The notes under the pieces: generated by a model | Seen by the model: only the letters and a program-made list of their open reading frames with translations | Told to the model about the DNA's origin: nothing | Database searches by the model: none | Source of the DNA: Syntrophales bacterium | GTDB lineage: Bacteria; Desulfobacterota; Syntrophia; Syntrophales; PHBD01 | Assembly: GCA_035363115.1 (NCBI GenBank) | Contig: DAOSEM010000001.1 | Span: 271,356 to 335,355 of the forward strand | DNA: 64,000 nucleotides | Direction of reading: 5' to 3' | Program-made: the position numbers and the translations under genes | Shown: piece by piece, positions 1 through 64,000 of the stretch | Layout: each line of letters opens with the position of its first letter | Numbering within the stretch: the first letter of the stretch is position 1

Positions 1-3000
1 GACCAGGACGTAGAAGAGGGGTGAGAAGATGACCACGAGCACCGTGGCGGTCACCATTCCTCCCAGCACGCCGGTGCCGATGGCATTCTGCGCCCCCGCG
101 CCGGCGCCGGTACTGATGGCCAGGGGCAGGACGCCGAATCCGAAGGCCAGCGAGGTCATCACGATGGGTCGGAAACGCAGCTTCGCCCCTTCCAGGGTGG
201 CCTCGATCAGCCCCATACCCTTTTCCAGACCCCCCTTGGCGAACTGCACGATCAGGATGGCGTTCTTGGTCGTGAGGCCCAGGGTGGTCAGGAGGCCGAT
301 CTGGAAATAGACGTCGTTGGTCATCCCCCGCATGCTCGAGGCGATGACGCCGCCGATCACGCCCAGGGGCAGGACCAGCAGGATCGAAATGGGGATCGTC
401 CAGCTCTCGTAAAGCGCCGCCAGGCACAGGAAGATCACGAAGATGGAGAAGGCGTAGAGCAGAGGCGCCTGGGAGCTCGACATCCGTTCCTGGTAGGAAA
501 GGCCTGTCCAGTCGTAGCCGATCCCCTTGGGCAGCTTTGCCACGGCCTCTTCCATGGCTTGCATGGCCTCTCCCGAACTGATCCCCTGCTTTGGCTCGCC
601 CCAGATGTTGATGGAGGGGAACCCGTTGAAACGCGACAGCTGGGGAGGACCGGAGGTCCAGCGGCCCGTGGCGAACGATGAAAACGGAACCATTTCTCCC
701 CGCGTGTTCCGGACATAGAGCTTTTCCAGGTCGCCGGGCAGCATGCGGTGGGGGGCGTCCGCCTGAACATAAACGCGCTTCACCCGGCCCCCCTGGATGA
801 AATCATTGGCGTAGGCTCCGCCGAAGGTCGCGGAGATCATGCTGTGGATAGACGAGATGGGAGCCCCCATGGCGCCGGCCTTTCCCCAGTCCACGTCGAC
901 CCGGTACTCGGGCACGTCGGGGATGCTGTTGGGCCGCACGGAGGTGAGCCGACTGTCCTCGGCCGCGAGGCCGAGAAGCTGGTTTTGTGCGTCGATCAGG
1001 GCGGCGTGCCCGAGGCCGCCACGGTCCAGGAGCTGGAAATCGACTCCCCGGGCCATGCCCAGCTCGGACACGGCGGGCGGCGCGAAGATAAAAACCATGG
1101 CGTTGCGGATGCCCGAGAGAGAGCCCATGGCCCTGCCCGCGACGGCCTTCGCCTTCAGGTCGCTCCGGTTGCGAAGCTCCCAGTCCTTCAGCTTGATGAA
1201 CACCATGCCGTTGTTCTGCGACCGTCCGGAGAAGCCGATTCCACGGATGCCCATCGTCGAGGCTACCGCCTCCTTCTCGTGCTCCTGGAAGTAGCGCTCG
1301 ATCTTTCTGGTGACCTGTTCGGTCTGCTCCAGTGTGGATCCCGTCGGCATGATCACCTGGGCGAGAAGGATGCCCTGGTCTTCGTCGGGAAGGTAACCCG
1401 TGGGCATCCGGAGGTACAGGAGCCCCATGACGACCACGATCACCATGAAGATGGCCAGGTAGCGCCGCTTCCTGGAGAGAGACCGGCTTACCAGTTTTGT
1501 ATACAGCTCCCGCGTCCGGAAGAACCAGCGGTCAAACCGGAGGAAGAAGGGGCGCAGGAAGCGGATCGCATTCTCCGCCGGTTCATGCCCCGCCGCCACC
1601 GGCTTGAGGAGGGACGCGCAGAGCACCGGCGTCAGGATCAGAGCCACCACGACCGACAGGAGCATGGAGGAAATGATGGTCACGGAGAACTGGCGGTAGA
1701 TGATCCCGGTGGAGCCGGGGAAAAAGGCCATGGGGCCGAATACAGCCGAGAGGACGAGGCCGATGCCGATCAGGGCGCTGGTGATCTGCTCCATCGACTT
1801 GGCGGTCGCCTCCCGGGGCGAAAGGCCTTCTTCGCTCATGATCCGCTCCACGTTCTCCACCACCACGATGGCGTCGTCCACGAGCAACCCGATGGCCAGC
1901 ACCATGGCGAACATGGTCAGCATGTTGATGGAGAAGCCGAACAGCCCCAGCACGGCGAATGTTCCCAGGATCACGACGGGCACCGCGATGGTCGGGATCA
2001 GGGTCGCCCGCATGTTGCCGAGGAACAGCAACATGACCAGAAAGACCAGGAAGATCGCCTCGAAGAGGGTCTTGACCACCTCGTTGATGGCCACCCGGAT
2101 GAAGGGAGTGGTGTCGTGGGGATAGACGATCGTGATCCCCGCGGGGAAGAACCGGCTCATCTCCGCCATCTTTTCCCGGACGGCGTTGGCCGTGTCCAGG
2201 GCGTTGGCGCCTGCGGCCTGCCGGATGGCGATGCCCGCGGAGGGTTTCCCGTTGAAGGCCCCCGAGATGTCGTAGGCCTCCGTCCCCAGCTCCGTCCAGC
2301 CCACGTCCCGGATCCGGACGGTGGAGCCGTCGGGATTGATGCGGATGGGGATGGCGGCGAACTCCTCGGGGGTCTTGAGCATGTTCTGGACGACGATGGA
2401 GGCGTTCAGGCGCTGGCCCTTCACCGCCGGCGCCCCGCCGAACTGCCCGGCGGAGACCTCCACGTTATAGGCCTTCAGGGCCGCGAGCACATCCGCCATC
2501 GTCAGGCTGTAATCCCTCAATTTGTTGGGATCGACCCAGACGCGCATGGCGTAGCCGCTGCCGAAGATCTGCACCTCGCCCACGCCGGGCACCCGCGCCA
2601 GGACCTTCTCCAGGTTGGAGACGGCGAAGTCCCGCAGGTCGTTGCCGTCCATGCTTCCGTCTTCCGAGATCAGGCCGATGACCATCAGGTAGTTCCGGGT
2701 GGATTTGCTGACCTGGACCCCCTGGTTCTTGACCACGTCGGGCAGGCTCGACATGGCGAGCTGCAGCTTGTTCTGCACTTGGGCCCAGGCGAGATCCGGA
2801 TCGGTCCCCGCCTCGAAGGTCAACTCCAGGCGGGAGGATCCCGAGGAATCGCTGGTGGCGGACATGTAGAGCAGCTTCTCGAAGCCCGTCATCTTCTGCT
2901 CGATGATCTGGGTGACGCTGTTCTCCACGGTCTCCGCCGAGGCCCCGGGGTAGTAGGCGCTGATGGCGATGGAGGGCGGCGCGATGAGGGGATACTGGGA

Positions 3001-3099
3001 GATGGGCAGGTTGTAGATCGCAAGCCCCCCCGCCGCCATGATGATGATGGCGATGACCCACGCGAAGACCGGACGGTCCAGGAAGAATTTCGACAGCAT
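1..3099 (-). CDS. RND multidrug efflux permease, AcrB/MexB type (C-terminal ~20 aa lie outside the window)
   Basis: Reverse translation from ATG at 3097-3099 reads MLSKFFLDRPVFAWVIAIIIM, the canonical AcrB N-terminus. Reverse translation of nt 60-1 reads GMVTATVLVVIFSPLFYVLV, which is AcrB TM12-like in the same frame. It is absent from the ORF track because there is no stop in the window. It follows the acrA-like gene by 6 nt. Confidence 0.93.
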   Translation of the reverse strand, partial: MLSKFFLDRPVFAWVIAIIIMAAGGLAIYNLPISQYPLIAPPSIAISAYYPGASAETVENSVTQIIEQKMTGFEKLLYMSATSDSSGSSRLELTFEAGTDPDLAWAQVQNKLQLAMSSLPDVVKNQGVQVSKSTRNYLMVIGLISEDGSMDGNDLRDFAVSNLEKVLARVPGVGEVQIFGSGYAMRVWVDPNKLRDYSLTMADVLAALKAYNVEVSAGQFGGAPAVKGQRLNASIVVQNMLKTPEEFAAIPIRINPDGSTVRIRDVGWTELGTEAYDISGAFNGKPSAGIAIRQAAGANALDTANAVREKMAEMSRFFPAGITIVYPHDTTPFIRVAINEVVKTLFEAIFLVFLVMLLFLGNMRATLIPTIAVPVVILGTFAVLGLFGFSINMLTMFAMVLAIGLLVDDAIVVVENVERIMSEEGLSPREATAKSMEQITSALIGIGLVLSAVFGPMAFFPGSTGIIYRQFSVTIISSMLLSVVVALILTPVLCASLLKPVAAGHEPAENAIRFLRPFFLRFDRWFFRTRELYTKLVSRSLSRKRRYLAIFMVIVVVMGLLYLRMPTGYLPDEDQGILLAQVIMPTGSTLEQTEQVTRKIERYFQEHEKEAVASTMGIRGIGFSGRSQNNGMVFIKLKDWELRNRSDLKAKAVAGRAMGSLSGIRNAMVFIFAPPAVSELGMARGVDFQLLDRGGLGHAALIDAQNQLLGLAAEDSRLTSVRPNSIPDVPEYRVDVDWGKAGAMGAPISSIHSMISATFGGAYANDFIQGGRVKRVYVQADAPHRMLPGDLEKLYVRNTRGEMVPFSSFATGRWTSGPPQLSRFNGFPSINIWGEPKQGISSGEAMQAMEEAVAKLPKGIGYDWTGLSYQERMSSSQAPLLYAFSIFVIFLCLAALYESWTIPISILLVLPLGVIGGVIASSMRGMTNDVYFQIGLLTTLGLTTKNAILIVQFAKGGLEKGMGLIEATLEGAKLRFRPIVMTSLAFGFGVLPLAISTGAGAGAQNAIGTGVLGGMVTATVLVVIFSPLFYVLV

Positions 3100-3105
3100 C
3101 GCCGG

Positions 3106-4320
3106 TCACCGCCCGCTCTTGTCCGCCGTCGGTGCGGCTGCGTCTTTTGCCTTCCCGGCGTTGTTTTCGTCCTCGGCGACGAAGGGGACCGTCTTCACGG
3201 TGGCGCCGGGCCGTGCCTTCTGCATGCCCTCGACGACGACCTTCTCGCCCGCCGCCAGGCCGGAGGCGACAAGCCACTGGTCGCCGATGGCGCGGTCCGT
3301 CGTGATCATCCGCTGCTGGACTTTCCCTTCCTTATCCACGACCAGGACGAGCGGGTTTCCCTTGGGATCCCGTGACACTCCCTGCTGGGGGACGAGGATG
3401 GCCTGCCTGCGTACGCCTTCCTGCACCACCGCCCGGACGTACATGCCCGGCAGGAGGATCCCCTTCGGATTGGGAAAGACCGCCCGCAGGACGACCGAGC
3501 CGGTCGTCGGATCGACCGTGACGTCCCGGAACTGGAGGGTTCCCTCCAGGGGATAGGGCCTGCCGTCATCCAGGATGAGCCGCACCTTTCTCTGTCCGGC
3601 CCCGTTCGGGTCCAGGCGGCCCTCCTCGGTGCTCCGCCGCAGCCGCAGGAGTTCGGCTGTCGACTGGGGCACATCCACGTACATGGGATCCAGCCGCTGA
3701 ATGGTGGCCAGGGCCGCCGGCTGCTGGGCCGAGACGAGGGCGCCCTCGGTGACGCTGGATCGTCCGATGCGGCCCGAGATGGGTGCCGTGACGGAGGTGT
3801 ATTTCAGGTTGATCCGGGCGTTTTCGACCGTGGCTTTCCAGTACTGGACGTCCGCCTCCGCCTGTTTCAGGGCGGCCGAGGCGTCGTCGTAATCCTGCTG
3901 GCTGACGGCCTTGTCGGCCAGGAGTTCCTTCACGCGTTCGGCCCGTAAGCGAATCGCCGGCAGGTTGGCCTCGGATCGGGCCAGGGCGGCCCGGGCGTTG
4001 TCGAAGGCGGCCTGATACGTCGCCGGGTCGATCCGGTAGAGAACCTGTCCCGCCTTGACGTCGGCACCTTCCGTGAACAGCCGCTTCTGGACGATGCCTC
4101 CCACCTGGGGCCGCACCTCGGCGATCTGATGGGCGGATGTCCGGCCGGCCAGTTCCGTCGTGGTGGCCACCACCCGGGGCTGGATCGTCACGACGGCTAC
4201 CTCGGGCGGTCCGCCCTGCGGAGGCCCTCCCGCCGTCTGCTGCCCGCATCCGGCGGCGATCAGTACCCCCAGGAAGATTCCCACGACGGCTTTGTATCCG
4301 GCTCTTTTGAAAATCTGCAT
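3106..4320 (-). CDS. RND efflux periplasmic adaptor (membrane fusion protein), AcrA/MexA type lipoprotein
   Basis: ORF 3106..4464 trimmed to MQIFKRAGYKAVVGIFLGVLIAAGC (signal peptide plus lipobox Cys). Contains HlyD/AcrA-like coiled-coil and beta-barrel motifs (TAPISGRIG, VDVPQ, LLPGMYVRA). Confidence 0.9.
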   Translation of the reverse strand: MQIFKRAGYKAVVGIFLGVLIAAGCGQQTAGGPPQGGPPEVAVVTIQPRVVATTTELAGRTSAHQIAEVRPQVGGIVQKRLFTEGADVKAGQVLYRIDPATYQAAFDNARAALARSEANLPAIRLRAERVKELLADKAVSQQDYDDASAALKQAEADVQYWKATVENARINLKYTSVTAPISGRIGRSSVTEGALVSAQQPAALATIQRLDPMYVDVPQSTAELLRLRRSTEEGRLDPNGAGQRKVRLILDDGRPYPLEGTLQFRDVTVDPTTGSVVLRAVFPNPKGILLPGMYVRAVVQEGVRRQAILVPQQGVSRDPKGNPLVLVVDKEGKVQQRMITTDRAIGDQWLVASGLAAGEKVVVEGMQKARPGATVKTVPFVAEDENNAGKAKDAAAPTADKSGR

Positions 4321-4482
4321 GCCACACCTCGATGTCGTTACTCGCAAATCCCTCACCGCCCGCTTCCGGGCACGGAATGCATTGCTGAAAGACCTTCCGG
4401 AGACATATTCACGGAATGAATGTTCATTCTTTCCAGCATAAAAACCAGGGACAGATCTTCGCACCGCCTGCCCCGGCTTTCG

Positions 4483-5058
4483 TTACCTCTTCAACGCGTC
4501 CCAGCATGCCTCCGCGATTCTTTCGGTCAGGTCGTCATCCATTTCGATGAACCCGTTCAACTGGTCCTGGATCAGGCCGAACAGGGGACCGAAGGCCAAG
4601 GAAAAGATCACCAGAACGGGCAGATTCTTCAGGATCTGCTGCTCGACCCCCTCCTCGAAAAGGTCCCGGATGGGGTCCTGTTCTTCCGGCTTGTTCAAGA
4701 GCCTGTCACGGTGCTGGGCCACACCGTAGGGGGAGTTGTGATACTGCTCCAGGTACCGGAAATGGAGAGGGTTGGCGATCAGGTACCGGAACAGCGCTTT
4801 CCATAAATGAAAAAAACGCTCCCGGGCGGGCCTTTCGGCCGGGTGATCCGCCAGGAGGGTAGCCATGAGCTTTGCTTTCAACTCCTCGAAGAGCTGCCGG
4901 ATCAGGGCTTCTTTCGTCTCGAAATAGCGATAGATTGTCCCCGCTCCCACTCCCGCCTTTTCGGCGATCATGGCCATGGGCGCCCCGTGGAAGCCGCGCT
5001 CGGCGATCAGCTCCAGGGCGGCTTCAAGAATTTCGTCTCGTTTGGTGGGTGCTTTCAA
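4483..5058 (-). CDS. TetR/AcrR family transcriptional regulator
   Basis: N-terminal HTH signature ILEAALELIAERGFHGAPMAMIAEKAGVGAGTIYRYFETKEAL. TTG start at 5056-5058 with AAGGAG 9 nt upstream. Co-directional with the acrAB-like genes. Confidence 0.9.
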   Translation of the reverse strand: MKAPTKRDEILEAALELIAERGFHGAPMAMIAEKAGVGAGTIYRYFETKEALIRQLFEELKAKLMATLLADHPAERPARERFFHLWKALFRYLIANPLHFRYLEQYHNSPYGVAQHRDRLLNKPEEQDPIRDLFEEGVEQQILKNLPVLVIFSLAFGPLFGLIQDQLNGFIEMDDDLTERIAEACWDALKR

Positions 5059-5085
5059 ACGCCGGGTGCTCCTTGCCGGTGGTGC

Positions 5086-5131
5086 GGAATGAACGTTCGC
5101 TCCGTTTAAAGGGGCATGGCTATAAAGTCAA
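5086..5131 (-). promoter_or_regulatory. Putative sigma70-type promoter plus TetR operator for the regulator/efflux operon
   Basis: On the minus strand TTGACT (5131-5126), a 17-nt spacer, then TAAACG (5108-5103). Immediately downstream is the 18-bp imperfect palindrome GGAATGAACGTTCGCTCC (5086-5103, 14 of 18 symmetric, core GAACGTTC). Confidence 0.4.
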
Positions 5132-5206
5132 GGTTTTTTTGTCAGGGATTCGAAAAGGACCCTTCCACGCGGAAGATTTTTTGACCTCTCCGGCGACGGG
5201 GATTCT

Positions 5207-5788
5207 TTACGGTGCCGCCAGTTTCATGCCCAGGGCCCGGGCCTCCTTCATCACCTTTTCGTCGGCACGGATCTTCCCGGCCTCCATGGCGCTGCCATAG
5301 ACCATTCCGACGAGATTCGCCTCCACATAGGCGTAGGCGTCCTGGAATGCCCGCAGGGCGTTGACGGCTCCGGAATCGAAGGGATCTTCACCCCCGTAGG
5401 CCATGGCCACGGCGATCCGCTTTCCCCGGAAGGGGTCCTTCCCGTAGGCGGGCAGGGCGAAGCAACGGTCCATCCAGAGCTTGGTCTGGGCGGTCATGGT
5501 GAACCAGTAGACGGGGCTGGCGATAACCCAGGCATCGGCGGCCAGGAGCTTTGGGTAGATCGCCTGCATGTCGTCGTCGATGGCGCAGCGCTTTGCGTTC
5601 TTCTTCTGGCAGGCCATGCAGCCCTGGCAGGGGGAAATTTTCTGACCGTGGAGGTACACCGTCTCCACCTCCGCCCCCTTCGACGCGGCCCCCCGGGCGA
5701 TCTCGGCGGCGAGGATCGCCGTGTTTCCCTTCTTCCGGGGGCTGCCCAGAAGCACCAGCACCTTTTTTCCCGTTTCATTCGTCCTCAT
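5207..5788 (-). other. Isf-like flavoprotein module with its own SD and ATG inside the fused ORF
   Basis: Minus-strand sequence AAGGACAAGGAGAAATATCCAATGAGGACG places an AAGGAGA Shine-Dalgarno 7 nt before the ATG at 5786-5788. No stop codon separates this from the upstream ligase frame. Confidence 0.6.
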
Positions 5789-7426
5789 TGGATATTTCTC
5801 CTTGTCCTTCCTTTGTTTTTCCCTGGGTCGCGAATCCCGGCACGTCCGGATTTCTCCGGGAGGCGGGCCTCCGGTCCCGACGGCCGCCGATCCCTTCCGG
5901 ACAGGGGAGTCTTCCCCGGACGCCGCCATGCGGCGCAGCTCCCGGCGCAGGATTTTACCCATGGGATTGCGCGGCAGGCACTCGACGATGGTTACTCGGA
6001 GGGGCCGCTTGTGCGGGGAGAGGTGGTCCCGGCAGTGCCGGAGGAGGCTTTCCTCCGTGGCGGACTCGCCTTCCCGGAGCTCCACGTAGACGACGGCCTC
6101 TTCCCCGACGACCGGATCGGGCATGCCCACGGCCACGGCATCCCGGACGGCCGGATGACCGTGGAGGACCTCCTCGATGTCGCGGGGATAGATGTTGAAG
6201 CCCCCGCGGATGATCAGGTCCTTCTTCCGCTCCACGATGTACAGGTAGCCGTCCCCGTCCATCCGGGCCATGTCTCCCGTGTACAGCCAGCCGTCCCGGA
6301 AGGCCCGGGCGGTCTCTTCGGGGAGATTCAGGTAGCCCGCCGCAACGTTGGGGCCCCGAACGAGCAGCTCTCCCACCTCTCCAGCGGGGACGTCTTGATC
6401 CCGGTCGTCGACGATCCGCACCTTCACGGAGGGAATCGGCTGGCCGACGGAGTCCGGCTTGACGGGCCGGCCCTGGTAATTGGTGCTGACCGCCGGCGAC
6501 GCCTCCGAGAGCCCGTAGGCGGGATAGACGGTGCAGCGGAACGTTTCCTCGAAGCGCCGGAGCGCCGGAAGGGGAAAAGGCGCCGAGCCGGCGAGGCATT
6601 TCTTCAGCGAGGAGAGGTCGTATTTTCCCGCAACCGGACTTCCCAGCATCATCATGAACATGGCCGGAACACCCGGGAAATCGGTCACCCGGTGCCTCTC
6701 GATCAGGGCGAAGGCCTCCTCCGCCTGGAAGCGCCGCATCAGGACGTGAAGATTCCCGTATTGATAGGCCTTGTTCATGGTGGTGATGCCGAAGGAATGG
6801 GAGAGAGGCAGGGCCACCAGCGTGACGTCCGAGGCCTTCGTCCCGTGGGCCCGGGCGGCGTTGACCGCGTTGGAGTAGAGATTGGCGTGGGTCAGGATCA
6901 CGCCCTTGGGATTCCAGGTCGTTCCGGCCGTGTAGAGAATAACGGCGAGGTCCGTCTCCCTGAGGTCCGTCTTGCCGACGTTTTCCGGGACCGCCGCAGT
7001 GAGGGACCGGAAGGAGATCGTTCCGGGTGGAGGGGTGTCTCCCGTGACGAGGAGGTGTTTCAGGGATGTGGCGGATGCGAGGACCGCCCGGTGTGCCTGC
7101 AGAATCTCCGGGCCCGTGACGAGGGCCCTGGCTTCGCAGTCGTTCAGGATATGCCCGAGCTCCACGGCTCCGACCGACGGGATGATCGGGACGATGGCGG
7201 CGCCGCATCGCAGGATTCCCTGGTAGCCGACGATGACCTCGGGGCTGTTGGGGAGAAGCACCGCCACCCGGTCGCCCCTGCCGATGCCGAGCGTCTTCAG
7301 GCCGGAGGCCAGGCGGTTGGCATCCCGGAGGATTTCCGTGTTGGTGAAGGGTTTCCCTTCGAAGATCACAAACGGGTATTCACCAAAGCGGTCGAGGTTG
7401 TCGTCGGCCAGCGTGACGAGGTTCAT
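5207..7426 (-). CDS. AMP-forming acyl-CoA synthetase/ligase continuing in frame into an iron-sulfur flavoprotein (Isf-like, NADPH-dependent FMN reductase fold) domain
   Basis: A single 739-aa ORF. The N-terminal ~500 aa carry AMP-binding motifs (LYTAGTTWNPKGV, YGLSE, TGDMARMDGDGYLYIVERKKDLI, GKILRRELR). After a ~55-aa low-complexity linker the C-terminal 193 aa read KKVLVLLGSPRKKGNT...CQGCMACQKKNAKRC (flavodoxin-like fold, CX2CX2CX7C). Confidence 0.85.
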   Translation of the reverse strand: MNLVTLADDNLDRFGEYPFVIFEGKPFTNTEILRDANRLASGLKTLGIGRGDRVAVLLPNSPEVIVGYQGILRCGAAIVPIIPSVGAVELGHILNDCEARALVTGPEILQAHRAVLASATSLKHLLVTGDTPPPGTISFRSLTAAVPENVGKTDLRETDLAVILYTAGTTWNPKGVILTHANLYSNAVNAARAHGTKASDVTLVALPLSHSFGITTMNKAYQYGNLHVLMRRFQAEEAFALIERHRVTDFPGVPAMFMMMLGSPVAGKYDLSSLKKCLAGSAPFPLPALRRFEETFRCTVYPAYGLSEASPAVSTNYQGRPVKPDSVGQPIPSVKVRIVDDRDQDVPAGEVGELLVRGPNVAAGYLNLPEETARAFRDGWLYTGDMARMDGDGYLYIVERKKDLIIRGGFNIYPRDIEEVLHGHPAVRDAVAVGMPDPVVGEEAVVYVELREGESATEESLLRHCRDHLSPHKRPLRVTIVECLPRNPMGKILRRELRRMAASGEDSPVRKGSAAVGTGGPPPGEIRTCRDSRPREKQRKDKEKYPMRTNETGKKVLVLLGSPRKKGNTAILAAEIARGAASKGAEVETVYLHGQKISPCQGCMACQKKNAKRCAIDDDMQAIYPKLLAADAWVIASPVYWFTMTAQTKLWMDRCFALPAYGKDPFRGKRIAVAMAYGGEDPFDSGAVNALRAFQDAYAYVEANLVGMVYGSAMEAGKIRADEKVMKEARALGMKLAAP

Positions 7427-7465
7427 GCCCCTTGAGTCCTCCGGTCCTTGCAGATCATGCGGCGA

Positions 7466-8491
7466 TCAGGTTTTTTTCAGCCGGTCATAGACCTTGCAGG
7501 CGTCCTTGACGCCCAGGGTGCAGGCCGTCCGGGCGTCTTCCAGGGATTTCTGCACATCCCCCTTCCGGTAGTAGCAGCTGCCCCGGTTGTAGTAGGCCCA
7601 GCCGTTGTTGGGACGAAGCTCGATGGCTTTGGTGAGGGCGGCGATGGCCTCGTCGTTCCGCTTGCTGCGGCTGTGGATCCATCCCATCCAGTTCCATGCG
7701 TCGGCATTCCGGGGATTCAGCGTCACTGCCCGGTCCAGGTCCACCAGGGCACGGGCCTCCTCATTCTGTCTTGCCAGGGCCCGTCCCCGCAGGTAATGGG
7801 CCTTGTCGTTCGTCGGATCCGCCTTGATGGCGCGGCTGAAGGCTGCCACGGCCTTATCCAGCCTGTTTTGCTTCAGGTGCAGCAGGCCCTCCTGGATGGG
7901 CTCCGCAGCGGCGGGTCGGACGGCGATGAGGGGGGTGTCGCCTGGGAGGGGGGTATTTCTGGTGACGGGGATGTCGCTTGTGACGGGGGTTTCGCCGGGA
8001 CGCGCCGCTCCCGGAGTCTCCAGAACGAGGGGCTGCATCCTTCCCTGGCGGTCCTCGTAGGCGGCCGTCAGGATCTTCCAGGTGCCGCGCTGTTTCGACA
8101 GGGTCATCTGGGCCTTGGTGGACCTCGTCGTGCCTTCCACGAGAAACGTCATGGAGGCCCGCCCGAACTGCCCGGAGGTGCTGATGCTGACGGGGAACCA
8201 GGGCTTCACCTCCCGTACTTCCCCCACCTCCTGGCGGATCTGCGGATTCTGCTTCAGGTAGGTCTCGCAGAGCTTGAAGGGATCCGACTCGCGGACAAAG
8301 TCATAGGCTGCGGAGATGACCAGGATGATCCCGACGATGAGGAGGAACGGCAGCGCCCTCCACCCCCCGCCCTTGGGTTTGACCGGCTCGTAGGACGCCG
8401 GCGGCTTCGGAGGGGGCGGCGGCGGGGACGGGGAGGAGTGCATGTCCGGGTAGGACGGTCCCTGTCCTTTTTTTCTCAGGATTTTTTTCAT
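7466..8491 (-). CDS. Membrane-anchored TPR-repeat protein with proline-rich N-terminus
   Basis: MKKILRKKGQ..PPPPPPKPP followed by a TM helix (ALPFLLIVGIILVISAAY). The C-terminal ~130 aa form tandem TPR repeats (AHYLRGRALARQNEEARALVDLDRAVTLNPRNADAWNWMGW...NNGWAYYNRGSCYYRKGD). Confidence 0.75.
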   Translation of the reverse strand: MKKILRKKGQGPSYPDMHSSPSPPPPPPKPPASYEPVKPKGGGWRALPFLLIVGIILVISAAYDFVRESDPFKLCETYLKQNPQIRQEVGEVREVKPWFPVSISTSGQFGRASMTFLVEGTTRSTKAQMTLSKQRGTWKILTAAYEDRQGRMQPLVLETPGAARPGETPVTSDIPVTRNTPLPGDTPLIAVRPAAAEPIQEGLLHLKQNRLDKAVAAFSRAIKADPTNDKAHYLRGRALARQNEEARALVDLDRAVTLNPRNADAWNWMGWIHSRSKRNDEAIAALTKAIELRPNNGWAYYNRGSCYYRKGDVQKSLEDARTACTLGVKDACKVYDRLKKT

Positions 8492-8583
8492 GACCGGTGC
8501 CTCCTTCCTCTTGACCCGGGGGAATGCGTCCCCCGCGTCCGGAATTGCGGGAGCCGCGTCACGCTGCGCCCCCGGGAACGGTT

Positions 8584-9168
8584 TCAGAGGAGAAATTCGG
8601 GGCGGACCCGCCCCCGACCGTCAAACAGGATGCCCTCCCGCTCAAGCAGCGTTCGCTTCAGGTCCGGACCGCCGCCGAATCCGCCCAGGCTGCCGTCGGA
8701 CCGGACGACCCGGTGGCAGGGGATCGCCAGGGGGAAGGGATTGGAGGCCATCACGGAGCCGACGGCCCGGGCCGCTCCCGCATGGCCGGCGGCGGCCGCC
8801 AGCGAGCCGTAGGTCCTCACCTTTCCCCGGGGAATCCGTCCCGTTTCCACAAGCACCCGGCGCCGGAAAGGGGCCAGGGATTCCATCTCCATCTCTTCGA
8901 AAGGAACGGGGGCGGCCTCTCCGCGGATGAGGCGGCGGAGGCTCTCTTCCATGTCTCCGTTCGCGTCGCTCTTCCGTGGGCGGGCTCCGGGAAAATCCAG
9001 GCCGATCCTGCGAGTCAACTCGCGGCGGGGGGCGGGTAGGTAGATGCGGATGACGGGGCCGGCTCCACCAGCCTCCCGGACCACCGCGGTGATGCCCGAT
9101 TCCGACGGCAGCAGATGGAAGCGGAGATCCCGTGCCGTTTCCCCGTGATGCTCTCCCTTGTTTTTCAT
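8584..9168 (-). CDS. ogt: Methylated-DNA--protein-cysteine methyltransferase (O6-alkylguanine-DNA alkyltransferase)
   Basis: Active-site motif IPCHRVV plus TYGSLAAAAGHAGAARAVGSVMASNP, typical of the Ogt/Ada C-terminal domain. Confidence 0.9.
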   Translation of the reverse strand: MKNKGEHHGETARDLRFHLLPSESGITAVVREAGGAGPVIRIYLPAPRRELTRRIGLDFPGARPRKSDANGDMEESLRRLIRGEAAPVPFEEMEMESLAPFRRRVLVETGRIPRGKVRTYGSLAAAAGHAGAARAVGSVMASNPFPLAIPCHRVVRSDGSLGGFGGGPDLKRTLLEREGILFDGRGRVRPEFLL

Positions 9169-9185
9169 GACCCCTCCCGGTCCGG

Positions 9186-9749
9186 TTATGTCATGTGTTC
9201 GATGAGGATCTGGACACCGATGCCGATCAGGATCAGCCCGCCCAGCAGTTCCACCTTCCGTCCGAAAAGGGACGCCAGCCGTCGTCCGGCCAGCATGCCC
9301 GCCATGGTCATGGCGAAGGCGACAACGCCGATGACGGCGCTCGGGTACAGGATCGGCGTCTTGAGCAGGGCCAAGGTCATGCCCACCGCCAGGGCGTCGA
9401 TGCTGGTGGCCACCGAGAGCATCAGGAGCGTCCAGCCCCGCGTCGGGTCTTCCCGGTCCGTGCGATCCCTTCCTTCCCCGGCGAAGGATTCATGGATCAT
9501 CCGGACTCCCACGAAGAGAAGAAGCCCGAAGGCCACCCAGTGGTCGTACGCGGAGATGCGCTCGACGACGGTTCTTCCCGCCAGCCAGCCGAGGATCGGC
9601 ATGAAAAACTGGAAGACCCCGAAGGAGACGGAAAGCCGGAGAACGGGACCCGGAGAGACGCGTCCCCGGACGGCGCCGATGCCGATGGCCACGGAGAAGG
9701 CGTCCATGCCGAGCCCCACGGCAATGATCAGGATGGAAAGAAAGCTCAT
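9186..9749 (-). CDS. mntP: Manganese efflux pump MntP
   Basis: MSFLSILIIAVGLGMDAFSVAIGIG...FQFFMPILGWLAG and a second DA motif (SIDALAVG). Six-TM MntP/YebN architecture. The start overlaps the uvrC stop (ATGA at 9746-9749). Confidence 0.88.
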   Translation of the reverse strand: MSFLSILIIAVGLGMDAFSVAIGIGAVRGRVSPGPVLRLSVSFGVFQFFMPILGWLAGRTVVERISAYDHWVAFGLLLFVGVRMIHESFAGEGRDRTDREDPTRGWTLLMLSVATSIDALAVGMTLALLKTPILYPSAVIGVVAFAMTMAGMLAGRRLASLFGRKVELLGGLILIGIGVQILIEHMT

Positions 9750-11590
9750 GAACCGGCCGGGCCGCCCGGCAGTTTTCGGAAGAAGGCGGCGATCCTCTCA
9801 GCGGTCTTTTTACCAATCCCGCCGGCCTTTTGCAAGGTCGGGACATCGGCTGTGCGGACGGCCGCTGCGGAGCCCAGGGTCGAAAGCAGGGCCTTTAAGC
9901 GGGTCGGGCCGATACCGGGGATGCCTTCCAGGACGGAAGAAAGATCTTTTTTTGCCTTTCGCTGATGCAGGTAGGCCTGGGCGAAGCGGTGGGCTTCGTC
10001 GCGGACCTGCTGCAGCAGGTACAGGAGCGGCGGCCAGCGGGACGGGTCGAGGGGGTCCTTTCGTCCGGGGAGGAAGACCCGGTCTCCCCGGGATTCTTTC
10101 CTTCCGGCCGGGTGCTCCCGGGACTCCTTGGCCAGGGCGACGACCTCCACGTCCTTCACACCGGTGTCCCGGAGGGCCGACAGGGCCACCCGCAGGTGCC
10201 CCTTCCCGCCGTCCACGACGATCAGGTTCGGCGGCTCCTCGTTTCCCGAGAGTCGCCGGCGGAGAACCTCGTACATCATCCCGTAGTCGTCGATGCCTTC
10301 CACTGTCCGAATCCGATAGCGCCGATACCGCCCCCGATCGGGCCGTCCCTCGCGGAAGGCGACCTTGGAGCCGACGGCGACGTCCGCCCCGAGGCTGGCG
10401 ATGTCGAAGCACTCGATCCGCTCCGGAATTTTCTTCAGGGACAGCTTCTCCGCTGCAAGCTCCAGGGCCCGCCGTGGATCGGACCCGGGGGAGCGTGCCG
10501 CCCGGAGGGCGTTTTCCGCGTTCCGGCCGGCCATCTCCACGAGTTTCCTCGGCTCCCCCCTCTGCGGGAGGGAGATCGTGACCCCCCGTCCCCTCCGCTC
10601 TCCCAGCCACTCGGACACGACCTCCCGGTCCGGGATGTCGACGGGCAGGAGGATCTCCGGCGGAATGCGGACCTCCCCGTCATAGTAGCGCTTCAGGAGG
10701 GCCGAAAGGATCTCCTCCCGCTCCAGGGCCAGGCGGATCGGGGGAAACAGGAGCTGCCCCGTGACCTTTCCCTTGCGGACGAACAAAAGACAGACCTGCG
10801 TCAGCCCTTCTTCCCCATGGATCCCGAAGACGTCCCGGTCGCGGTGCGTCATGGAAAGGACGTACTGCTTCTCCAGGACGCGCTCGATTGCTCCGATGCG
10901 GTCGCGGAGCCGGGCGGCTTCCTCGAACAGGAGGTTCTCCGCGGCCTTTTCCATTCGGCGTCGCAGGTCCGCCAGGAGGACCCGCTCCCGCCCTTCCAGG
11001 AAGGCCAGGCTGTCCCTGACGAGCGCGGCGTAGGGGCCCGCTTCGATGAGCCCCGTGCAGGGGGCCGAGCAGCGCCGGATCTGGTACTCCAGGCAGGGAC
11101 GGCGGCGGCCGCGGAAGTCCGCGTCCCGGCAGGTGCGGAGCGGGAACAGGCCGTGCAGGAAGGAGAGGGTCTCCCGGGCCGAGGTGCTGGAGGGGAAGGG
11201 GCCGAAATAGCGGGCGCCGTCCTTCCGTGGACGCCGGACGAACTGGTAGCGAGGGAAGGGGTCCCGCGTGTCGATGCGGATGTGGAAGTAGGCCTTGTCG
11301 TCCCGGAAGTCGACGTTGTAGCGGGGACGGTGCTCCTTGATGAGGGTGTTCTCCAGGAGGAGGGCTTCCTTTTCCGTGGCCGTGACGATGAACTCCACGT
11401 CTTCAAGGCGGCCGACGAGAAAGGGGATCATGAACCGCCCGTCCGTACCGCCGGCATAGCTCTTGAGACGGCTCCGGATGTCCCTGGCCTTGCCGACGTA
11501 GAGGACCTCCCCGTCCCGTCCCTTCATGAGATAGACGCCGGGTCCCCGGGGGGCGCCGTCCACGAGGGCGTCGAGGGTGGCCCGGTCCAC
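9746..11590 (-). CDS. uvrC: Excinuclease ABC subunit C
   Basis: ORF 9746..11878 trimmed to the GTG at 11588-11590, 3 nt after the recO stop. GIY-YIG motif PGVYLMKGRDGEVLYVGKARDIRSRLKSY, the UVR domain and a C-terminal HhH (GIPGIGPTRLKALL). Confidence 0.93.
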   Translation of the reverse strand: MDRATLDALVDGAPRGPGVYLMKGRDGEVLYVGKARDIRSRLKSYAGGTDGRFMIPFLVGRLEDVEFIVTATEKEALLLENTLIKEHRPRYNVDFRDDKAYFHIRIDTRDPFPRYQFVRRPRKDGARYFGPFPSSTSARETLSFLHGLFPLRTCRDADFRGRRRPCLEYQIRRCSAPCTGLIEAGPYAALVRDSLAFLEGRERVLLADLRRRMEKAAENLLFEEAARLRDRIGAIERVLEKQYVLSMTHRDRDVFGIHGEEGLTQVCLLFVRKGKVTGQLLFPPIRLALEREEILSALLKRYYDGEVRIPPEILLPVDIPDREVVSEWLGERRGRGVTISLPQRGEPRKLVEMAGRNAENALRAARSPGSDPRRALELAAEKLSLKKIPERIECFDIASLGADVAVGSKVAFREGRPDRGRYRRYRIRTVEGIDDYGMMYEVLRRRLSGNEEPPNLIVVDGGKGHLRVALSALRDTGVKDVEVVALAKESREHPAGRKESRGDRVFLPGRKDPLDPSRWPPLLYLLQQVRDEAHRFAQAYLHQRKAKKDLSSVLEGIPGIGPTRLKALLSTLGSAAAVRTADVPTLQKAGGIGKKTAERIAAFFRKLPGGPAGS

Positions 11591-11592
11591 GG

Positions 11593-12366
11593 CTATCCCT
11601 CCAGGCGCCGCACGGCGCGCAGGACCTGGAGCGACTTGATCTCCCGCCCGAGCAGGTGCCGGATGAAGCAGGCCGTCAAGACCCGGCTTTCTTCCGCCGC
11701 CTGGCGGGTGAAGGAGATCCGTCCGATCCGCTCCAGCTCCACGTCCTTGCCCAGGAGAAGGGTTTTCAGAGTGCCCGCCGTGACGGCCACGGCGTCGGGA
11801 TCTCCGGTCCCGCAGGCGCCGCAGCGGATTCCGCCCTGCCGCGGATCGAAGCGCCAGGCCCCGCTGCCCGCCTCGCACCGGCAGGCGGTGCAGCGGTCCA
11901 GGACGGGCTCGAATCCGGAGGCCTTGAGCAGGCGGATCTCGTAAAACCGCAGGTGGTCTTCCGTCAGGGCCGGCTCCCGGTCGAGAAGGCGGAGAAAGTC
12001 CCGGACCAGCCCGAAGAGCGCGTCGTTTCTCTTCCCCTCCACGGAGAAATGGTCGGCCAGGTCGACGACGTACGAGGCGAGGAGCGTCTTCTCCAGGTCT
12101 CCCCGGAGGGCTTCGTGGTGGTCCACGGGATCGCTCGCCTCGATCAGGGCGAGGGAGTCCCGGGAGCGGCGGGAGAAGAGGATCCGGACCCGCGAGAATG
12201 GCTCCAGGGCGTTGGCGAACCGTTTCCGGCTTTTCCGGGCACCCTTGGCGATTCCCCGGACCTTGCCGAATTCGTCCGTCAGGAAGGTGACGATGCGGTC
12301 CGAGTCCCCGTAATCCAGCGTCCGCAGGACGAAGGCCTCGGCCTTAAGAGGCGTTCTCGGATTCAC
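11593..12366 (-). CDS. recO: DNA repair protein RecO
   Basis: [43 protein letters not shown] (RecO OB-fold N-terminus) and a C-terminal zinc motif (CTACRC...CGACG). Confidence 0.9.
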   Translation of the reverse strand: MNPRTPLKAEAFVLRTLDYGDSDRIVTFLTDEFGKVRGIAKGARKSRKRFANALEPFSRVRILFSRRSRDSLALIEASDPVDHHEALRGDLEKTLLASYVVDLADHFSVEGKRNDALFGLVRDFLRLLDREPALTEDHLRFYEIRLLKASGFEPVLDRCTACRCEAGSGAWRFDPRQGGIRCGACGTGDPDAVAVTAGTLKTLLLGKDVELERIGRISFTRQAAEESRVLTACFIRHLLGREIKSLQVLRAVRRLEG

Positions 12367-13657
12367 GGTAGACGACCTGGCCGCCCACGATGGTCATCAC
12401 CGCCCTGCCCTTCATGGGCATGTCCTGGAACGGCGTGTTCCGGCTCCGGGAGCGGAAAGAGCCGCTGTCCACCGTCCAGAAGCGGTTCAGGTCCAGCACG
12501 GTGATGTCCGCGTCGGAGCCGGGCTTCAGGGTGCCCCCGGGGACGCGGAGGATCTGCGCCGGCCGGAGGCTCATCCGGAGGACCATCTCCGGCAGCGTGA
12601 GGATCCCCTTGTGGACCAGCTTCAGGGTCAGGCCCAGGGACGTCTCGAGGCCCACCATCCCGAAGGCGGCGACATCGAACTCGACGGCCTTGTCGGTCAG
12701 GGCGTGGGGGGCGTGGTCGCTGGCCACGGCGTCGATGGTCCCGTCCCGCAGGGCCTCGCGGATCGCCTCCACGTCGGCGGCGGAGCGGAGCGGCGGGTTG
12801 ACCTTCAGGTTCGTGTCGTAGTCCCGGAGGGCTTCATCGGACAGGGTAAAGTAATGGGGGGCCGTCTCCGCTGTCACGGCGACGCCCCGCGCCCTGGCCT
12901 CGCGGAGGAGGCGGACGGATCCGGCGGTCGTGACGTGGCAGATGTGGATGGACGTGCGGGTGTACTCCGCCAGCAGGATGTCCCGGGCGATCATGGCCTC
13001 CTCGGCCGCCGAGGGAATGCCCCGGAGACCGAGTTCCGTCGAGACCAGGCTCTCGTTCATCAGGCCGCCCGCCGACAGGGTCGGGTCCTCGCTGTGGGAC
13101 AGAACGGGCATGTCCAGGGAATGGGCGTATTCCAGGGCGCGTCGCATGACGGAGCCGTTCGTGACGGGGCGGCCGTCGTCGGAGAAGGCCGCTGCGCCGG
13201 CCTCCTTCAGGTCCCAGAATTCCGAGAGGATCTTTCCCTCGAGGTTCCGGGTGATCGACGCCACCGGGTAGACCCGGGCCTTCCCGCTGGCCGCGGCCTC
13301 CCGGAGGATGAACTCCGTCACGGAACGGTTGTCGTTGACGGGATCGGTGTTGGCCATGCAGGCCACGGCGGTGAAGCCTCCTGCTACGGCGGCCTCGCAG
13401 CCCGTGGCGATCGTTTCCTTGTACTCGAAGCCGGGTTCCCGGAGGTGGACGTGCATGTCGATGAGTCCCGGAACCACCACGAGCCCCTTCATGTCCAGAA
13501 TGGACGTGCCATTGTCGGTCTTTTTCCCCTTGCCGGCCGGGGAGGGGATGTTCCGGGCGATCCGGGCCACCTTGCCGTTCCGGATCAGGATATCCATGGG
13601 GCCGTCGATGTCCTGGGAGGGATCGACGAGCCGCCCGTTTTTGAGAAGAAGGGTCAT
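12344..13657 (-). CDS. pyrC: Dihydroorotase
   Basis: Metal-binding [19 protein letters not shown] and ASDHAPH motifs. Overlaps the pyrB stop by 4 nt. Confidence 0.93.
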
Positions 13658-14577
13658 TGTTTTCCCCCTGTCAGGAGGTAGAGGAGGGCCATCCGCACGG
13701 CCACCCCGTTGGTTACCTGTTCCAGGATCACCGACGACGGGCCGTCGGCGATCTCCGGGGCGATCTCCACCCCCCGGTTGATGGGTCCGGGGTGCATGAC
13801 CAGGACGTCCGGCCCGGCCAGGTCGAGATGACGCCGGCTCAGGCAGTAGCGCCGGGCGTACTCCCGGAGCGAGGGGAAGAAGTTCTGCTGCTGCCGCTCC
13901 GCCTGGATGCGAAGCATCATGATCACGTCCGCTCCCGAGACGGCCTCCTCGAGGGACGTCCGGACTTCCACGCCCAGGCCTTCGATGTCCCGGGGCATCA
14001 TCGTGGCGGGGCCCGCCACGATTACCTGCGCCCCCATCTTGTGGAGGCCGTAGATGTTGGAGCGGGCCACCCGGCTGTGGGCGATGTCCCCGACGATGGC
14101 CACCTTCAGGCCCGCCACGCCGCCTTTCTTCAGGCGGATCGTCATGAGGTCGAGCAGGGCCTGGGTCGGGTGCTCGTTGGCTCCGTCGCCGGCGTTGATA
14201 ATGGACTGCCGGACCATCCGGGCCAGCATGTGGGGCGCCCCGGAGGCGCTGTGGCGGATGACGATCACATCGGGATTCATGGCCTCCAGGGTTCTGGCCG
14301 TGTCGATCAGGGTTTCCCCTTTCACGACGCTGCTGGTGGAGGCGGAGATGTTGATGGTGTCGGCGCTCAGCCGCTTCCCGGCGATCTCAAAGGAGGTCCG
14401 GGTGCGCGTACTGGCCTCGTAGAAGAGGTTGATGATCGTCTTGCCGCGCAGGGTCGGCACCTTCTTGATCTCCCGGGAGGATACCTCCACGAAGGACTCC
14501 GCCGTGTCGAGGATGATACCGATTTCCTCAACCGACAGGTCCTTGATTCCCAGGATATCTTTCTTCTGCAGGATCAT
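13654..14577 (-). CDS. pyrB: Aspartate carbamoyltransferase catalytic subunit
   Basis: [20 protein letters not shown] (STRTR carbamoyl-phosphate site), HPTQALLD and HPGP motifs. Confidence 0.94.
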
Positions 14578-14623
14578 AAATGGACCTCGTCTGGTCTGTC
14601 CGGTCCGTCGGCCGGTTTCCTGT

Positions 14624-15220
<597 letters not shown>

Positions 15221-15259
15221 TCACGTCATTCTGTCTCTGCGGAGCGGTTTTTTCATGGC

Positions 15260-15298
15260 GTTCCTTTTTCAATCTCGCCGGATCAAGTTAAAAGGACC
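15260..15298 (-). promoter_or_regulatory. PyrR binding hairpin (anti-antiterminator)
   Basis: Minus-strand RNA GGUCCUUUUAACUUGAUCCGGCGAGAUUGAAAAAGGAAC. This parallels the B. subtilis pyr leader element UCUUUAAC-AGUCCAGAGAGGCU-GAGAAGGA (consensus loop ARUCCAGAGAGGYU, recalled from memory). Confidence 0.65.
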
Positions 15299-15439
15299 GG
15301 TCCTTTTCGAGAGGGTACGTTAGTCCAGCGGGCCGCGGCCTGTCAAGGACAAACTGCCCGCTTCCCTGCTGCGGTCGGTCGGCGCTTCTTATTTCGTGGA
15401 ACTGTGGTATAAGGACACCCGAAAAAGCGCCGGGGAGGG

Positions 15440-16813
15440 GTGGGACCGAACGTGAAGATCATCATCGTCGGGGCCGGCGAGGTCGGCTACCACATCGCGA
15501 AGAAACTGTCGGAAGAGAAGCAGGACGTGGTGCTCATCGACAAGGATCCGGGCAAGATCCGGCGGATCGGCGAGAACCTGGATGTCCAGTCCTACCAGGG
15601 TTCCGGCACCAGCCCGCAGGTTCTCCGGGATTCCGGGATCGCGGATGCGGACATGCTGGTTGCAGCGACGGACAGCGACGAGGTGAACCTGATCTCCTGC
15701 CTCCTGGCCCGGAGCCTCAATCGCCACATGCTCAAGGTCGCCCGGGTGAAAAACGAGGAGTACCTCCGCGAGACGGATCTCTTCCAGAAGGAGCTTCTCG
15801 GAGTCGACCTGATCATCAGCCCCCGGATCATGATGGTGGAGACGATCCTGAACCTCATGAAGATTCCCGGGGCCTCCGAAGCGGTCGATTTCGTCGGCGG
15901 CAAGGTCAAGCTGATCGGATTTTTCGTGACGGACGACCTGCCCTTTTCGGGGCAGAAGCTGAGCGCGCTCCGTGGATTCGAGGGAAGAGCCCTGGTGGCG
16001 GCCATCGTCCGGGGGCACCGGATCCTGATCCCCAGCGGCGGAGACACGATCCAGCCCCACGACCTGGTCTACATGGCGGTCCGGGCGGATCACCTCGACG
16101 ACACCCTCGAACGGCTCAACCTGAAGGGGGGGCCCGTGAAGAACATCTTCATCGTCGGTGGCGGCGAGACGGGGTACGCCGTGGCCCGGGCCCTCGACGG
16201 CCGTGGCCTCAACGTCCGGATCCTGGACCATGACGGGGACCGCTGCAAGAAAATGGCGGCGACCCTGGACAAGGTCCTGGTCATCCGCGGCGACGGGACG
16301 GACCGCGACCTGCTCCGCGAGGAAAACGCCGGTGCCTCGGACCTGTTCATCGCCCTCACGGGCGACGAGGAGAGCAACGTCTTCATCTCCCTCCTCGCCA
16401 AGGGATTGGGCGCCCGCCGCACGATCACCCGGGTGAGCAAGCTCAGCTACATGCCCGTGGTCTCCGCCATGGGGCTCGACACGGTCCTGAATCCGCGGAT
16501 GGCGGCGGTTCGGGCGATTCTCCAGTACATCCGCCGGGGGCGGATCCTGTCGGTGACCCCCCTTCGGGAGGAGCAGGCCGAGGCCATCGAGGCGGAGGCC
16601 CTGGAGACCTCCGAGATCGTCCGCGCCCCCCTCTCTCGGGTCAAGTTCCCCAAGGGGGCGATCCTCGGGGCCATCGTGCGGGGGGAGGAGATCATCATCC
16701 CCCGGGGTGATACCGTCGTCAAACCGAAGGACCGGCTCATCATCTTCGCCATGCAGGACGTCGTCGCCCGGCTGGAAAAGCTCCTGACGGTGAAGCTGGA
16801 GTATTTTGAATGA
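15440..16813 (+). CDS. trkA: Trk potassium uptake system NAD-binding subunit TrkA
   Basis: Two RCK/KTN repeats (KIIIVGAGEVGYHIAKKL and NIFIVGGGETGYAVARAL). The true start may be the GTG at 15452, which has GGGGAGGGG upstream. Confidence 0.92.
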   Translation: MGPNVKIIIVGAGEVGYHIAKKLSEEKQDVVLIDKDPGKIRRIGENLDVQSYQGSGTSPQVLRDSGIADADMLVAATDSDEVNLISCLLARSLNRHMLKVARVKNEEYLRETDLFQKELLGVDLIISPRIMMVETILNLMKIPGASEAVDFVGGKVKLIGFFVTDDLPFSGQKLSALRGFEGRALVAAIVRGHRILIPSGGDTIQPHDLVYMAVRADHLDDTLERLNLKGGPVKNIFIVGGGETGYAVARALDGRGLNVRILDHDGDRCKKMAATLDKVLVIRGDGTDRDLLREENAGASDLFIALTGDEESNVFISLLAKGLGARRTITRVSKLSYMPVVSAMGLDTVLNPRMAAVRAILQYIRRGRILSVTPLREEQAEAIEAEALETSEIVRAPLSRVKFPKGAILGAIVRGEEIIIPRGDTVVKPKDRLIIFAMQDVVARLEKLLTVKLEYFE

Positions 16814-18258
16814 ACGGGCGGCTCATAGCCTACCTGCTTTCCATCCTCGTCCTCGACCTGGGCCTCTTTATGGTCCTGCCCGTCCTGGTCTCCCTCTGGT
16901 ACGGGGAGCCGTGCGCCCGGCAGCTGTTTCTCGCTGCGATCCTCACCGGATGCCTGGGCCTGGCCATGCGGGCCGCCTCGGGCCGGCCCGCCGACCGGTA
17001 CCTGAGCCACCGGGACGGAGTCGCCATTGTGACGGGAGGGTGGGTGCTGGCCGGCCTGGTGGCGACCCTGCCCTATCTCCTGACGGGGACCATCCCGGAT
17101 TTCACGGACGCCTACTTCGAGTGCATCTCCGGTTTCACCACCACGGGCTCCAGCATTTTCAGCAACGTCGAAGTTCTGCCGAGGGGCGTCCTCTTCTGGC
17201 GGAGCCTCACCCAGTGGCTCGGGGGCATGGGGATCATCGTCCTGTCCATCGCGATCCTTCCCTTCCTGGGGATCGGGGGGATGCAGCTCTACAAGGCGGA
17301 GACGCCCAGCCCCGTCGTGGACAAGCTGACGCCGCGGATCTCCGACACGGCCAGGGTCCTGTGGAAAGTATACGTCCTGCTGACGCTGATGCAGATTATC
17401 CTGCTCCTCTTCGGCGGCATGTCCCTCTTCGACGCCGTCTGCCACGCCTTCACGACGATGCCCACGGGCGGCTTTTCCACGAAGAATGCAAGCATCGCCG
17501 CCTATAACAGCGTCTATATCGAGGTCGTGGTGACCGTGTTCATGGTCCTGGCGGGGATGAACTTCGCCCTGCATTACCGGCTGCTCCGGGGAGATTTCCG
17601 TTCTGTCCGGAAAGATCCGGAGATCCGGGTCTATCTCCTCATTTTCGGAGTCCTGACGCTCCTGGTGGCGGTGGACCTTTTCGGCCGGACCTGCCCGTCG
17701 GCGACGCAGGCCCTCCGTTACGCCTCCTTCCAGGTGGCCTCGATCCTGACGACAACCGGCTATACCACGGCGGACTTCGAGCAGTGGCCCGCCTTTTCCC
17801 AGATCGTGCTGCTCCTGTGCATGTTCCTCGGCAGTATGGCCGGATCCACCGGCGGCGGCATCAAGACGCTCCGCCTGCTCCTGCTTGCCAAGCACGCCTA
17901 CCTCGAGATCGTCCGCGTAATCCATCCCCACGCCATGACCATCGTGAAACTCGGGAATGTCCCCGTCTCCCAGTCCGTCCTCCGCAGCGTCTGGGGATTT
18001 TTTATCCTCTTCATGGGCATCTTCGTCCTGGCGACGCTTGTCATGAGCGCCCTGGGAGTCGATTTTCTGACCTCCGTCTCTTCCGTGGCCTCCTGCCTGG
18101 GAAACGTGGGGCCCGGGTTGGGCGCCGTCGGGCCGATGGATAATTTCGGCGGCCTGCCGGCGGCGGGAAAGTGGGTGCTCATCGCCTGCATGCTCCTGGG
18201 GAGGCTGGAGATTTATACGGTATTGGTATTCCTGATGCCCCGCTTCTGGAAGGACTGA
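16810..18258 (+). CDS. trkH: Trk potassium uptake system membrane subunit TrkH
   Basis: ATGA overlap with trkA. Multi-TM protein with TrkH pore-loop motifs (ECISGFTTTGSSIF, TTMPTGGFST, LTTTGYTT, GSTGGGIKT). Confidence 0.92.
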   Translation: MNGRLIAYLLSILVLDLGLFMVLPVLVSLWYGEPCARQLFLAAILTGCLGLAMRAASGRPADRYLSHRDGVAIVTGGWVLAGLVATLPYLLTGTIPDFTDAYFECISGFTTTGSSIFSNVEVLPRGVLFWRSLTQWLGGMGIIVLSIAILPFLGIGGMQLYKAETPSPVVDKLTPRISDTARVLWKVYVLLTLMQIILLLFGGMSLFDAVCHAFTTMPTGGFSTKNASIAAYNSVYIEVVVTVFMVLAGMNFALHYRLLRGDFRSVRKDPEIRVYLLIFGVLTLLVAVDLFGRTCPSATQALRYASFQVASILTTTGYTTADFEQWPAFSQIVLLLCMFLGSMAGSTGGGIKTLRLLLLAKHAYLEIVRVIHPHAMTIVKLGNVPVSQSVLRSVWGFFILFMGIFVLATLVMSALGVDFLTSVSSVASCLGNVGPGLGAVGPMDNFGGLPAAGKWVLIACMLLGRLEIYTVLVFLMPRFWKD

Positions 18259-18411
18259 CGGGCTGCTGAAAAACAGCCGTCTGCGGCGTTTCCCTCCTCC
18301 TTCGCCATTCGACGTACCGAAAAGGGTACGACTCATGGCTCAGGATTTCGGGGGCCTTGCATCCGGGTATTTTTGAACAGCCCGCTACAGGCTTCCGGCA
18401 GGGATGTTCCA

Positions 18412-18447
18412 ATTGCTCCTCTGGGAACCCCCGGTCGCGCCCCCGCG
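18412..18447. repeat. Left arm of the perfect 36-bp inverted repeat bracketing the core module
   Basis: ATTGCTCCTCTGGGAACCCCCGGTCGCGCCCCCGCG is the exact reverse complement of 18740-18775. Confidence 0.95.
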
Positions 18448-18739
18448 GACGTCGGCTGGTAAATGGGTAAATAGGGACACTTCCCCTATATTTTCTCGTA
18501 ATGGTCGGTCCGGGGAGGGGGGCTTCCCGGAGCGCGAATAGCGGCTTTTTCGGGGCACCCTGCCGTCGCAGCGCAGCGCCCGCAAAGTCCTGTGTTTGAA
18601 CACCGTCCGGTGCGAGTTATGACTTTGCAGCGGAGCGAAAAGATGCAAAGGGAGCAGATTTGAAATCTGTCCCATACGCTTCTGAACGCAAGGGATGCCC
18701 CCTCCCTGTTCAAACGGAAGCTTTTTCCCGTCGTAATTT

Positions 18740-18775
18740 CGCGGGGGCGCGACCGGGGGTTCCCAGAGGAGCAAT
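18740..18775. repeat. Right arm of the perfect 36-bp inverted repeat (also the 5' arm of the U hairpin)
   Basis: CGCGGGGGCGCGACCGGGGGTTCCCAGAGGAGCAAT, lying 292 bp from the left arm. It also pairs imperfectly with 18846-18870. Confidence 0.95.
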
Positions 18776-18920
18776 CAGGAAGCGTTTCCAGGGCAGGGAG
18801 ATCCGATTTGCCGGCACCGGAAACAGGAAACGCTTCCGCGACGGCGGGAATCCCCGTGGCAGCCCCCGCGCCCCGGATGAATCTGCCGGCCGTGGGGGCT
18901 GATACAGGAGAGTCGTTGTT

Positions 18921-19889
18921 TCAGGCGTGGTTGCGGAGCTTCAGCTCCTGAGGGTGTGGGTTGAGATAAACCTGGTCTTTCAGGTATGGCTCGTCGAACT
19001 TCCGGACGTAGTGGCGGATCAGGGTGACCGGGACGATCAGCGGGATATCGCCCCGGCGGTAGTCGGTGATGACCTCCTGCAGCTCCTGCCGCTCGTTCGC
19101 GGAAAGCTGTTGCTTGAAATACCCCGCCATGTGCTGGAGGACATTGGCGTTCTTGGCCGGTGTAGCCTTGAGCTGGAGGGCCTCCGCCATGAGCGCCTCG
19201 TACCGGGTATACAGCTCGCCCGCTGGGATTGTTCCGGCCTGGGCCACGAGTTTTCCCATCTCACGGTAGTGCTTTTCGCTGTGGGCCAGGATGAAGAGCT
19301 TGTGGATGGAGTGAAACCTCACCAGGCGCGAGGGCTTTCGGCCCGCCGCGATCATTTCGCGCCAGCGCCGGCAGGCGAAGATCCGCTCGATGAAGTTCTC
19401 CCGGAGGACCGGGTCCTGGAGTCGCCCCTCTTCCTCCACCGGCAGGAGGGGAAAGCGCTCCATGAAGATCCGGGCAAAGATGCCGGAGCCCTTTTTGACT
19501 GCCTGGCCGCCCCCTTCCTGGAAGACGTTCACCCGCTCCATGCCGCTGGAAGGGGACCTGCTCTTGAAGACGAAGCCGCAGAGCCCTTCCTTCTCCAGCT
19601 CGGCCACGCGGCGGCCGGCCCAGGCCTCCATGCGTCCGGTGAGATCCTGCCTGGAGCGCGTGGTGACCAGGCGGGGCCTCGCCGTGTCGCCCTCCAGGTG
19701 CATCGACTCCCGGGGAACCCCCAGCCCGCACTCCACCTCGGGACAGACGGGAACGTACTCCACATGGGCTCCGAGGGTGTCCCGCAGGTAGCGGTCCAGC
19801 TTGTGGCCGCCGTCGTAGCGGACGTTTTCTCCCAGGAGACAGGCGCTGATGCCGAGACGGATCCTGCCCGTAGAATCTTGATTTCCCAT
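18921..19889 (-). CDS. DUF523 (TudS-like) / DUF1722 (YbgA-like) fusion protein
   Basis: N-terminus RLGISACLLGENVRYDGGHK...PVCPEVECGLGVPRE (Cys-rich DUF523). C-terminal half RLVRFHSIHKLFILAHSEKHYREMGKL...LQHMAGYFK is YbgA-like. Family assignment is from memory. Confidence 0.7.
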   Translation of the reverse strand: MGNQDSTGRIRLGISACLLGENVRYDGGHKLDRYLRDTLGAHVEYVPVCPEVECGLGVPRESMHLEGDTARPRLVTTRSRQDLTGRMEAWAGRRVAELEKEGLCGFVFKSRSPSSGMERVNVFQEGGGQAVKKGSGIFARIFMERFPLLPVEEEGRLQDPVLRENFIERIFACRRWREMIAAGRKPSRLVRFHSIHKLFILAHSEKHYREMGKLVAQAGTIPAGELYTRYEALMAEALQLKATPAKNANVLQHMAGYFKQQLSANERQELQEVITDYRRGDIPLIVPVTLIRHYVRKFDEPYLKDQVYLNPHPQELKLRNHA

Positions 19890-19936
19890 GCGATCCCCCT
19901 CCCGCTCCGGAATGTCCGCCTCCCTGGCTGCGCCCG

Positions 19937-20632
19937 TCAGGCTTTTTTCAGGTGCCGGACGCCCGTTGCGCCCGCCACGACTACTTCCGAGACGGCGTCC
20001 AGGAACAGCCCGTGCTCCACGATTCCGGCCCGCGACTCGAGGACCCGGACCAGCTCCCTGGGGGCCATGATGGGGCCGAAACGGCAGTCCATGATCAGGT
20101 TGCCCTGGTCGGTTTTGAAGAGGCTCTTGTCGGCGTTGCGCCGGTGGGATACCTTCGCACCCAGGGATTCCAGGAAAGCCAGTTGGGACCGCCAGCCGAA
20201 GGGGATCACCTCCACCGGGACGTTCCGCTTGGTTCCCAGCCGGGGAGAGAGTTTCGACTCGTCCACGACGATGACGACCCGCCGGCTGGCCTGGGCGACG
20301 ATCTTTTCCCGGAGAAGGGCGCCCCCTCCTCCCTTGATGAGATTCAGGCCCGGGTCCACCTCGTCGGCCCCGTCGATGGTCAGGTCGATGGAAGGCCGGG
20401 CATCCAGGGTCGTCACCGGGATGCCGTACCGGAGGGCCTCCTCCTCCGCCTGGAAAGAGCAGGGGATGCCCGTGATGTCCCGGAGCCGGCCGTCCTTCAT
20501 GCGCTCCGCGATCAGCTTCACGGCGTGGATGGCCGTGCTGCCGTGTCCGAGCCCCACCACCATCCCGGATTCAACGAATTCCACGGCGAACGCCGTGGCC
20601 TGTCTTTTCCACTCCGCGGTGTCTGTCGTCAT
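19937..20632 (-). CDS. rpiA: Ribose-5-phosphate isomerase A
   Basis: VVGLGHGSTAIHAV, IDLTIDGADEVDPGLNLIKGGGGALLREKIVA and the VIVVDESK motif. Confidence 0.93.
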   Translation of the reverse strand: MTTDTAEWKRQATAFAVEFVESGMVVGLGHGSTAIHAVKLIAERMKDGRLRDITGIPCSFQAEEEALRYGIPVTTLDARPSIDLTIDGADEVDPGLNLIKGGGGALLREKIVAQASRRVVIVVDESKLSPRLGTKRNVPVEVIPFGWRSQLAFLESLGAKVSHRRNADKSLFKTDQGNLIMDCRFGPIMAPRELVRVLESRAGIVEHGLFLDAVSEVVVAGATGVRHLKKA

Positions 20633-21294
20633 GGTGTTCCCTCCCTGTTCCCCGGTTTTCTGGCGGTCAAGAGGAAGACCGTAAACTCCCGGATACCGCC
20701 CCTTTTCCCCTCTTTCAGGATTCGGGCCGCCGTTGTGGTCCCGACGGATTCGAATCCCGCCGCGGCGGCATCCCCGGCCAGCGAAGAGCGGTCGAATCCG
20801 AAATGGAAAACGCCCCGGTTGTCATGGTGGAAGCGTCCCTTTTCCGCGTCGAGGTCCGCCAGGGCGATCCGCCCGCCGGGATGGAGGACCGCGAAAACCC
20901 GCCGGAGGAGCGCGGGGATGTCCCGGATGTGGTGAAGGGTCATGCTGCTCGCGACCAGGTGGTACGGGCCGGCGGGGAGTGGACCGGCATCGATGTCAAC
21001 CTGCAGGGTCTTCACACCGGTCCAGCCCATCCGCTCGATCTTTCCGTTCAGAACCTCCAGCATGCCGCGGGACCCGTCCGCGGCGGTCAGTGTTCCGACC
21101 TTCGGTGCCAGGAGGAGCGTGAGCAGGCCCGTCCCGCAGCCGAGATCGAGGCAGTCCATCCGTCGGTCCAGCGGGATCTCGCGCACAATCGCGTCGGCCA
21201 CGTCCCCGGCGAGACGGACCCGCTCCGGCTTTTCGTCCCAGGACGTGGCCGCGTGGTCGAAATCGCGCCGCTGCGCTCCGTCGGATCCGGTCAC
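20629..21294 (-). CDS. Class I SAM-dependent methyltransferase
   Basis: ORF 20629..21456 trimmed to the GTG at 21292-21294, preceded by AGGAG with a 6-nt spacer. SAM motif I DCLDLGCGTGLLTLLLA; LHPGGRIALADL. The stop overlaps the rpiA start by 4 nt. Confidence 0.8.
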   Translation of the reverse strand: MTGSDGAQRRDFDHAATSWDEKPERVRLAGDVADAIVREIPLDRRMDCLDLGCGTGLLTLLLAPKVGTLTAADGSRGMLEVLNGKIERMGWTGVKTLQVDIDAGPLPAGPYHLVASSMTLHHIRDIPALLRRVFAVLHPGGRIALADLDAEKGRFHHDNRGVFHFGFDRSSLAGDAAAAGFESVGTTTAARILKEGKRGGIREFTVFLLTARKPGNREGTP

Positions 21295-21391
21295 GGAATA
21301 CTCCTGGCTTTCGAGTGAGGGTTGCTTGAGGGATGAAATACTATTGCACACTTTTTGCGCCGAGAAAAGGACCTCGGCGCTTCCGCCGCCT

Positions 21392-24300
21392 TCAGGCCGG
21401 TGTGGGGCCTTCGGAGGCCGGCGAGCCGCCGTCTTCCACAGCCCGGCCCTTCCCACGCTTCAGCCTCCGCCCCAGGCGGTCGAAGCAGACGTAGAAGACG
21501 GGAGTCACGTAGAGGGTCAGCATCTGGGAGAACAGGAGGCCCCCGACGACGGCCACGCCCATGGACATCCGGGCGTCGCCCCCGGCGCCGATGCCCAGCG
21601 CGATGGGCAGGGTCCCGAACAGGGCCGCCATCGTGGTCATCATGATGGGGCGGAAGCGGATCACGCAGGCCTTGTGGATGGCGCTCCGGGCGTCCAGCTT
21701 CTCCTCTTCCTCCGCCACGACGGCGAAGTCGACCATCATGATGCCGTTCTTCTTCACCAGGCCCACGAGCATGATGATCCCCACGAAGGCGTAGAGGTCC
21801 AGATTCAGGCGGAACAGGATGAGGGAGACGAGGGCCCCGAAGGCCGCCAGCGGAAGGGCCGAGAGGATGGTGACGGGGTGGATGAAGCTCTCGTAGAGAA
21901 TCCCCAGGACGACATAGATGATGAAAATGGTGACGAAGAGGAGGAAGCCCAGGTTTCCGAAGGATTTCTGGAATTCCTGCGAGGCCCCCTCGAACTGGGC
22001 CGTCACGGTCTGGGGCAGCACCCGGGCGGAGACATCCCGGATCTGGGCCATGGCCTGGTCGATGGAGAAGCCCTGCTTGAGATTGAAGGAGATCGTCGCC
22101 GAAGGAAGCTGTCCCGAGTGGCTGACCGACAGGGGGACCAGCTTTTCCTCGATGCTTGAGAAGGCTGTCAGCGGGACGAGCTTGTCGCGGGAGGACTTGA
22201 TGTAGATCATGGAGAGGGAGGACGGGTCTTCCCGGAACGCCGGATCCAGCTCCAGGATCACGTTGTACTCGTTGCTTGTGCTGTAGATGGTGGAAACCTG
22301 CCGGGACCCGAAGGACGTGTACAGGCCGTCCTGGATCTGGGAGGCCGTGAGGCCCAGGGACGACGCCTTGTCCCGGTCGATGACGATGCGGATGCGGGGA
22401 CTCTGGATGTTGAGGTCCGAGTTCACGTCCACGAGCGACGGAAGGCCTGCCATCTTCTCTTCGAGGGCCAGGGCCGCCCGGTAGAGATCCTCCAGGGAGT
22501 TGCTCTGCAGCGTGTACTGCCAGGCTGCGGTGGTGGACCTTCCTCCGATTGGAATGGGCGGCGGGTTGAAGGGGAAGGCGACCATGCCGGGGATGTCGTT
22601 CAGCTTCGGCCGAAGCTCATTGATGATGTCGGTCACGCTTTTCTTCCGCTCCGAGCCCGGTTTCAGGGTGACGAGGGCGAAACCGGAGTTTGACCCCTCC
22701 TCACTGCCGGCGACGGACAGAAGCCCCCGCAGGTCCGGGTGGGCCTGAATGATCCGGTTTACCTCGCCCTGGTGCTCCACCATGTAGTCAAAGGAGGACC
22801 GGTCGGCGGCCTTCGTGAAGACGAGGAAATAGTCCTGGTCCTGGGAGGGGACGAAGCCCTTGGGAATCCAGACGAACAGGAAGAACGACAGGAGGAGGAT
22901 CACCCCGGTCAGGCCGAGCGTCGCCACCGGATGGTTGAGGGGGACCCAGAGGGTCCGGCCGTAGAAATCGGCGGCCCGCCGGAAGAATTGCTCCGTCCAC
23001 TCCTGGAAGCGCCGCCGCCTGCCGTCGTGATAGCGGTTGAGGAGGCGGCTGCATAGCATCGGGGTCAGGGTCAGGGAGATGAATCCGGAGACGAGAATGG
23101 CGACGCCGATGCTGACGGCGAATTCCCGGAACAGGCGGCCGATGATCCCGCCCATGAAGAGAATCGGGATGAAAACGACCACGAGCGAGATGGTCATCGA
23201 GAGGATCGTGAAGCCGATCTCCCGGGAGCCCGTAAAGGCCGCCTGCATCGCGTCCTCCCCCTCCTCGATCTTCCGGACGATGTTCTCCATCATGACGACG
23301 GCGTCATCGACAACGAATCCGACGGACAGGGTCAGGGCCATGAGGGACAGGTTGTTGAGGCTGAACCCCAGGAGGTCCATGACGGCGAAGGTGGCCACCA
23401 GGGAAAGGGGAACGGCGATACCCGGGATGATCGTGGGCAGGAGGGACCCGAGAAACAGGAAGATCACCGCGACGACGAGGAAGATGGTCAGGAGGAGGGT
23501 GAACTGGACGTCCTCGATGGATTCCCGGATGTAGTCCGCCTGGTTGTACAGGAGCATGAACTCGACGGCCTCGGGGATCATCTTCTGGAGCTGCGGGATC
23601 TTCTCCTTCATGTCCGTGGCGATTCGGACCGTGTTCTGGCCGGGCTGCTTGCTCACGGCCAGGATGATGGCATTGTACTCCGTGTCCTTTGTCAGGAACC
23701 AGAGCTTCGTCTTCTCGTATTCGATGGCATCTTCTGCGCGGCCGATGTCCTCGATCCGGATGGGGATGCCGTTCTTGCTGGACACGACCAGGCGGTTGTA
23801 GGCCCGGGCGTCGGGGAGCTGGCCGGTCGATTCCATCGTATAGGACTGGAAGGATCCGTCAAGGGTCCCGCCGGGCCGGCTGACGTTCCCCTGCTTGATG
23901 GCGTCGCTCACCTCGTTCAGGCCGATGCCCCGGGCGGCCATCTTCCGCGGATCCACCCGGACCCGGACGGCCTTCTTCTGGGCCCCCATGACCTTGACCT
24001 GCGCCACGCCGTCCACGGTGGACAGGGAGCCGCTGACGAAATCCTCCGCCAGGTCCTGGACGTCCGTCATCGGCATGGTTTTGGAGGTCATGACGAAGTA
24101 CATGATGGGCTGGTCGGCCGGATTCGTCTTGGAGTACGACGGGGGCGAGGGCATGTCGTTCGGCAGGAGGTAGCGGGCGGCGGCGATGGCCGTGTTCACG
24201 TCCTGGGCCGCGGCGTCGATGTTGCGCTCCAGGGAGAACTGGAGGGTGATGGTCGTGCTGCCCGTCCGGTTCGTCGAGGACATGGACTGGAGGCCGGCGA

Positions 24301-24520
24301 TCTTCGTGAACTCCTTCTCCAGCGGCGTGGCCACGGTGGATGCCATGACCTCGGGACTGGCTCCGGTGAGGCTGGCATAGACCTGGATGGTCGGGAAATC
24401 GACGTTGGGCAGGTTGTTGACGGGAAGCTGCCGGTAGCTGTGGATCCCGAAGAAGAGGATGCTCACCATGACCAGGATGGTCATGACGGGCCGGCGGATC
24501 CAGATCGCGGAGAGGTTCAT
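21392..24520 (-). CDS. RND efflux permease (AcrB/MdtB-like, HAE-type)
   Basis: 1042 aa. MNLSAIWIRRPVMTILVMVSILFFGIHSYRQLPVNNLPNVDFPTIQV is a typical RND N-terminus. 12-TM, two-large-loop architecture. Confidence 0.93.
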   Translation of the reverse strand: MNLSAIWIRRPVMTILVMVSILFFGIHSYRQLPVNNLPNVDFPTIQVYASLTGASPEVMASTVATPLEKEFTKIAGLQSMSSTNRTGSTTITLQFSLERNIDAAAQDVNTAIAAARYLLPNDMPSPPSYSKTNPADQPIMYFVMTSKTMPMTDVQDLAEDFVSGSLSTVDGVAQVKVMGAQKKAVRVRVDPRKMAARGIGLNEVSDAIKQGNVSRPGGTLDGSFQSYTMESTGQLPDARAYNRLVVSSKNGIPIRIEDIGRAEDAIEYEKTKLWFLTKDTEYNAIILAVSKQPGQNTVRIATDMKEKIPQLQKMIPEAVEFMLLYNQADYIRESIEDVQFTLLLTIFLVVAVIFLFLGSLLPTIIPGIAVPLSLVATFAVMDLLGFSLNNLSLMALTLSVGFVVDDAVVMMENIVRKIEEGEDAMQAAFTGSREIGFTILSMTISLVVVFIPILFMGGIIGRLFREFAVSIGVAILVSGFISLTLTPMLCSRLLNRYHDGRRRRFQEWTEQFFRRAADFYGRTLWVPLNHPVATLGLTGVILLLSFFLFVWIPKGFVPSQDQDYFLVFTKAADRSSFDYMVEHQGEVNRIIQAHPDLRGLLSVAGSEEGSNSGFALVTLKPGSERKKSVTDIINELRPKLNDIPGMVAFPFNPPPIPIGGRSTTAAWQYTLQSNSLEDLYRAALALEEKMAGLPSLVDVNSDLNIQSPRIRIVIDRDKASSLGLTASQIQDGLYTSFGSRQVSTIYSTSNEYNVILELDPAFREDPSSLSMIYIKSSRDKLVPLTAFSSIEEKLVPLSVSHSGQLPSATISFNLKQGFSIDQAMAQIRDVSARVLPQTVTAQFEGASQEFQKSFGNLGFLLFVTIFIIYVVLGILYESFIHPVTILSALPLAAFGALVSLILFRLNLDLYAFVGIIMLVGLVKKNGIMMVDFAVVAEEEEKLDARSAIHKACVIRFRPIMMTTMAALFGTLPIALGIGAGGDARMSMGVAVVGGLLFSQMLTLYVTPVFYVCFDRLGRRLKRGKGRAVEDGGSPASEGPTPA

Positions 24521-24530
24521 CGTCCTGCCT

Positions 24531-25643
24531 TCAGGGCTTTCCGGCTGCCGCCTTCTTGACCTCCACGGGGAAGCCCTCCCGGAGTTTCAGGTGGCCGTCC
24601 GTCACGAGTGTCTCCCCGGGCTCCACCCCCTTCGCCAGGACCGTGTCGGGCCCCGCGACGCGGTCCACCGTCACGGGACGCTGGGTCACCGTCCCATCCT
24701 TCCGGATGACGAATACGTAATGGCCCTCCTGGCTTCTCTGGACGGCCGGCGACGGCACCACCAGGGCGCTCTTCTGGATCGTGAGTTCCAGGGCCGCGCT
24801 GGCGAACTGCCCGGGCCACAGGAAGCCGTCCGGATTGGGGAATTCCGCCTTGAGGCGGATCATACCGGAGTCGGGATCGACGGCATTGTCGACAAAGACG
24901 AGGACCCCCTCCCGGGCGTCCTTTTCCTTTCCGGGCAGCGTGGCCGTCACCTTCAGGGACGACTGCCGCATCTGGCGGCGGACGTCGGCCAGCCGGTTCT
25001 CCGGGATGGAGAAGCGGACGTAGACGGGGCGGATCTGGTTCACCGTGGTGAGGGTCCCGGAGTTGGCCGAGACGACGGCCCCGGGATTGACGCCGTACGT
25101 TCCCGTCTTGCCCGCGATGGGGGCTGTGATGGAGCAGTACTGGAGGTTGAGCCGCGCTTTCTCGGCGGCGGCGCGGTTGTCCCGGACGGTCTGAGACTGG
25201 GTGGTCTCGGTTGTCCGGTACCGGTCGTATTCGGACCGGGAGACGGCTCCCTTCTCCAGGAGGAAGGCATAGCGCCGGGCCTCCGCCCGGTCGTGGTCGA
25301 ACTGGGCCTCCTCCTTGGCCAGCCGGGCCTCCGCCTGGCGAAGCTCCTCGCGAAACGGGGCGGGGTCCAGGCTGAACAGGAGATCCCCCTTCCGGACCTC
25401 CTGGCCCTCCCGGAAATGAACGGCCGCGATCTTCCCGGTCACCTGGGGAACCACCGTCACGGTGCGGTACGCCTCCACGAGGCCCACGGCCTGGATCTGG
25501 ACGGGCATGTCCTTCCGGACCGCCTCGCCGGCTGTGATGGGCACCGCCGCCGACGCATGCTGCGCTTCCTTCTTTCCGCATCCGGCTGCCGAGAAACCGA
25601 CAGCCAGCAGCAATACCATCCCGAGGAGAACGCCTCTTTTCAT
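24531..25643 (-). CDS. RND efflux periplasmic adaptor (MFP) lipoprotein
   Basis: Signal peptide with lipobox (FSAAGC). HlyD_D23-like motifs (YCSITAPIAGKTG, FLWPGQFA). Confidence 0.9.
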   Translation of the reverse strand: MKRGVLLGMVLLLAVGFSAAGCGKKEAQHASAAVPITAGEAVRKDMPVQIQAVGLVEAYRTVTVVPQVTGKIAAVHFREGQEVRKGDLLFSLDPAPFREELRQAEARLAKEEAQFDHDRAEARRYAFLLEKGAVSRSEYDRYRTTETTQSQTVRDNRAAAEKARLNLQYCSITAPIAGKTGTYGVNPGAVVSANSGTLTTVNQIRPVYVRFSIPENRLADVRRQMRQSSLKVTATLPGKEKDAREGVLVFVDNAVDPDSGMIRLKAEFPNPDGFLWPGQFASAALELTIQKSALVVPSPAVQRSQEGHYVFVIRKDGTVTQRPVTVDRVAGPDTVLAKGVEPGETLVTDGHLKLREGFPVEVKKAAAGKP

Positions 25644-26956
25644 ATCTTCTTCCCCGTGGCCTTTTCGATGGCGGACTGGGCCTTCCGGTAGTCGTAGAGG
25701 GCCTGGATATGTTTCAGTTTCGCATCGCTGAAGCCCACCGTGGCGTCTGTGACCTCCACCGGCGTGCTCAGCCCCGCCGAGTACTTGAGCGTTACGATTT
25801 CCAGGTTTTCCTCCGCCTGCCGGACGGCCAGGGCTGCGTCAGAGATGCTTCTTTCCGCCTTCAGCAGGTTCAGGCAGGCCTTCTGGATCTCCGTGCGGAC
25901 ATCGAGCCGCTTGGAATCCAGCTGGGCCTGGAGCTTGTTCCGCTTCGCCAGGGCCTCCCGGATGCGGTTTTGCGTGGCCATGCCCTCGAAGAAATTGACC
26001 GACACGGTCACACCGGCATTCCAGCCCCGGGAGAGGGGCCTTTCGCTCCCGTCATACGAGTAGCCGGCCTTGCCGCTGAGGCTGGGGAGATACTCCTTCC
26101 GGGCCAGGTCGATTTCCCGCTCCGCCGCTTCGAGCTGTGCCGCCAGGGATTTCAGGTCCGACCGGGACTCCAGGGCCTGGGCCGTCGCTTCGTCAAGGAC
26201 GACCGGGTAGCGCTGGAACGCCAGGTTGTCCTCGATCCGGTAGGACGGGGGAGAGGGGATGCCCATGACCTGGTTCATGCTCACCCGGGCCAGCATCTCT
26301 TCGTTTTCGGCGGAGGTCAGCTCCAGCCGGGCGTTGCTCAGGTCCACTTCCGCCTTGGTCACGTCGTAGCGGGACTTGGTCCCGGCCTCGAAGAAGAGCT
26401 TTGCCTGCCGGAGATGCGCCTCGAACTTGCCGGCCTTCTCCGTCTGCACCTCCCGGTTGCGGGAGGTCCGGAGGAGCTCGTAATAGGCCTCTCGGACGGA
26501 GTGGACCAGGGCCAGCCGCTGGTTTTCCAGGTCGTGCAGGGAGGCGTCCCGGGACAGATCCCTCATCCGGATGGTCGCTTCCCGTTTTCCGAAATCGTAG
26601 ATGTTCTGGGTGAGGGTGGCGGAGGCGCTGTAGTAGCTGTACGATTCCAGGGGAATCAGGGAGTAGTTGTCGGCGGCGTTCCGGTCGTCGGGGGTGTAGC
26701 GCGTGTAGCCGCCGGTGACGTCGATCTTGGGGAAGTAGTCCTTCCTCGCCTGGGCCGCCTGGGCCTCCCGGGCCTCCGCTTCATACGCATAGGCCGCCAG
26801 GGCCGGATGCCGCTTCAGGGCAATCTCGATGCAGCGGGAAAGGGAGAGGGTCTCGCCTTCCCGGATGGCCGGCACCTCCGCCCGGGCCGATACGGTCGTG
26901 AAAAGAAGGAAAAGGGCGATCGGGAACAGGGTGAGCCGGAGATTTCTGAGACCCAT
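25640..26956 (-). CDS. TolC-like outer membrane efflux protein
   Basis: ORF trimmed to MGLRNLRLTLFPIALFLLFTTVSARA (signal peptide). Two OEP repeats (LSLSRCIEIALKRHPALAA..., LDEATAQALESRSDLKSLAAQLEAAE). 4-nt overlap with the MFP start. Confidence 0.88.
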   Translation of the reverse strand: MGLRNLRLTLFPIALFLLFTTVSARAEVPAIREGETLSLSRCIEIALKRHPALAAYAYEAEAREAQAAQARKDYFPKIDVTGGYTRYTPDDRNAADNYSLIPLESYSYYSASATLTQNIYDFGKREATIRMRDLSRDASLHDLENQRLALVHSVREAYYELLRTSRNREVQTEKAGKFEAHLRQAKLFFEAGTKSRYDVTKAEVDLSNARLELTSAENEEMLARVSMNQVMGIPSPPSYRIEDNLAFQRYPVVLDEATAQALESRSDLKSLAAQLEAAEREIDLARKEYLPSLSGKAGYSYDGSERPLSRGWNAGVTVSVNFFEGMATQNRIREALAKRNKLQAQLDSKRLDVRTEIQKACLNLLKAERSISDAALAVRQAEENLEIVTLKYSAGLSTPVEVTDATVGFSDAKLKHIQALYDYRKAQSAIEKATGKKI

Positions 26957-27097
26957 GGATCGCTCCGTGTCTTTTCCTTCCGCCGCAGGGAGTGGCCGGA
27001 GGCGGCGGATATGCGCCACCATACACAAGTTTCGTCCCGTGATCAAGGAGACCCATGGAAGGGTGAGCGGATTCCCGGTCTCTCTCCCGCCGGAGGT

Positions 27098-27709
27098 TCA
27101 CTGCAGAAGCATGCCCAGCCGGTCCCAGCGGACCCATGTGTCGTCGCGGTTCCAGGACCAGTAGATGACAAAGGCCTTGCCCATGACGTCCTTGAGGTCG
27201 ACGAAGCCCCAGAACCGGCTGTCGTAGCTCTGGTCGCGATTGTCTCCCATCACGAAGATCGTGTCCCTGGGAACGGTAACGGGGCCGAAGTTGTCACGCG
27301 GCTGCAGGGAGGCCGGGAAGATGACCTCGTCCACGTGGACCCCGTGGCCGTCGTTCTGGGGATTGCCGTTCAGAAAGATCTGCTTGTTCCTGATTTCGAC
27401 GGTGTCCCCCCCGACGGCGATGACCCGCTTGATGAAATCCTTGGAGCGGTCTTCCGGGTAGATGAAGACGACAATGTCACCCCGCTTCGGATCCTTGATG
27501 GGAATCAGGGTATTGCGGACGAAGGGGATCTTGACCCCGTAAATGAACTTGTTCACCAGGATGTGGTCCCCGATCAGCAGGGTCGGCTTCATGGATCCCG
27601 AGGGGATCTTGAAGGCCTGCACGAGGAAGGTGCGGATGAACAGGGCGATCAGAATGGCGATGATGATCGCCTCGACGTACTCCTGGGTCTTGGACTTTGG
27701 TTTCGACAT
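27098..27709 (-). CDS. lepB: Signal peptidase I
   Basis: Catalytic Ser motif IPSGSMKPTLLIGD, Lys box FIKRVIAVGGDTVE, and GDNRDQSYDSRFWG. Confidence 0.93.
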   Translation of the reverse strand: MSKPKSKTQEYVEAIIIAILIALFIRTFLVQAFKIPSGSMKPTLLIGDHILVNKFIYGVKIPFVRNTLIPIKDPKRGDIVVFIYPEDRSKDFIKRVIAVGGDTVEIRNKQIFLNGNPQNDGHGVHVDEVIFPASLQPRDNFGPVTVPRDTIFVMGDNRDQSYDSRFWGFVDLKDVMGKAFVIYWSWNRDDTWVRWDRLGMLLQ

Positions 27710-27717
27710 GGCTTCCG

Positions 27718-28230
27718 TTACGAATAAATGTTGATGAGGGTAACGACGATCATGACCAGGGCGGCGCCTCCCTTTGCCAGGATGACCGCCATCCCGCCCA
27801 GAATCGACCCCAGGCCGGCGCGCAGGGCCGGCCGGATCTTCCGCTGTTGCATCATTTCCACGGCAAAAACGCCGGCAAATCCTCCGGCGAAGGCCCCCAG
27901 CACCGTTCCCAGGCCGAACAGGAACGGGGTGAAGAGAAACATGCCGGCGATGCTGCCCAGGATCGCCGCCCAGGCGCCCTTCCGGGAGGCTCCGAACCGG
28001 GCCGCACCGACCGCCCGGAGGCCGAAGTCGAGCGCCTCCGCCAGGGCCGCCAGGAAGACCAGAATCAGGAGGACCTTCCAGCCCAGGGTGGCGAATCCCG
28101 TCGCGGCGGCGTACACAAGGGCCGCCGCCAGGATCAGGAACTGGCCGGGCAGTCCGAGCAGGGTGGCCAGCAATCCCACCAGGAAGGTGATGATGAGAAG
28201 AAAGATGCCGGCCGATTCCAGAAAGGACAA
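27718..28230 (-). CDS. DUF456 family membrane protein
   Basis: 170-aa protein with four hydrophobic helices and a LGLPGQFLIL motif. Sits between secF and lepB. Family assignment is from memory. Confidence 0.65.
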   Translation of the reverse strand: MSFLESAGIFLLIITFLVGLLATLLGLPGQFLILAAALVYAAATGFATLGWKVLLILVFLAALAEALDFGLRAVGAARFGASRKGAWAAILGSIAGMFLFTPFLFGLGTVLGAFAGGFAGVFAVEMMQQRKIRPALRAGLGSILGGMAVILAKGGAALVMIVVTLINIYS

Positions 28231-28231
28231 G

Positions 28232-29143
28232 TTACTTTTTCCCCTTTTTCCCTGCCGGCCGGAGCCTCTCCCAGGCCAGCACGATGGAGCTGGCGATGAA
28301 AATGGAGGAATAGGTTCCGATCACGATGCCGACGAGGAGGGTAAAGGCAAAGTCGTGGATCACCGCTCCCCCCAGGAAGAAGAGCGCCACCAGGACGATG
28401 AAGACCGTCAGGGCGGTCAGGATGGTCCGGCTCAGGGTTTCGTTCACGCTGGTGTTGATCAGCGTGGCCAGGTCCTGCTTGATGTTTTTCCGGACGTTTT
28501 CCCGGATCCGGTCGAAGACGACGATGGTGTCGTTGATGGAGTAGCCGATGATCGTAAGCAGGGCCGCCACGATGGTGAGGTCGAACTCCTTGCCCAGGAG
28601 CGACAGTGCCCCCACGGTGATGATCGTGTCGTGCACCAGGGCCAGGATGCCGCCCACGCCGTAACGGAACTCGAACCGGAAGGCGATGTAGATGAGCATG
28701 CCGACCCAGGAAAAGAAAATCGCCAGGAGCGCCTTCTTGGTCAGGTCTTTCCCGACCTTGGGTCCCACGTACTCGACGCGGCGGATGTCGAAGGTCCCCG
28801 CTCCGAGGGCGGACGTCAGGGCCTGCTGGATCTTGTCGCTTGTTTCTTTTGTGTTTTCAGCCGAGTCGCCGATGCGCACCACCACCTCGTTCTCACCGTA
28901 CTGCTGGATGGTGCTCCCCTCCAGGCCGATGGGCTTGAAGGCCGCCCGGATCTTCTCCGGGGCCGGCTCGTGCTGGAACTTGATCTGAATGAGAGTCCCC
29001 CCGGCAAAGTCGATGCCGTAGTTGAGACCTCCGTGCCAGACGATGGAGGCGATGCTGATGACGATCAGTGCCAGGGATATGCCGAAGGCGATCTTCATCT
29101 TGCCGACGAAATCGAAGTTGGTACCCGCCTTGATCAGTTCCAT
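28232..29143 (-). CDS. secF: Protein translocase subunit SecF
   Basis: NFDFVGKMKIAFGISLALIVISIASIV...GIDFAGGT and a C-terminal six-TM SecDF domain (SINDTIVVFDRIREN). Confidence 0.93.
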   Translation of the reverse strand: MELIKAGTNFDFVGKMKIAFGISLALIVISIASIVWHGGLNYGIDFAGGTLIQIKFQHEPAPEKIRAAFKPIGLEGSTIQQYGENEVVVRIGDSAENTKETSDKIQQALTSALGAGTFDIRRVEYVGPKVGKDLTKKALLAIFFSWVGMLIYIAFRFEFRYGVGGILALVHDTIITVGALSLLGKEFDLTIVAALLTIIGYSINDTIVVFDRIRENVRKNIKQDLATLINTSVNETLSRTILTALTVFIVLVALFFLGGAVIHDFAFTLLVGIVIGTYSSIFIASSIVLAWERLRPAGKKGKK

Positions 29144-29195
29144 GCGGTGCTCCTCAGTTTGGGAAATGGCGTCCGGGGTTCTTTCCGCCCCGGTT

Positions 29196-30794
29196 TCATA
29201 CGCTGATCCGGGAGATCTTCCGGTTCAGGACGAAGTGGTCGAAGACGATCCGCGTCACGAAGACGGCGGTGAACATGCTGGCGATGATGCCGATGGTGAG
29301 CGTCACGGCAAAGCCCTTCACGGGACCGGTCCCGAAGCCGAACAGGAACAGGGCGGCGATGAGGGTCGTCACGTTCGAGTCGAGAATTGTCAGGAACGCC
29401 TTGCCGTAGCCCGCCTCGACGGCCATCTTGGGGGTCTTCCCGTTCCTCACCTCCTCGCGGATCCGCTCGAAGATGAGAACGTTGGCGTCCACGGCCATGC
29501 CGATGACGAGAACGATGCCGGCGATGCCCGGCAGGGTCAGCGTCGCCTTAAAGGCCGAGAGGGTCCCCATGAGGAGGATGATGTTGAGAATGACGGCGCT
29601 GTTGGCGATGACGCCGGCCCATTTGTAGTAGAAGCCCATGAACAGGACCACCAGGAGGCCGCCGATGGCGACGGACCAGAGCCCCTTGTTGATGGAGTCC
29701 TGGCCCAGGGACGGTCCCACGGTCCGCTCCTCCAGGATCACGACCGGCGCCGGCAGGGCACCCGCCCGAAGAACGATGGCCAGGTCCTTGGCCTCATCCA
29801 TGGTGAAGGTCCCCGTGATCTGGGCCTGGCCCCCGGAGATCTTCTCCTGGATGACCGGCGCCGAGTGGACAACGCCGTCCAGCACGATGGCGAGTCTCTT
29901 CTTGACGTTTTCCCCGGTGATCCGCTCGAATTCGTTGGCCCCCTGGCTGTTGAACTTGATGGCCACGTAAGGCTCGCCGAAGCGGTCGCTGATCTTGACC
30001 TGGGCGTTCTCCAGCGCCCCGCCCGTCAGGAGGGTCTTGTTCCGCACGAGATAGGGCACGTCGGTCCGGCGGCCCGATTCCGGCTCCACCTTGTAGCCGC
30101 GGAGGACCGCGCTTCCCTCGGGGACGTTGCCACGGAGGGCGTCGTCCAGGGAATGCTCCTCGTCGAGGAGCTTAAACTCCAGAAGCGCCGTCTTGCCGAT
30201 CAGGTTCTTCGCCCGGGCGGGGTCCTGGATCCCCGGAAGCTGGACGACGATCCGGTCGTCCCCCTGGGGCATGATTTCCGGTTCGGAGATGCCGAACTGG
30301 TCCACCCGGTTCCGGATGGTCTCCAGGCTCTGCTCGACGACAAACGTCTTCATCTCCGCGGCCCGCTTGTCCTTGATCTTCAGGGTCACCTGGTCGCGCC
30401 CTTCCCGGGTTTCCGATTTGGCCACCTCCAGATCGGGGTAGCTGTCCTTCAGGATCTTGTCGAAGGCCCCCCGGGAGGCCGGATCCGGCAGCTCCAGGCT
30501 GATGCCCGCCTTCGTCCGCTCGATGTTGCGGAAGCGGACGCGCTTGTCCATCAGGGTTTCCTTCAAGTCGTTGGACGTGCGTTCCATCGTGCTTTCAAGG
30601 GCTTTCGCGGTGTCCACCTCCAGGATGAGGTGCATTCCCCCCTGCAGGTCCAGCCCCAGGTGGATCCGGTCCGAGGGAAGATTTTTCTTCCAGAACTCGG
30701 GCAGGTCCGGAATCAGGGTCGGCGTCAGGTAAAACAGCGCCCCCAGGCAGATGACAACGGTAATGGCGACACGGATGCGGATGCTCTTGATCAT
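29196..30794 (-). CDS. secD: Protein translocase subunit SecD
   Basis: LGLDLQGGMHLILEVD, a large periplasmic domain, and a C-terminal TM bundle (GIVLVIGMAVDANVLIFERIREE). Confidence 0.93.
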   Translation of the reverse strand: MIKSIRIRVAITVVICLGALFYLTPTLIPDLPEFWKKNLPSDRIHLGLDLQGGMHLILEVDTAKALESTMERTSNDLKETLMDKRVRFRNIERTKAGISLELPDPASRGAFDKILKDSYPDLEVAKSETREGRDQVTLKIKDKRAAEMKTFVVEQSLETIRNRVDQFGISEPEIMPQGDDRIVVQLPGIQDPARAKNLIGKTALLEFKLLDEEHSLDDALRGNVPEGSAVLRGYKVEPESGRRTDVPYLVRNKTLLTGGALENAQVKISDRFGEPYVAIKFNSQGANEFERITGENVKKRLAIVLDGVVHSAPVIQEKISGGQAQITGTFTMDEAKDLAIVLRAGALPAPVVILEERTVGPSLGQDSINKGLWSVAIGGLLVVLFMGFYYKWAGVIANSAVILNIILLMGTLSAFKATLTLPGIAGIVLVIGMAVDANVLIFERIREEVRNGKTPKMAVEAGYGKAFLTILDSNVTTLIAALFLFGFGTGPVKGFAVTLTIGIIASMFTAVFVTRIVFDHFVLNRKISRISV

Positions 30795-30807
30795 GGCGAA
30801 CCCCTGG

Positions 30808-31137
30808 TTATTCCTTCGATTCCTTCCCGGCCTTCTGGAGGACGGTGCTGATGAAGCTCTTGCCCACCTTGATTCTCACCTTGTCGGCGATCTCCAGGGT
30901 CACGACGTTGTCCGCGACGGCGGTTATTTTCCCCTGGATCCCCCCCGAGGTCATGACCAGATCCCCGTGGGTCAGGCTGGCCAGCATGTCCTTGTGCTCT
31001 TTCTGCTGTTTCATCTGGGGCCGGATGAGCAGGAAGTAGAAGATGGCGAACAGGACGCCCATCATGACGATGAAGCTCCAGTCCCCTCCCGCGCCCCCGC
31101 CTCCGGGCATCCCCATGGCATATGCGGTTCCGATCAC
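30808..31137 (-). CDS. yajC: Preprotein translocase subunit YajC
   Basis: LLIRPQMKQQKEHKDMLASLTHGDLVMTSGGIQGKI matches the YajC signature (RPQ.K..KEH...L..GD.V.T.GG..G.I). Confidence 0.9.
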   Translation of the reverse strand: MIGTAYAMGMPGGGGAGGDWSFIVMMGVLFAIFYFLLIRPQMKQQKEHKDMLASLTHGDLVMTSGGIQGKITAVADNVVTLEIADKVRIKVGKSFISTVLQKAGKESKE

Positions 31138-31155
31138 GAAAATATCCTCCCTGAT

Positions 31156-32883
<1,728 letters not shown>

Positions 32884-32891
32884 GCGTATAT

Positions 32892-33932
32892 TCAGAGGAT
32901 CAGCATCGCATCCCCATAACTGTAAAACCGGAATCCGTCCTCCACGGCCCGGCGGTAGGCCGCCTTCATCCGTTCCGTCCCGGCGAAGGCGCAGACCAGG
33001 ATGAAGAGGGACGACCGGGGGAGGTGGAAGTTCGTCACCATGGCCCCGGTGCAGCGGAACCGGTGCCCCGGGCGGATGAACAGGTCCGTGTATCCCTCCC
33101 CGGCGGCCACCCGTCCGTTCTCGTCGGCCAGCGTCTCCAGTACCCGGGTGGAGGTCGTCCCGACGGCCACCACGCGCCGGGCATCGTTGATCAGGCGGGC
33201 CGTTTCCGAAGTCAGTTCGTAATGTTCCGCGTCCAGGCCGGCGTTTTCCAGCGGACCTTCCGGCAGCGGCTGGAAGGTCCCGTATCCCACGTGCAGGGTC
33301 AGTCGCGCCACGGGAATATTCTTTTTCTCCAGCTCCGCAAAGACCGCCGGGGTGAAGTGAAGGCCTGCCGTGGGGGCCGCCACGGAGCCGGGGGGACGGG
33401 CGTATACGGTCTGGTAGCGCTCCCGGTCATGCGCCGTTCCGGGATCGCCGGGATCCCGGCGGATGTAGGGCGGCAGGGGTGGCCGTCCGATCCTGTCCAG
33501 ATAGGCGTTGAAAGGCTCCCCGGCGTGAAACCGGACCCGCCACTTCTTGTCGGAAATGCGCTCGACGATCTCCGCGGCGGCCCCCTCCGGGAGGAGAATT
33601 CGGTCGCCCGGGCGCAGACGTCGCGCCGGCCGGAGGAGGGCCTCCCAGGTTCGTCCCTCCGGATCCGCTCCCGCCGGAAGCGGGAGAAGCAGGATCTCCA
33701 CGGCCCCCCCGGTTTCCCGCCGCCCGTTCAGCCGTGCCGGGATGACCCGCGAGTCGTTGACGACCAGGACGTCTCCTGGCTTAAGAAATTCCGGAAGGTC
33801 GGCGAAGACGCGCTCCTCCAGCCCGTCCCGATCCCGCCGGACCACCAGCAGGCGCGACCGGTCGCGCTCCGCCGCCGGCTCCTGGGCGATTCGCTCGGGG
33901 GGCAGGAAATAGTCGAAGACCGACGGATCCAT
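32892..33932 (-). CDS. queA: S-adenosylmethionine:tRNA ribosyltransferase-isomerase
   Basis: ORF 32892..34184 trimmed to MDPSVFDYFLPPERIAQEPAAERDRSRLLVV. Also VVNDSRVIPARL, HVGYGTFQP and NFHLPRSSL. Confidence 0.93.
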   Translation of the reverse strand: MDPSVFDYFLPPERIAQEPAAERDRSRLLVVRRDRDGLEERVFADLPEFLKPGDVLVVNDSRVIPARLNGRRETGGAVEILLLPLPAGADPEGRTWEALLRPARRLRPGDRILLPEGAAAEIVERISDKKWRVRFHAGEPFNAYLDRIGRPPLPPYIRRDPGDPGTAHDRERYQTVYARPPGSVAAPTAGLHFTPAVFAELEKKNIPVARLTLHVGYGTFQPLPEGPLENAGLDAEHYELTSETARLINDARRVVAVGTTSTRVLETLADENGRVAAGEGYTDLFIRPGHRFRCTGAMVTNFHLPRSSLFILVCAFAGTERMKAAYRRAVEDGFRFYSYGDAMLIL

Positions 33933-33934
33933 CC

Positions 33935-34138
33935 TTATTGCCTGCCGAGATAGACCAGGAGGAGCCCCATGACAATGGCCCCCAGGCCGAGGAACCGGAG
34001 CGTGCGTTCGGGGATTTCCAGGAGCTTCACCAGGTACTGCTTGATCTGCGCCGGAAAGGCGAAATAGGGCAGGCCCTCGACGATGAAGACCATCCCGAGG
34101 ACGCAGAGAAAGAATTCCATTCCGCTTGTCTGTTCCAT
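33935..34138 (-). CDS. DUF2065 (YjeT-like) small membrane protein
   Basis: 67 aa with two hydrophobic helices (FFLCVLGMVFIVEGLPYFAFP ... LGLGAIVMGLLLVYLG). The stop lies 2 nt before the queA start. Confidence 0.6.
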   Translation of the reverse strand: MEQTSGMEFFLCVLGMVFIVEGLPYFAFPAQIKQYLVKLLEIPERTLRFLGLGAIVMGLLLVYLGRQ

Positions 34139-34222
34139 CCGTCTTTATGCCTCGATGGGGCTGCCCGGCACGGGTCCCTGGCATGTCCCCCGCGTCTTCA
34201 TTTCATCTGCATCCGGACCCCG

Positions 34223-34651
34223 TCACGGGAGAAAACCCACCTTCCGCAGGGCTCGCAGGGTGTTGCGCGACACGGGCAGGGCCGCCAGATCCTCCGGGGA
34301 CAGCCAGCGGGCGTCCGCGGCGTCGTCGGCGCCCTGCACCCGGCCGGAGACGTACTCCCCGATGACGTCCACGATGACGTAGTGGAAGCGGATCCGTCCC
34401 TCCGCATCGCGCTCGAAGAAATCGAACGTGTAGACCGGTTCACCCGCCCGGATCACGATTCCCGTCTCCTCCAGGATCTCCCGCTCCGCTCCCGCCTGGA
34501 TCGTCTCGCCCAGCTCCAGGGATCCGCCGGGGATGGCCCAGAGGCCGCGGCTGGGGTCGATGCCCCGCTCTACGAGAAGAACCCTGCCTTCATGAATGAC
34601 GATGGCCCCCACGCCGACCCGGGGCCGATCGGGGTATTCCCTTCCGCTCAC
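34223..34651 (-). CDS. NUDIX hydrolase
   Basis: ORF trimmed to the GTG at 34649-34651, which forms a GTGA overlap with the upstream stop. Nudix box GGSLELGETIQAGAEREILEETGI. Confidence 0.85.
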   Translation of the reverse strand: MSGREYPDRPRVGVGAIVIHEGRVLLVERGIDPSRGLWAIPGGSLELGETIQAGAEREILEETGIVIRAGEPVYTFDFFERDAEGRIRFHYVIVDVIGEYVSGRVQGADDAADARWLSPEDLAALPVSRNTLRALRKVGFLP

Positions 34652-35421
34652 GGCGCTGCCTCCCGGGAAAAGGTGAACTTGGCCGTCGCCCCGGAATCGG
34701 GGGAGCCCCGGAAGGACCGCTCGATAAAGGTGATCCCGCCGCCGCGGTCCGTCATGAGGACGGTCGAGGAGCGGGTCCCGTAGGTCGGGCTCGCAATGAA
34801 CAGCGGCGACAGGATCCTCTCCCACTCGAGGCCGATCCCGGTTTCGGGGAGGTCCCCGTCGGGGGCCCGCTCCATGTCCGCGAGGAGCCGAAAGAGGGCC
34901 TCCGGGTCCGGTTCGGGATTCTGCTCCAGGAGGATTCGGAACGCCTCCCGGCCCCGGCGGATCTTGGGCCAGGGCGTGTCCAGGAGGGCGTTGGACAGCC
35001 CGTGGACGCCCGGGGGAACGGGGCCCGACGGCCCCCTGCCGGAGAGGTAGAAAAGCGAATCCGCATCGCCCAGGAACAGGTTGAAGGGATTGTATTCCGG
35101 TGCGCGGGGGGCAAGACGCTCCATGGCGGCTTGCGGGGATTCCGATCCCTCCAGGTATTCCCGGACCAGCCACCCCCGGGAGGGCCTTCCCGGCCGGATG
35201 GCCGCCGGATCGCGGAAGTTCGTCAGGGCCGCCCAGCGTCCCCGACGGGTCACGCCCAGCCAGGTCCCCCCTTCCTGGAGGTCCCGGCCGCCTAGAATGT
35301 CGGGCCGCTCTTCCCAGAAGTCCGCCGCCGCCGTCGGCCGGTCGTAGAACTCATCCCGGTTGGCCGCCAGGATCAGGGGATATTCGGGATGGGCCTGCCA
35401 GGCCAGGAGGATCAGGCACAT
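34648..35421 (-). CDS. NRDE family protein (TANGO2-like, formerly DUF833)
   Basis: ORF trimmed to MCLILLAWQAHPEYPLILAANRDEFYDRPT (N-terminal Cys2 and the eponymous NRDE motif). The start lies 1 nt after the sirtuin stop. Confidence 0.8.
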   Translation of the reverse strand: MCLILLAWQAHPEYPLILAANRDEFYDRPTAAADFWEERPDILGGRDLQEGGTWLGVTRRGRWAALTNFRDPAAIRPGRPSRGWLVREYLEGSESPQAAMERLAPRAPEYNPFNLFLGDADSLFYLSGRGPSGPVPPGVHGLSNALLDTPWPKIRRGREAFRILLEQNPEPDPEALFRLLADMERAPDGDLPETGIGLEWERILSPLFIASPTYGTRSSTVLMTDRGGGITFIERSFRGSPDSGATAKFTFSREAAP

Positions 35422-35422
35422 G

Positions 35423-36205
35423 TCAGGACAGCCCGGCCCGGACACCCGCCAGGATCTTTTCCATGGCATCCCCCGCACCCGCCTGGAGGACCAGGTCCGC
35501 GTCCATGTCGTAGGGGGTGGGCGCCATGTTGATGATGACGAGTTTTGCGCCGGCCTCCTTGGCATAGGCGGGCATGTAGGCCGCGGGGTAGACCACCAGG
35601 GAGGAGCCGATGACGATGAAGAGATCGCAGCTCCGGGCGTGCTCGGTGGCGTCCCGAAGGACCCGGGGAGGCAGCATCTCGCCGAAGAAAATCACGTCGG
35701 GCTTCAGGATGCCGCGGCACTTTTCGCAAACCGGAACATCGGAACCGCCCATGGACTGCCACAGGATCGACTCCAGGGCATAGCGCTCGCTGCAATCGAG
35801 GCACTTCACCCAGGCCATGTTGCCGTGAAGCTCGTAGACCCGTTCGGGGTTGTTTCCCGCCTTCTGGTGCAGGTTGTCCACGTTTTGCGTGATGACGGCC
35901 CGCAGCCGTCCCATCCGCTCCAGCTCCGCCACGGCCAGGTGCGCCCGGTTCGGCTCGGCGGCGGTGAAGAGGCCGCTCTCCAGGAGGAACCGCCACTGCT
36001 TCCGGCGGGTCTGCGGGCTGGAGAGGAATTTGTCGATGGTGAAGTCCTCGGGATCGAACTTCGTCCAGATCCCCCCGGGGCTCCGGAAGTCGGGGATCCC
36101 GGACTCGGTGCTCGCCCCGGCGCCGGTGAAGACGACGATATTGGACGACCGGGCGATCATCCCGGCCACGGCGTCGATCTGTTTCTCCAGGTTCGTCTCC
36201 GTCAT
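35423..36205 (-). CDS. cobB: NAD-dependent protein deacylase (sirtuin, CobB/Sir2 family)
   Basis: VVFTGAGASTESGIPDFRSPGGIW, TQNVDNLH, and a zinc ribbon (CLDCS ... CEKC). Confidence 0.9.
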   Translation of the reverse strand: MTETNLEKQIDAVAGMIARSSNIVVFTGAGASTESGIPDFRSPGGIWTKFDPEDFTIDKFLSSPQTRRKQWRFLLESGLFTAAEPNRAHLAVAELERMGRLRAVITQNVDNLHQKAGNNPERVYELHGNMAWVKCLDCSERYALESILWQSMGGSDVPVCEKCRGILKPDVIFFGEMLPPRVLRDATEHARSCDLFIVIGSSLVVYPAAYMPAYAKEAGAKLVIINMAPTPYDMDADLVLQAGAGDAMEKILAGVRAGLS

Positions 36206-36401
36206 GCTCGTTTCCCACCCTGTCTGGAAGTCGTTCCTCTGTATGGAGAAAGGCCGGCGATGTCAACGGGAAAGACGCCCACGAGGCGCCGCCACCGGGC
36301 CTGCGCGGCCGCCCCGGAGCTTTTTTTGTTTGTTTTTGCCCTGTGATTTGGTTAAGGATAATCGCTCCATTCGGGATTGGGGCTCTCCGGCAGAGGAAAC
36401 C

Positions 36402-37472
36402 ATGGCGAGACGCAGGATCAAGCGGTCGGCAAAGTCCGGCCTTCCCCCCGGAACGCTTGTGCACATCGGTGAGCGCCGCGTGGAGGAGCCGCGGATCACC
36501 CTGATCCGGTACGAGGGGGAGCATTTCGAGGAGCACTCCGTCACCGCCGGCCAGGTGGTCCTCCCGCCCCGGGATCAGGGAGGGGTTGCCTGGTACCACG
36601 TGGCGGGTCTGCACGATGTGAAGATCCTGGAGCGCCTGGGAGAGGTCTTCGGTCTCCATCCCCTGATCCTGGAGGACATCCTCAACACGGAGCAGCGCCC
36701 GAAGATCGACGACGGGGACGACTACATCTTCATCGTCCTGAAAGGCTTCATCAGCGCCGAGGAGCCCGGAGGGGACCTGGTTTCCGAGCAGATCAGCATC
36801 GTCCTGGGACCCAACTGGATCCTGTCCCTGCAGGAACGGGAGGGGAACCGTTTCAGCGCGCTCCGCGACCGGATCGCCGCCTGCCAGGGAAGGATCTGCC
36901 GCCACGGTCCCGATTACCTGGCCTACGCCCTCCTGGATCAGCTGGTGGACGGCTATTTCGCCATCCTGGAGCAGATGAGGGAGCGGATCGAGGAGGTGGA
37001 GGAAGCGGTCCTCGAGCGCCCCGTTCCGGCGACGCTGCACTCCCTTCTGCACCTGAAGCGGGAGGGGATGTTCCTCCGGAAATCCGTCTGGCCCCTGCGG
37101 GAGGTGCTGAGCCGCCTGGAGCGGCTGGAGTCGCCCCTGGTCCGTCCGTCCACGGGGATCTACCTGCGGGACGTGTACGATCACGTGATCCAGATCAACG
37201 ACGCCATCGACAACGACCGGGACATGCTCTCGGGCATGCTCGACATCTACCTGTCGAGCGTCAACAACCGGATGAACGAGATCATGAAGGTGCTGGCCGT
37301 CATCGCCACCATCTTCATGCCCATGACGTTCCTGGCCGGCGTGTACGGCATGAACTTCAAGCATTTCCCCGAGATCGAGTGGGCCTGGGGCTACCCTTAT
37401 CTCTTCTGGGGGCTGATTGTGGTGATGGGCCTGTCGATGTTCGTGTATTTCAGGAAGAAAAAGTGGATGTGA
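36402..37472 (+). CDS. corA: Magnesium/cobalt transporter CorA
   Basis: ORF 35850..37472 trimmed to MARRRIKRS, with GAGGAAAC upstream. C-terminal FMPMTFLAGVYGMNF signature and two TM helices. Confidence 0.92.
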   Translation: MARRRIKRSAKSGLPPGTLVHIGERRVEEPRITLIRYEGEHFEEHSVTAGQVVLPPRDQGGVAWYHVAGLHDVKILERLGEVFGLHPLILEDILNTEQRPKIDDGDDYIFIVLKGFISAEEPGGDLVSEQISIVLGPNWILSLQEREGNRFSALRDRIAACQGRICRHGPDYLAYALLDQLVDGYFAILEQMRERIEEVEEAVLERPVPATLHSLLHLKREGMFLRKSVWPLREVLSRLERLESPLVRPSTGIYLRDVYDHVIQINDAIDNDRDMLSGMLDIYLSSVNNRMNEIMKVLAVIATIFMPMTFLAGVYGMNFKHFPEIEWAWGYPYLFWGLIVVMGLSMFVYFRKKKWM

Positions 37473-37507
37473 AAAAATAAAAAAACAGAATCGAGGAGGT
37501 ATTTGCA

Positions 37508-37993
37508 ATGGGAAGCCTGTTTGATGCCACGGATATCGTTCAGTTCGCCGTCCGGGTCGAGGAGAACGGGGCGAATTTCTACCGGTTCGCCGTCCAGCTC
37601 ATGAAGGACGACGACGCGAAGAAGATTTTCGAAAGACTGGCCGAGGAGGAGCTGAAGCACGGGAAGACCTTTTCCCAGATCTTCGCCGCCATGGAAAAGA
37701 CCCCTCCGCCGCCGGAATCGTTCGCGGGGGAATACGCGGCATACCTGAGAAGCTATGTGGACAACGCCGTCATCTTCCGGAAGGATCTTCTCGACAAGGA
37801 GATGGCCCTGGTGAAGGACACCGTCTCGGCGCTGGATTTCGGGATCCGCCGGGAGCTCGACTCCATCAACTACTACCACGAGATCAAAGAACTCCTGGGC
37901 CCCGGAAACTACGACGCGGTCGACAAAATTATCGCCGAGGAGCGGAAGCATTTCTGCATCCTGACGGACCTGAAGGCGAAGTTTTCGAAGTAA
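37508..37993 (+). CDS. Ferritin-like (rubrerythrin-family) four-helix-bundle protein
   Basis: Paired E..H-type motifs (EEELKHGKTF, EERKHFCIL) and FAVRVEENGANFY, typical of rubrerythrin/ferritin-like domains. No rubredoxin Cys motifs. Confidence 0.65.
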   Translation: MGSLFDATDIVQFAVRVEENGANFYRFAVQLMKDDDAKKIFERLAEEELKHGKTFSQIFAAMEKTPPPPESFAGEYAAYLRSYVDNAVIFRKDLLDKEMALVKDTVSALDFGIRRELDSINYYHEIKELLGPGNYDAVDKIIAEERKHFCILTDLKAKFSK

Positions 37994-38069
37994 ATCCGGC
38001 ACGGATGCCCGGGGCGGTCCGTTCCGGGCATCCGTGTGAAGGAAAAAGGAAGGGGGAGAGATCGAACGC

Positions 38070-38750
38070 ATGGCCACGATGAACCTGACGAAGGAAGGGG
38101 CCGTCTTCGTCCTTACGATGACGAACGGCGCGGAACAGAACACCATGACCCTGGACTGGACCGCCGAATTCCAGGCCGCCCTGGACGAGGTCGCGGCGGC
38201 CGAGGGAAACGCGGCCCTCCTGGTTACAAGCAACGACCCGAAGTTCTGGAGCAACGGGATCAACCTGCCCTGGCTCCTCGCCCAGCCCAAGGACTGCTTC
38301 CCGAAACTGGCGAAGCAGCTCGACGACCTGTTCGTGCGGATCGCCCTCCTGGACATGCCCACGGTGGCCTGCCTCGTGGGGCACACCTTCGCCGGGGCGG
38401 CCGTCATGTCCACCTGCTTCGACTTCCGCCTCATGCGGGAGGACCGGGGCTTTTTCTGCTTCTCCGAGGTGGACGTCCGGGTGCCCTTCACGCCCCTGAT
38501 GCACGAGATGATTTCCACCCTCGCGGATTATCCCAGCCTCCGGGAGTTGATGCTGACGGGGAAGCGGATCGCCGGGCCCGAGGCGCTGGCCATGAAGGTC
38601 GCCTCGGCGATCTACCCGGGCGACGTCCTGCCGGCGAAGGCCATGGAACTTGCGGATTTCCTGTCCAAGAAGGACCGGGCGACCTACACCTCCATCAAGC
38701 GGGGCCTCCGGAAGGGGCTCATCGCCATGGTGGAGGCGCAGAAGAAATAG
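38070..38750 (+). CDS. Enoyl-CoA hydratase/isomerase (crotonase) family protein
   Basis: FVLTMTNGAEQNTMTLDW...LLVTSNDPKFWSNGINL...GHTFAGAAVMSTCFDFRLM is a crotonase-fold oxyanion-hole region. Confidence 0.75.
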   Translation: MATMNLTKEGAVFVLTMTNGAEQNTMTLDWTAEFQAALDEVAAAEGNAALLVTSNDPKFWSNGINLPWLLAQPKDCFPKLAKQLDDLFVRIALLDMPTVACLVGHTFAGAAVMSTCFDFRLMREDRGFFCFSEVDVRVPFTPLMHEMISTLADYPSLRELMLTGKRIAGPEALAMKVASAIYPGDVLPAKAMELADFLSKKDRATYTSIKRGLRKGLIAMVEAQKK

Positions 38751-38792
38751 ACACGGCCCCGGGGAGGGCACGGATGCTGCGGCAAAGGACGG

Positions 38793-40145
38793 GTGAGCGA
38801 CATGACCGGCCGGACGAACGACGACCACGTTTTCTACCGGAGCCCCGCGAAGTTCTACCCCACGGTGGAGCGGGGCGAAGGTGTCTACCTCTGGGACACG
38901 GACGGGAAACGATACCTTGACGGCTCCGGGGGAGCCGTGGTGGCCTCCATCGGCCACGGCATCCGGGAGATCGCCGCGGCCGCGGCGTCCCAGATGGAGA
39001 AGGTCACCTTCACCCACGGCAGCCAGTTCACGAGCCGTCCCGCCGTGGAGTTGGCGGAGCGCCTGGTGCGGATGGCGCCTCCCGGACTGGAGCGGGTCTA
39101 CTACTGCTCCATCGGCTCCGAGGCGGTGGAGACGGCCGTCAAGATGGCCCGGCAGTACCAGGTGGACCGGGGGAAGCCCTCGAAATACAAGGTCATCTCC
39201 CGCTGGACGAGCTTTCACGGGAATTCCCTGGGGGCCCTGTCCCTGGGAGGCCACACGGGACGGCGGAAGTATTACCTGCCCCTGTTCCCCCACACACCCC
39301 ACATCCCGCCGGCCTACTGCTACCGATGCCCCTGGGGCCGGGAGCCCGCTTCGTGCTCCCTGGAATGCGCCGACGAGCTGGAGCGGGCCATCCTGTACGA
39401 GGGACCCGACGCCGTGTCGGCCTTCATCGCCGAGCCCGTCGTCGGGGCGACCGCGGGCTGCCTGGTGCCGCGGGACGGCTATTTCCAGAGGATCCGGGAG
39501 ATCTGCGACCGCTACGACGTGCTCCTGATCGCCGACGAGGTCATGACCGGGGTCGGCCGGACGGGCAGGAACTTCGCCCTCGATCACTGGAACACCGTCC
39601 CGGACCTGATCGTCTGCGCCAAAGGGCTCTCGGCGGGCTACCATCCCGTCAACGTGGTCATCGCGAAGGGGGAGATCCACCGGGTCATCCGGGAGGCCAC
39701 GGGGACCTTCGTCCACGGCCACACCTACAGCCAGAACCCCCTGGGATGCGCCGTCGCCCTGGCGGTCCTCGACTACATGGACGCCCACGGCCTGGTGAAC
39801 CGGTCCGCCGTCCTGGGGGCGTATCTCCTGGAGAAGCTCCAGGTCCTCCGCCGGCACCCCATGGTCGGGGACATCCGCGGGCTGGGGCTCTTTGCCGGGG
39901 TGGAGCTGGTGAAGGACCGGGAGACGAAGGAGACCTTCGCCCCGGCGCAGAAGGTCAACGCCCTCGTCGGGAGCCGCGCCTTCGCGAAGGGCCTCATCAC
40001 CTATCCCGGCGGAGGCGGCGCCGACGGCGTCCACGGCGACCACATCCTCCTGGCGCCGCCCTTCATCATCACGGAGGCCCAGATCGACAACCTGGTCGCC
40101 ACGCTCGACGAGGCGATCGGGGAGGTGGCGGCGGAGCTCGGATAG
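38793..40145 (+). CDS. Class III (omega-) aminotransferase, PLP-dependent
   Basis: GEGVYLWDTDGKRYLDGSGGAVVASIGHG, LLIADEVMTGVGRTG and CAKGLSAGYHP (PLP lysine region). The start may be the ATG at 38802. Confidence 0.88.
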   Translation: MSDMTGRTNDDHVFYRSPAKFYPTVERGEGVYLWDTDGKRYLDGSGGAVVASIGHGIREIAAAAASQMEKVTFTHGSQFTSRPAVELAERLVRMAPPGLERVYYCSIGSEAVETAVKMARQYQVDRGKPSKYKVISRWTSFHGNSLGALSLGGHTGRRKYYLPLFPHTPHIPPAYCYRCPWGREPASCSLECADELERAILYEGPDAVSAFIAEPVVGATAGCLVPRDGYFQRIREICDRYDVLLIADEVMTGVGRTGRNFALDHWNTVPDLIVCAKGLSAGYHPVNVVIAKGEIHRVIREATGTFVHGHTYSQNPLGCAVALAVLDYMDAHGLVNRSAVLGAYLLEKLQVLRRHPMVGDIRGLGLFAGVELVKDRETKETFAPAQKVNALVGSRAFAKGLITYPGGGGADGVHGDHILLAPPFIITEAQIDNLVATLDEAIGEVAAELG

Positions 40146-40161
40146 CCGTCGGCTGCCCGGT

Positions 40162-40764
40162 TCAGGCCTTTCCGGCCGACGGTCCGTCCGCGGTCCTTGC
40201 ATAGGCGATCTGCCGGCCTCGGCGGGCGTATGCGTCCGCCAGGATGTCCTCCCGGCTGCGGAAGATGTCCGTCTCCTCGATTCCCAGCCCAACCAGCATG
40301 CGCCGTTCCATCTCCGGATGCGGTTCAGCGGTTCCGTCCGCCAGGATGTGCAGCACCTCGACTCCGCGCTCCTGGAGGCGGCGCGCCACGAGGATGCCCC
40401 GGTGGCAGTCCAGCGGATCTTTCTCCGCGCACATCAGGGCGATGCGATACGCCTCGATTCCCTTCATGACGCGCTCAATCCCCTGCCGGAACGATTCATC
40501 CCGGGCCAGCCGTTCGAAGCAGACCCGTCCGTCAAGGTAATGGGACGGGTTTTCGCTCCGCGCCCCGAGCTCGCGGCCGAGGAAGGCGTACGCGACGCCC
40601 GCTTCCTGCAGTTTCCGCTGGATCTCGCTCTTGTTGAACCGGGGAACGTGGCGGCTGTAGGGCCGGGAGCGGACATCCGCCACGGCGTCGATGCGGTGCC
40701 GCTCCAGCAGGAGGAGAAATTCCTCCCAGGTGTGGTTCGAGTGGCCGACGGTGTAGACCTTCAT
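40162..40764 (-). CDS. DUF488 family protein
   Basis: MKVYTVGHSNHTWEEFLLLLERHRIDAVADVRSRPYSRHVPRFN...LMCAEKDPLDCHR is the typical DUF488 pattern (assignment from memory). Confidence 0.7.
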   Translation of the reverse strand: MKVYTVGHSNHTWEEFLLLLERHRIDAVADVRSRPYSRHVPRFNKSEIQRKLQEAGVAYAFLGRELGARSENPSHYLDGRVCFERLARDESFRQGIERVMKGIEAYRIALMCAEKDPLDCHRGILVARRLQERGVEVLHILADGTAEPHPEMERRMLVGLGIEETDIFRSREDILADAYARRGRQIAYARTADGPSAGKA

Positions 40765-40812
40765 GATCGACCGGCCCGCTGCGCCGGAGGAGCAAAGAGA
40801 TGCCGTCCCATG

Positions 40813-43041
40813 TCAGGTCCTGTCCGGCCCCCCCGGCGCCGGGACGCCCGTTCCGAAGAGCTGCTCCACCCGGGCCAGCCGCCGGGACGCCTCCCGGGTC
40901 GGCTTCCCCGCCGCGGAGACGATCTTCCGGATGGCTTCGAGCGCCCTTGCCCGCAGGCGGGCATCCGGGGGCAGCATGGACGGGATCGCGGCCAGCGCCG
41001 CTTCGCGGTCCAGGAGCAGGCTGTAGAACTGCCGCCTCACCATGCGCTTGAATTCCTCCAGGGTGACGGCGTCATTGCGGGCGCGCATCATGCGCAGGGC
41101 CTTGAAGTGGCGCTCGTCCACCCCGAACCCCGCTTCCAGCGTGCCGATGTAGATCAGGCTGCGGACGGCCGCCTCGTGCAAGCCGCCCTCGGCGATGCGG
41201 GCCTTGAAGGCGGCGATGCGCCCCCGGATGAACTCGATCCGCTCCGGCTCCACGCCGGGCCGCCGGCGCGGGCCCGCGTCGGTCGCCCGCAGTCCCACCA
41301 GCGCCTGCAGCAGGGGGGAGCCGTACGTCCACAGGAAGACCTGTTCCACGCTCCTGTCCCTCCAGTCGCGCCAGCCGTCGAGGGCGGCGACGATTCCCTC
41401 CGAGACCGCCGACTGCACCTCCTGCAGCCAGTTGTCGGGCGGCAGGGGCCGGCGCTCCCCTCGGACTTCTTCGGCGAGCCGGGCGAGAGGCTTCATCAGC
41501 GGGTTCTTGTCGGAAAAGAGCTCGAAGGGAAGCACCGCGGGATTCGTCATGTGCAGCCACGAGGCGACGGCGTCGTTGGCGAAGGTCTGCACGAAGGGCT
41601 GCAGCGTCATGCGGTACAGGCCTAGATTGATTTCGGAGACCCGGCGGGCCGTTGCGAACCGGCGGTCGTTTTCCAGGCTCGGCCGGACGACGGCCCGGAT
41701 GTCGTCCAGGGTGCGGGGCTCGAACCGCACGATCCACTCCCCGGGGACCAGGTCCGGGCTGGCGGCCTCGCCGGTCTTGGGGGTCATGACCGCCTCGAAC
41801 AGCCCGGGCGGAAGGACGTCGATCAGGTCGATGTTGGAGGCGAATTCATCGTGCTCTTTCCGGGCCACCGAGCCGGACACGAAGATGCCGAGGTGGCCGA
41901 TGCTCTCGTGGATCGCATAGACGATGGTCTGGTCGCAGGCGAAGAGGTCTTCGTCCTTCTCGTACAGGTCGACGATCCAGCCGAGGGCCTGCTGGGGGGG
42001 CGTGATGTTGTCTCCTTTCGAGCAGAAGCAGACGATGGGCGAGCGGATGTTGCGCAGGTCGACACGGATCCCGTCGCTGGTGGTGATCTCGGCGGTGGCG
42101 AGCCGGTTGCCGACGAACAGATGGTCGACGATCCACTGCATCTCCGCGGCGTTGAGGTTGACGTGGCCGCCCCAGTAGTTCTCGAACTCCAGGAAGCGGG
42201 CCGCCTCGGTATCCACCTTCGCCCAGACGTTGTAGTTCTTGGCCCACAGGGTGTTGGCCGGATTGAGGTTCTCGAAATTTTCCACCAGGTAGGCGCCGTC
42301 GAACTTGCCGTTGCCCAGGTCTCCGGTGAGGGCGGTGAGCCAGCTTCCCCCCAGCAGCCCGCCGCTGTAGCGCATGGGATTCTGCCCCTCCACGCCGGCC
42401 CAGTAGGAAAGCGGGGCGCCGGCGATGATGATCGGGCCGAACAGATCCGGTCGCAGTGCCGCCAGCATCATGACCGACCAGCCGGCCTGGCAGTTGCCGA
42501 TCACGCAGGGCCGGCCCTCCGCGTCCGGGTGCAGCTCGATCACCTTTTCCAGGAAGACCGCTTTGGCCCGGATGATGTCCTCGATGGTCTGGTCGGGCAT
42601 CGGTTCGGGCAGGAACCCGATGAAATAGCAGGGGTGTCCGGCGCGCAGGGCCACGCCGATCTCGCTGTCGGCTTTGAACCCGCCGATCCCCGGTCCGTGC
42701 CCGGCCCGCGGATCGACCACGACGAAGGGGCGCTTCAGCGGGTCGACGACGATCCCCGCGGGCGGCTTGATCCGCACCAGTCCATAGCTGGCGGGCCGCT
42801 CGAAGAACAGGCCGTTGAGCACCGGCTCGGCCTCGAAATGAAGAACGTGCGGCACAACCATCGCCTTGTGCCGGCGGTACTGGTTGCCCCGCTGCCGGAG
42901 CACGTCCCAGTACAGGATCGTGCGCTGCCAGGCATCCGCCCAGTAGTCGACGGCCTGCTGTACGAAACCGGGCACCGCCGGTGCGCCGAATTTGGATTCC
43001 TCTGGGGGTGTCACGGGCAAACCTCCTTGCTGTTCTGTCAT
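40813..43041 (-). CDS. DUF3141 protein (PHA-synthase-like alpha/beta hydrolase fold)
   Basis: ORF trimmed to the ATG at 43039-43041 (ATGA overlap with the mlaA stop). YWADAWQRTILYWDVLRQRGNQY and a nucleophile-elbow-like VIGNCQAGW with Cys. About 740 aa. Confidence 0.7.
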   Translation of the reverse strand: MTEQQGGLPVTPPEESKFGAPAVPGFVQQAVDYWADAWQRTILYWDVLRQRGNQYRRHKAMVVPHVLHFEAEPVLNGLFFERPASYGLVRIKPPAGIVVDPLKRPFVVVDPRAGHGPGIGGFKADSEIGVALRAGHPCYFIGFLPEPMPDQTIEDIIRAKAVFLEKVIELHPDAEGRPCVIGNCQAGWSVMMLAALRPDLFGPIIIAGAPLSYWAGVEGQNPMRYSGGLLGGSWLTALTGDLGNGKFDGAYLVENFENLNPANTLWAKNYNVWAKVDTEAARFLEFENYWGGHVNLNAAEMQWIVDHLFVGNRLATAEITTSDGIRVDLRNIRSPIVCFCSKGDNITPPQQALGWIVDLYEKDEDLFACDQTIVYAIHESIGHLGIFVSGSVARKEHDEFASNIDLIDVLPPGLFEAVMTPKTGEAASPDLVPGEWIVRFEPRTLDDIRAVVRPSLENDRRFATARRVSEINLGLYRMTLQPFVQTFANDAVASWLHMTNPAVLPFELFSDKNPLMKPLARLAEEVRGERRPLPPDNWLQEVQSAVSEGIVAALDGWRDWRDRSVEQVFLWTYGSPLLQALVGLRATDAGPRRRPGVEPERIEFIRGRIAAFKARIAEGGLHEAAVRSLIYIGTLEAGFGVDERHFKALRMMRARNDAVTLEEFKRMVRRQFYSLLLDREAALAAIPSMLPPDARLRARALEAIRKIVSAAGKPTREASRRLARVEQLFGTGVPAPGGPDRT

Positions 43042-43823
43042 TTCATGATCAGCAACTCGTCCCATTTGCAATAGAGAAAACGAAGGAAATCGTACTCGAA
43101 GGGATAGCCGCTCTCATAGTACCGGAACGGCACCCGGTGTCTTGTGTCGACGGCTTCCAGCGCGGATACGCCCGCGAGGATGACCTCTCCGTGGTTGACG
43201 TTCCCGAGGGGGTCGATGGCGTAGAGCGCGGCGTAACGGATGCCCGCGTCCACTGCGAGCCCTCCTGTTCCGCGCACCGTGCTGGGGCCCAGCACGGGCA
43301 GGATCAGGTAGGGACCGGCATTGACGTTCCAGCGGCCCAGGGTCTGGCCGAAGTCGCCGTGCTGCCGTTTCAGCCCCATCGGCGTGGCCGCATCGAACAG
43401 GCCGCCGACGCCGAGGGTGCTGTTGGCCAGGAAGCGGCCGAGCGTGATGACGAACTTTTTCCCCTGCAACTGGAAAACGCTGTTGTAGAGTGTCCGAAGT
43501 TCTCCTATATTACTGAAAACGTTGGAGATACCCTTCTGGGCAAGGGTGGGGACGATGAACTCGTAGCCCTTTACGACGGGAATCACGACGTATCGGTCGA
43601 GGCGGTAGTTGAAGTTGTACATGCCGCGGTTGAAGCGCTCCCAGGGATCCTTGATGACGGCGATGCCCTCGTCGTCGCTGAATTCCTCGATCGAGTGCAT
43701 GGCCGGAACCTCGGGAAGCACCCCGGGAGCCGTCGTAGCGGCACATCCGGCCATGACGGAAACCAGGCACAGGACGATCAGGATCGGGCGGGCAAGACGA
43801 AAGAGAGACGGCATGCGGTACAC
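43038..43823 (-). CDS. mlaA: MlaA/VacJ family outer-membrane lipoprotein
   Basis: Lipobox VMAGC. DPWERFNRGMYNFNYRLDRYVVIPVVKGY...GDFGQTLGRWNVNAGPYLILPVLGPSTVRG is the VacJ signature. Confidence 0.88.
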   Translation of the reverse strand: MYRMPSLFRLARPILIVLCLVSVMAGCAATTAPGVLPEVPAMHSIEEFSDDEGIAVIKDPWERFNRGMYNFNYRLDRYVVIPVVKGYEFIVPTLAQKGISNVFSNIGELRTLYNSVFQLQGKKFVITLGRFLANSTLGVGGLFDAATPMGLKRQHGDFGQTLGRWNVNAGPYLILPVLGPSTVRGTGGLAVDAGIRYAALYAIDPLGNVNHGEVILAGVSALEAVDTRHRVPFRYYESGYPFEYDFLRFLYCKWDELLIMK

Positions 43824-43825
43824 CT

Positions 43826-45100
43826 CTACTGCTGAAAGAAGCCGACCAGGTCGGTCATGTTGTCCCGGTATTCAAGGTTTCCCATGTGCCCCCCGCGCGG
43901 ATAGACCCGGGTCCGCTCTCCGAAGAGCACGCGCAGATAATCGATTTCGTCCTTCGAAAGGATGAAGTCGTCTTCGTTCGTCATCGCCCCGAACTTGGGG
44001 GATGCCTTCAGGTACGCCTCGATGCTCCTGAGGCCCAGGGAATCGATGTAGGCCGCCCGGTCGAGCCCCGGCCGCTTCCCGCGGAAGTGGGGGTAGACAT
44101 ACTCGTCGAAGAAGTTGAGAAAACTCAGGTGGACGGAGACCCGGAAATAGTCGCCGAGCGGGTCGGTGGCGCTGAGAGCACGGTTTTTCGGTACGACGTA
44201 GCCGCCGTTGGTCATGACATCGGAGGTGAAAATCATTCCGGCCAGGGAGATCCGGAAGGTGAGCCCGATGAGCGCCCCGCTTTCCTCGCGCGAGAAGAGG
44301 TGGGCCTGGTAGATCGCGTAGAGGAACTCGTTGTCGATGTCGACATAATCGCCCCTGCGGTAGAACTCGGTGAACCGGGCGAGCATCCGGTTGAAGAAGG
44401 TGCCGATCTTTCGCTGGCCGCCGGGGATCCGGTCCAGGAGACCCTCGATGCGGGTGACCGAGTGGTAGAGATTCACCGCCGGATTGACCAGGAGGACCCT
44501 GCGAAAGTTGAATGTGCGGCGCTCCTCGTCCAGCCTGGCCACGAAGGCCGCCTGGGTCCCTCCCAGGCTGTAACCGCAGAGGTGGAACTCGGACACCTCG
44601 ACATCCGCCTTCACCCGGTCCCAGACGAGCTCCATGGCCCGGTGGAGATCTTCCGCATCCTCGGTCAGGTCGCCGGGAACGTGGCTTCGGGAGGCGTTGA
44701 TGATGAAGTTCGGGTGGCTGGGGGACGGCAGGGTGATGACGTGGTAGCCTGCCTTGTAGAGGGCCGCCATCATCACCAGCGCTTTCTGCGACTGGTCATC
44801 GGCGCCGGTCCCGGCGATCAGGAAAACCAGGGGAGCCTTCCCGTCCTGGCAGGCCAGCGTACAGCGAAGTCCCTCGTCGTAGAAGAACACATCGGGTTTC
44901 CGGAGCGCGGGACGGATGTCGACGACAACCTGGCGAACCCGGATGCGCTCCGGAGGCGGCGCCTTGAGGGGATCGGGGGTCCCCAGGATCGTGGCCTCGT
45001 AGGCGCCCGGGATCGGGTATCCGTAGTCCTGGTCCGCCGCCGGTCCGGCAGCGGGCAGCAGCAGGAGACAGAGCATGCAAAGGGTGATGAAGCGCTTCAT
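43826..45100 (-). CDS. Secreted alpha/beta hydrolase (lipase/esterase-like)
   Basis: Signal peptide MKRFITLCMLCLLLLPAAGPAA. Nucleophile elbow LCGYSLGG. The stop lies 2 nt before the mlaA start. Confidence 0.7.
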   Translation of the reverse strand: MKRFITLCMLCLLLLPAAGPAADQDYGYPIPGAYEATILGTPDPLKAPPPERIRVRQVVVDIRPALRKPDVFFYDEGLRCTLACQDGKAPLVFLIAGTGADDQSQKALVMMAALYKAGYHVITLPSPSHPNFIINASRSHVPGDLTEDAEDLHRAMELVWDRVKADVEVSEFHLCGYSLGGTQAAFVARLDEERRTFNFRRVLLVNPAVNLYHSVTRIEGLLDRIPGGQRKIGTFFNRMLARFTEFYRRGDYVDIDNEFLYAIYQAHLFSREESGALIGLTFRISLAGMIFTSDVMTNGGYVVPKNRALSATDPLGDYFRVSVHLSFLNFFDEYVYPHFRGKRPGLDRAAYIDSLGLRSIEAYLKASPKFGAMTNEDDFILSKDEIDYLRVLFGERTRVYPRGGHMGNLEYRDNMTDLVGFFQQ

Positions 45101-45330
45101 TCGACAGGACCTCGTTGCGTGACGGCCTCAGGCCGATAAGGAGTTGCCGGGCGAAATGCTCCGGGGGACGAATCAAGGAATGGTCCTTCTATACATGATC
45201 GGGGGCCGCGTGCAGAGGAAAAAATCGGGTCGAAAGAACATCTTGCCCAACGGCCGGGAGGATTGTATCCTCTGCCGCGATACGGGTAGTGTTTCAAGCC
45301 TCCACCCCTTCCCCTGGAAAGGAGAAAATC

Positions 45331-47046
45331 ATGTTCCGGAGAAAAATCGCGCTTTCCGGCAATCGGATGCGGCATTGCCCCGGGAGGGCTCTCGCCGTTC
45401 TTCTCCTGCTGTTCCTGGCTGCCCCGGCAATCCCGGCCGGGGCCTCCGAGACGGTCCCGTCGAAGATCCGGGACGTCATGCTCTTCACGGATCAGGCCCT
45501 GGTCACCCGGGAGGCGTCAATCCGCGTCAAGCCGGGCCTCCACGAGCTGCTCCTGGACGTGGAGGCCTTCCAGGTGGACGGTGACTCCGTCACGGCCAGG
45601 GTCTTCGGGGACGGGGAGATCCTGGGCGTCCAGTTCCGGGAGGTACCCCTCCGGGAGGCGGCCCAGGAGAACATCAGGACCCTGGAGCAGAAGCTCAAGT
45701 CCCTGCGCAGGACGGAGCGGCGCCTGAACGACGACAGGGAGGTCCTCGCAAAGAAGGAGCAGTTTCTGAAATCCGTCGTCTCCTTCTCCGAGGGGCAGGT
45801 GCCCAAGGACATCAAGACGTCCTTCCCGAAAACGGAAGACCTGGACAAGACCGTCCGGTTCCTGGGTACGCAGTTTGATGCCGTCGCGCGGGACCGGCGG
45901 GCCCTGGACGAGAAGATCGAGGACGTCCGGAAGGACATTGCGGTCGCCGAAAAGGAGCTGCAGGCCTTGCGGAGACCCTCGGGAGAGGCGAAGAAGGTCA
46001 TCGAGGTGACCTTCCGGGCCGCCCGGGAGCATCGCATCCGCGTCGAGGCGTCCTACCTCGTGCGGCAGGCCGCGTGGGGCGCCCTCTACCGGGCCTCCGT
46101 TCCCGCCTCCATGGACGGCGTGGACCTGTCCCTGTTTTCCCGGATCCGGCAGAAGACGGGAGAGGACTGGGACAAGGTGGCCCTCTCCCTCTCCAACGTG
46201 GTTCCCCTCAAGGGTGTCGACCTTCCCGAAGCCGCCCCCTGGATCCTCTCGATGCCGAGGCCCGCGCCCATGGCCTACCGGAAGGCCGAGCGCAACGGCA
46301 TGAGCCGGGCCAAGGCCACCATGGCGGCGCCGGCCCCGATGGCGGAGGCCTTGGCCGGGGCCGTGGAAGACGAAGCCCCCGCCCGGGAGGCCGCCTTCGT
46401 CTCTGCCGCCCGGGAGGCGGGTGCGCTGTCCTTCGAGTACCGCATCCCCCAGGCGGTGAGCATCGAGTCGCGGGACAAGGAGACGATCCTGCCCCTGACG
46501 GCTAAGCGCCTCAAGGGGGATTTCTTCCTCTACACGGTGCCGAAGGTCAACAGCCTTGCCTTTCTCGTGTGCCGGACCGCCTCCGACGCGGAGCTCCTGA
46601 GCGGGCCGCTGAACGTCTATTTCAGCGGGCGCTACGTTGGCAAGACCACGCTTGCGGAAAAGCGGCCGGGCAGGGAGTTCTACCTGAACCTGGGGGCCGA
46701 CCGGGAGGTGAAGGTCCAGCGGGTGAAGAGCCGGGACAGGCTGAAGGAGACCCTCTTCGGGATGGAGCGGAACACGGCCGTCCGCGAGCTTTCCTACACG
46801 CTGACGGTCGAGAACCTGAAGGACAAGCCCGTTACCGTCCGGATTCTCGACGCCGTGCCGGTCTCCCGGACCGACCGGATCCAGGTGAAGGACCTGAAGC
46901 TCGACCCCCAGCCGAAGGAAAAGGACGTCCAGGGCCAGGAGGGCGTCTACCTCTGGGAAGTCGCGCTGAAGCCGGGAGAAAAGCGGGATGTCGGCATCTC
47001 CTTCGAGGTGTCCTACCCCAAGGACACGCCGCCCGTCGGCCTGTAG
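45331..47046 (+). CDS. DUF4139 / mucoidy-inhibitor MuiA-like secreted protein
   Basis: ORF trimmed to the ATG at 45331 (GGAAAGGAGAAAATC upstream). Signal peptide, central coiled coil (IRTLEQKLKSLRRTERRLNDDREVLAKKEQ), and beta-rich ends. Family assignment is from memory. Confidence 0.6.
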   Translation: MFRRKIALSGNRMRHCPGRALAVLLLLFLAAPAIPAGASETVPSKIRDVMLFTDQALVTREASIRVKPGLHELLLDVEAFQVDGDSVTARVFGDGEILGVQFREVPLREAAQENIRTLEQKLKSLRRTERRLNDDREVLAKKEQFLKSVVSFSEGQVPKDIKTSFPKTEDLDKTVRFLGTQFDAVARDRRALDEKIEDVRKDIAVAEKELQALRRPSGEAKKVIEVTFRAAREHRIRVEASYLVRQAAWGALYRASVPASMDGVDLSLFSRIRQKTGEDWDKVALSLSNVVPLKGVDLPEAAPWILSMPRPAPMAYRKAERNGMSRAKATMAAPAPMAEALAGAVEDEAPAREAAFVSAAREAGALSFEYRIPQAVSIESRDKETILPLTAKRLKGDFFLYTVPKVNSLAFLVCRTASDAELLSGPLNVYFSGRYVGKTTLAEKRPGREFYLNLGADREVKVQRVKSRDRLKETLFGMERNTAVRELSYTLTVENLKDKPVTVRILDAVPVSRTDRIQVKDLKLDPQPKEKDVQGQEGVYLWEVALKPGEKRDVGISFEVSYPKDTPPVGL

Positions 47047-47066
47047 GGGCCGTGGGGAGGGCGCCC

Positions 47067-47429
47067 ATGGGAGCGGCCGGGCGGCGGCTGTCCCGGGAGC
47101 GGAAGACCCTGGAGGCCATGATCCGACTCCGGTGCCGGGACGTCCACAGGCCGGAGGGAGGCGGTCTCTGCGGGGAGTGCAGCGATCTTCTCCGGTACGC
47201 CGAGGGACGCCTCGCAAAGTGCCCCTTCGGGGAGGGGAAGCCCACCTGTGCCCGCTGCCCCGTCCATTGCTACCGGCCGGAGATGCGGGAACGGATCCGG
47301 GAGGTCATGCGCTACGCCGGGCCCCGGATGATCCGGGAGCATCCCTGGCTGGCCATGATGCACCTCCTGGACGGGCGCCGGAAAACGCCCGGGAGGCCGG
47401 GCAAAGGGCGAGGCAGCCCGGAGGGATGA
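47067..47429 (+). CDS. Nitrous-oxide-stimulated promoter family (YgbA-like) Cys-rich protein
   Basis: RKTLEAMIRLRCRDVH...LCGECSDLLRYAEGRLAKCPFGEGKPTCARCPVHCYRPEMRERIREVMRYAGPRM. GGGGAGG lies upstream of the ATG. Confidence 0.7.
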   Translation: MGAAGRRLSRERKTLEAMIRLRCRDVHRPEGGGLCGECSDLLRYAEGRLAKCPFGEGKPTCARCPVHCYRPEMRERIREVMRYAGPRMIREHPWLAMMHLLDGRRKTPGRPGKGRGSPEG

Positions 47430-47478
47430 CTGTCGTCGGCTGCCGCCCCGAATCAAATCATTCAGGAGAGTTCACTTC

Positions 47479-48297
47479 ATGGACAAGGTCATCATCACCG
47501 CCGCGATCACGGGCAGCCGCATGATGCGCGATGTCGCCCCCCACATCCCCATCACGCCGGAGGAGATCGCCACCTCCGCCGTCGAGGCCTGGCAGGTCGG
47601 GGCCTCCATCGTCCACCTCCACGTCCGGGACCCCGAGACGGGCCTCGGCTCCCAGGACCCGGACCTGTTCCGGCGCGTCGTGGAGCCCCTCCGGGAGAAG
47701 ACGGACCTGATCCTGAGCCTCACCACCAGCGGCATTCCCGGGCGGAACCTGCCGACGGAGGAGCGCCTGGCCCCCCTGGCCCTGAAGCCGGAGCTGGCCT
47801 CTTTCGATGCCGGATCGATCAACCTCGGCGGTCGCGTCTTCGCCAACAGCCCGGAATTCCTGGACGAGGCCGCACGGATGATGCGGGAGGCAGGGGTGAA
47901 GCCGGAGATCGAGGTCTTCGACCTGGGGATGCTTATCACGGCCGTCCGGATGCGGGACGAGGGGAAGCTGGACGACCCGCTCCACTTCCAGTTCGTCCTG
48001 GGGACCCCCTGGGGGGCGCCGGCGACGCCCAAGTCTTTCCTCCACCTTCACGAGCACCTGCCCGCGGACGCCACCTGGTCGACCATCGGCATCGGCCGGG
48101 GCTCCCTGCCCATGGCCATGATGGCCCTCATCCTGGGCGGCCACATCCGGGTGGGCATGGAGGACAACATCTACGTGGACCGGGGGGTGCCGGCGAAGAC
48201 GAACGCCGAGCTGGTGGAGCGGGTGGTCCGCATCTGCCGGGCCTACGGCCGGGACATCGCCACGCCCGCCGAGGCGAGAAAGATCCTGGGAATTTAG
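47479..48297 (+). CDS. 3-keto-5-aminohexanoate cleavage enzyme family (BKACE, DUF849)
   Basis: MDKVIITAAITGS...PITPEEIATSAVEAWQVGASIVHLHVRDPETG...GHIRVGMEDN are BKACE hallmark motifs. Confidence 0.85.
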   Translation: MDKVIITAAITGSRMMRDVAPHIPITPEEIATSAVEAWQVGASIVHLHVRDPETGLGSQDPDLFRRVVEPLREKTDLILSLTTSGIPGRNLPTEERLAPLALKPELASFDAGSINLGGRVFANSPEFLDEAARMMREAGVKPEIEVFDLGMLITAVRMRDEGKLDDPLHFQFVLGTPWGAPATPKSFLHLHEHLPADATWSTIGIGRGSLPMAMMALILGGHIRVGMEDNIYVDRGVPAKTNAELVERVVRICRAYGRDIATPAEARKILGI

Positions 48298-48699
48298 TCT
48301 CCTGCCGAAATTCGGATTCATTCTTTCAACGAGGCAAACCATTCGTTTCCACCGCATTGCCGCCCCCCCGGACGGCAATCCACGGTTCCAAGGACCGGCC
48401 TTTCCCATCACCCCGCCAAACCTGCGCCGACGGGGACAAAGCAGGGTGACCGGCGTCCACACGTGGTAAGCCTCGGTTTTTTTCCTTCTGTCCGGCTGAT
48501 GTGCACCCGCTTAAGCCCCGTTTCATGTTCCCGCTTTTTTCTTATCGCTGATCCACTTTTCGGCCATGACCAAACGGCCTGGTAGAGGTCCATGCCTGTA
48601 CCGATGGTCGAACGTTTCCCCTCGGCCACGGCGATGCGGGTCGGTGGAAGTAGAACATGCCGATTATTTTACGGATTACATGACCACGATAAAAACGAC

Positions 48700-48749
48700 T
48701 TGACAGGCGAAGGGAGAAAACTTAATTTTCGAACCAAAAGTTAAGTTTT
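48700..48749 (+). promoter_or_regulatory. Putative promoter with overlapping TetR operator for the TetR-MFP-RND operon
   Basis: TTGACA (48700-48705), a 17-nt spacer, then TAATTT (48723-48728). 9-bp perfect inverted arms AAAACTTAA (48717-48725) and TTAAGTTTT (48741-48749) flank a TTCGAA-centred spacer. Confidence 0.45.
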
Positions 48750-48762
48750 TCTGGAGCGACTC

Positions 48763-49371
48763 ATGGCCAAGAATCTGGACAAGGAAAAAATCCTCGATGT
48801 GGTCCGCACGATGTCGGTGAAATACGGCTTCGACAAGCTGACCCTGGCGGACATCGTCCGCCCCCTCGGCGTCAAGAAAACGGCCCTCTATCATTACTTC
48901 CCCGGCGGAAAGTGGGAGATGATCGAGGCCATGCTGCACTCCGAGGAAGAGAAGATCATGCGGAAGATGGAGGAGGCCGTCGCCGGGGAATCCGATCCCC
49001 GTCAGAAGCTGCGGGCCATGGTTCTGTCGGTCCTCGAACACACCCGCGGCCTGAGGGAGATGCTGGACGTCCCCAGAGAGATGGCGGAGCAATTGGGCGT
49101 CATTTACGGCAACATCGAGCTGTCCTTCAACCGGAACATGATCGACACGCTCATTGCGATTCTCGAAGAAGGAAAAATTCTGAAAATATTCACGGACATC
49201 GATACGAGTCAGCTGGCCATGTCGATACACTTCATCATGCATCGCATCCATCCGCCCCTTGCCTATGAGGAGAGCTGGCCGGTGCTGAAGGAGCGGGTGG
49301 ACGGGTTTCTGAACCTGCTCTTCTACGGGATCGTCCGCCCTGAATGCCGTCCGGTGCCCGAACGAGCATGA
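48763..49371 (+). CDS. TetR family transcriptional regulator
   Basis: KEKILDVVRTMSVKYGFDKLTLADIVRPLGVKKTALYHYFPGGKWEM is the TetR HTH. Confidence 0.88.
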   Translation: MAKNLDKEKILDVVRTMSVKYGFDKLTLADIVRPLGVKKTALYHYFPGGKWEMIEAMLHSEEEKIMRKMEEAVAGESDPRQKLRAMVLSVLEHTRGLREMLDVPREMAEQLGVIYGNIELSFNRNMIDTLIAILEEGKILKIFTDIDTSQLAMSIHFIMHRIHPPLAYEESWPVLKERVDGFLNLLFYGIVRPECRPVPERA

Positions 49372-49389
49372 GTGGAACGGTGAGGCCGC

Positions 49390-50460
49390 ATGTTGAAACC
49401 CAGAGGTAATCGTATCGAACGCGTCCGTTTCATTGCCTGCCTTCTCGTGATTCCTGTGTTTCTTGCGGCCGGCTGCAGCGGTGGCAAAAGCGCGAGCGAG
49501 CAGGTGAGCGCCCCCGTCCCCGTGGCCGTGAAAACAATCGAGAAAACGGACGTCGAAAAGGTCATCTCCGTCACTGGGAACATCGAAGGGCTGAGAACCG
49601 CGCGCCTGGGCTTCCTGGTGGCCGGGAAGGTCAACTACATCGCCGCGAGGGAAGGGGAGACGGTCCGGGCGGGGCAGCTCCTGGCCAGCCTCGACCCGGA
49701 GAGCTACCGGATCGGCAAGGAGTTGGCCGACGCCGCCGTCGCCCAAATCGAGGACGAGCACCGGCGACTGACCCTGATGCACGAGCGGAAGAGCCTCTCG
49801 GACGGCGACTACGCGAAGATCAACAGCGGTCTGCGGCAGGCCCGGGCGCAGCAGCGGCTGCAGGCGAAAAACCTGGCGGACACGAGGCTGTACACGCCTT
49901 TCAGCGGGATTCTCCTGAAGCGCGGGGTCGAAGTCGGGGAGATCATCGGCACGGGCATGCCCGTCTTCGCGGTCTCCGACATCCACGTCGTGAAGGTCAA
50001 CGCCTCTGTTCCCGAGACGGACCTGCAGTTCATCCGGATGGGCTCCGAGGCCCGGGTGCGCATTTCCTCCCTCGATTCCGAGTATGCCGGGAAGGTCGTG
50101 GAGATCGGCTCCCTCGCGGAAGCGACGACCCGGGCGTTTCCCGTGAAGATCGAAGTCGGGAACCCCGATCTGCTCATGCGTCCGGGCATGACGGCGGACA
50201 TCCGGATCCAGTCCGGAAAGAAGACGGAGATCATGGCCGTGCCCGGGGAAGCGGTCATGCGAGACCCGGACAATGCGGCCTATGTCTTCGTCGTTGATGA
50301 AAACCGGAAACAGGCCTTCAAGCGCAGGATTTCCCTCGGGGAGATCCGTGAAAACGGCATCGCCGTGACCTCCGGCCTCGCTCCGGGCGAGCAGGTCGTG
50401 GTCGGCGGCCAGCATAAGCTGAATGACGGAACTCCCGTGACAGTCAAGCAGGCACCATGA
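49390..50460 (+). CDS. RND efflux periplasmic adaptor (MFP) lipoprotein
   Basis: Lipobox LAAGC. Also LYTPFSGILLKRGVEVGE and MRPGMTADIRI. ATGA-type overlap with the downstream RND start. Confidence 0.88.
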   Translation: MLKPRGNRIERVRFIACLLVIPVFLAAGCSGGKSASEQVSAPVPVAVKTIEKTDVEKVISVTGNIEGLRTARLGFLVAGKVNYIAAREGETVRAGQLLASLDPESYRIGKELADAAVAQIEDEHRRLTLMHERKSLSDGDYAKINSGLRQARAQQRLQAKNLADTRLYTPFSGILLKRGVEVGEIIGTGMPVFAVSDIHVVKVNASVPETDLQFIRMGSEARVRISSLDSEYAGKVVEIGSLAEATTRAFPVKIEVGNPDLLMRPGMTADIRIQSGKKTEIMAVPGEAVMRDPDNAAYVFVVDENRKQAFKRRISLGEIRENGIAVTSGLAPGEQVVVGGQHKLNDGTPVTVKQAP

Positions 50461-53400
50461 ACTTCGTCAAGAAATCCCTGAAGTATCCCCAGGTCACCGT
50501 CTCCGTCCTCCTCATCCTGTTTGCCGTCGGCACCTTCTCCCTCCTGGAGATGCCGCGGCGCGAGGACGCCAAGATCCGTATCCGGGTGGGGCAGGTCATT
50601 GCCTTCTACCCCGGGGCCGATTCGCTCCAGGTAGAGGAGCAGGTCACGAAGAAGCTGGAGCAGTACCTGTTCCAGTATGAAGAGGTCCGGAAAGAGAAAA
50701 CGACCTCCACCACCCGCGACGGCGTCGTCCTCATCAACGTCTGGCTGAACGACAGCGTGAAAGACCTGGACGTCTTCTGGAGCAAGCTGAACCACCAGTT
50801 GCTCGTCCAGAAGGCCGTCAGCCTGCCGCCGGGTGTCCAGGGACCCATCGTGAATTTCGAGTTCGGCGACGTGGAGGCGCTCCTGATCGCCATTGAAATG
50901 GACGATCCCGACTATGCCCGGATGAGCGACTGTGCCCGGAAGCTGGAAGACAGCCTCCGGACCCTCAAGTCCGTCTCGAAGATCAGGCGCATCGGCGGCC
51001 AGAAGGAGCAGATCCTCATCTCGGCGGACAGCGCGAAGCTGGAGCGATACGGGATGACCTTCGCGACGGCCATGATGGTCCTGCAGTCGCAGAACACCAT
51101 CGGCCCCGCAGGCGACCTTTCGACGCCGGACTCGCAGGTGCGCCTTTACACCAGGGGATATTACCGGACGGAGACGGAGATCGGCGACCAGATCATCGGC
51201 CTGGCCAGGACCGGCGAGACGGTGCGCCTGAGGGACGTGGCGGCGATCCAGAGGCAGTACCAGGAGCCGGCCTCCCGGGCCACGGTCAACGGCAGGAACA
51301 CCATGCTCCTGGCCGTGCAGATGCATGAAGGCCGCAACATCGTCGAGTTCGGGAAAGAGGTGGACCGGAAGCTCGCCGAAACATCGAGGCTCCTCCCGGC
51401 GGGCGTCAAGCTGACCACGATCGTCAACCAGCCCGCCGTGGTCGCGAAAAACGTCGGCCATTTCCTTCGCGAGTTCATGCTGGCCATCGTCGCGGTCATC
51501 CTGGTCATCGTGCTGCTCCTCCCGTTCCGCGTGGCCGCCGTGGCTGCCATGGCCATCCCCATGACCGTCGCCGTGACATTCGGCGTCATGCACGCCCTGG
51601 GCATCGAGCTGCACCAGGTTTCCCTGGCCGCCCTGATCGTGGCGCTGGGCATGGTCGTGGACGACGCCGTCGTCGTTGCCGACAACTACGTGGAGCTGCT
51701 GGACGGGGGAGTGGACCGGAAGACCGCCGCCTGGCGCAGCGCCTCCGACCTCGTGGTGCCCATCCTGGCGGCGACGGTGACCATCATTGCAGCCTTCCTG
51801 CCGATGACGCTTCTGACGGGCATGGTCGGCGAGTTCATCATCGCCCTGCCCCTGACCGTCTCCATCGCCCTGGCGGCTTCCTTTTTCGTCGCCATGGTCC
51901 TGACGCCGCTCCTCTGCCTGACGTTCATCCGGAAGGGCCTTCACGACCGGGAAGAAACCGGGAAGACGAGCGGGAAAAAAGACCGGTCCCTTCTCGACTT
52001 CATGCAGCTTGGATACGACCGGGCCATCGCCTGGTGCATGGCCCACTCCCGGGTGTCGATCTCCGCCTGCCTCGTCATCATCCTGCTGGCGGTGGCCCTG
52101 TACCAGGCCATCCCCCAGAAATTCTTTCCGGCGGCGGAGCGAAACCAGTTTATCGTGGAGCTGTGGATGCCCACGGGCACGAAGCTGGAGAAGACCGGGC
52201 AGGCCGTCCGGAAGATCGAGGGCATGCTGAAAAACGACAGGCGGGTTGTGAACTATGCCGGCTTCATCGGCATGGGGGCGCCGCGCTTTTATTACAATTT
52301 CATTCCCGAGCCGCCGGGCGCCAATTTTGCGCAGGTGATCGTGAACACGAACACGGACGAGGAGGCGAAGCAACTCCAGCGTGAGTTGAACGCCCGGGTG
52401 GACGGAGAGGTCCCCGAAGGGAGGGTCCAGGCCAGGCTCATGCAGCAGGGAGTCCCCGCCGCCGCATCCGTCGAGGTCCGGATCGTCGGCGACGACATCG
52501 CGACCCTGAAAAGCGCCGGCCGCCAGGTGGAGGACATTCTCCGGGAGACCCGCGCCGCCGCCTTCATCCGCTCCGACTTCCGGGAGGACTATTACGGCGT
52601 CTCCGTCCGGCTCCTGGACAATGCCGCCCGCATGGGATTCACCACGGAAAGCGTTGCCAAGTCCATTTACGCCGGCTTCACCGGTGCGCCCGTGTCGACC
52701 CTCTACGAAGGCAACACGCCCGTGGAGATCCTGCTGCGCCTGGACGAGCGGAGCCGGGGCAGCTTCGACCACCTCAGGAACATGTACCTGCCGTCTCCCG
52801 TAACCGGTGCGGCGGTGCCGCTTCGCCAGATCGCGACGCTGGAGCCGCAGTGGCATCACGGCCGGATCCGGCACCTCAATGGTCTCCGGACGCTGACGGT
52901 TCAATGCGAGCCGGCGGAGGGCATCCTGGCCTCGCAGGTCCTGAAAAAGGCGCGGCCGCAGATATCCAGAATCGCGCTCCCACCGGGATTCCGGATCGAA
53001 TATGGCGGGGAATACGAAAACCAGAGGGAGACCTTTTCGGAGATGCTGGTGGTGCTGGCCATCAGCATTGTGCTCATCTTTCTCGTTCTCCTGTTCCAGT
53101 TCCGCAACCTGAAGCAGTCCTTCATCGTCATGCTGACGATTCCCCTGAGCATGTTCGGGGCGTTTCTGGGACTGCTGATCACGGGCAATCCCTTCGGATT
53201 CACCGCCTTTGTCGGCCTGATCAGCCTGTCGGGCATCGTGGTCCGGAACGCCATCATCCTCATCGACCATGCCAACGAGCTCTGCCGCGGCGGCGCTTCC
53301 ATCCGGACGGCCGCCCTGGAATCAGGAAAAAGAAGGCTGCGGCCCATCTTCCTGACGGCCAGCGCGGCGGCGATCGGCGTCCTTCCCATGATCCTTTCCG

Positions 53401-54956
53401 GGTCGCCCCTGTGGAGCCCTCTGGCCAGCGTGATCGCCGTGGGCATCATGCTCTCCATGGTTGTCTCGCTCCTCCTGGTGCCGGTTCTCTACGCCGCCAT
53501 GATCAAGCCTTCCGGCGTCCTGGCGAAGTCCCCGGCAAGCCTTGAAAGGCCCGCCCATACAGGCCTGCGAAAACAAGTCGCTTCCCTGCTCCTGATCGCC
53601 CTGATTCTATTCCCGGCCGGTGCCGGCGCCCAGGACGGCCCGGAGCGGCTGAACCTGCAGAAGGTTACGGAACTGGCCGTCCGGAACAACCGGCTGCTCC
53701 ATATCAGGCAGCTCCAGGTGGACGAAAAGCGGCAGAAAGTGAGCGAAAGCAGGGTCAAGTATTTCCCCGCCGTCGTGGTCGGCGGCTCGTATCAGTACAG
53801 CAGCGTGGCCGGCACGGTCGATCTCAGCCAGGGATTTCTCGGCACGGTTTCCACGGGCTCGGTCCATCTGCCGGTCCCCTCGGTGGACCTGGCCCTGGAT
53901 CTGAACAGTTACGATGTTGCCAGCGCAGGAGTCCGCTTCTATCAGCCCGTCTCGCAGATCCCGAAGATCCGGTCTGGCGTTGAAATTTCCAAGGCGGACC
54001 TCGCGATTTCGGAAATCGAACAGGCCAAGGCGATCATGCAGGTGAAGCAGGCCGCGGAGAAGCTCTATTTCGGCCTGCTGATCCTCCAGAAGCAGAAGGA
54101 AGAGGCACAGATCAAGCGGACCCTGGCGAAACGGAAGCTTCACGACGTCGAGAGCGCCGTCCTGGCCGGCAAGACGACGCCGTCCAGCCTGGCGGGATTG
54201 AAGGCGGCCGTGGCCGACGAGGAGCAGAACCTTCTGAAGATCCGGATCCAGATCGACGACTATTCCGCCGATCTGAGGCACCTGATCGGCCTGCCGTCCT
54301 CCACTCCGTTCGTCCTTGATCCGGTAACCTTCGATGACACCATATACGAACTCATGCCGGTGGATGCCCTGGCCCGGGAGGCGCAGACCGGCAACAGCGA
54401 TCTGAAAGCGGCGGCCGTTCAGAAAGCCAAGGCCGAGCACGCGATAGACGCCAGCCGGTTCAGCTACCTGCCGGACTTCGGCGTGATGGGCGGCTATACC
54501 TGGCAGGAGGGCAATGCGCACTTCCGGCAGAGCGCGATCCATTCCGGGTTCGATCCGGGGTGGAACGTCCGGGACGCCTTCATCGGCGTCTCTCTCCAGT
54601 GGAACATCCAGGACGCCGTCTCCAACGTGTACGTGAAGAGGCAGCGCCTCGCCCTGAAAAGGCAGGCCGAAGAGAACCTGGCCAACACGCTGGAGCAGGT
54701 GAATGCGGACATCGAAAAGGCGCACCGGAGGGCCTCCCAGGCGGTCGAGCTGATTTCCGTCGCCCGGAAGGTCGTCGACTACCGCCGGGAGGATTACCGG
54801 ATCCAGAAGGACCGGTACGAGGCCGGGCTGAGTCTCGAAGCGGACTGTCTCACGGCGAAGGCGGCCCTCATGAAGGCCGAGTCGGACCTCTTTGCCGCGC
54901 AGCTGAATTACCGGATCGTCGTGACGGACCTGCAACTTCTGTCGGGGAGGCTCTAG
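50457..54956 (+). CDS. RND efflux permease continuing in frame into a TolC-like outer-membrane factor domain (1499-aa ORF)
   Basis: The first ~1020 aa form a 12-TM AcrB-family protein (MNFVKKSLKYPQVTVSVLLILFAVG ... LLLVPVLYAAMIKP). Then comes the basic/hydrophobic segment LRKQVASLLLIALILFPAGAGA-QD. The last ~440 aa carry two OEP repeats (LNLQKVTELAVRNNRLLH..., ALAREAQTGNSDLKAAAVQ...). There is no stop between the parts. Confidence 0.8.
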   Translation: MNFVKKSLKYPQVTVSVLLILFAVGTFSLLEMPRREDAKIRIRVGQVIAFYPGADSLQVEEQVTKKLEQYLFQYEEVRKEKTTSTTRDGVVLINVWLNDSVKDLDVFWSKLNHQLLVQKAVSLPPGVQGPIVNFEFGDVEALLIAIEMDDPDYARMSDCARKLEDSLRTLKSVSKIRRIGGQKEQILISADSAKLERYGMTFATAMMVLQSQNTIGPAGDLSTPDSQVRLYTRGYYRTETEIGDQIIGLARTGETVRLRDVAAIQRQYQEPASRATVNGRNTMLLAVQMHEGRNIVEFGKEVDRKLAETSRLLPAGVKLTTIVNQPAVVAKNVGHFLREFMLAIVAVILVIVLLLPFRVAAVAAMAIPMTVAVTFGVMHALGIELHQVSLAALIVALGMVVDDAVVVADNYVELLDGGVDRKTAAWRSASDLVVPILAATVTIIAAFLPMTLLTGMVGEFIIALPLTVSIALAASFFVAMVLTPLLCLTFIRKGLHDREETGKTSGKKDRSLLDFMQLGYDRAIAWCMAHSRVSISACLVIILLAVALYQAIPQKFFPAAERNQFIVELWMPTGTKLEKTGQAVRKIEGMLKNDRRVVNYAGFIGMGAPRFYYNFIPEPPGANFAQVIVNTNTDEEAKQLQRELNARVDGEVPEGRVQARLMQQGVPAAASVEVRIVGDDIATLKSAGRQVEDILRETRAAAFIRSDFREDYYGVSVRLLDNAARMGFTTESVAKSIYAGFTGAPVSTLYEGNTPVEILLRLDERSRGSFDHLRNMYLPSPVTGAAVPLRQIATLEPQWHHGRIRHLNGLRTLTVQCEPAEGILASQVLKKARPQISRIALPPGFRIEYGGEYENQRETFSEMLVVLAISIVLIFLVLLFQFRNLKQSFIVMLTIPLSMFGAFLGLLITGNPFGFTAFVGLISLSGIVVRNAIILIDHANELCRGGASIRTAALESGKRRLRPIFLTASAAAIGVLPMILSGSPLWSPLASVIAVGIMLSMVVSLLLVPVLYAAMIKPSGVLAKSPASLERPAHTGLRKQVASLLLIALILFPAGAGAQDGPERLNLQKVTELAVRNNRLLHIRQLQVDEKRQKVSESRVKYFPAVVVGGSYQYSSVAGTVDLSQGFLGTVSTGSVHLPVPSVDLALDLNSYDVASAGVRFYQPVSQIPKIRSGVEISKADLAISEIEQAKAIMQVKQAAEKLYFGLLILQKQKEEAQIKRTLAKRKLHDVESAVLAGKTTPSSLAGLKAAVADEEQNLLKIRIQIDDYSADLRHLIGLPSSTPFVLDPVTFDDTIYELMPVDALAREAQTGNSDLKAAAVQKAKAEHAIDASRFSYLPDFGVMGGYTWQEGNAHFRQSAIHSGFDPGWNVRDAFIGVSLQWNIQDAVSNVYVKRQRLALKRQAEENLANTLEQVNADIEKAHRRASQAVELISVARKVVDYRREDYRIQKDRYEAGLSLEADCLTAKAALMKAESDLFAAQLNYRIVVTDLQLLSGRL

Positions 54957-55083
54957 CGGTTCGAGGGGGGATGGATGTTCCATTTCGCCTGAAAATTAAC
55001 AAGGGACTGAAACCGGTTCACTCCAACGCCCATCGGAAACGTTCTTCAAACGCAGGATCCGGCCTTGACAGTGTAAGCGGTGG

Positions 55084-56289
55084 CTACCGATCTTTGCCGG
55101 CAGGGCCTGTGCCTTTTTTCGGGGATGCGGCAATCCGTTGAAATTCCTGTTCCAGACCACTCAGTCCAGTCGCGCTGATGTTCGTATCCAGCGGGTAGGT
55201 TTCTTTGCCTGGATAGACAACCCACAGATGGGCCAGTCCCAGTTCCCGGAAAGCCGAGTGCATGGAGGCGCTGACAGCCGGTGCTTCCGCATATTTGAAT
55301 TCCACTCCCCAGGGTTTTCCCCGGGCATGAAAGAGAAGATCCAACTCTCCCCCGGTGTGTACGGCCCAAAAGAAAACCTCCTCATCGTGGAGCCCTAAAT
55401 GTCGGATCACCTGCTCCAGGGCAAACCCCTCCCAGGAAGCACCCAGGCGGGGATGATAGAGGAGATCGCTTTCATCCCGGACGGTGAGCAAGGTGTGGAG
55501 GAGGCCGGAGTCGCGGAAATAGATTTTCGGCCTTTTCACGAGCCGTTTCGTTGTGTTGTAGAACCAGGGCTGGAGCTGCCGGATCAGGAAGGTGCCCGTG
55601 AGAATGTCCAGATAATGGCGGACCGCCGTGTCGGAAACGCCCAGGCTGCGCCCGAGTTCCGATACGTTCAGGACCTGACCGTGATAGTGGGACAGCATCG
55701 TCCAGAAACGGCGGAGTTGGAGAGCGGGGACCCGGATTCCCAGATTGGGAACGTCTCTCTCCAGGAAGGTCCTGACAAAGTCTTCTCTCCATGACAGGGA
55801 AGCATCCTCGCTTTCCGCCAGGAAAGAGCGGGGAAATCCGCCCCGGACCCACAACCGGCGGTACTCTTCAGGTTTAACGTCCCGGATGGCAAACCCGCCC
55901 AACTCGACGAAGGAGATGCGTCCGGCCAGGGTCTCGGAGCCTTGAGCAATCAAGTCCCTGGAAGCGCTGCCGAGTATGAGGAACCTTCTGGAGACGTCGC
56001 GGTCGACCAGCACCCGGAGAGCAGGGAAAAGATCGGGGCGGCGTTGAATTTCGTCGATGATGACCAGCCCCTCAAGGGGTTCCAGGGTCAACATGGGATT
56101 GGACAGACGCTCGACGACCCTCGGGTCCTCACAGTCGAAATGATGAAACGCCTTCTCCCCGAGGCGATGGGCATACTGCAGGGCAAGGGTGGTCTTGCCG
56201 CATTGACGGGGACCGAGAAGGGCGACGACGGGGACGCCGCGCAGTTTTTCCTCGATTGTCTGTAACTCTTTTACTCTTATGATTTCCAT
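55084..56289 (-). CDS. AAA-family ATPase with C-terminal DUF4143 domain
   Basis: Walker A LLGPRQCGKTT and Walker B LVIIDEIQ. The C-terminal half is typical of DUF4143 proteins (YFRDSGLLHTLL). Start taken at MEIIRV (56287-56289); the ORF track starts at 56307. Confidence 0.8.
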   Translation of the reverse strand: MEIIRVKELQTIEEKLRGVPVVALLGPRQCGKTTLALQYAHRLGEKAFHHFDCEDPRVVERLSNPMLTLEPLEGLVIIDEIQRRPDLFPALRVLVDRDVSRRFLILGSASRDLIAQGSETLAGRISFVELGGFAIRDVKPEEYRRLWVRGGFPRSFLAESEDASLSWREDFVRTFLERDVPNLGIRVPALQLRRFWTMLSHYHGQVLNVSELGRSLGVSDTAVRHYLDILTGTFLIRQLQPWFYNTTKRLVKRPKIYFRDSGLLHTLLTVRDESDLLYHPRLGASWEGFALEQVIRHLGLHDEEVFFWAVHTGGELDLLFHARGKPWGVEFKYAEAPAVSASMHSAFRELGLAHLWVVYPGKETYPLDTNISATGLSGLEQEFQRIAASPKKGTGPAGKDR

Positions 56290-56300
56290 TGGATGCAATA

Positions 56301-56343
56301 GAACCATGAAATTTCTATTTCTGCAAGAGAAATTTCATGGTTC
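56301..56343. repeat. Perfect 16-bp inverted repeat immediately upstream of the ATPase gene
   Basis: GAACCATGAAATTTCT (56301-56316), an 11-nt loop, then AGAAATTTCATGGTTC (56328-56343). The local segment is AT-rich. Confidence 0.9.
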
Positions 56344-56647
56344 ATGCCCGGGGCGAGTCCAGGCGCGACTTGGCAGGCGGACGTCGTTTTCGAACGTCCG
56401 TGGCATGGACAGCGGTTGTCGGGAAGATGCCCCCCGACAACGGTTCATCCCCACGCCTGAGGGGTAAATCTATGTGTCCGTCTATCAGAAGGGGGGTGGC
56501 AAATTTCCCCCACCCTTTAGGTAATCCTTTGTTAAAGCGATTCAATGGACTGCTTCATGTGAATGTATGTTCGGGTCGGATGATTCGTCGTGCATACGAG
56601 AAGCAGCCGGTATTTTCCTCTGCCGATATCCTCAAGATGATCGTTCT

Positions 56648-57517
56648 TTACCGCCCCTGCCGCCCCATCCACCCGTCGATGTAGGCGGCGACTTCCTGCC
56701 AGCCCGGTTCGGCGATGAGGAAGTGGTCGCGGCCGGGAAACTCGCGGTACATGGATACTTTCCCGTATTTGCGATGGATCTTCTGCACGATGGAGGGGGG
56801 CAGGAGGCGGTCCTCCTCCGCGGCGATGGTCAGGACCGGGCAGGTCACCTTCGATTCGTCCACCTGTGTGGCCTTGGTGGTATCGAGGAACCAGAAGCTG
56901 ATCTCCAGGGCCGCCTTCGGAGATTCGTAGGTCAGTTTTTCGAATATCCGTTTCCGCTGATCTTCCGGCACGCGGTGGAAGGAGGAGTATACGGCCCCCT
57001 CGAAGGTCGGGCGGATCGGCTCTTTCCAGGAGCCCCAGCGCCCCATGTTCATCCAGGCGCTCTTGAAGCCGGTCCAGGACAGGGGGTTGACGCCCCGGGG
57101 AAAGGCCGGCGCCACGAGGACCGCCGCCTTCGCCACGCCCCGGCTCGCGAGGATCTGGGCGATGAGTCCGCCCATGGAATGGCCGATGATGACCGGTTTG
57201 GCAGGGAGGGCCCGGATCTCCTTTTCCACGTCCGCCGCATAATCCAGGACGCTCGTGTCCGTAAGGCGTGGATCCGGAGGGGAGCTCAGGGGGATGTTGT
57301 GGTAACGGAGGGTCGGGGTGACGACCTGATAGCCCTGTGCCTCGAAGTAGCTCCGGAAGGAATCCCAGCACCAGGGGCCGGCAAACATGCCGTGAATCAT
57401 GACGAGGATCGGCTTCTCACCCCGCATCTTGCTCGCGGTGTCCGCGGACTGTACCGGGGCCGCTAAGACCACGAGGGCGATCAGGATTGCCAGGGCACCG
57501 TTCACGACGTGTTTCAT
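56648..57517 (-). CDS. Secreted alpha/beta hydrolase
   Basis: ORF trimmed to MKHVVNGALAILIALVVLAAPVQSA, with GGGAGAAAG upstream. HG oxyanion motif ILVMIHGMFAG and nucleophile elbow IIGHSMGG. Confidence 0.8.
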   Translation of the reverse strand: MKHVVNGALAILIALVVLAAPVQSADTASKMRGEKPILVMIHGMFAGPWCWDSFRSYFEAQGYQVVTPTLRYHNIPLSSPPDPRLTDTSVLDYAADVEKEIRALPAKPVIIGHSMGGLIAQILASRGVAKAAVLVAPAFPRGVNPLSWTGFKSAWMNMGRWGSWKEPIRPTFEGAVYSSFHRVPEDQRKRIFEKLTYESPKAALEISFWFLDTTKATQVDESKVTCPVLTIAAEEDRLLPPSIVQKIHRKYGKVSMYREFPGRDHFLIAEPGWQEVAAYIDGWMGRQGR

Positions 57518-57578
57518 GTCTTTCTCCCGGTGAGGTCCCGCGGGATCCCGTGTCCAGCGGAACGGGGAATTGGAAGGA

Positions 57579-58355
57579 TCAGCCGGCGGTCCATGCATAC
57601 ATCAGGATCGCCGCCGCCTGCGGCAGGCTGAGCGATTCGGCGTCGCCCTTCCCGGGGATCGTCCATTGCTCGTCCGCCAGGGCCAGGAGATCCTCCGGCA
57701 GGCCGTGGCTCTCGCTCCCCAGGAGGATAGCCGCCGCACCGCCCGCGTGCGGGGGAGTGCCGCCCGCAGCGACGGCCGCCGCCACGGGGCCCCGTTTTTT
57801 CAGGAGCGGGATCGCTTCCCGGAGATCCACCTCCTCCAGCACATTCAGGTGAAACAGGCTCCCCATGGACGCCCGCACCGCCTTCGGGTTCGTCGGGCTC
57901 ACCGATCCCGGGTCGATCAGGATCGTCCGGATGCCGAACCAGTGGGCAGTCCGGAGCAGAGCGCCCAGGTTGTTCGGGTTGTTCACCTCGTGGAGGCAGA
58001 GAACGGGTCCGGTCTCCCGCGAAAGGACCGCGGACGGCTTCTCCCGCTCGGCAACGGGGACGACGGCCAGAATCCCCTCGGGCTCAACGTCCTGGCTCAG
58101 CCCTTTCCAGTCTTCCTCCCTCACCGCATAGACGGGGGCTTTTTCAGCCAGGGAGTCCGGCAGGGACGGCCAGGATTCCCCGCGATCCTTCCGGACCAGG
58201 ACCGCCGAGACAGGCCGGGCGCTTCGCAAGAGCTCCCGGACCACCTTCACGCCCTCCGCCAGGAACAGGCCTTCCCGCCGCCGGTATTTCTCCAGGCGGA
58301 GCTTCCGCCAGGCCTGGATCTCGGATCGCGAGGGGGCTGGAAAGCGCTCGGTCAA
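57579..58355 (-). CDS. TrmH/SpoU family RNA 2'-O-methyltransferase
   Basis: LHEVNNPNNLGALLRTAHWFG, LLGSESHGLP and ESLSLPQAAAILMY (SpoU motifs 1-3). Confidence 0.85.
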   Translation of the reverse strand: MTERFPAPSRSEIQAWRKLRLEKYRRREGLFLAEGVKVVRELLRSARPVSAVLVRKDRGESWPSLPDSLAEKAPVYAVREEDWKGLSQDVEPEGILAVVPVAEREKPSAVLSRETGPVLCLHEVNNPNNLGALLRTAHWFGIRTILIDPGSVSPTNPKAVRASMGSLFHLNVLEEVDLREAIPLLKKRGPVAAAVAAGGTPPHAGGAAAILLGSESHGLPEDLLALADEQWTIPGKGDAESLSLPQAAAILMYAWTAG

Positions 58356-58370
58356 GGCAGGGGCCTCCGG

Positions 58371-59333
58371 TTATGCCGGCGGGTGCCCGTCGTCCAGGGA
58401 CACGCCGGTGTCTCCCTCCTCGACCGGCTTGGGCCACAGGACGGAGGCCAGGATGGCCGTGAGCAGGACGCCGACGATCACCCCGAGGGAGACGAAGACG
58501 GGGATCTTCACCAGGTGGGACAGGAGCATCTTGACTCCCACGAAGGACAGGATGACCACCAGGCCCCAGTGGAGGTAGTGGAAGATCCGCATCAGACCCG
58601 AGAGGGCGAAGAAGAGGGACCGGAGGCCCAGGATGGCGAAAACGTTGGACGTGTAGACGATGAAGGGGTCCGTCGTGATGGCCAGGACCGCCGGGATGGA
58701 GTCGACGGCGAAGAGGATGTCCGTCGTCTCCAGGGCCAGGACCACGGCGAACAGCGGCGTGGCGTGGCGGACGCCGTCTTTGACCAGGAAGAAGCGGCCG
58801 CCATCGTAGGAGTTGTCCACCGGCATGAGCCGGCGGAGAAGCTTCAGGACGGGGTTCTTCTCCGGGTGGACCTCCCGGTCCTTGCTCACGGCCATCTTGG
58901 CCGCCGTGTAGATCAGGAAGAGACCAAAGACGTAAATGATCCATTCGAACCGTTCGATCAGGGCGACCCCGGCGAAGATGAAGACGGCCCGGATGACCAG
59001 GGCCCCGAGGATTCCCCAGAAGAGGGCCTTGTGCTCATACTGGGCAGGGACCTGGAAGTACCCGAAAATCAAGAGGAAGACGAAGAGGTTGTCGACGCTC
59101 AGCGAATACTCGATCAGGTAGCCCGCCAGGAACTCCAGGGCCTTGTGGTGCCCCTCGAACCAGTAGACGCCCCCGCAGAACAGCATGGCCAGGGTAATCC
59201 AGAAGCCGGTCCACAGGAGGGCCTCCTTGACTTGGACCACGTGGGCCTTCCGGTTGAAAACACCCAGGTCCAGGGCCAGAAATGCGAGAACGAGAATGGC
59301 GAAAACAATCCAGCCGACCACAGTGACTGTCAT
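58371..59333 (-). CDS. TerC/Alx family integral membrane protein
   Basis: EFLAGYLIEYSLSVDNLFVFLLIF and LETTDILFAVDSIPAVLAIT are the duplicated TerC motifs. Confidence 0.88.
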   Translation of the reverse strand: MTVTVVGWIVFAILVLAFLALDLGVFNRKAHVVQVKEALLWTGFWITLAMLFCGGVYWFEGHHKALEFLAGYLIEYSLSVDNLFVFLLIFGYFQVPAQYEHKALFWGILGALVIRAVFIFAGVALIERFEWIIYVFGLFLIYTAAKMAVSKDREVHPEKNPVLKLLRRLMPVDNSYDGGRFFLVKDGVRHATPLFAVVLALETTDILFAVDSIPAVLAITTDPFIVYTSNVFAILGLRSLFFALSGLMRIFHYLHWGLVVILSFVGVKMLLSHLVKIPVFVSLGVIVGVLLTAILASVLWPKPVEEGDTGVSLDDGHPPA

Positions 59334-59348
59334 TTCTTTCTACCTCGG

Positions 59349-60536
59349 TTATGTTTCCGGAAAACCGGCACGGACGGTGTGCCCTGCGAACTGGGAGAGG
59401 TTGTGGATGATGCCCTTCTCCCGGCGGAAGCCGAGGCCGCAGGGCTCCCAGGAAAAGAAGACCCCCGCCTGGTAGAGACGGCCTTCGCCGTCGGCGGGCA
59501 GGTCCGCGAACTCCTGGTAAATGGAGCGGTACGATACATAATCCCCGTCCCTTCTGTCCAGTTCATTTCCCGATGGGTCGAGGATCCGCACGTTGTCCCC
59601 CTCCCGGCTGAAGGTCTTCTTCTCCACGCAGGTCTTCCCGCGGAGCGGATCGAAGGATGTCTCCAGGAGGAGCGGGTGGTCCGGGAAGAGGTCCCAGAGG
59701 ACCTTCAGGATTCCTTTCGACTGGAAGAGGAGCGAGTAGGGTGGGTTCAGGAGGATGACCCTGTCGCGCCGGAGCAGGCCCGTCAGAATCTCCGCCAGTT
59801 CCGGCTCCTCCAGGGCGATGTATTCGTAGGGAAGAAGCTTGTACCAGAAATCGAAGCGGTCGCCCGCTGGATTGTAGATTCCCTCGTCATCGAAAAACAC
59901 ATCGTGGGCATACTCGAAACCGGTGATGAAACCTGCTTCGTAAGCCATCTCCTCCAGGAGGCGGGTCGTGTTCTCGTCTTCGAGGCCCAGGTCCAGGCAG
60001 GAGAAGAGGGCGCAGGGGATGGGGGCGTCGGGGCCGGCAAAGGCCGGGTGGAGATTGCGCATCCGGATGAAGGACTCCTGCAGGGTCTCGTAGAGGCGGT
60101 TGAACTGCCGCTCTTCATCGATGCCGTTGTGGCGGAGGATCATCCACTGGATCAGGGCCGTCTCGAAGATCATTGAGGGCGTGTCGGCGTTGAACTCGAT
60201 GAGCTTGACGGGCTTTCCATCCAGCCCGCCGGCCAGGTCGAAGCGCCCAAGGAGGTGGAAGTGGCGGTCGTCCTCCCAGCTGAGCCGGATCATCTCCACC
60301 AGGTTTTCCGGGATGTCCAGGAGTTCGAAGAGGCCGTGATCGATGACGTGCTGGGCCGCCTGAACGTATAGGCCGTAGAGCTCATCCGCTGCCCGGTAGT
60401 AAGCTTCCCCCTCTTCCTCCGTCACCTGGACCAGCTCCTCCGCCACGTAGTCCAGATTGTCGGGAGACTGGTACCAGTAGAAGCCCACCTTCTCGAAGAT
60501 GGACGGTGGAATGGGATTCACCTGCAGGGTATGCAC
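59349..60536 (-). CDS. Glutathionylspermidine synthase-like ATP-grasp protein (YgiC/YjfC family)
   Basis: LGRFDLAGGLDGKPVKLIEFNADTPSMIFE, GILKVLWDLFPDHPLLL and SREGDNVRI are typical of the GSP-synthetase pre-ATP-grasp family. Confidence 0.85.
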   Translation of the reverse strand: MHTLQVNPIPPSIFEKVGFYWYQSPDNLDYVAEELVQVTEEEGEAYYRAADELYGLYVQAAQHVIDHGLFELLDIPENLVEMIRLSWEDDRHFHLLGRFDLAGGLDGKPVKLIEFNADTPSMIFETALIQWMILRHNGIDEERQFNRLYETLQESFIRMRNLHPAFAGPDAPIPCALFSCLDLGLEDENTTRLLEEMAYEAGFITGFEYAHDVFFDDEGIYNPAGDRFDFWYKLLPYEYIALEEPELAEILTGLLRRDRVILLNPPYSLLFQSKGILKVLWDLFPDHPLLLETSFDPLRGKTCVEKKTFSREGDNVRILDPSGNELDRRDGDYVSYRSIYQEFADLPADGEGRLYQAGVFFSWEPCGLGFRREKGIIHNLSQFAGHTVRAGFPET

Positions 60537-60541
60537 GGCCT

Positions 60542-61162
60542 TCAGCCCGAGAAGCTCCGGAAGCTGCTCGTCATCCGGGAGAAAAACCCGGCCTTCCGGG
60601 CGCCCGGCGAGGTCGACGTGTAACGGCGGTTTCCGTAGCTGTATCCGTAATAGCGGCTTCCGTACCAGTAGCTTCTTGTGGGATTGCCCGACTGCCTTTC
60701 CTCTTCCTTGAGGCGTTCCTCCAGGGGCAGGCGGCTGGCGAGGCTCTGCTGGTAGACCGCTTCGTTAGCGTACACGAATGGGTTCGGGGACGTGGTCTTG
60801 CCCATCATGTACCCCAGAAGGCCCGCCGACAGGACGGTCCCCAGGCCCAGCATATTCCGCTCCTGGCCTGCCCCGTCCATGAGGCTGCGGACCTTGTCCT
60901 CCGGCAGGGTCTCGCTGGTTCCGTCCCGCCGCTTCACAACCACTCCCGTGGTGCTGCTGGGGTATTCGTTCACGATCTTGTAGTCTCCAGGCGCCGTTTC
61001 CTCGATCTGGGTCATGACGCCGGCCTTCCGTTCCTGCATGACGTTTCCGTCCGTGCCGCCGGTCGTCGTGACCGGCGCCTCATCGCACCCCGTGAGCAGG
61101 GTGTGGGCCAGGAAAAACACGCCCCCGGCGATGACTCGGCTTTTGCGCCCCGGCTGTTTCAT
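60542..61162 (-). CDS. DUF1190 (YgiB/YjfM-like) lipoprotein
   Basis: Lipobox LLTGC. A Gly-rich hydrophobic stretch LGLGTVLSAGLLGYMMGK resembles E. coli YgiB LMAGYMMGRLMG. Ser/Tyr/Gly-rich tail. Confidence 0.65.
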   Translation of the reverse strand: MKQPGRKSRVIAGGVFFLAHTLLTGCDEAPVTTTGGTDGNVMQERKAGVMTQIEETAPGDYKIVNEYPSSTTGVVVKRRDGTSETLPEDKVRSLMDGAGQERNMLGLGTVLSAGLLGYMMGKTTSPNPFVYANEAVYQQSLASRLPLEERLKEEERQSGNPTRSYWYGSRYYGYSYGNRRYTSTSPGARKAGFFSRMTSSFRSFSG

Positions 61163-61181
61163 GGCTTCCTCCTGATCCCGG

Positions 61182-62003
61182 TCAAACGATCATGCGGCTG
61201 ATGACGACGGCGAGGGCGATGACGAGGCCCTGCACCAGGAGGGCCGCGGCGGTATTCCCCGCCTGGATCTGGTCTTCCAGTTTCGTCTTCGGGAGGAAGA
61301 TCCAGTCGGAGACCTTCTGGAAAATCAGGAGAAACAGCATGCCCGAGGCGGCGCTGATGAGAAACCAGCCCAGGCTCTCGGCCCAGCCGGTGAAGTCTCC
61401 GGCGATGCTCGACCGCAGGATGATGCTGTAGGCCACGAGCAGCCCCGCCACGGTGATCCCCGCGCTGAGGTTGCCCTCCCGCAGGCAGGCCGCCGTGCGG
61501 AACCGGTAGATCCGCTGGTGCATGAAGACCGCCAGGTACAGGAAGAGCTGGCCCAGCCCGAAAAACGCCATGGCCGAGAGGATGCCTCCGACCTCTCCGG
61601 CAAATGCGCCGTTCAGCAGGATCCCCGTGGCGATGAAGCTGCCCGCCTCGACGATCCCCGTCGGCACGTTCCCCGCCTTGATCAGGTCGTTGTTGCGGAC
61701 ACCCGGGACGAGAATGCGGTCGTTCAGGAGATGGGCCGCGAAGAAGAGGACCGTCGTGATGGCCCCGTCGGTGAGAAAGACCACCAGGTCGGCCCTCCGG
61801 AGCCCCCCCTGGAAGACCCCCGCCAGGGCGGTGCAGATTCCAACGTAGAGGCCGAACCGGCGGAGCGCCACGGCCGTGTTGGCCTCCTTCTCCACGGCGA
61901 GATCGTCGTCGAATTTCGTGAGGACGTCGGCGATCCGCTTGGAAAGGTAGAGAAATGCCAGGATGAGCGCCATGTACACCACGATCATGCCGTATCGTTC
62001 CAT
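61182..62003 (-). CDS. DUF350 (YjfL-like) membrane protein, two tandem DUF350 units
   Basis: Eight predicted hydrophobic helices. Repeated motif around AVALRRFGLYVGICTALAG and AGITVAGLLVAYSIILRSS. Lies upstream of the DUF1190 and GSP-like genes, as in the E. coli yjfL-yjfM-yjfC order. Confidence 0.6.
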   Translation of the reverse strand: MERYGMIVVYMALILAFLYLSKRIADVLTKFDDDLAVEKEANTAVALRRFGLYVGICTALAGVFQGGLRRADLVVFLTDGAITTVLFFAAHLLNDRILVPGVRNNDLIKAGNVPTGIVEAGSFIATGILLNGAFAGEVGGILSAMAFFGLGQLFLYLAVFMHQRIYRFRTAACLREGNLSAGITVAGLLVAYSIILRSSIAGDFTGWAESLGWFLISAASGMLFLLIFQKVSDWIFLPKTKLEDQIQAGNTAAALLVQGLVIALAVVISRMIV

Positions 62004-62067
62004 CGTTCGCTCCTTGTCTTGAGGCCGCGGCGCCGGAACCGGCGTGGCGGCGGTGTTCGCGGGTCGT

Positions 62068-63402
62068 TCAGAGTTTCCGGAGCAGCCCCTGGGCGGCGAT
62101 GTGGATTGGGTCCCACGGACCGCTGAAGGGTGGGGCGTACGCCAGGTCGAGGTAGGCCACTTCCTCCAGGGACAGGCCCGCCCAGAGGGCCGCCGAGAGT
62201 GTGTTCACGCGGCTGACCGCCCCCGCTTCGCCGATGGCCTGGGCCCCCAGGAACTTTCCCGTTCCCCGGTCCGCTGTGAGCTTCAGGCCCACTCTCCTGG
62301 CGGTGGGCATGGACCGGGCGGCGCTGGTTCCCCACAGGATCGTACTCACCGGGTGAAATCCAGCAGCCTTGGCTTCCCGCTCTCCCAGCCCCGTGACGGC
62401 GGCCTCCAGGTTGAAGACCTTGAAGGACTGGGCGCCCACGATGCCGGGGAATACCATGGGATCGCCACCGATGTTGCTGCCGGCCACGCGGCCCTGTTTG
62501 TTGGCGATGTCTCCCAGGGGCACATGGACCCATTTCCCGCTCACCCGGTGGAAGGATTCGCAGCAGTCCCCGGCGGCATATATGTTTTCTTCGGACGTTT
62601 GCTGGGAGAAGTTGACCGCGATGGCCCCCGTCTGACCGATGGCCACGCCCGCATCCCGGGCAAGGTCCGCGTCCGGACGTGTGCCGAGTGCCAGGAGGAT
62701 GATGTCCGCCTCCAGGGGACCGGCGCTCGTGTTGAGGCGGTTGCGGCATGTGGAGCCGGCTTCGATGGAAAGCGTCGTCGTCTCCGGCAGGAACGTCACG
62801 TCGTTACGGCCCAGCTCTTCGATGATCAGATTCGAAAATTCCGGATCCCAGCGGGCCGCCGGCAGGGTTCCCCGGTGGACGATGGTCGTCCCGACCCCCG
62901 CCATGCGGAAGGCCTCGGCCATCTCCAGGCCGATGAAGCCGGCGCCGACAATGATGGCCTTCCTGCAGGGCATCTCCCGGATCAACTGCTTGATGCGGAG
63001 GGCGTCGGTCAGGCGCTTCAGGACGAAGACCCCCTCCCGGTCCTCTCCGGGCATCCCCGGCGTGAAGGCCTTGACGCCCGTGCCGAAGACGAGGAAGTCG
63101 AAGGGGAGCGTTCTCCCGCCCTCCGCATGCACCGTCCGTGCATGGAGATCCACGGCCTCAACGCCCGTGTCCGTGAGGACTTCAATCCCCGATTCCCGGA
63201 ACTTCTCCGGGGTCCTTGCGATCAGTTTCCGCTCGTCCTTGATCAGATCGCCTATGAAATAGGGCATCGGACAGGCGGCTGTGGATGTATAAGCCGTCCG
63301 CTCGATGATGGTGACGGTCAGGTCCGGATCCTTCCTCCTTGCCTCCGCCGACGCGGAAGCGCCCCCGGCACCCCCTCCGATCACGACCATGTTCTTGCCC
63401 AT
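62068..63402 (-). CDS. FAD-dependent pyridine nucleotide-disulfide oxidoreductase (CoA-disulfide reductase / NADH oxidase family)
   Basis: VVIGGGAGGASAS (FAD GxGxxG), a single redox-Cys motif TAACPMPYF, and a second Rossmann motif IVGAGFIGLEMAE. Confidence 0.88.
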   Translation of the reverse strand: MGKNMVVIGGGAGGASASAEARRKDPDLTVTIIERTAYTSTAACPMPYFIGDLIKDERKLIARTPEKFRESGIEVLTDTGVEAVDLHARTVHAEGGRTLPFDFLVFGTGVKAFTPGMPGEDREGVFVLKRLTDALRIKQLIREMPCRKAIIVGAGFIGLEMAEAFRMAGVGTTIVHRGTLPAARWDPEFSNLIIEELGRNDVTFLPETTTLSIEAGSTCRNRLNTSAGPLEADIILLALGTRPDADLARDAGVAIGQTGAIAVNFSQQTSEENIYAAGDCCESFHRVSGKWVHVPLGDIANKQGRVAGSNIGGDPMVFPGIVGAQSFKVFNLEAAVTGLGEREAKAAGFHPVSTILWGTSAARSMPTARRVGLKLTADRGTGKFLGAQAIGEAGAVSRVNTLSAALWAGLSLEEVAYLDLAYAPPFSGPWDPIHIAAQGLLRKL

Positions 63403-63421
63403 CCTGAAGCCTCCTTTCGGG

Positions 63422-64000
63422 TTACCGATTCCGCGCCGCGGCGGTCTTTTGCATCCAGAAGACCGCCAGTCCCGCCCCGATCATGAGCAGGCAGAGAAGC
63501 TGTCCCATGCTCAGGGAAAGCCAGAGAAGCCCGAGCTGGGCGTCTGGTTCCCGGAAAAATTCAATGACGAAACGAATGAGACCATAGCCGATCAGATACA
63601 GCGAGAAGAGAAATCCGTCAAAGGGGCTTTTCCGGCGGATCGCCCAGAGAATGGCGAAAAGGACAAGGCCCTCGAAGAACGCCTCGTAAAGCTGGGAGGG
63701 GTGGCGAAGCCGGCCTGTGGGGTCGAGGGGAAAATACATCCCCCAGGGCATCGTCGTGGCGCGTCCCCAGAGCTCGCCGTTCAGGAAATTCCCGAGCCGG
63801 CCGAAGGTGTAGCCCAGCGGCACCGTGGGACAGATCAGGTCCGTCATGTTCCAGAAGGCGAAGCCGTTGCGCCGGCAGAACCAGACGGCCGCCAGGATCA
63901 CCCCCACGAGCCCGCCGTGGAACGACATGCCGCTGATGCCGACGAAGCGGATTCCGTTTCCGAATTCAAAGGGCAGGAATATCTCCAGGGGATGATGCGC
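63422..64000 (-). CDS. lgt: Prolipoprotein diacylglyceryl transferase (N-terminus outside the window)
   Basis: The frame is open to nt 64000. ISGMSFHGGLVGVILA, GRLGNFLNGELWGR and HPSQLYEAFFEGLVLF are Lgt signatures. Confidence 0.9.
   Translation of the reverse strand, partial: AHHPLEIFLPFEFGNGIRFVGISGMSFHGGLVGVILAAVWFCRRNGFAFWNMTDLICPTVPLGYTFGRLGNFLNGELWGRATTMPWGMYFPLDPTGRLRHPSQLYEAFFEGLVLFAILWAIRRKSPFDGFLFSLYLIGYGLIRFVIEFFREPDAQLGLLWLSLSMGQLLCLLMIGAGLAVFWMQKTAAARNR

Follow-up and report, generated by a model that had tools for sequence, protein, structure and literature searches.

The window, that is, the whole stretch of 64,000 nucleotides from a Syntrophales bacterium that was analysed, contains two intergenic loci which are assembled from the same three hairpin modules, termed A, core and U. 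At locus 1, the trkH reading frame (Pfam TrkH) stops at position 18258 and the modules are flanked by convergent genes. At locus 2, they adjoin a minus-strand reading frame ending at 32892, which encodes QueA and is followed by the gene for Tgt. Gapped blastn of the loci against the window aligned 18407-18647 with 32450-32695 on the same strand (79.5% over 249 nt, E 5e-58), 18740-18872 with 32490-32358 in reverse (80.9%, E 3e-28) and 18261-18382 with 32883-32765, likewise in reverse (79.5%, E 8e-24), and yielded no further copies of the modules in the 64 kb beyond these two loci. The geometry described in the original prediction, in which the core keeps its strand between the two loci while A and U are reversed, is thereby confirmed. 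Short motifs of the three modules occur 5, 2 and 2 times as opposed to 0.00-0.03 expected from shuffles. As anticipated from the sequence, A, core and U each fold into a long imperfect hairpin (whole-locus MFE z-scores of -9.2 and -4.7), and the perfect 36-bp inverted repeat that flanks the core of locus 1 (18412-18447 and 18740-18775, 292 nt apart) is real, 36 of 36 positions being complementary. The components of both loci are as follows:

18259..18388, plus strand: module A, copy 1; imperfect hairpin of ~125 nt (GGGCTGCTGAAAAA...TTTTTGAACAGCCC) directly after the trkH stop
18407..18449, minus strand: half module U, arm 1 only; holds the left 36-bp inverted repeat (18412-18447) and is of the arm type that precedes nearly all cores
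18450..18510, plus strand: spacer between U arm and core at locus 1; 60 nt with a small terminator-like hairpin at 18471-18489
18511..18715, plus strand: core, copy 1; long hairpin, the 3' arm of which encloses a T-like hairpin (18651-18673)
18738..18874, plus strand: full module U of locus 1; arm 1 (with the right 36-bp inverted repeat, 18740-18775), loop and arm 2 (18826-18872)
32358..32492, minus strand: full module U, copy 2; turned with its arm 1 towards the core
32493..32558, plus strand: spacer of locus 2; ~60-66 nt, ending in a duplicated arm tip, CCCCGCGGACATTGGTC
32559..32737, plus strand: core, copy 2; canonical type, antisense to queA-tgt transcription
32765..32885, minus strand: module A, copy 2; second subtype, 5' end 6-8 nt after the queA stop

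Module A had been placed 2-8 nt behind the two stop codons. It does adjoin both of them, but the measured onset is 0-2 nt past the trkH stop and 6-8 nt past the queA stop, each range reflecting the choice of the A boundary. The spacer between U arm and core measures 60 nt at locus 1 as compared to ~11 nt in most family members, and related spacers are found at loci L082 and L121. The spacer of locus 2 is missing from the orthologous locus L115, and a leader variant is present in L109, L116, L119 and L134. Finally, the core variant of locus 1, with the T-like hairpin nested in its 3' arm, recurs in L104.

Independent repeat families and their combinations

The comparison covered ~130 related loci, which stem from genomes and metagenomes of Syntrophaceae/Syntrophales and comprise ~1.1 Mb of related sequence. 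Across this sample U, A and core constitute separate multi-copy families: in the blocks examined, PPR_0392 holds 23 full U copies and neither core nor A, while 174 kb of blocks from binchicken_co20_342 contain 17 full U, 18 core and 5 full A copies. Core copies number ~11-18 per related assembly and two in the 64-kb window. The modules thus are independent of each other and occur in tandem, nested and in various combinations, which bears out the mosaic BIME-like repeat family that the original prediction had listed among its candidate explanations.

Module U is an imperfect palindrome of ~133 nt, in which two conserved arms of ~46 nt (18740-18785 and 18826-18872 at locus 1) enclose a variable loop and which is bounded by the terminal inverted repeats CGCGGGGGC...GCCCCCGCG. 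Among 80 unique copies, arms are conserved, loops vary and compensatory types are found at 7 pairs. Each genome contains tens of U copies, which for the most part stand alone or in tandem (the latter in L059, L077 and L031), and U is the oldest as well as the most widespread of the repeat families. The 11-nt 'linker' between U and core is provided by the terminal extension of U itself (CCGAYRTT), found next to solitary U copies, too. Moreover, since the 36-mer of locus 1 recurs unchanged in 43 of 127 arm-1 copies, and with at most one mismatch in 85 of the 127, the inverted repeat represents the family-wide U arm and not a repeat specific to this locus.

Module A is a hairpin of ~125 nt with 14-nt terminal inverted repeats (GGCTGTTGAAAAAC...GCATTTTTGAACAGCC), and copies 94-98% identical to that of locus 1 occur in related genomes. 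It is found either between the two U arms (L008, L018, L047, L100 and L123) or with its 5' end flush with the stop codon of a co-oriented gene, and three copies form a tandem array in L109/L064. At about seven independent loci its 5' end directly follows the stop codon of a gene read in the same direction, this is never true of the 3' end, and A is hence polar, in agreement with the constant polarity relative to host transcription that had been proposed for it. With respect to the core, A is located on the 5' side and the same strand 18 times and on the 3' side and the opposite strand four times, with no other combination.

A tight coupling exists between U arm and core. The 5' end of the core is joined to U arm 1 in one and the same orientation in 60 of 61 copies, at a distance of up to 15 nt in 52 of the 61 and of 16-140 nt in eight, one copy having no arm. 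This unit, U arm 1 on the minus strand followed by the core on the plus strand, is present at both loci of the window. At locus 1, it is accompanied by A and the half U on the 5' side of the core and by a second, full U on the 3' side; at locus 2, A is found 3' of the core on the opposite strand. Both arrangements recur at other loci. It is therefore the different placement of A and of the second U around the same unit that makes the core appear flipped, and the view of a core inverted within a fixed A..U frame is not supported: the constant element is the unit of U arm 1 and core, beside which A and the second U stand as elements of their own. As a consequence, an eye-catching 'flipped module' can arise merely by combining independent palindromic repeats, which removes a candidate for an invertible switch.

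Orthologous loci preserve the orientation of the modules. The trkH locus of L109/L064 reads trkH, A, A, A', U (minus strand), core (plus strand), a U fragment and a DUF1722 gene, its core being oriented as in the window. At the queA-tgt locus of L115, order and orientation equal those of the window, the U loop is swapped and the apical stem of the core bears compensatory changes. The sequences of L001 and L002 do not differ from that of the window, and the three assemblies of this organism (the window, ERZ27257396 and 3300009707) are identical. Footprints of collapsed hairpins are visible in L065 and L062.

In general, core copies reside at gene 3' ends without strand bias: 24 lie between convergent genes, 20 between co-directional genes (12 sense, 8 antisense) and one between divergent genes, and 0 of 65 core, 0 of 26 A and 5 of 90 full U copies fall inside a called gene, all of these counts being approximate, as they derive from a crude GC3-trained in-house gene caller and include orthologous, non-independent copies. 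The reading best suited to these observations, to which we assign a probability of about 0.8, is that both loci are BIME/REPIN-like mosaics of hairpin repeats specific to an uncultured Syntrophales/Syntrophaceae lineage. At least three families (U, core and A) together with a terminator-like hairpin, T, would make up this mosaic. The system is previously undescribed, although mosaic palindromic repeats are already known as a general kind; a targeted literature search found no description of palindromic repeats in Syntrophaceae, and the composite had no blastn match in plasmid and phage collections.

Orientation of the core at locus 1 and proposed spread of the modules

Invertons, such as fimS, hin/hix and the invertible promoters of Bacteroides, consist of ~300 bp between perfect inverted repeats of ~30 bp. 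Locus 1, with its segment of ~300 bp between perfect inverted repeats, resembles them, and an invertible DNA switch had accordingly been put forward: the 292-bp segment between the 36-bp repeats would be flipped at an active locus 1 by site-specific or homologous recombination, locus 2 being frozen in the other state. In addition to the perfect repeat around the core, this idea can draw on the succession of arm 1, core and inverted arm 1, which recurs with 214-349 nt between the arms at about six independent loci, and on the orthologous pair L047 and L126, which are inverted relative to each other between oppositely oriented U arms, namely between the inverted arm-2 tips. The underlying notion of inversion between inverted repeat arms thus holds for at least one evolutionary case. 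Nevertheless, the repeat in question is a generic, genome-wide U arm, identical in a third of the arm copies, and locus 2 possesses but a single arm beside its core. The orientation is the same, without mixed states, in the three assemblies named above, which are consensus assemblies only, and is kept in the orthologues L109, L064 and L115. No recombinase is encoded next to the element or elsewhere in the 64 kb window and no sigma-70-like promoter was detected between 18100 and 19000, in contrast to invertons; moreover, the flanking genes converge on locus 1, which leaves nothing obvious to switch. The junction predicted for an inverted segment 18448-18739 gave 0 matches in JGI metagenome contigs, a weak negative without positive control, given that the core scan did not return the window's own sample either. 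The switch is not supported in view of the constant orientation and the lacking recombinase, and an active switch at locus 1 is regarded as highly improbable; inversion at low frequency at this locus is compatible with an orientation read from consensus assemblies. Less credible still is that the similarity of the two loci stems from an assembly artefact or from a chance likeness of GC-rich intergenic DNA. MAG and metagenome assemblies do frequently break or collapse at repeats, and the Logan contigs L003 and L004 both stop within module A, at window position 18312. Yet this explanation, to which practically no weight can be given, is refuted by E-values of 8e-24 to 5e-58 within a 64-kb window, by the identical sequence in three independent assemblies and by more than 100 further copies that are embedded in long contigs, of up to 784 kb, obtained in unrelated studies.

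With regard to the spread of the mosaic, Pfam scans of the called genes detected no transposase, recombinase or reverse transcriptase in the window, just as the original prediction had stated. RAYT proteins are Y1/HUH transposases, the genes of which are typically single-copy and flanked by repeats. Genes flanked by repeats on both sides were encountered in none of the related loci examined, and tblastn of an E. coli RayT sequence against ~1.1 Mb gave no credible match, which is a weak negative. Clustering of 696 predicted proteins of related loci returned, as the ten largest paralogue clusters, enzymes of fatty-acid oxidation and similar housekeeping functions (Pfam), with no mobilising enzyme among these ten. 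Beside the core copies checked there was no recombinase and no IS110, RAYT or other transposase, nor was a transposase, recombinase or reverse transcriptase recognised among the same-strand genes 3' of core copies, where N-terminal sequences were inspected without a Pfam scan. Of the hallmarks of MITEs, A and U display terminal inverted repeats; target-site duplications are absent around 31 solitary U copies, around A copies and around presence/absence events. From the distribution alone, we infer that the modules may be mobile. They would spread as non-autonomous selfish DNA mobilised in trans, and their reshuffling may have proceeded via duplication in tandem, insertion of one module into another, deletions that span the bases of hairpins, gene conversion and, now and then, recombination of inverted arms. 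As parts of transcribed 3' UTRs or operon spacers, the hairpins might terminate transcription, be targeted by RNases or block decay from the 3' end, similar to REP and Correia elements, and the position of A right after stop codons could possibly interfere with translation termination.

The core hairpin as a candidate RNA

The core is a hairpin of ~175 nt that is conserved to ~90-95% across several genomes, as compared to 72-86% for U or A, and its internal loops hardly vary. It contains three compensatory base pairs. In its basal stem, G·U combinations outnumber A·C by 64 to 9, so that the stem is strand-asymmetric and pairs on the plus strand only. This excess fits a functional RNA better than plain junk DNA. 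Often ~45 nt 3' of the core lies the hairpin T, which is terminator-like in both directions and the stems of which covary. No Rfam family matched the core, which the original prediction had likewise not recognised as a known RNA family: Rfam yielded nothing at the gathering threshold over the whole window and only chance-level matches at both loci (E ≥ 0.07), and neither tRNA nor tmRNA was found. Complementarity between the U arm and the loops of the core, as conceivable for a bridge-RNA-type element, amounted to a match of 7-8 nt in the apical stem and is uninformative.

The core together with its 5' U arm and 3' T may be viewed as a MITE-like mobile small-RNA gene, docked on the REPIN-like U and mobilised in trans after the example of MITEPpu9/ssr9 and the REP-targeting IS110 element ISPpu9, the plus-strand transcript of the core being the functional product on this view. 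The MITE carrying a structured RNA that the original prediction had named is, for the core, still a candidate. The fixed docking to the U terminus, the conservation across genomes that extends to the internal loops, the compensatory pairs and plus-strand G·U excess as well as the covarying terminator-like hairpin downstream of most copies are all consistent with this possibility. Furthermore, the orientation of the core is independent of the flanking genes, as expected of a self-contained gene, and a case of a MITE that bears an sRNA and is inserted at one defined position of REPs has been published (PMC12288879). On the contrary, no promoter was recognised upstream of the core, no transposase, be it of the IS110, RAYT or another type, was found next to the copies or in the paralogue clusters inspected, and T is equally terminator-like on the opposite strand. 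The G·U asymmetry, moreover, originates mainly from one variable basal stem in copies that are not independent, and gene conversion in palindromic DNA can also produce compensatory changes. Judged by these sequence features, it is a tentative and on balance rather unlikely proposal that the core represents an undescribed multi-copy structured RNA of ~175 nt (perhaps ~260 nt with tail and terminator), which would spread by docking on a REPIN-like terminus and would act as a mobile sRNA or as a guide or scaffold for a repeat-targeting enzyme instead of being inert selfish DNA. If this were true, selection or concerted evolution would keep the core ~90% identical across species. A small protein encoded by the core is hardly plausible. 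While a minus-strand frame of the consensus stays open for 105 codons and spans the entire unit, it does not open with a start codon, variable columns are distributed 9/7/3 by codon phase without clear three-base periodicity, copies differ in length by 1 nt, and open frames are common at 64% GC; a coding core was rejected for want of codon periodicity.

Relation to known palindromic repeats

Several families of bacterial repeats share features with the mosaic. The Correia elements of Neisseria, ERIC/IRU of enterobacteria and BOX of pneumococcus are intergenic imperfect palindromes of 100-200 nt, which are co-transcribed with their neighbours. Repeats of this type are modular (boxA/B/C) and can act as terminators or RNase III substrates. 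The modules described here differ from them in that they lack TA or other target-site duplications and any sequence similarity.

In enterobacteria and pseudomonads, BIMEs are mosaics of REP or palindromic units, REPs measuring 20-40 nt (PMC2817692; PMC3184786). Like BIMEs, the repeats of Syntrophales form non-coding intergenic clusters, in which few palindromic modules vary in order and orientation and are joined by conserved linkers, and they are situated after gene 3' ends in tens of copies or more per genome. However, their modules are hairpins of 125-175 nt instead of 20-40-nt REP/PU units, the sequences are unrelated, and one module, the core, by far exceeds the others in conservation and is invariably attached to a particular arm. 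The likeness to BIMEs is accordingly one of organisation and not of unit type or sequence.

REPINs are REP doublets that form hairpins and are mobilised by RAYT transposases (PMC3116915; PMC3337134). Module U conforms to this plan insofar as two conserved inverted arms and a variable spacer build a long hairpin of ~130 nt, and also in that its arms are strongly over-represented, with copies that are solitary or clustered and kept at orthologous sites in related species. Unlike REPINs, the arms of U measure ~46 nt and lack an evident short stem-loop of the REP type as well as a conserved tetranucleotide at the 5' end, and U constitutes a docking platform for two further modules.

A close counterpart of the core is MITEPpu9/ssr9 of Pseudomonas putida, an sRNA-bearing MITE at a fixed REP position that is mobilised by the IS110-family element ISPpu9 (PMC12288879). 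The core is likewise non-coding and structured, occurs at one set position and in one direction with respect to a REP-type repeat and is sometimes found in tandem, with two cores each in L129 and L131. Differences concern the IS110-type transposase and the A/B end boxes, neither of which was identified here, the site of attachment, as the core abuts the outer terminus of U and does not split it, and the copy number, which is higher.

Two features of the Syntrophales repeats deserve attention, namely the strict docking of a conserved 175-nt hairpin on one arm of a REPIN-like element and the hairpin A lying flush against stop codons. The repeat system is thereby documented in uncultured syntrophic Syntrophales (Deltaproteobacteria-type), which are important in anaerobic digesters. 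Since the repeats break short-read assemblies of these MAGs, repeat models would aid binning and scaffolding; a 25-nt pattern of the U arm was located in 91 stretches, almost all in five Syntrophaceae MAGs and many of them at contig ends.

The two loci and their relatives

Direct reading as well as gapped blastn of both loci against the whole 64-kb window confirmed the three-module geometry (A, core and U) originally proposed for locus 1 (18261-18872, 3' of trkH) and locus 2 (32358-32883, between queA and tgt), while no further copies resembling either locus were detected within the window by this search.

Matches between locus 1 and locus 2 (gapped blastn)
18407-18647 versus 32450-32695, same strand: U arm and core, 79.5% over 249 nt, E 5e-58
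18740-18872 versus 32490-32358, reversed: U, 80.9%, E 3e-28
18261-18382 versus 32883-32765, reversed: A, 79.5%, E 8e-24

A perfect 36-bp inverted repeat (18412-18447/18740-18775) flanks the core of locus 1. Motifs taken from every module greatly exceed shuffle expectation in the window, and chains of long hairpins are predicted for both composites (folding z-scores -9.2 and -4.7). The positions given for the host genes likewise proved correct: trkH, encoding HOI72746.1 (Syntrophales bacterium MAG), ends at 18258, and the minus-strand QueA ORF ends at 32892, followed by Tgt, YajC, SecD and SecF. Locus 1 is enclosed by convergent genes, trkH and a DUF1722/2-thiouracil-desulfurase-type gene, and locus 2 is housed in the co-directional queA-tgt cluster. 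As had been claimed, no transposase, recombinase or reverse transcriptase is present among the called genes of the 64-kb window, and a scan of the window found no tRNA. Rfam yielded no match at either locus or in the window, so that the elements do not represent any Rfam family.

A degenerate 25-nt pattern covering both U arm types, GGGAAYCCCCGNNNNNGCCCCCGCG, matches all five U arms of the window and retrieved 91 stretches from a species-representative genome collection, nearly all from five Syntrophaceae MAGs; its matches are frequently paired minus/plus about 106 nt apart and frequently located at contig ends. An invariant core 20-mer gave 42 additional loci on long metagenome contigs. Plasmid and phage collections contained no match to the repeat sequences, and a targeted literature search on Syntrophaceae returned nothing relevant. 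The picture of the family rests on mapping the window's modules onto all fetched loci, which stem from Syntrophaceae/Syntrophales genomes and metagenomes and carry handles of the type L047.

Modules U, A and core and the apparent inversion

U is an imperfect palindrome of about 133 nt, whose halves are imperfect inverted copies of one another, with conserved arms and a variable loop. It is mainly solitary across all loci mapped (the fetched blocks of MAG PPR_0392 contain 23 full U copies but neither core nor A), and tandem copies occur in L059, L077 and L031. Solitary copies run a few bases past the arms (...CCGAYRTT/CGCGGGGGC) and show no target-site duplication. The left 36-bp repeat at locus 1 is an extra copy of one U half, and its perfection is not peculiar to this locus, the same 36-mer being present in 43 of 127 arm-1 copies and differing by at most one base in 85. 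At the queA-tgt locus, the window (32405-32440) and its orthologue L115 (~1225-1290) combine unlike loop types with near-identical arms, which suggests that U was replaced or gene-converted in place.

Module A, a hairpin of about 125 nt, occurs in two settings: nested between both U arms in place of the U loop, or with its 5' end 0-9 nt past the stop codon of a same-strand gene. The latter setting, noted originally for the two window loci, was recovered at about seven independent loci, often with the junction TGA/CGGGCTG, and the distance from the A 3' end to the nearest gene is always at least 51 nt. Hence, A is polar relative to the upstream gene. The trkH orthologue in L109:1162-1510 (equivalent to L064:6843-7189) carries three tandem A copies versus one in the window. 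Since TTTGAC(A/G) precedes each of them, the TGA that terminates the upstream gene at several loci may be part of A itself.

The core is a hairpin of about 175 nt (GGGAG..GCTTCCC ... GGGAAGC..CTCCC) that is strikingly conserved between copies and genomes. Of 61 evaluable core copies, 60 have U arm 1 on their 5' side, always oriented alike, and in 52 of them the arm lies no more than 15 nt away, so that the core starts directly at the terminal extension of U. Tandem core pairs are found in L129 and L131. Most copies run on into a partly conserved tail (about 45 nt) and then into the T hairpin (GGAGCGGATTTGAAATCCGCTCC), which has a covarying outer stem and resembles a terminator on either strand. 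Protein coding by the core was rejected on coding-potential tests.

The original prediction regarded the core as inverted within a fixed A..U frame, a premise that is not supported: both window loci share one conserved arrangement, in which a minus-sense U arm 1 leads into a plus-sense core. At locus 1, this arm is the half U remaining from a composite of U with nested A that lacks its outer arm; A joins the arm through CAGCC/CGCTACAGGCTTCCGGCAGGGATGTTCCAATTGCTCC, the junction of all nested A copies, and a second, complete U lies on the 3' side of the core. At locus 2, the arm is part of a complete U, and A, which abuts queA, lies 3' of the core on the opposite strand. Elsewhere, A recurs either 5' of the core on the same strand (n=18) or 3' of it on the opposite strand (n=4), with no other A/core combination among the mapped core copies, and the A 5' end is always directed outward to the neighbouring gene. 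As both arrangements recur, the A..U frame is not a unit, and the apparent core inversion is a by-product of the positions of independent neighbours.

Mosaic, switch and small-RNA readings

With a probability of roughly 0.8, both loci constitute a mosaic of independent palindromic repeats; the BIME-like family proposed among the original candidates is borne out by the varied combinations of U, A and core across the mapped loci. The closest known system for the organisation of the whole mosaic is that of BIMEs (PMC2817692) and for U that of REPINs (PMC3116915), while REP-docked sRNA MITEs (PMC12288879) may come closest to the core. The elements do not qualify as a classical MITE because no target-site duplication was seen. 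An active invertible DNA switch at locus 1, another of the original candidates, is not supported: the locus is 100% identical, orientation included, in ENA ERZ27257396 and JGI 3300009707, so that all three assemblies of the organism agree. In the orthologous trkH locus (L109/L064, trkH end 91% identical), trkH is followed by A A A', U, core, a U fragment and the DUF1722 gene, the core being oriented as in the window, and the queA-tgt orthologue L115 (queA end 98% identical) preserves the order and orientation of locus 2. A scan of JGI metagenome contigs did not detect the predicted post-inversion junction, a weak argument in that a later scan missed the window's own sample. With neither mixed orientations in the assemblies, nor a recombinase in the window, nor a sigma-70-like promoter in the locus-1 segment, the element does not qualify as an inverton. 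Inversion between inverted arms does nevertheless occur on an evolutionary scale: a 293-nt segment comprising part of A, arm 1 and core, bounded by inverted arm-2 tips, lies in opposite orientation in L047:3717-4747 (HGW-Deltaproteobacteria-19) and L126:1138-2346 (Ga0228535), whose orthologous flanks are 86-92% identical. This is the only inversion in 71 orthologously flanked gaps. Further rearrangements comprise the tandem amplification of A in L109, a duplication-type spacer of 59 nt between arm and core that is present in window locus 2 and absent from L115, and footprints of collapsed hairpins, GGGAGAGGGAAGCCCC in L065 (~800-875) and CGCGAACATTCGGGAGAG in L062 (~2800-2830), which occupy positions that hold a core or a U in relatives and look like the hairpin base left after palindrome deletion.

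That the core is a self-contained small-RNA gene appears unlikely, even though several features point in this direction. Its conservation (~90-95%) exceeds that of U and A (72-86%), its internal loops are nearly invariant, and three pairs show compensatory changes. Moreover, its variable basal stem pairs on the plus strand only, via G·U (pair totals: WC 2490, GU 64, AC 9), an asymmetry that A and U do not share. Core orientation is also independent of neighbouring transcription, with 24 convergent, 12 co-directional sense, 8 co-directional antisense and 1 divergent setting by approximate gene calls. A precedent exists in MITEPpu9/ssr9, an sRNA-bearing MITE-like module with a fixed insertion site in REP sequences that is mobilised by an IS110-family element (PMC12288879). 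On the other hand, no promoter was recognised for the core, the T hairpin is bidirectional, the core copies are not independent, and covariation can be mimicked by gene conversion in palindromes. As to the latter point, a double change separates the apical stem of the window core from that of L115, although the flanking genes are 96-98% identical. Noteworthy points of the system are the rule by which the core docks, its conservation, and the polarity of A abutting stop codons.

Spread, function and further observations

The elements fold as long hairpins and are located, by approximate gene calls, at gene 3' ends. The modules may be non-autonomous selfish DNA spread in trans by an enzyme, and the host would tolerate or exploit them as UTR hairpins; by analogy, these could serve as terminators, RNase III substrates or 3'-decay barriers. 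Such roles are familiar from REP, Correia and ERIC elements. Liang, Rudd and Deutscher reportedly found in 2015 that translation termination in E. coli is disturbed by hairpins no more than about 15 nt from the stop codon. The search for a mobilising enzyme was negative in the sampled DNA: no repeat-flanked genes occur in the fetched loci, and no transposase was detected by Pfam in their ten largest paralogue families or by inspection of N-terminal sequences in genes downstream of core copies. An approximate RayT query sequence gave no credible match in about 1.1 Mb of related sequence.

T itself forms a fourth repeat family. Its GC-rich hairpin has outer stems that covary, is flanked by A/T-rich sequence and contains a loop region (CGGATTTGAAATCCG) that is conserved; on either strand it scored as an intrinsic terminator. 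T is present in 44 fetched loci, typically about 45 nt 3' of the core (e.g. L039:498-528), and in the window (18651-18673) as in L104 it is nested within the core 3' arm. A further small module, AATAGGGACACTTCCCC(T/A)TTTTTT..GGGAACAAC.CGCCTTGCCTGTTC, lies in the locus-1 spacer (18471-18489). In L121 (~1700-1600), L078 (~6040-6140) and L137, it either splits the 3' portion of the core or takes the place of that portion.

These repeats break up short-read assemblies of the Syntrophales lineage. Two independent Logan assemblies (L003 and L004) both stop at window position 18312, the apex of module A, and many contigs of MAG binchicken_co20_342 terminate in U or core. Full U copies with 73-84% identity to the window U also occur on contigs labelled Rhodobacterales (L025, LUYO01000055.1) and Spirochaetota (L072, JBFZER010000206.1), both of which are probably mis-binned Syntrophaceae; the orthologous flanks of L025 are common to the Syntrophaceae contigs L062, L069 and L087.

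Apart from the repeats, the window contains a single ORF of 1499 codons (50457-54956, plus strand) that encodes an AcrB-type RND transporter domain, complete at residues 6-1014, together with an outer-membrane-factor OEP domain (1304-1497). Either this fusion is genuine and unusual, or a sequencing or frame error has merged two genes.

Follow-up and report, generated by a model that had tools for sequence, protein, structure and literature searches.

A perfect 36-bp inverted repeat downstream of trkH as the likely by-product of a mosaic of hairpin-forming intergenic repeats in one Syntrophaceae lineage

The REP/BIME elements of enterobacteria and pseudomonads, which are moved by RAYT Y1 transposases, consist of units of 20-40 nt with a GTAG head. 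CGTC REPs form stems of 8-9 bp with loops of 4-5 nt, bear the signature of a CGTC head and a CCA tail, and have no dedicated transposase (Di Nocera et al. 2013, PMC3733652). Longer imperfect intergenic palindromes, of ~127-170 nt, are represented by the ERIC/IRU and YPAL-type elements, while MITEs (Correia/NEMIS) and the modular BOX elements are non-coding repeats that can be arranged in tandem or nested. Palindromes of ~60-140 nt also serve as integron attC sites (e.g. the Vibrio VCRs), which are recognised as folded single strands, and in invertons (fimS, hin, Bacteroides promoter switches) inverted repeats enclose a few hundred base pairs. The hairpin repeat family reported here, named H, has its closest known counterparts in REP/BIME mosaics, ERIC-type long palindromes and bacterial MITEs. 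It appears to be new to the literature, where searches returned no account of this family, nor any of repeats in Syntrophaceae, Smithella or Syntrophus. The 364-bp structure analysed below, located in the gap that separates trkH from a DUF523/DUF1722 gene, likely arose as a by-product when such non-autonomous, hairpin-forming intergenic repeats accumulated into a mosaic in one Syntrophaceae lineage.

The structure was found in a 64-kb window, by which we mean the whole stretch of 64,000 nt of Syntrophales DNA that was analysed. Direct comparison reveals that positions 18412-18447 (ATTGCTCCTCTGGGAACCCCCGGTCGCGCCCCCGCG) are the exact reverse complement of 18740-18775 (36 nt, 100% complementary), with 292 nt between the two arms. 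Searched with up to 3 mismatches, the 36-mer has three occurrences in the window, where 100 dinucleotide-preserving shuffles give an expectation of 0.00. Both results confirm the perfect inverted repeat described in an earlier sequence-only reading of this DNA. The local alternative pairing proposed there is likewise confirmed, with positions 18740-18764 of the right arm pairing with 18846-18870 over 25 nt at 76% complementarity, including the claimed 9-bp and 11-bp helices, and three arm-like sequences do exist at this locus. In silico folding bears out that the long-range and local helices are mutually exclusive. When 18740-18872 is folded alone it forms the local hairpin (-78.6 kcal/mol, z = -5.7), and when 18405-18880 is folded whole (-246.9 kcal/mol, z = -8.9) the minimum-energy structure uses the long-range helix. 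The flanking genes, trkH (16810-18258, plus strand) and the DUF523/DUF1722 gene (18921-19889, minus strand), are convergent, with both 3' ends facing the repeat across a 662-nt gap in which two independent annotations call no gene.

Three repeats make up this locus (copy 1) and a second one in the window (copy 2), both of them intergenic: H, a ~133-nt hairpin repeat; the core, a ~190-nt palindromic repeat; and A, a 124-nt MITE-like repeat. In copy 1, A, an orphan arm, the palindromic core and a complete inverted H form a mosaic. Element A (18260-18383, plus strand) has ~14-nt terminal inverted repeats, GGGCTGCTGAAAAA and TTTTTGAACAGCCC, and begins 2 nt past the trkH stop codon. It is joined to the left arm by a conserved junction, GCTACAGGCTTCCGGCAGGGATGTTCCA (18384-18411, plus strand), which precedes the arm also at five loci in related genomes (L004, L020, L028, L090 and L123); in fact, 18257-18456 of the window is 95% identical to 1341-1540 of L123. 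The left arm (18412-18447, plus strand) is an orphan copy of the H arm without the inner stem-loop. With A directly next to the trkH stop codon, it also lacks its own partner arm, so that the right arm is the only complement available to it.

The junction between the left arm and the core (18448-18506, plus strand) carries an insertion of ~45 nt with a direct GTCGG on either side and a small A/T-flanked hairpin at 18468-18497. This insertion is common only to the window and L078 and is absent from the 18 other core copies aligned. A terminator scan of both copies returned the small hairpin, at 18471-18489, as its sole terminator-like match. The core itself (18513-18706, plus strand) is an imperfect palindrome with an inner hairpin, GCAAAGTC..GACTTTGC, and in copy 1 it holds a window-specific 20-nt hairpin insertion at about 18651-18673. 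Core copies differ by single-nucleotide indels, which speaks against an ORF. The complete H follows at 18740-18872 on the minus strand. It comprises the right arm (18740-18775, minus strand), which is the exact complement of the left arm, an inner stem-loop (18778-18837) in which a perfect 12-bp stem (18778-18789 with 18826-18837) closes a variable loop, and the partner arm GCGACGGCGGGAATCCCCGTGGCAGCCCCCGCGCC (18838-18872). The latter is the third arm of the sequence-only reading and pairs with the right arm in the two helices given above.

Copy 2 (32358-32883) occupies the gap between queA and tgt (32311-32891). It begins with a complete H (32358-32490, plus strand) in the order partner arm, inner stem-loop and arm, followed at 32491-32750 (plus strand) by a 68-nt insertion with direct CCCCGCGGA on either side and the core, and it ends with a second, inverted copy of A (32765-32883, minus strand). 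The arm that had been reported here is present, at 32455-32490 (35/36 identical) rather than at 32458-32492. Alignment of the two copies yields three blocks: 18407-18647 matches 32450-32695 in the same orientation, while 18740-18872 and 18261-18382 match 32490-32358 and 32883-32765, respectively, in inverted orientation. Within the first block, the core part (18511-18647 with 32559-32695) is 93% identical. Copy 2 had been read as a switch locked in one state; its layout is instead the commonest long architecture in the family.

Alignment of related copies identifies the 36-nt arm as the conserved 3' arm of the dispersed H repeat. Read on the arm strand, H consists of the partner arm GGCGCGGGGGCTGYCACGGGGRYTCCCGCCGTCGCG, an inner stem of 10-12 bp with a variable loop of ~35 nt, and YNA followed by the arm, of which the outer end is ATTGCTCC. 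The partner arm is a separately conserved module with a consensus of its own in at least 55 copies, so the view that the third arm of copy 1 has drifted away from the other two does not hold. From an alignment of 55 copies of H, RNAalifold recovers the consensus hairpin; 96.2% of cells in the specified structure are paired, as are 98.2% of those in the inner helix. In this inner helix, 5 of the 12 pairs change on both sides, with 75 two-sided cells against a single one-sided cell, and all changes are Watson-Crick only. The covariation exceeds that of 500/500 shuffles and of all slid controls. At least 10 versions of the inner stem occur (e.g. GAAGCGTTTCC, AAAACGTTTCC, GAGACTTTTCC, GAGAATTTTCC and GACATTTTTTCC), each with its exact complement opposite. 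The unpaired motifs ATTGCTCCTCT and GCCGTCGCG hardly vary. The outer helices have strand-biased mismatches, 40 A.C on the arm strand (G.T or G.U on the other strand) versus 7 G.T, a bias that stems mostly from two subfamily polymorphisms and so represents few independent events.

A smaller unit is nested within this anatomy. The last ~20 nt of the arm and the first ~22 nt of the partner arm, when adjacent, form a small hairpin of ~57 nt (~55-60 nt), which occurs in solo copies and also lies on either side of the central ~95 nt of H. In four elements (L042, L030, L010 and L006), the loops of the flanking small hairpins are identical or nearly so within an element and different between elements, a pattern that suggests duplication of the small hairpin in situ. 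The core follows the T-variant subfamily of H; 23 core copies were aligned, and a consensus fold of 19 of them has 61 pairs, 4 with compensatory changes. Element A recurs at numerous related loci, as tandem copies in L060 and L114 and within the inner loop of H in L043 and L123. The fullest form of the family (L123 and L133) is symmetric and spans ~750-870 nt: a terminator-like hairpin, CGGATTTSAAATCCG, with a T-rich tract, then H, a segment composed of a unit labelled X and the core, an inverted H, and an A-rich tract with a hairpin.

We searched for the family with a degenerate arm pattern, which matched 91 stretches of a species-representative genome collection. Five related MAGs labelled Syntrophaceae or Deltaproteobacteria, together with two probably misbinned contigs, account for 72 of these (8-kb blocks), with 25 blocks each in PPR_0392 and binchicken_co20_342, 10 in HGW-19 and 5 in each of the two others. 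The remaining 19 are chance matches in GC-rich genomes without any other module. A metagenome scan added 28 further stretches on contigs of up to 784 kb, and collections of plasmids and phages gave no match to the elements. The matched loci and the window together hold 77 arm copies with at most 6 mismatches. Among the loci collected and the window, the exact 36-mer is present in 21 copies, of which 19 lie beyond the window, and its one-base C-variant (GGCCGCG) occurs 19 times. The identity of the two window arms is therefore family-wide and needs no conversion specific to the pair; the recent conversion or selection on the perfect pair that had been proposed is not supported, given the exact 36-mer at 19 loci in other genomes.

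H is found alone, in tandem with a period of ~148 nt (L055, L027, L073 and L108), joined to the core, which is the commonest long form, and in rare symmetric H-core-H' composites (L015, L043, L048, L074, L123 and L133). Module maps reveal that most arms are single. The element lay between genes in 39 of the 45 cases scored with crude gene calls, several copies start 3-15 nt past a stop codon, and many of the H-bearing stretches are located at contig ends.

Comparison of the same gene gaps in relatives places the structure in time. In relatives at about 80-83% amino-acid identity, the gap between trkH and the DUF523/DUF1722 gene measures 68-183 nt. At 80% identity (L104 and L105) it is 68 nt long and holds no full repeat unit, only a stretch like the first ~40 nt of A; on a contig at 79% identity (P0007) it is 110 nt; and in PPR_0392 (L103), at 83% identity, its 183 nt hold only A and a partial A. 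At ~95% nucleotide identity (L114, and also L060 and L062), the gap measures ~680 nt, in the order trkH, A, A, partial A, H, core, partner-arm fragment and gene, compared with A, orphan arm, core and inverted H in the 662 nt of the window. The core of this ~95% relative has the same orientation as in the window, and the right arm is absent. Similarly, the queA-tgt gap of PPR_0392 (L084) is ~160 nt long and contains only a truncated H at the same site. Judged by these differences, the inverted-repeat structure accreted recently and in a lineage-specific manner, and it does not represent a conserved device for regulation.

Related elements do hold the core in both orientations. The core is joined to the left arm in the window and to the opposite arm in L123, despite the 95% identity of the stretch with A, junction and arm, and 18412-18647 of the window aligns with 1889-1661 of L123, reversed, at 86.6%. 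In L015, L048, L133 and L123, the core is bordered by the H with a T-rich inner stem and X by the AAACG-type H; L074 shows the reverse. A polymorphism in the arm (GGGAA/GGAAA) stays with the outer H, and the crossover therefore falls in the inner 20-30 nt of the arm. Relative to an orthologous upstream gene (85-92% identity), the core unit points one way in L043 and the other way in L028, the far side being cut by a contig end. The simplest reading of both orientations is probably a rare inversion between arms over evolutionary time, for which the predicted inverted-state junction of copy 1 would read ...GATGTTCCA, the arm, and then AAATTACGACGGG. Alternatively, the modules may have been re-assembled independently, the loci compared being paralogous or cut by a contig end. 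We note that a perfect match of 36 bp is close to the shortest on which RecA-dependent exchange can operate.

Whether such an inversion is programmed is a separate matter. The arms are perfect, the order of repeat, short segment and repeat is that of a switch, and the crossover maps inside the arm in relatives that hold the internal segment in both orientations against like flanks; a site-specific recombinase, of the kind that the sequence-only reading had in mind, could then flip 18448-18739 between the 36-bp arms and alter nearby expression. We regard such a programmed inverton as very unlikely. No Pfam domain of a recombinase, integrase or transposase is present in any called gene of the 64-kb window, where the Pfam matches are all to housekeeping functions (efflux pumps, TrkAH, pyrimidine synthesis, RecO, UvrC, SecDF, Tgt, QueA etc.) and one ORF has no match. 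A sigma-70 scan returned no promoter-like site in 18100-19000, which includes the segment, or in copy 2; the flanking genes converge, so that nothing lies downstream to be driven; the arms belong to a dispersed repeat rather than a locus-specific site; and relatives lack the structure in the same gap. The region 18100-19000 is present in four assemblies, each from a different sample, at 99.9-100% identity (one of them from 18277), and all show one orientation, as consensus sequences in which a minority inversion would be invisible. Two Logan assemblies break inside element A, and the locus-specific right junction had 0 matches in a metagenome scan of its own, in a collection evidently without the source samples. 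A broader version, in which the arms and the small hairpin are recombination sites throughout the family for a trans-acting, structure-specific enzyme that spreads H by duplicating its hairpin target and flips the core-X segment, we consider unlikely; if true, each genome would hold dozens of invertible loci, with orientation setting the transcribed strand of symmetric elements bracketed by bidirectional terminator-like hairpins, and the window locus would be a partly decayed member. Also very unlikely is a single 364-bp MITE with the 36-bp arms as terminal inverted repeats for a transposase. Perfect terminal repeats, a size in the MITE range, an intergenic site and the lack of coding capacity fit such an element, but its flanks (..TGTTCCA and CAGGAAG..) share no direct repeat, and no target-site duplication is definable for H or for the 364-bp unit. 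Moreover, the unit does not recur: loci with inverted arms measure 286-421 bp between outer arm ends and differ in content, most arms are single, and conservation runs past the arms into the inner stem and partner arm of H, so that the arms are not the ends of an element.

At the RNA level, the competition between long-range and local helices could constitute a conformational switch, a terminator or a stabiliser of transcript 3' ends, in a cis-acting or stand-alone structured RNA. The very stable predicted folds, the long-range helix in the minimum-energy structure, the covarying stems of H and the core, the strand-asymmetric mismatches (A.C over G.T on the arm strand), the start of several copies just after stop codons, and, in both window copies, the stronger fold on the upstream gene's sense strand are all in keeping with such an RNA, which we nevertheless hold to be quite unlikely. 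A search of Rfam 15 gave no match in the whole window at gathering score and, at permissive thresholds, two chance-level matches in 18100-19000. The inner stem covaries by Watson-Crick pairs, and G-U intermediates are almost absent, a pattern more characteristic of DNA hairpins; the sigma-70 scans of both copies gave no promoter-like site, and the hairpin at 18471-18489 alone resembles a terminator. Orientation relative to flanking genes is mixed (18 same, 8 opposite, 12 convergent, 7 divergent), in a survey that used crude GC3-based gene calls and mis-called known genes (e.g. 18921-19889), which makes the 18:8 bias untrustworthy. The long-range helix is found in few family members and therefore cannot be the selected feature. 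More generally, the arms could serve a host function, as a DNA- or RNA-binding site or in the protection or termination of transcript 3' ends, in line with their near-invariance across genomes whose flanking genes differ by 5-20% and with the strict Watson-Crick covariation; an RNA-level role in 3'-end protection or termination is possible but unsupported. Readings as attC sites, CRISPR-like elements or group II or retron-type elements were dropped, with their defining sites, arrays and associated genes absent.

We therefore return to the mosaic of hairpin-forming repeats as the likely origin of the structure. The core is flanked by the complete minus-strand H (18740-18872) on one side and by A with its orphan arm (18260-18447) on the other, which leaves two arms in inverted orientation. 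Their perfect identity reflects the strong conservation of every arm in the family, and the third arm is the ordinary intramolecular partner of the right arm. We infer that the family spreads and is homogenised by a trans-acting enzyme encoded outside the window, and that this enzyme probably recognises folded single-stranded DNA, because there is almost no sequence variation in the arms and in the unpaired ATTGCTCCTCT and GCCGTCGCG, whereas all that the inner stem preserves is its Watson-Crick pairing, and also because of the strand asymmetry and the duplication of hairpins. New units would tend to land in or beside existing hairpins and so build a nested mosaic. The inverted arms, in turn, may act as substrates for occasional inversion of the intervening DNA, which would leave the core in either orientation among relatives. 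Inversion has no apparent regulatory output in the window. Copy number and the differences between orthologous loci suggest that the family is mobile. An all-against-all comparison of 3376 ORFs from ~0.6 Mb of loci returned only repeat-spanning ORFs and ordinary orthologues and no autonomous partner, and neither a transposase nor a RAYT-type enzyme or recombinase tied to the family was found beside the repeats in the loci examined.

In practice, annotating the perfect inverted repeat in the window as a phase-variation switch or a riboswitch-like element would be a mistake, and the repeat mosaic explains why short-read assemblies break at these loci in this clade. The family is well suited to study, with its near-invariant arms and unpaired motifs, a variable centre that changes only by Watson-Crick pairs, the duplication of the ~57-nt hairpin, and paralogues in both orientations. 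Should a hairpin-reading enzyme be found in Syntrophaceae, the few known hairpin-directed mobile systems would gain another member; if there is no such enzyme, the family would illustrate cleanly how palindromic repeats evolve in concert in slow-growing syntrophs.

Against the known systems, the likeness to invertons is geometric only, with inverted repeats around a few hundred base pairs and both orientations among related copies; here, the arms are a dispersed repeat, and the window contains no cognate recombinase, no sigma-70-like promoter in the segment and no gene to regulate. Likewise, H resembles integron attC sites in structure only, as an imperfect palindrome with conserved ends, a variable but paired centre and strand asymmetry. 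However, its consensus lacks the RYYYAAC and GTTRRRY core sites, and its copies are scattered among housekeeping genes instead of forming cassette arrays by an integrase. MITEs and BOX elements share with the present repeats their non-coding nature, terminal inverted repeats and modular, tandem and nested arrangement. The MITE type best fits element A and those small hairpin insertions that have short direct repeats on either side; for H and the 364-bp unit, no target-site duplication or parent insertion sequence was found. With ERIC/IRU and YPAL-type elements, the family has in common its long imperfect intergenic palindromes, insertions at fixed internal sites and the occupation of different loci in related species, but there is no sequence relationship, and here the palindrome centre is hypervariable yet strictly paired and the repeats are nested with other families. 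The inner stem of H is preceded by CGTC and followed by a CCA tail, as in CGTC REPs; this is a resemblance only, since the H stem is 10-12 bp long, has a loop of ~35 nt and sits within a larger hairpin.

REP/BIME mosaics differ in unit length, their units being shorter than those of the small hairpin (~55-60 nt), H (~133 nt) and the core (~190 nt), and in their GTAG head, which is absent here, where the arms are nearly invariant across species. In other respects the correspondence is broad. The repeats are high-copy, with at least 25 element-bearing 8-kb blocks in each of two MAGs, and their units alternate, as small hairpin, a module labelled M and small hairpin, in tandem, as H with the core, and as H-core-H' with nested A and small hairpins. 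Like REP/BIME, they are GC-rich and intergenic, often lie just past stop codons, alternate in orientation, form mosaics with other short motifs, conserve their stems as structure, break assemblies and act as substrates for recombination.

Full-length members of the family are bracketed by a terminator-like hairpin (GGRGNRCGGATTTSAAATCCGYNCC), inverted copies of which lie on both sides and are accompanied by T-rich or A-rich tracts, pointing inward (e.g., at 1200-2100 in L123 and 9200-9950 in L133, two related stretches carrying the repeat). The same hairpin is also present upstream and downstream of many copies in which H, the dispersed ~133-nt hairpin repeat, is joined to the ~190-nt palindromic core. 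Together, the terminator-like hairpins and H form terminal inverted repeats some 100-230 nt long. In the window, this hairpin has only one relative, a small one at 18651-18673.

In four other loci, the H centre (~95 nt) carries a small hairpin of ~57 nt on each side: L042 (about 4260-4470, minus strand), L030 (187-400), L010 (3830-4050) and L006 (6880-7100). Each small hairpin consists of CCCCCGGCCGCGCCCCCGCG, a loop of ~18 nt and then GGCGCGGGGGCTGTCACGGG; the loops are the same on both sides within one element and unlike from element to element. This paired arrangement looks like a target-site duplication of an entire hairpin or, alternatively, like a tandem or rolling-circle product with 1.4 units of 148 nt.

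At the arm-to-core junction, both window copies contain short insertions at the same place that differ in sequence. The insertion in copy 1 (18448-18506) is bounded by the short direct repeats GTCGG...GTCGG, and that in copy 2 (32491-32558) by CCCCGCGGA...CCCCGCGGA. These direct-repeat-bounded insertions bear the signature of very small mobile units entering a pre-existing repeat.

Comparison of L074 (5777-5909) with L061 (878-1011) provides an orthologous site in two species, with flanks 79-81% identical. The H arms are the same, while the inner stems read AAAACG/CGTTTT versus GAAGCG/CGCTTC, with the changes compensated. This difference would reflect either co-evolution of the stem in place or replacement of the unit via conversion from another copy.

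Genuine H repeats are also present on two contigs binned elsewhere, L068 (Spirochaetota bin JBFZER010000206) and L021 (Rhodobacterales bin LUYO01000055), of which L021 has orthologues in the Syntrophaceae loci L058, L065 and L083. Both contigs are probably misbinned Syntrophaceae contigs, and the H repeat could therefore serve as a binning marker.

Elsewhere in the window, a single 1499-aa ORF (50457-54956, plus strand) encodes both a complete RND inner-membrane pump domain (ACR_tran, residues 6-1014) and, further on, an outer-membrane factor domain (OEP, residues 1304-1497). Provided that no frame or assembly artefact is involved, this would be an unusual RND/OEP fusion. A DUF4143/AAA_14 ATPase gene (55084-56307, minus strand) may be acquired DNA, given its noticeably lower third-position GC (0.67, versus 0.8-0.9 in its neighbours).

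Element A, the 124-nt MITE-like repeat, occurs in the window at 18260-18383 and 32765-32883. A stretch similar to its first ~40 nt is already present in the 68-nt ancestral gap of L104, a relative with the same gene neighbours. L103 (3452-3634) has one full unit and a partial 5' unit, and L114 (1162-1508) carries two full units and one partial in tandem, a pattern also seen in L060. A unit count of "n plus a fraction" is shared by element A and H.

What the first reader, a model, noticed from the sequence alone, without database searches (positions are those of the whole stretch)
18512..18706. Core module folds as a closed, conserved structure with strand-specific G-U pairs: candidate structured ncRNA
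In both copies the core begins with GGGGAGGGGGGCTTCCC. It ends with a complementary arm that differs in sequence: copy 1 has GGGATGCCCCCTCCC (18692-18706) and copy 2 has GGGAAGCCTCTCTCAC (32723-32738). In copy 2 two positions become G-U pairs that are tolerated only if the plus strand is the RNA; they would be C-A on the other strand. An internal helix GCAAAGTC/GACTTTGC (18582-18589 with 18621-18628) is kept and extended to 10 bp in copy 2 (32630-32639 with 32667-32676). A distal hairpin is replaced by a different hairpin: GGGAGCAGATTTGAAATCTGTCCC in copy 1 versus CGATGCAGGGTCGAAAAATCG in copy 2. Long blocks are nearly invariant. Conserved helices plus a variable stem is the pattern of a functional RNA rather than of neutral repeat decay.
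Basis: partly seen in the sequence, partly recalled or inferred. Interest (0 to 1): 0.6.

Follow-up and report, generated by a model that had tools for sequence, protein, structure and literature searches.

The report
Conserved hairpin in a mosaic intergenic repeat
The 195-base "core" is a real, selectively maintained long hairpin, but it is one module of a roughly 500-base palindromic repeat element with dozens of copies per genome in a few Syntrophaceae, mostly between convergent genes, and not a stand-alone RNA gene.

Summary
Both cores fold far better than shuffles (z -3.5 and -6.7).

The core is not unique. Pattern scans found about 50 further copies, 86-100% identical, in three Syntrophaceae/Deltaproteobacteria MAGs and on long metagenome contigs, at about one copy per 100 kb.

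The complete element is 444-636 bp. It runs: terminal hairpin, hairpin H1, optional inserts, core, tail, inverted terminal hairpin. Modules are nested, duplicated, inverted and swapped between orthologous loci.

Both window spacers are lineage-specific insertions. Relatives have a 68-nt trkH/DUF1722 spacer and overlapping queA/tgt genes. Elements are strongly enriched between convergent genes (20/33 versus 17/283).

The core hairpin is constrained. Stems vary six times less than loops, one pair shows a GC/AU switch with G-U intermediates, and orthologous cores diverge less than synonymous sites.

Formal covariation is weak. No promoter or Rfam match was found. The ORFs show no coding signal.

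The strand argument fails. H1 folds better on the opposite strand, and copy 2 lies antisense inside the queA-tgt operon.

Verdict: a new lineage-specific member of the MITE/BIME/ERIC-like class. Whether it acts as RNA remains open.

The parts
18259..18400 (+). Module A. A ~140-nt palindromic repeat unit that starts right after the trkH stop codon. Its ends are GGGCTGCTGAAAAA and TTTTTGAACAGCCC.
   Evidence: Inverted copy at 32765-32883. Found inside the H1 loop in L017, L021, L024, L033, L037, L038, L043 and L048. Three tandem copies in the ortholog L026. One plus a partial copy in L054.
18412..18447 (+). B arm, the 3' arm of hairpin H1, present here without its C' partner. It is the left arm of a 36-nt perfect inverted repeat that brackets the core.
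   Evidence: (I7).
18450..18506 (+). Optional insert 'xa', carrying a terminator-like hairpin ATAGGGACACTTCCCCTAT followed by a T-run (18471-18489).
   Evidence: The same insert occurs in L010, L028/L049 and L037, and as a complete face-to-face hairpin pair in L051.
18512..18706 (+). Core copy 1 (the finding). A variant long hairpin in which part of the 3' arm is replaced by a local hairpin (18650-18673) resembling the element's terminal hairpin. It has four substitutions near the apex.
   Evidence: variant shared with L021.
18738..18880 (-). A complete H1 hairpin module (C' arm, loop, B arm) in inverted orientation.
   Evidence: (I3, I4, I7).
32350..32492 (+). A complete H1 hairpin module upstream of core copy 2.
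32493..32555 (+). Optional insert 'xb' between H1 and the core.
   Evidence: also in L011/L032; a similar insert in L026.
32560..32738 (+). Core copy 2. A near-canonical single long imperfect hairpin. It lacks the tail and terminal hairpins, and it lies antisense to the flanking queA and tgt genes.
   Evidence: The ortholog L006 keeps it.
32765..32883 (-). Module A in inverted orientation, abutting the queA stop codon.
   Evidence: I2, I5; shared with L051 and L006.

Best explanation
The core is the most conserved module of a non-coding, multi-copy, lineage-restricted mosaic palindromic repeat element, a MITE/BIME/ERIC-like intergenic repeat.

A complete element is 444-636 bp. Its order is:
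- a terminal hairpin (loop motif CGGATTTGAAATCCG) followed by a T-rich run;
- hairpin H1, made of two ~35-45-nt inverted GC-rich arms (C' and B) around a variable centre;
- an optional insert;
- the ~180-nt core hairpin;
- a ~40-nt tail and an A-rich run;
- the terminal hairpin again, inverted.

Shown:
- Copies occur at about one per 100 kb.
- They have been inserted into intergenic spacers, overwhelmingly those between convergent genes.
- Between strains they are reshuffled at the module level: nested insertion of module A into H1, tandem duplication, deletion, and flipping of the core between inverted H1 copies.
- The core's pairing is conserved. Its sequence changes more slowly than synonymous sites, while the rest of the spacer drifts or rearranges.

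Inferred:
- The element spreads and is homogenised by insertion plus recombination or gene conversion between copies.
- It survives where its inward-pointing terminator hairpins do no harm. Where it sits between co-directional genes, the terminal hairpins tend to be missing, as in window copy 2.
- The core hairpin is kept because the folded single strand is what matters. That strand could be DNA during propagation or conversion, or read-through RNA as an RNase-sensitive or terminating hairpin.

The core is not an independently transcribed RNA gene.
For: Copy number and narrow host range:
- 12 loci in 3 MAGs and 38 loci on long metagenome contigs, with up to 5 per ~0.5 Mb.
- 54 core copies in all, 86-100% identical.
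- No match in viral contigs, plasmids or E. coli genomes.
- Many MAG copies lie at contig ends.

Mosaic architecture:
- Terminal hairpins are perfect inverted repeats in L011 (29/29).
- The terminal hairpin motif is tied to the element: 65 occurrences near cores against about 4 plausible ones elsewhere.

Insertion:
- The trkH/DUF1722 spacer is 68 nt in L055, 183 nt in L054, 662 nt in the window and 882 nt in L026.
- queA and tgt overlap by 4 nt in L053.
- The L051 spacer has module A, xa and a C arm but no core.

Rearrangement at orthologous loci:
- Window versus L026.
- L018 versus L050, where the core is flipped between inverted H1 copies.

Genomic context:
- Convergent spacers account for 20/33 element-bearing spacers against 17/283 in the background (odds ratio 24, p = 2e-13).
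- Orientation in tandem contexts is 6:6.
- Terminal hairpins are present at 32/40 ends in convergent contexts against 10/24 in tandem contexts.

Constraint on structure:
- 99.3% of cells are paired.
- Minor-allele load is 0.44 per paired column against 2.6 per unpaired column.
- There is a compensatory GC/AU pair.
- H1 has 6 pairs with compensatory changes.
- Orthologous cores are 0.90-0.96 identical against 0.72-0.92 for third codon positions.

No sign of an independent gene:
- No promoter and no Rfam family.
- No coding signal.
Against: - No target-site duplications were seen at the outer borders of the terminal hairpins.
- No autonomous partner or transposase was identified, so transposition itself is not shown.
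- A purely selfish, decaying element would not keep orthologous cores more similar than synonymous sites. This needs host-level selection, rapid turnover or gene conversion.
- The genome-specific state of the apex pair points to gene conversion. All HGW-19 copies are A-U, while three of the four orthologous sets compared have G-C in the other genomes.
- The plus strand of the core is more stable in 37/40 copies. This fits a strand-specific function.
- Transcription was not measured.
Confidence: 0.72

Rival explanations
1. Domesticated cis-acting element. The repeat serves the host as a transcription insulator or terminator cassette between convergent genes. When read through, the long core hairpin acts at the RNA level, either as an RNase III-type target or as a 3'-end protecting hairpin, limiting antisense read-through.
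For: - Strong enrichment between convergent genes.
- Terminator-like hairpins at both ends point into the element.
- The terminal hairpins are rarer in co-directional contexts.
- The core is conserved beyond synonymous sites at orthologous loci.
- The whole element folds with z = -10.5.
Against: - The same location bias is expected from purifying selection against insertions elsewhere.
- Close relatives manage with 68-nt spacers.
- Orientation is random with respect to co-directional neighbours (6:6).
- The core and H1 prefer opposite strands.
- No expression data are available.
Confidence: 0.2
2. Stand-alone structured ncRNA gene. The plus strand of the core is transcribed as a discrete ~180-195-nt RNA, present in many gene copies, whose conserved internal loops bind a protein or another nucleic acid.
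For: - Conserved loops as well as stems.
- GC/AU covariation with G-U intermediates on the plus strand.
- The plus strand is more stable in 37/40 copies.
- A plus-strand terminator-like hairpin lies downstream of the tail.
- The core evolves more slowly than synonymous sites.
Against: - No promoter-like site in the window spacer or in the canonical element.
- In canonical copies the H1 B arm abuts the core with only about 10 nt between them.
- No Rfam match.
- Only 2 covarying pairs, not above shuffles.
- G-U versus A-C is not significant.
- Distribution is narrow, with insertion polymorphism.
- Copy 2 is antisense inside an operon-like gene string.
Confidence: 0.1
3. Invertible DNA segment. 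The 292-bp segment between the 36-nt perfect inverted repeats (18412-18447 and 18740-18775) flips, changing what is read from the neighbouring genes.
For: - Perfect 36/36 inverted repeats bracket copy 1 (I7).
- The core has opposite orientations between inverted H1 copies at the orthologous loci L018 and L050.
- In the window, the core is inverted relative to the outer A and C modules in copy 2 compared with copy 1.
Against: - No promoter lies inside the segment.
- Both flanking genes end at the spacer rather than start there.
- Most copies have only one H1.
- The ortholog L026 lacks the right-hand B arm.
- The flips seen are between genomes and are explained by ordinary recombination between inverted repeats.
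Confidence: 0.04
4. Protein-coding. The minus-strand ORFs 18385-18774 and 32319-32774, or a 25-codon minus-strand ORF behind a GGGAGG motif in the tail of canonical copies, encode peptides.
For: - One minus-strand frame is open across the core in 38/40 copies.
- An SD-like GGGAGG followed by ATG occurs in the reverse complement of the tail in many canonical copies.
Against: - No Pfam match.
- Variants are spread 15/15/10 over the codon positions in every frame.
- The copies differ by indels that are not multiples of three (195 versus 179 nt; 1-2-nt indels in the terminal stem).
- The window copies lack the tail.
- My codon-usage gene caller predicts no gene in either spacer.
Confidence: 0.01

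Closest known systems
BIMEs / REP doublets (REPINs) of Escherichia coli and Pseudomonas (from my own knowledge)
   Same: - Extragenic GC-rich imperfect palindromes that occur as inverted pairs forming long hairpins. H1, made of the C' and B arms, has this layout.
- They are combined with other short motifs into mosaics.
- They are present in many copies, are placed mainly after the 3' ends of genes, and are prone to recombination.
   Different: - No sequence similarity to anything in 5,426 E. coli genomes.
- The units are much longer: a 180-nt core and 444-636-bp elements.
- Terminator-like hairpins lie at both ends.
- No RAYT-type partner gene could be looked for.
ERIC / IRU elements of enterobacteria (from my own knowledge)
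   Same: - A long imperfect palindrome (about 127 bp in ERIC).
- It is intergenic and strikingly conserved in sequence between copies and between species.
- Its positions differ between genomes, and it is thought to act as an RNA hairpin when co-transcribed.
   Different: - Unrelated in sequence.
- Here the palindrome is embedded in a larger modular element.
- Transcription is unknown, and orientation relative to the neighbouring genes is random.
BOX elements of Streptococcus pneumoniae and Correia/NEMIS elements of Neisseria (from my own knowledge)
   Same: - Modular (boxA-boxB-boxC) or TIR-bounded small non-coding repeats.
- They fold stably, lie between genes and can carry transcription signals.
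- Correia transcripts form hairpins that RNase III cuts.
   Different: - Different phylum and different sequence.
- No target-site duplication was seen here, whereas Correia elements have a TA duplication.
- No promoter was detected here.

Membership tests
MITE (miniature inverted-repeat transposable element) | Small, non-coding and multi-copy | tested here: met
   444-636 bp. About 54 copies. No coding signal.
MITE (miniature inverted-repeat transposable element) | Terminal inverted repeats | tested here: met
   The terminal hairpins are inverted repeats of each other (29/29 in L011). The motif is tied to the element. They vary much more between copies than the core does.
MITE (miniature inverted-repeat transposable element) | Target-site duplication flanking each copy | tested here: not met
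   No direct repeats at the outer borders of the terminal hairpins in 19 complete copies. The borders were defined only by hairpin extent, so a short duplication could be missed.
MITE (miniature inverted-repeat transposable element) | Presence/absence polymorphism at orthologous sites | tested here: met
   queA-tgt; trkH-DUF1722.
MITE (miniature inverted-repeat transposable element) | An autonomous element with the same ends that encodes a transposase | not testable with these tools
None was seen in the 437 kb fetched.
REP/BIME/REPIN | Inverted pairs of short GC-rich palindromic units in mosaic clusters, located outside genes | tested here: met
   H1 consists of the C' and B arms with compensatory inner-stem variants. 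Mosaics are shown. All copies are intergenic.
REP/BIME/REPIN | Sequence relationship to the described REP/BIME families | tested here: not met
   No blastn match in the E. coli genomes.
REP/BIME/REPIN | A cognate RAYT (Y1 transposase) gene flanked by the repeats | not testable with these tools
   It could not be searched for in the source genomes. There is no replication-strand bias of the core (22 versus 24).
Any Rfam family | A match at the gathering score | tested here: not met
   Only chance hits of generic hairpin models were found.
Independent structured ncRNA gene | Own promoter and a discrete transcript | tested here: inconclusive
   No sigma-70-like site was found. Other promoter types and actual transcription cannot be tested here.
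Independent structured ncRNA gene | Statistically supported covariation | tested here: inconclusive
   The core has 2 double-change pairs, and 91/500 shuffles do as well. Variation is too low, at 90% mean column identity. The loop-versus-stem contrast is clear.
Invertible promoter switch (inverton) | Inverted repeats around a promoter, both orientations present in one population, and an invertase | tested here: inconclusive
   Inverted repeats are present. No promoter is present. Both orientations were seen only between genomes. An invertase was not looked for.

The most novel reading that the evidence does not exclude
The core is a functional single-stranded nucleic-acid module in its own right. 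It would be an RNA, or a DNA hairpin, with sequence-specific internal loops that a so-far unidentified protein recognises. That protein could be, for example, a recombinase or nuclease that moves or converts the element, or a host factor. The surrounding mosaic would be only its vehicle. This would explain three things: the core alone is held above the synonymous-site level of conservation in several genomes; its loops are as conserved as its stems; and it stays attached to the B arm of H1.
Probability: 0.2. Interest if true: 0.6.

Novelty: new member of a known kind. Interest (0 to 1): 0.35.

Why it matters
This defines a previously undescribed repeat family. It has no Rfam entry, and the two literature searches I ran found nothing. 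The hosts are syntrophic Deltaproteobacteria/Syntrophales that are known mostly from MAGs.

Practical consequences:
- The repeat breaks short-read assemblies, since many copies sit at contig ends.
- It inflates intergenic spacers, for example 68 nt growing to 662-882 nt.
- It splits a conserved operon (queA-tgt).
- It creates long spurious ORFs.

Scientific interest: it is a clean case in which one module of a mosaic repeat is kept under tighter constraint than synonymous sites, while its neighbouring modules shuffle freely. That makes it a good place to ask whether such hairpins serve the host or only themselves.

Tried and rejected
- **Rfam.** Gathering thresholds and permissive E-values, on the window and on a canonical copy, gave nothing real.
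- **Protein coding.**
  - No Pfam match.
  - The codon-position and synonymous/non-synonymous tests are flat in all six frames.
  - The 25-codon minus-strand ORF behind GGGAGG is broken by 1-2-nt indels in several copies.
- **Promoters.** No sigma-70-like site. By eye, a sigma-54-like TGCCACG..TTCC in the C' arm lacks the invariant GG and GC.
- **Replication-strand bias, as expected for IS200/IS605 or RAYT-type ssDNA mobilisation.** None: 22 versus 24 against local GC skew, which is a noisy measure.
- **Target-site duplications.** None seen.
- **Co-evolution of the two sides of the terminal stem.** Cognate and non-cognate pairings are equally stable (p = 0.55).
- **G-U versus A-C asymmetry as a strand indicator.** 10 versus 4 pairs, not significant, and contradicted by H1.
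- **Terminal hairpin as a generic terminator of these genomes.** Rejected. It is almost confined to the element.
- **Phage or plasmid origin.** No hits.
- **Relationship to E. coli REP/ERIC.** No hits.
- **Literature.** Two searches found nothing.
- **IS110 bridge RNA or TnpB/IscB guide RNA.** Considered from memory only, and not pursued. The core is a single rod with 2-5-nt internal loops, and no recombinase gene is adjacent.

Full report
**1. The observation**

The window is a 64% GC bacterial chromosome segment. Copy 1 (18512-18706) lies in the 662-nt spacer between the convergent genes trkH (16810-18258, +) and a DUF523/DUF1722 gene (18921-19889, -). Copy 2 (32560-32738) lies in the 581-nt spacer between queA (32892-34184, -) and tgt (31156-32310, -). 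These two genes belong to a queA-tgt-yajC-secD-secF string.

The copies are 93% identical over their first 137 nt.

| Sequence folded | MFE (kcal/mol) | z-score |
|---|---|---|
| Copy 1, plus strand | -87.9 | -3.5 |
| Copy 2, plus strand (one long imperfect hairpin) | -96.7 | -6.65 |
| Copy 1, minus strand | -87.4 | -4.1 |
| Copy 2, minus strand | -83.1 | -4.8 |

The 'different distal hairpin' in copy 2 is a mis-parse. That stretch is the 3' arm of the long stem, both in the MFE fold and in the family consensus.

**2. The surroundings are mosaic**

Around the cores the two spacers share further repeats in different orders and orientations.
- Copy 1 region: A, B, xa, core, then an inverted complete H1.
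- Copy 2 region: H1 (C', loop, B), xb, core, then inverted A.

A 36-nt perfect inverted repeat (18412-18447 and 18740-18775) brackets copy 1.

**3. A family of about fifty copies**

- An exact 22-mer from the core found 12 loci in three MAGs: Deltaproteobacteria bacterium HGW-19 and two uncultured Syntrophaceae. Many of these lie at contig ends.
- A second pattern found 38 loci on long metagenome contigs, with up to five per ~0.5 Mb.
- BLAST over all fetched DNA gives 54 cores, 86-100% identical to the L011 copy.
- Viral contigs, plasmids and E. coli genomes have none.
- Rfam has no match at gathering or permissive thresholds.
- Two literature searches found nothing.

**4. Anatomy of the complete element**

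The element is 444-636 bp and consists of these parts in order:
- a terminal hairpin (stem variable, loop region CGGATTTGAAATCCG) followed by a T-rich run;
- H1, two conserved ~35-45-nt inverted arms (C' and B) around a variable centre;
- an optional insert, xa or xb;
- the core;
- a ~40-nt tail and an A-rich run;
- the terminal hairpin, inverted (29/29 complementary in L011).

The terminal hairpins score as intrinsic terminators pointing into the element. They are almost confined to it: 65 occurrences near cores against about 4 plausible ones elsewhere, and none elsewhere in the window.

Module A (window 18259-18400) sits inside the H1 loop in eight loci. It forms tandem arrays in L026 and L054. 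Cores are tandemly duplicated in L043 and L045. The whole element folds with the two terminal hairpin regions as a closing helix (z = -10.5).

**5. These are insertions**

- *trkH/DUF1722 spacer.* With synteny conserved, this convergent spacer is 68 nt in L055 (80% protein identity) and 183 nt in L054 (83%), where it holds one module A plus a partial A. It is 662 nt in the window and 882 nt in the close ortholog L026.
- *queA/tgt.* The two genes overlap by 4 nt in a Syntrophus relative (L053). In a closer complete genome (L051, Tgt 87% identical) the 324-nt spacer holds module A, an xa hairpin pair and a C arm, but no core.
- *Module-level differences at orthologous loci.* Window and L026 differ in module order. 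L034 and L037 also differ. In L018 versus L050 the core has opposite orientations between inverted H1 copies.

**6. Where the elements sit**

I called genes with a codon-usage caller trained on the Pfam-verified genes of the window. Of the element-bearing spacers with both neighbours called, 20 are convergent, 12 are co-directional (6 in each orientation of the core) and 1 is divergent. Against 17 convergent spacers among 283 other spacers in the same DNA, this gives an odds ratio of 24 (p = 2e-13).

Terminal hairpins are present at 32/40 ends in convergent contexts but only at 10/24 ends in co-directional contexts. Window copy 2, inside the operon-like string, lacks them.

Core orientation shows no relation to local GC skew (22 versus 24).

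**7. Is the core structure under selection?**

In the alignment of 40 complete canonical cores (A2), RNAalifold gives one hairpin of 57 pairs. 99.3% of cells are paired.

Evidence for constraint:
- Paired columns carry 0.44 minor alleles per column and unpaired columns carry 2.6.
- Every polymorphism seen in three or more copies lies at an unpaired column, with two exceptions: the covarying pair 97/107 (GC 27, AU 12, GU 1) and column 153, where A-to-G gives a U-G pair.
- Further G-U intermediates of pair 97/107 occur in L002, L004, L012 and L037.
- H1, which is more divergent, has six pairs with compensatory changes. An example is GAAAACGTTTCC/GGAAACGTTTTC against GGAGACTTTTCC/GGAAAAGTCTCC.
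- At seven orthologous pairs the core is 0.90-0.96 identical. Third codon positions of the flanking genes are 0.72-0.92 identical, and the rest of the spacer is 0.75-0.89.

Limits of the evidence:
- Only two core pairs show double changes, which is no more than shuffles give (91/500). Formal covariation in the core is therefore weak, because there is too little variation.
- The apex pair is A-U (one copy G-U) in all HGW-19 copies. Three of the four orthologous sets compared have G-C in the other genomes; the fourth (L008, L033, L028) is A-U in all. This points to gene conversion or concerted evolution as part of the explanation.

**8. Which strand, and is it RNA?**

The plus strand of the core is more stable in 37/40 copies, by 4.6 kcal/mol on average. 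Several results weaken this as evidence for a plus-strand RNA:
- One-sided changes give G-U at 10 pairs and A-C at 4 pairs (p = 0.18).
- The asymmetry comes largely from C/U variation opposite the 5' G-run of the terminal stem. The two sides of that stem do not co-evolve (p = 0.55).
- H1, always in the same orientation as the core, is more stable on the minus strand in 30/34 copies.
- Copy 2 is antisense to its flanking genes.
- No sigma-70-like promoter was found in the window spacer or in the canonical element. In canonical copies the B arm abuts the core with about 10 nt between them.

The data show a constrained hairpin. They do not show a plus-strand transcript.

**9. Coding?**

- The two minus-strand ORFs have no Pfam match.
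- The frame they use is open in most copies, as expected for conserved GC-rich DNA.
- Variants fall 15/15/10 on the codon positions, and synonymous to non-synonymous changes are 12:28, no different from the other frames.
- The copies differ by indels that are not multiples of three.

I reject protein coding.

**10. Interpretation**

The best-supported reading is a lineage-specific mosaic palindromic repeat of the MITE/BIME/ERIC/BOX kind. The core is its most constrained module.

- *Shown:* multiplicity, mosaic structure, insertion polymorphism, location bias, conservation of the hairpin, and no coding.
- *Inferred:* spread and homogenisation by insertion and recombination or gene conversion; tolerance, or use, as a terminator-flanked filler between convergent genes; and a role for the folded single strand.
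- *Not shown:* the mobilising enzyme, any target-site duplication (none seen), and any transcript.

The element is not a sequence member of any described family. It works like these families but belongs to none of them.

**11. Verdict**

The ncRNA interpretation is partly supported: the structure and the constraint hold, but a discrete strand-specific RNA gene does not.

- Novelty: a new member of a known kind.
- Interest: 0.35.
- Most novel reading still open: the core is a protein-recognised RNA or ssDNA module carried by the mosaic (probability about 0.2).

Noticed in passing
window 28232-34184; L053:2961-5119; L051:2636-5155: The conserved gene string queA-tgt-yajC-secD-secF is interrupted in the window by a 581-nt repeat-filled spacer between queA and tgt. 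In a Syntrophus relative the two genes overlap by 4 nt. In a closer genome the spacer is 324 nt and holds different repeat modules.
   Followed up: yes
window 21392-27046; L054:737-2112: An RND efflux operon (outer-membrane factor, HlyD-type adaptor and AcrB-type pump) lies between the signal peptidase gene and the methyltransferase gene in the window. It is absent from the syntenic locus L054, where those two genes are neighbours. This looks like a roughly 5.6-kb gain or loss.
   Followed up: no
window 18259-18400 and 32765-32883; L026:1130-1510 (three tandem copies); L054:3955-4135: Module A is a separate ~140-nt palindromic repeat with ends GGGCTGCTGAAAAA and TTTTTGAACAGCCC. It occurs alone, in tandem arrays, and nested in the loop of H1. 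Its first ~40 nt resemble the short ancestral-looking trkH/DUF1722 spacer of L055.
   Followed up: partly
window 18450-18506; L051:3805-3905; L049:4100-4200: Module xa is a pair of face-to-face terminator-like hairpins: TAGGGACACTTCCCCTA followed by a T-run, and its inverted copy about 45 nt away. In L051 it sits between queA and tgt, where it would be expected to stop read-through into tgt.
   Followed up: partly
window 18412-18447 / 18740-18775; L018:1657-2243 versus L050:9244-9878: A 36-nt perfect inverted repeat brackets copy 1. At another locus the core has opposite orientations between inverted H1 copies in two related genomes. So the segment between inverted H1 arms flips on an evolutionary timescale.
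   Followed up: partly
L043:2015-2529; L045:479-1018: There are two cores in tandem within one spacer, with start-to-start distances of 307 and 347 nt.
   Followed up: no
Core alignment A2, columns 97/107; loci L001, L003, L004, L007, L008, L009 versus L016, L022, L023, L025, L039: The apex base pair is A-U (one copy G-U) in every copy from MAG HGW-19. In three of the four orthologous sets compared, the copies in the other genomes have G-C. The state largely follows the genome rather than the locus, which suggests gene conversion among copies.
   Followed up: partly
H1 copies (alignment A3), for example window 32350-32492: H1 folds about 5 kcal/mol better on the strand opposite to the one on which the adjacent core folds better (30/34 against 37/40 copies). 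No single-transcript model explains this.
   Followed up: partly
window 1-64000: Cumulative GC skew rises almost monotonically across the window, from 0 to 1.27. The window therefore seems to lie on one replication arm, with the plus strand as the leading strand. Most genes between 18.9 and 36 kb are nevertheless on the minus strand.
   Followed up: no
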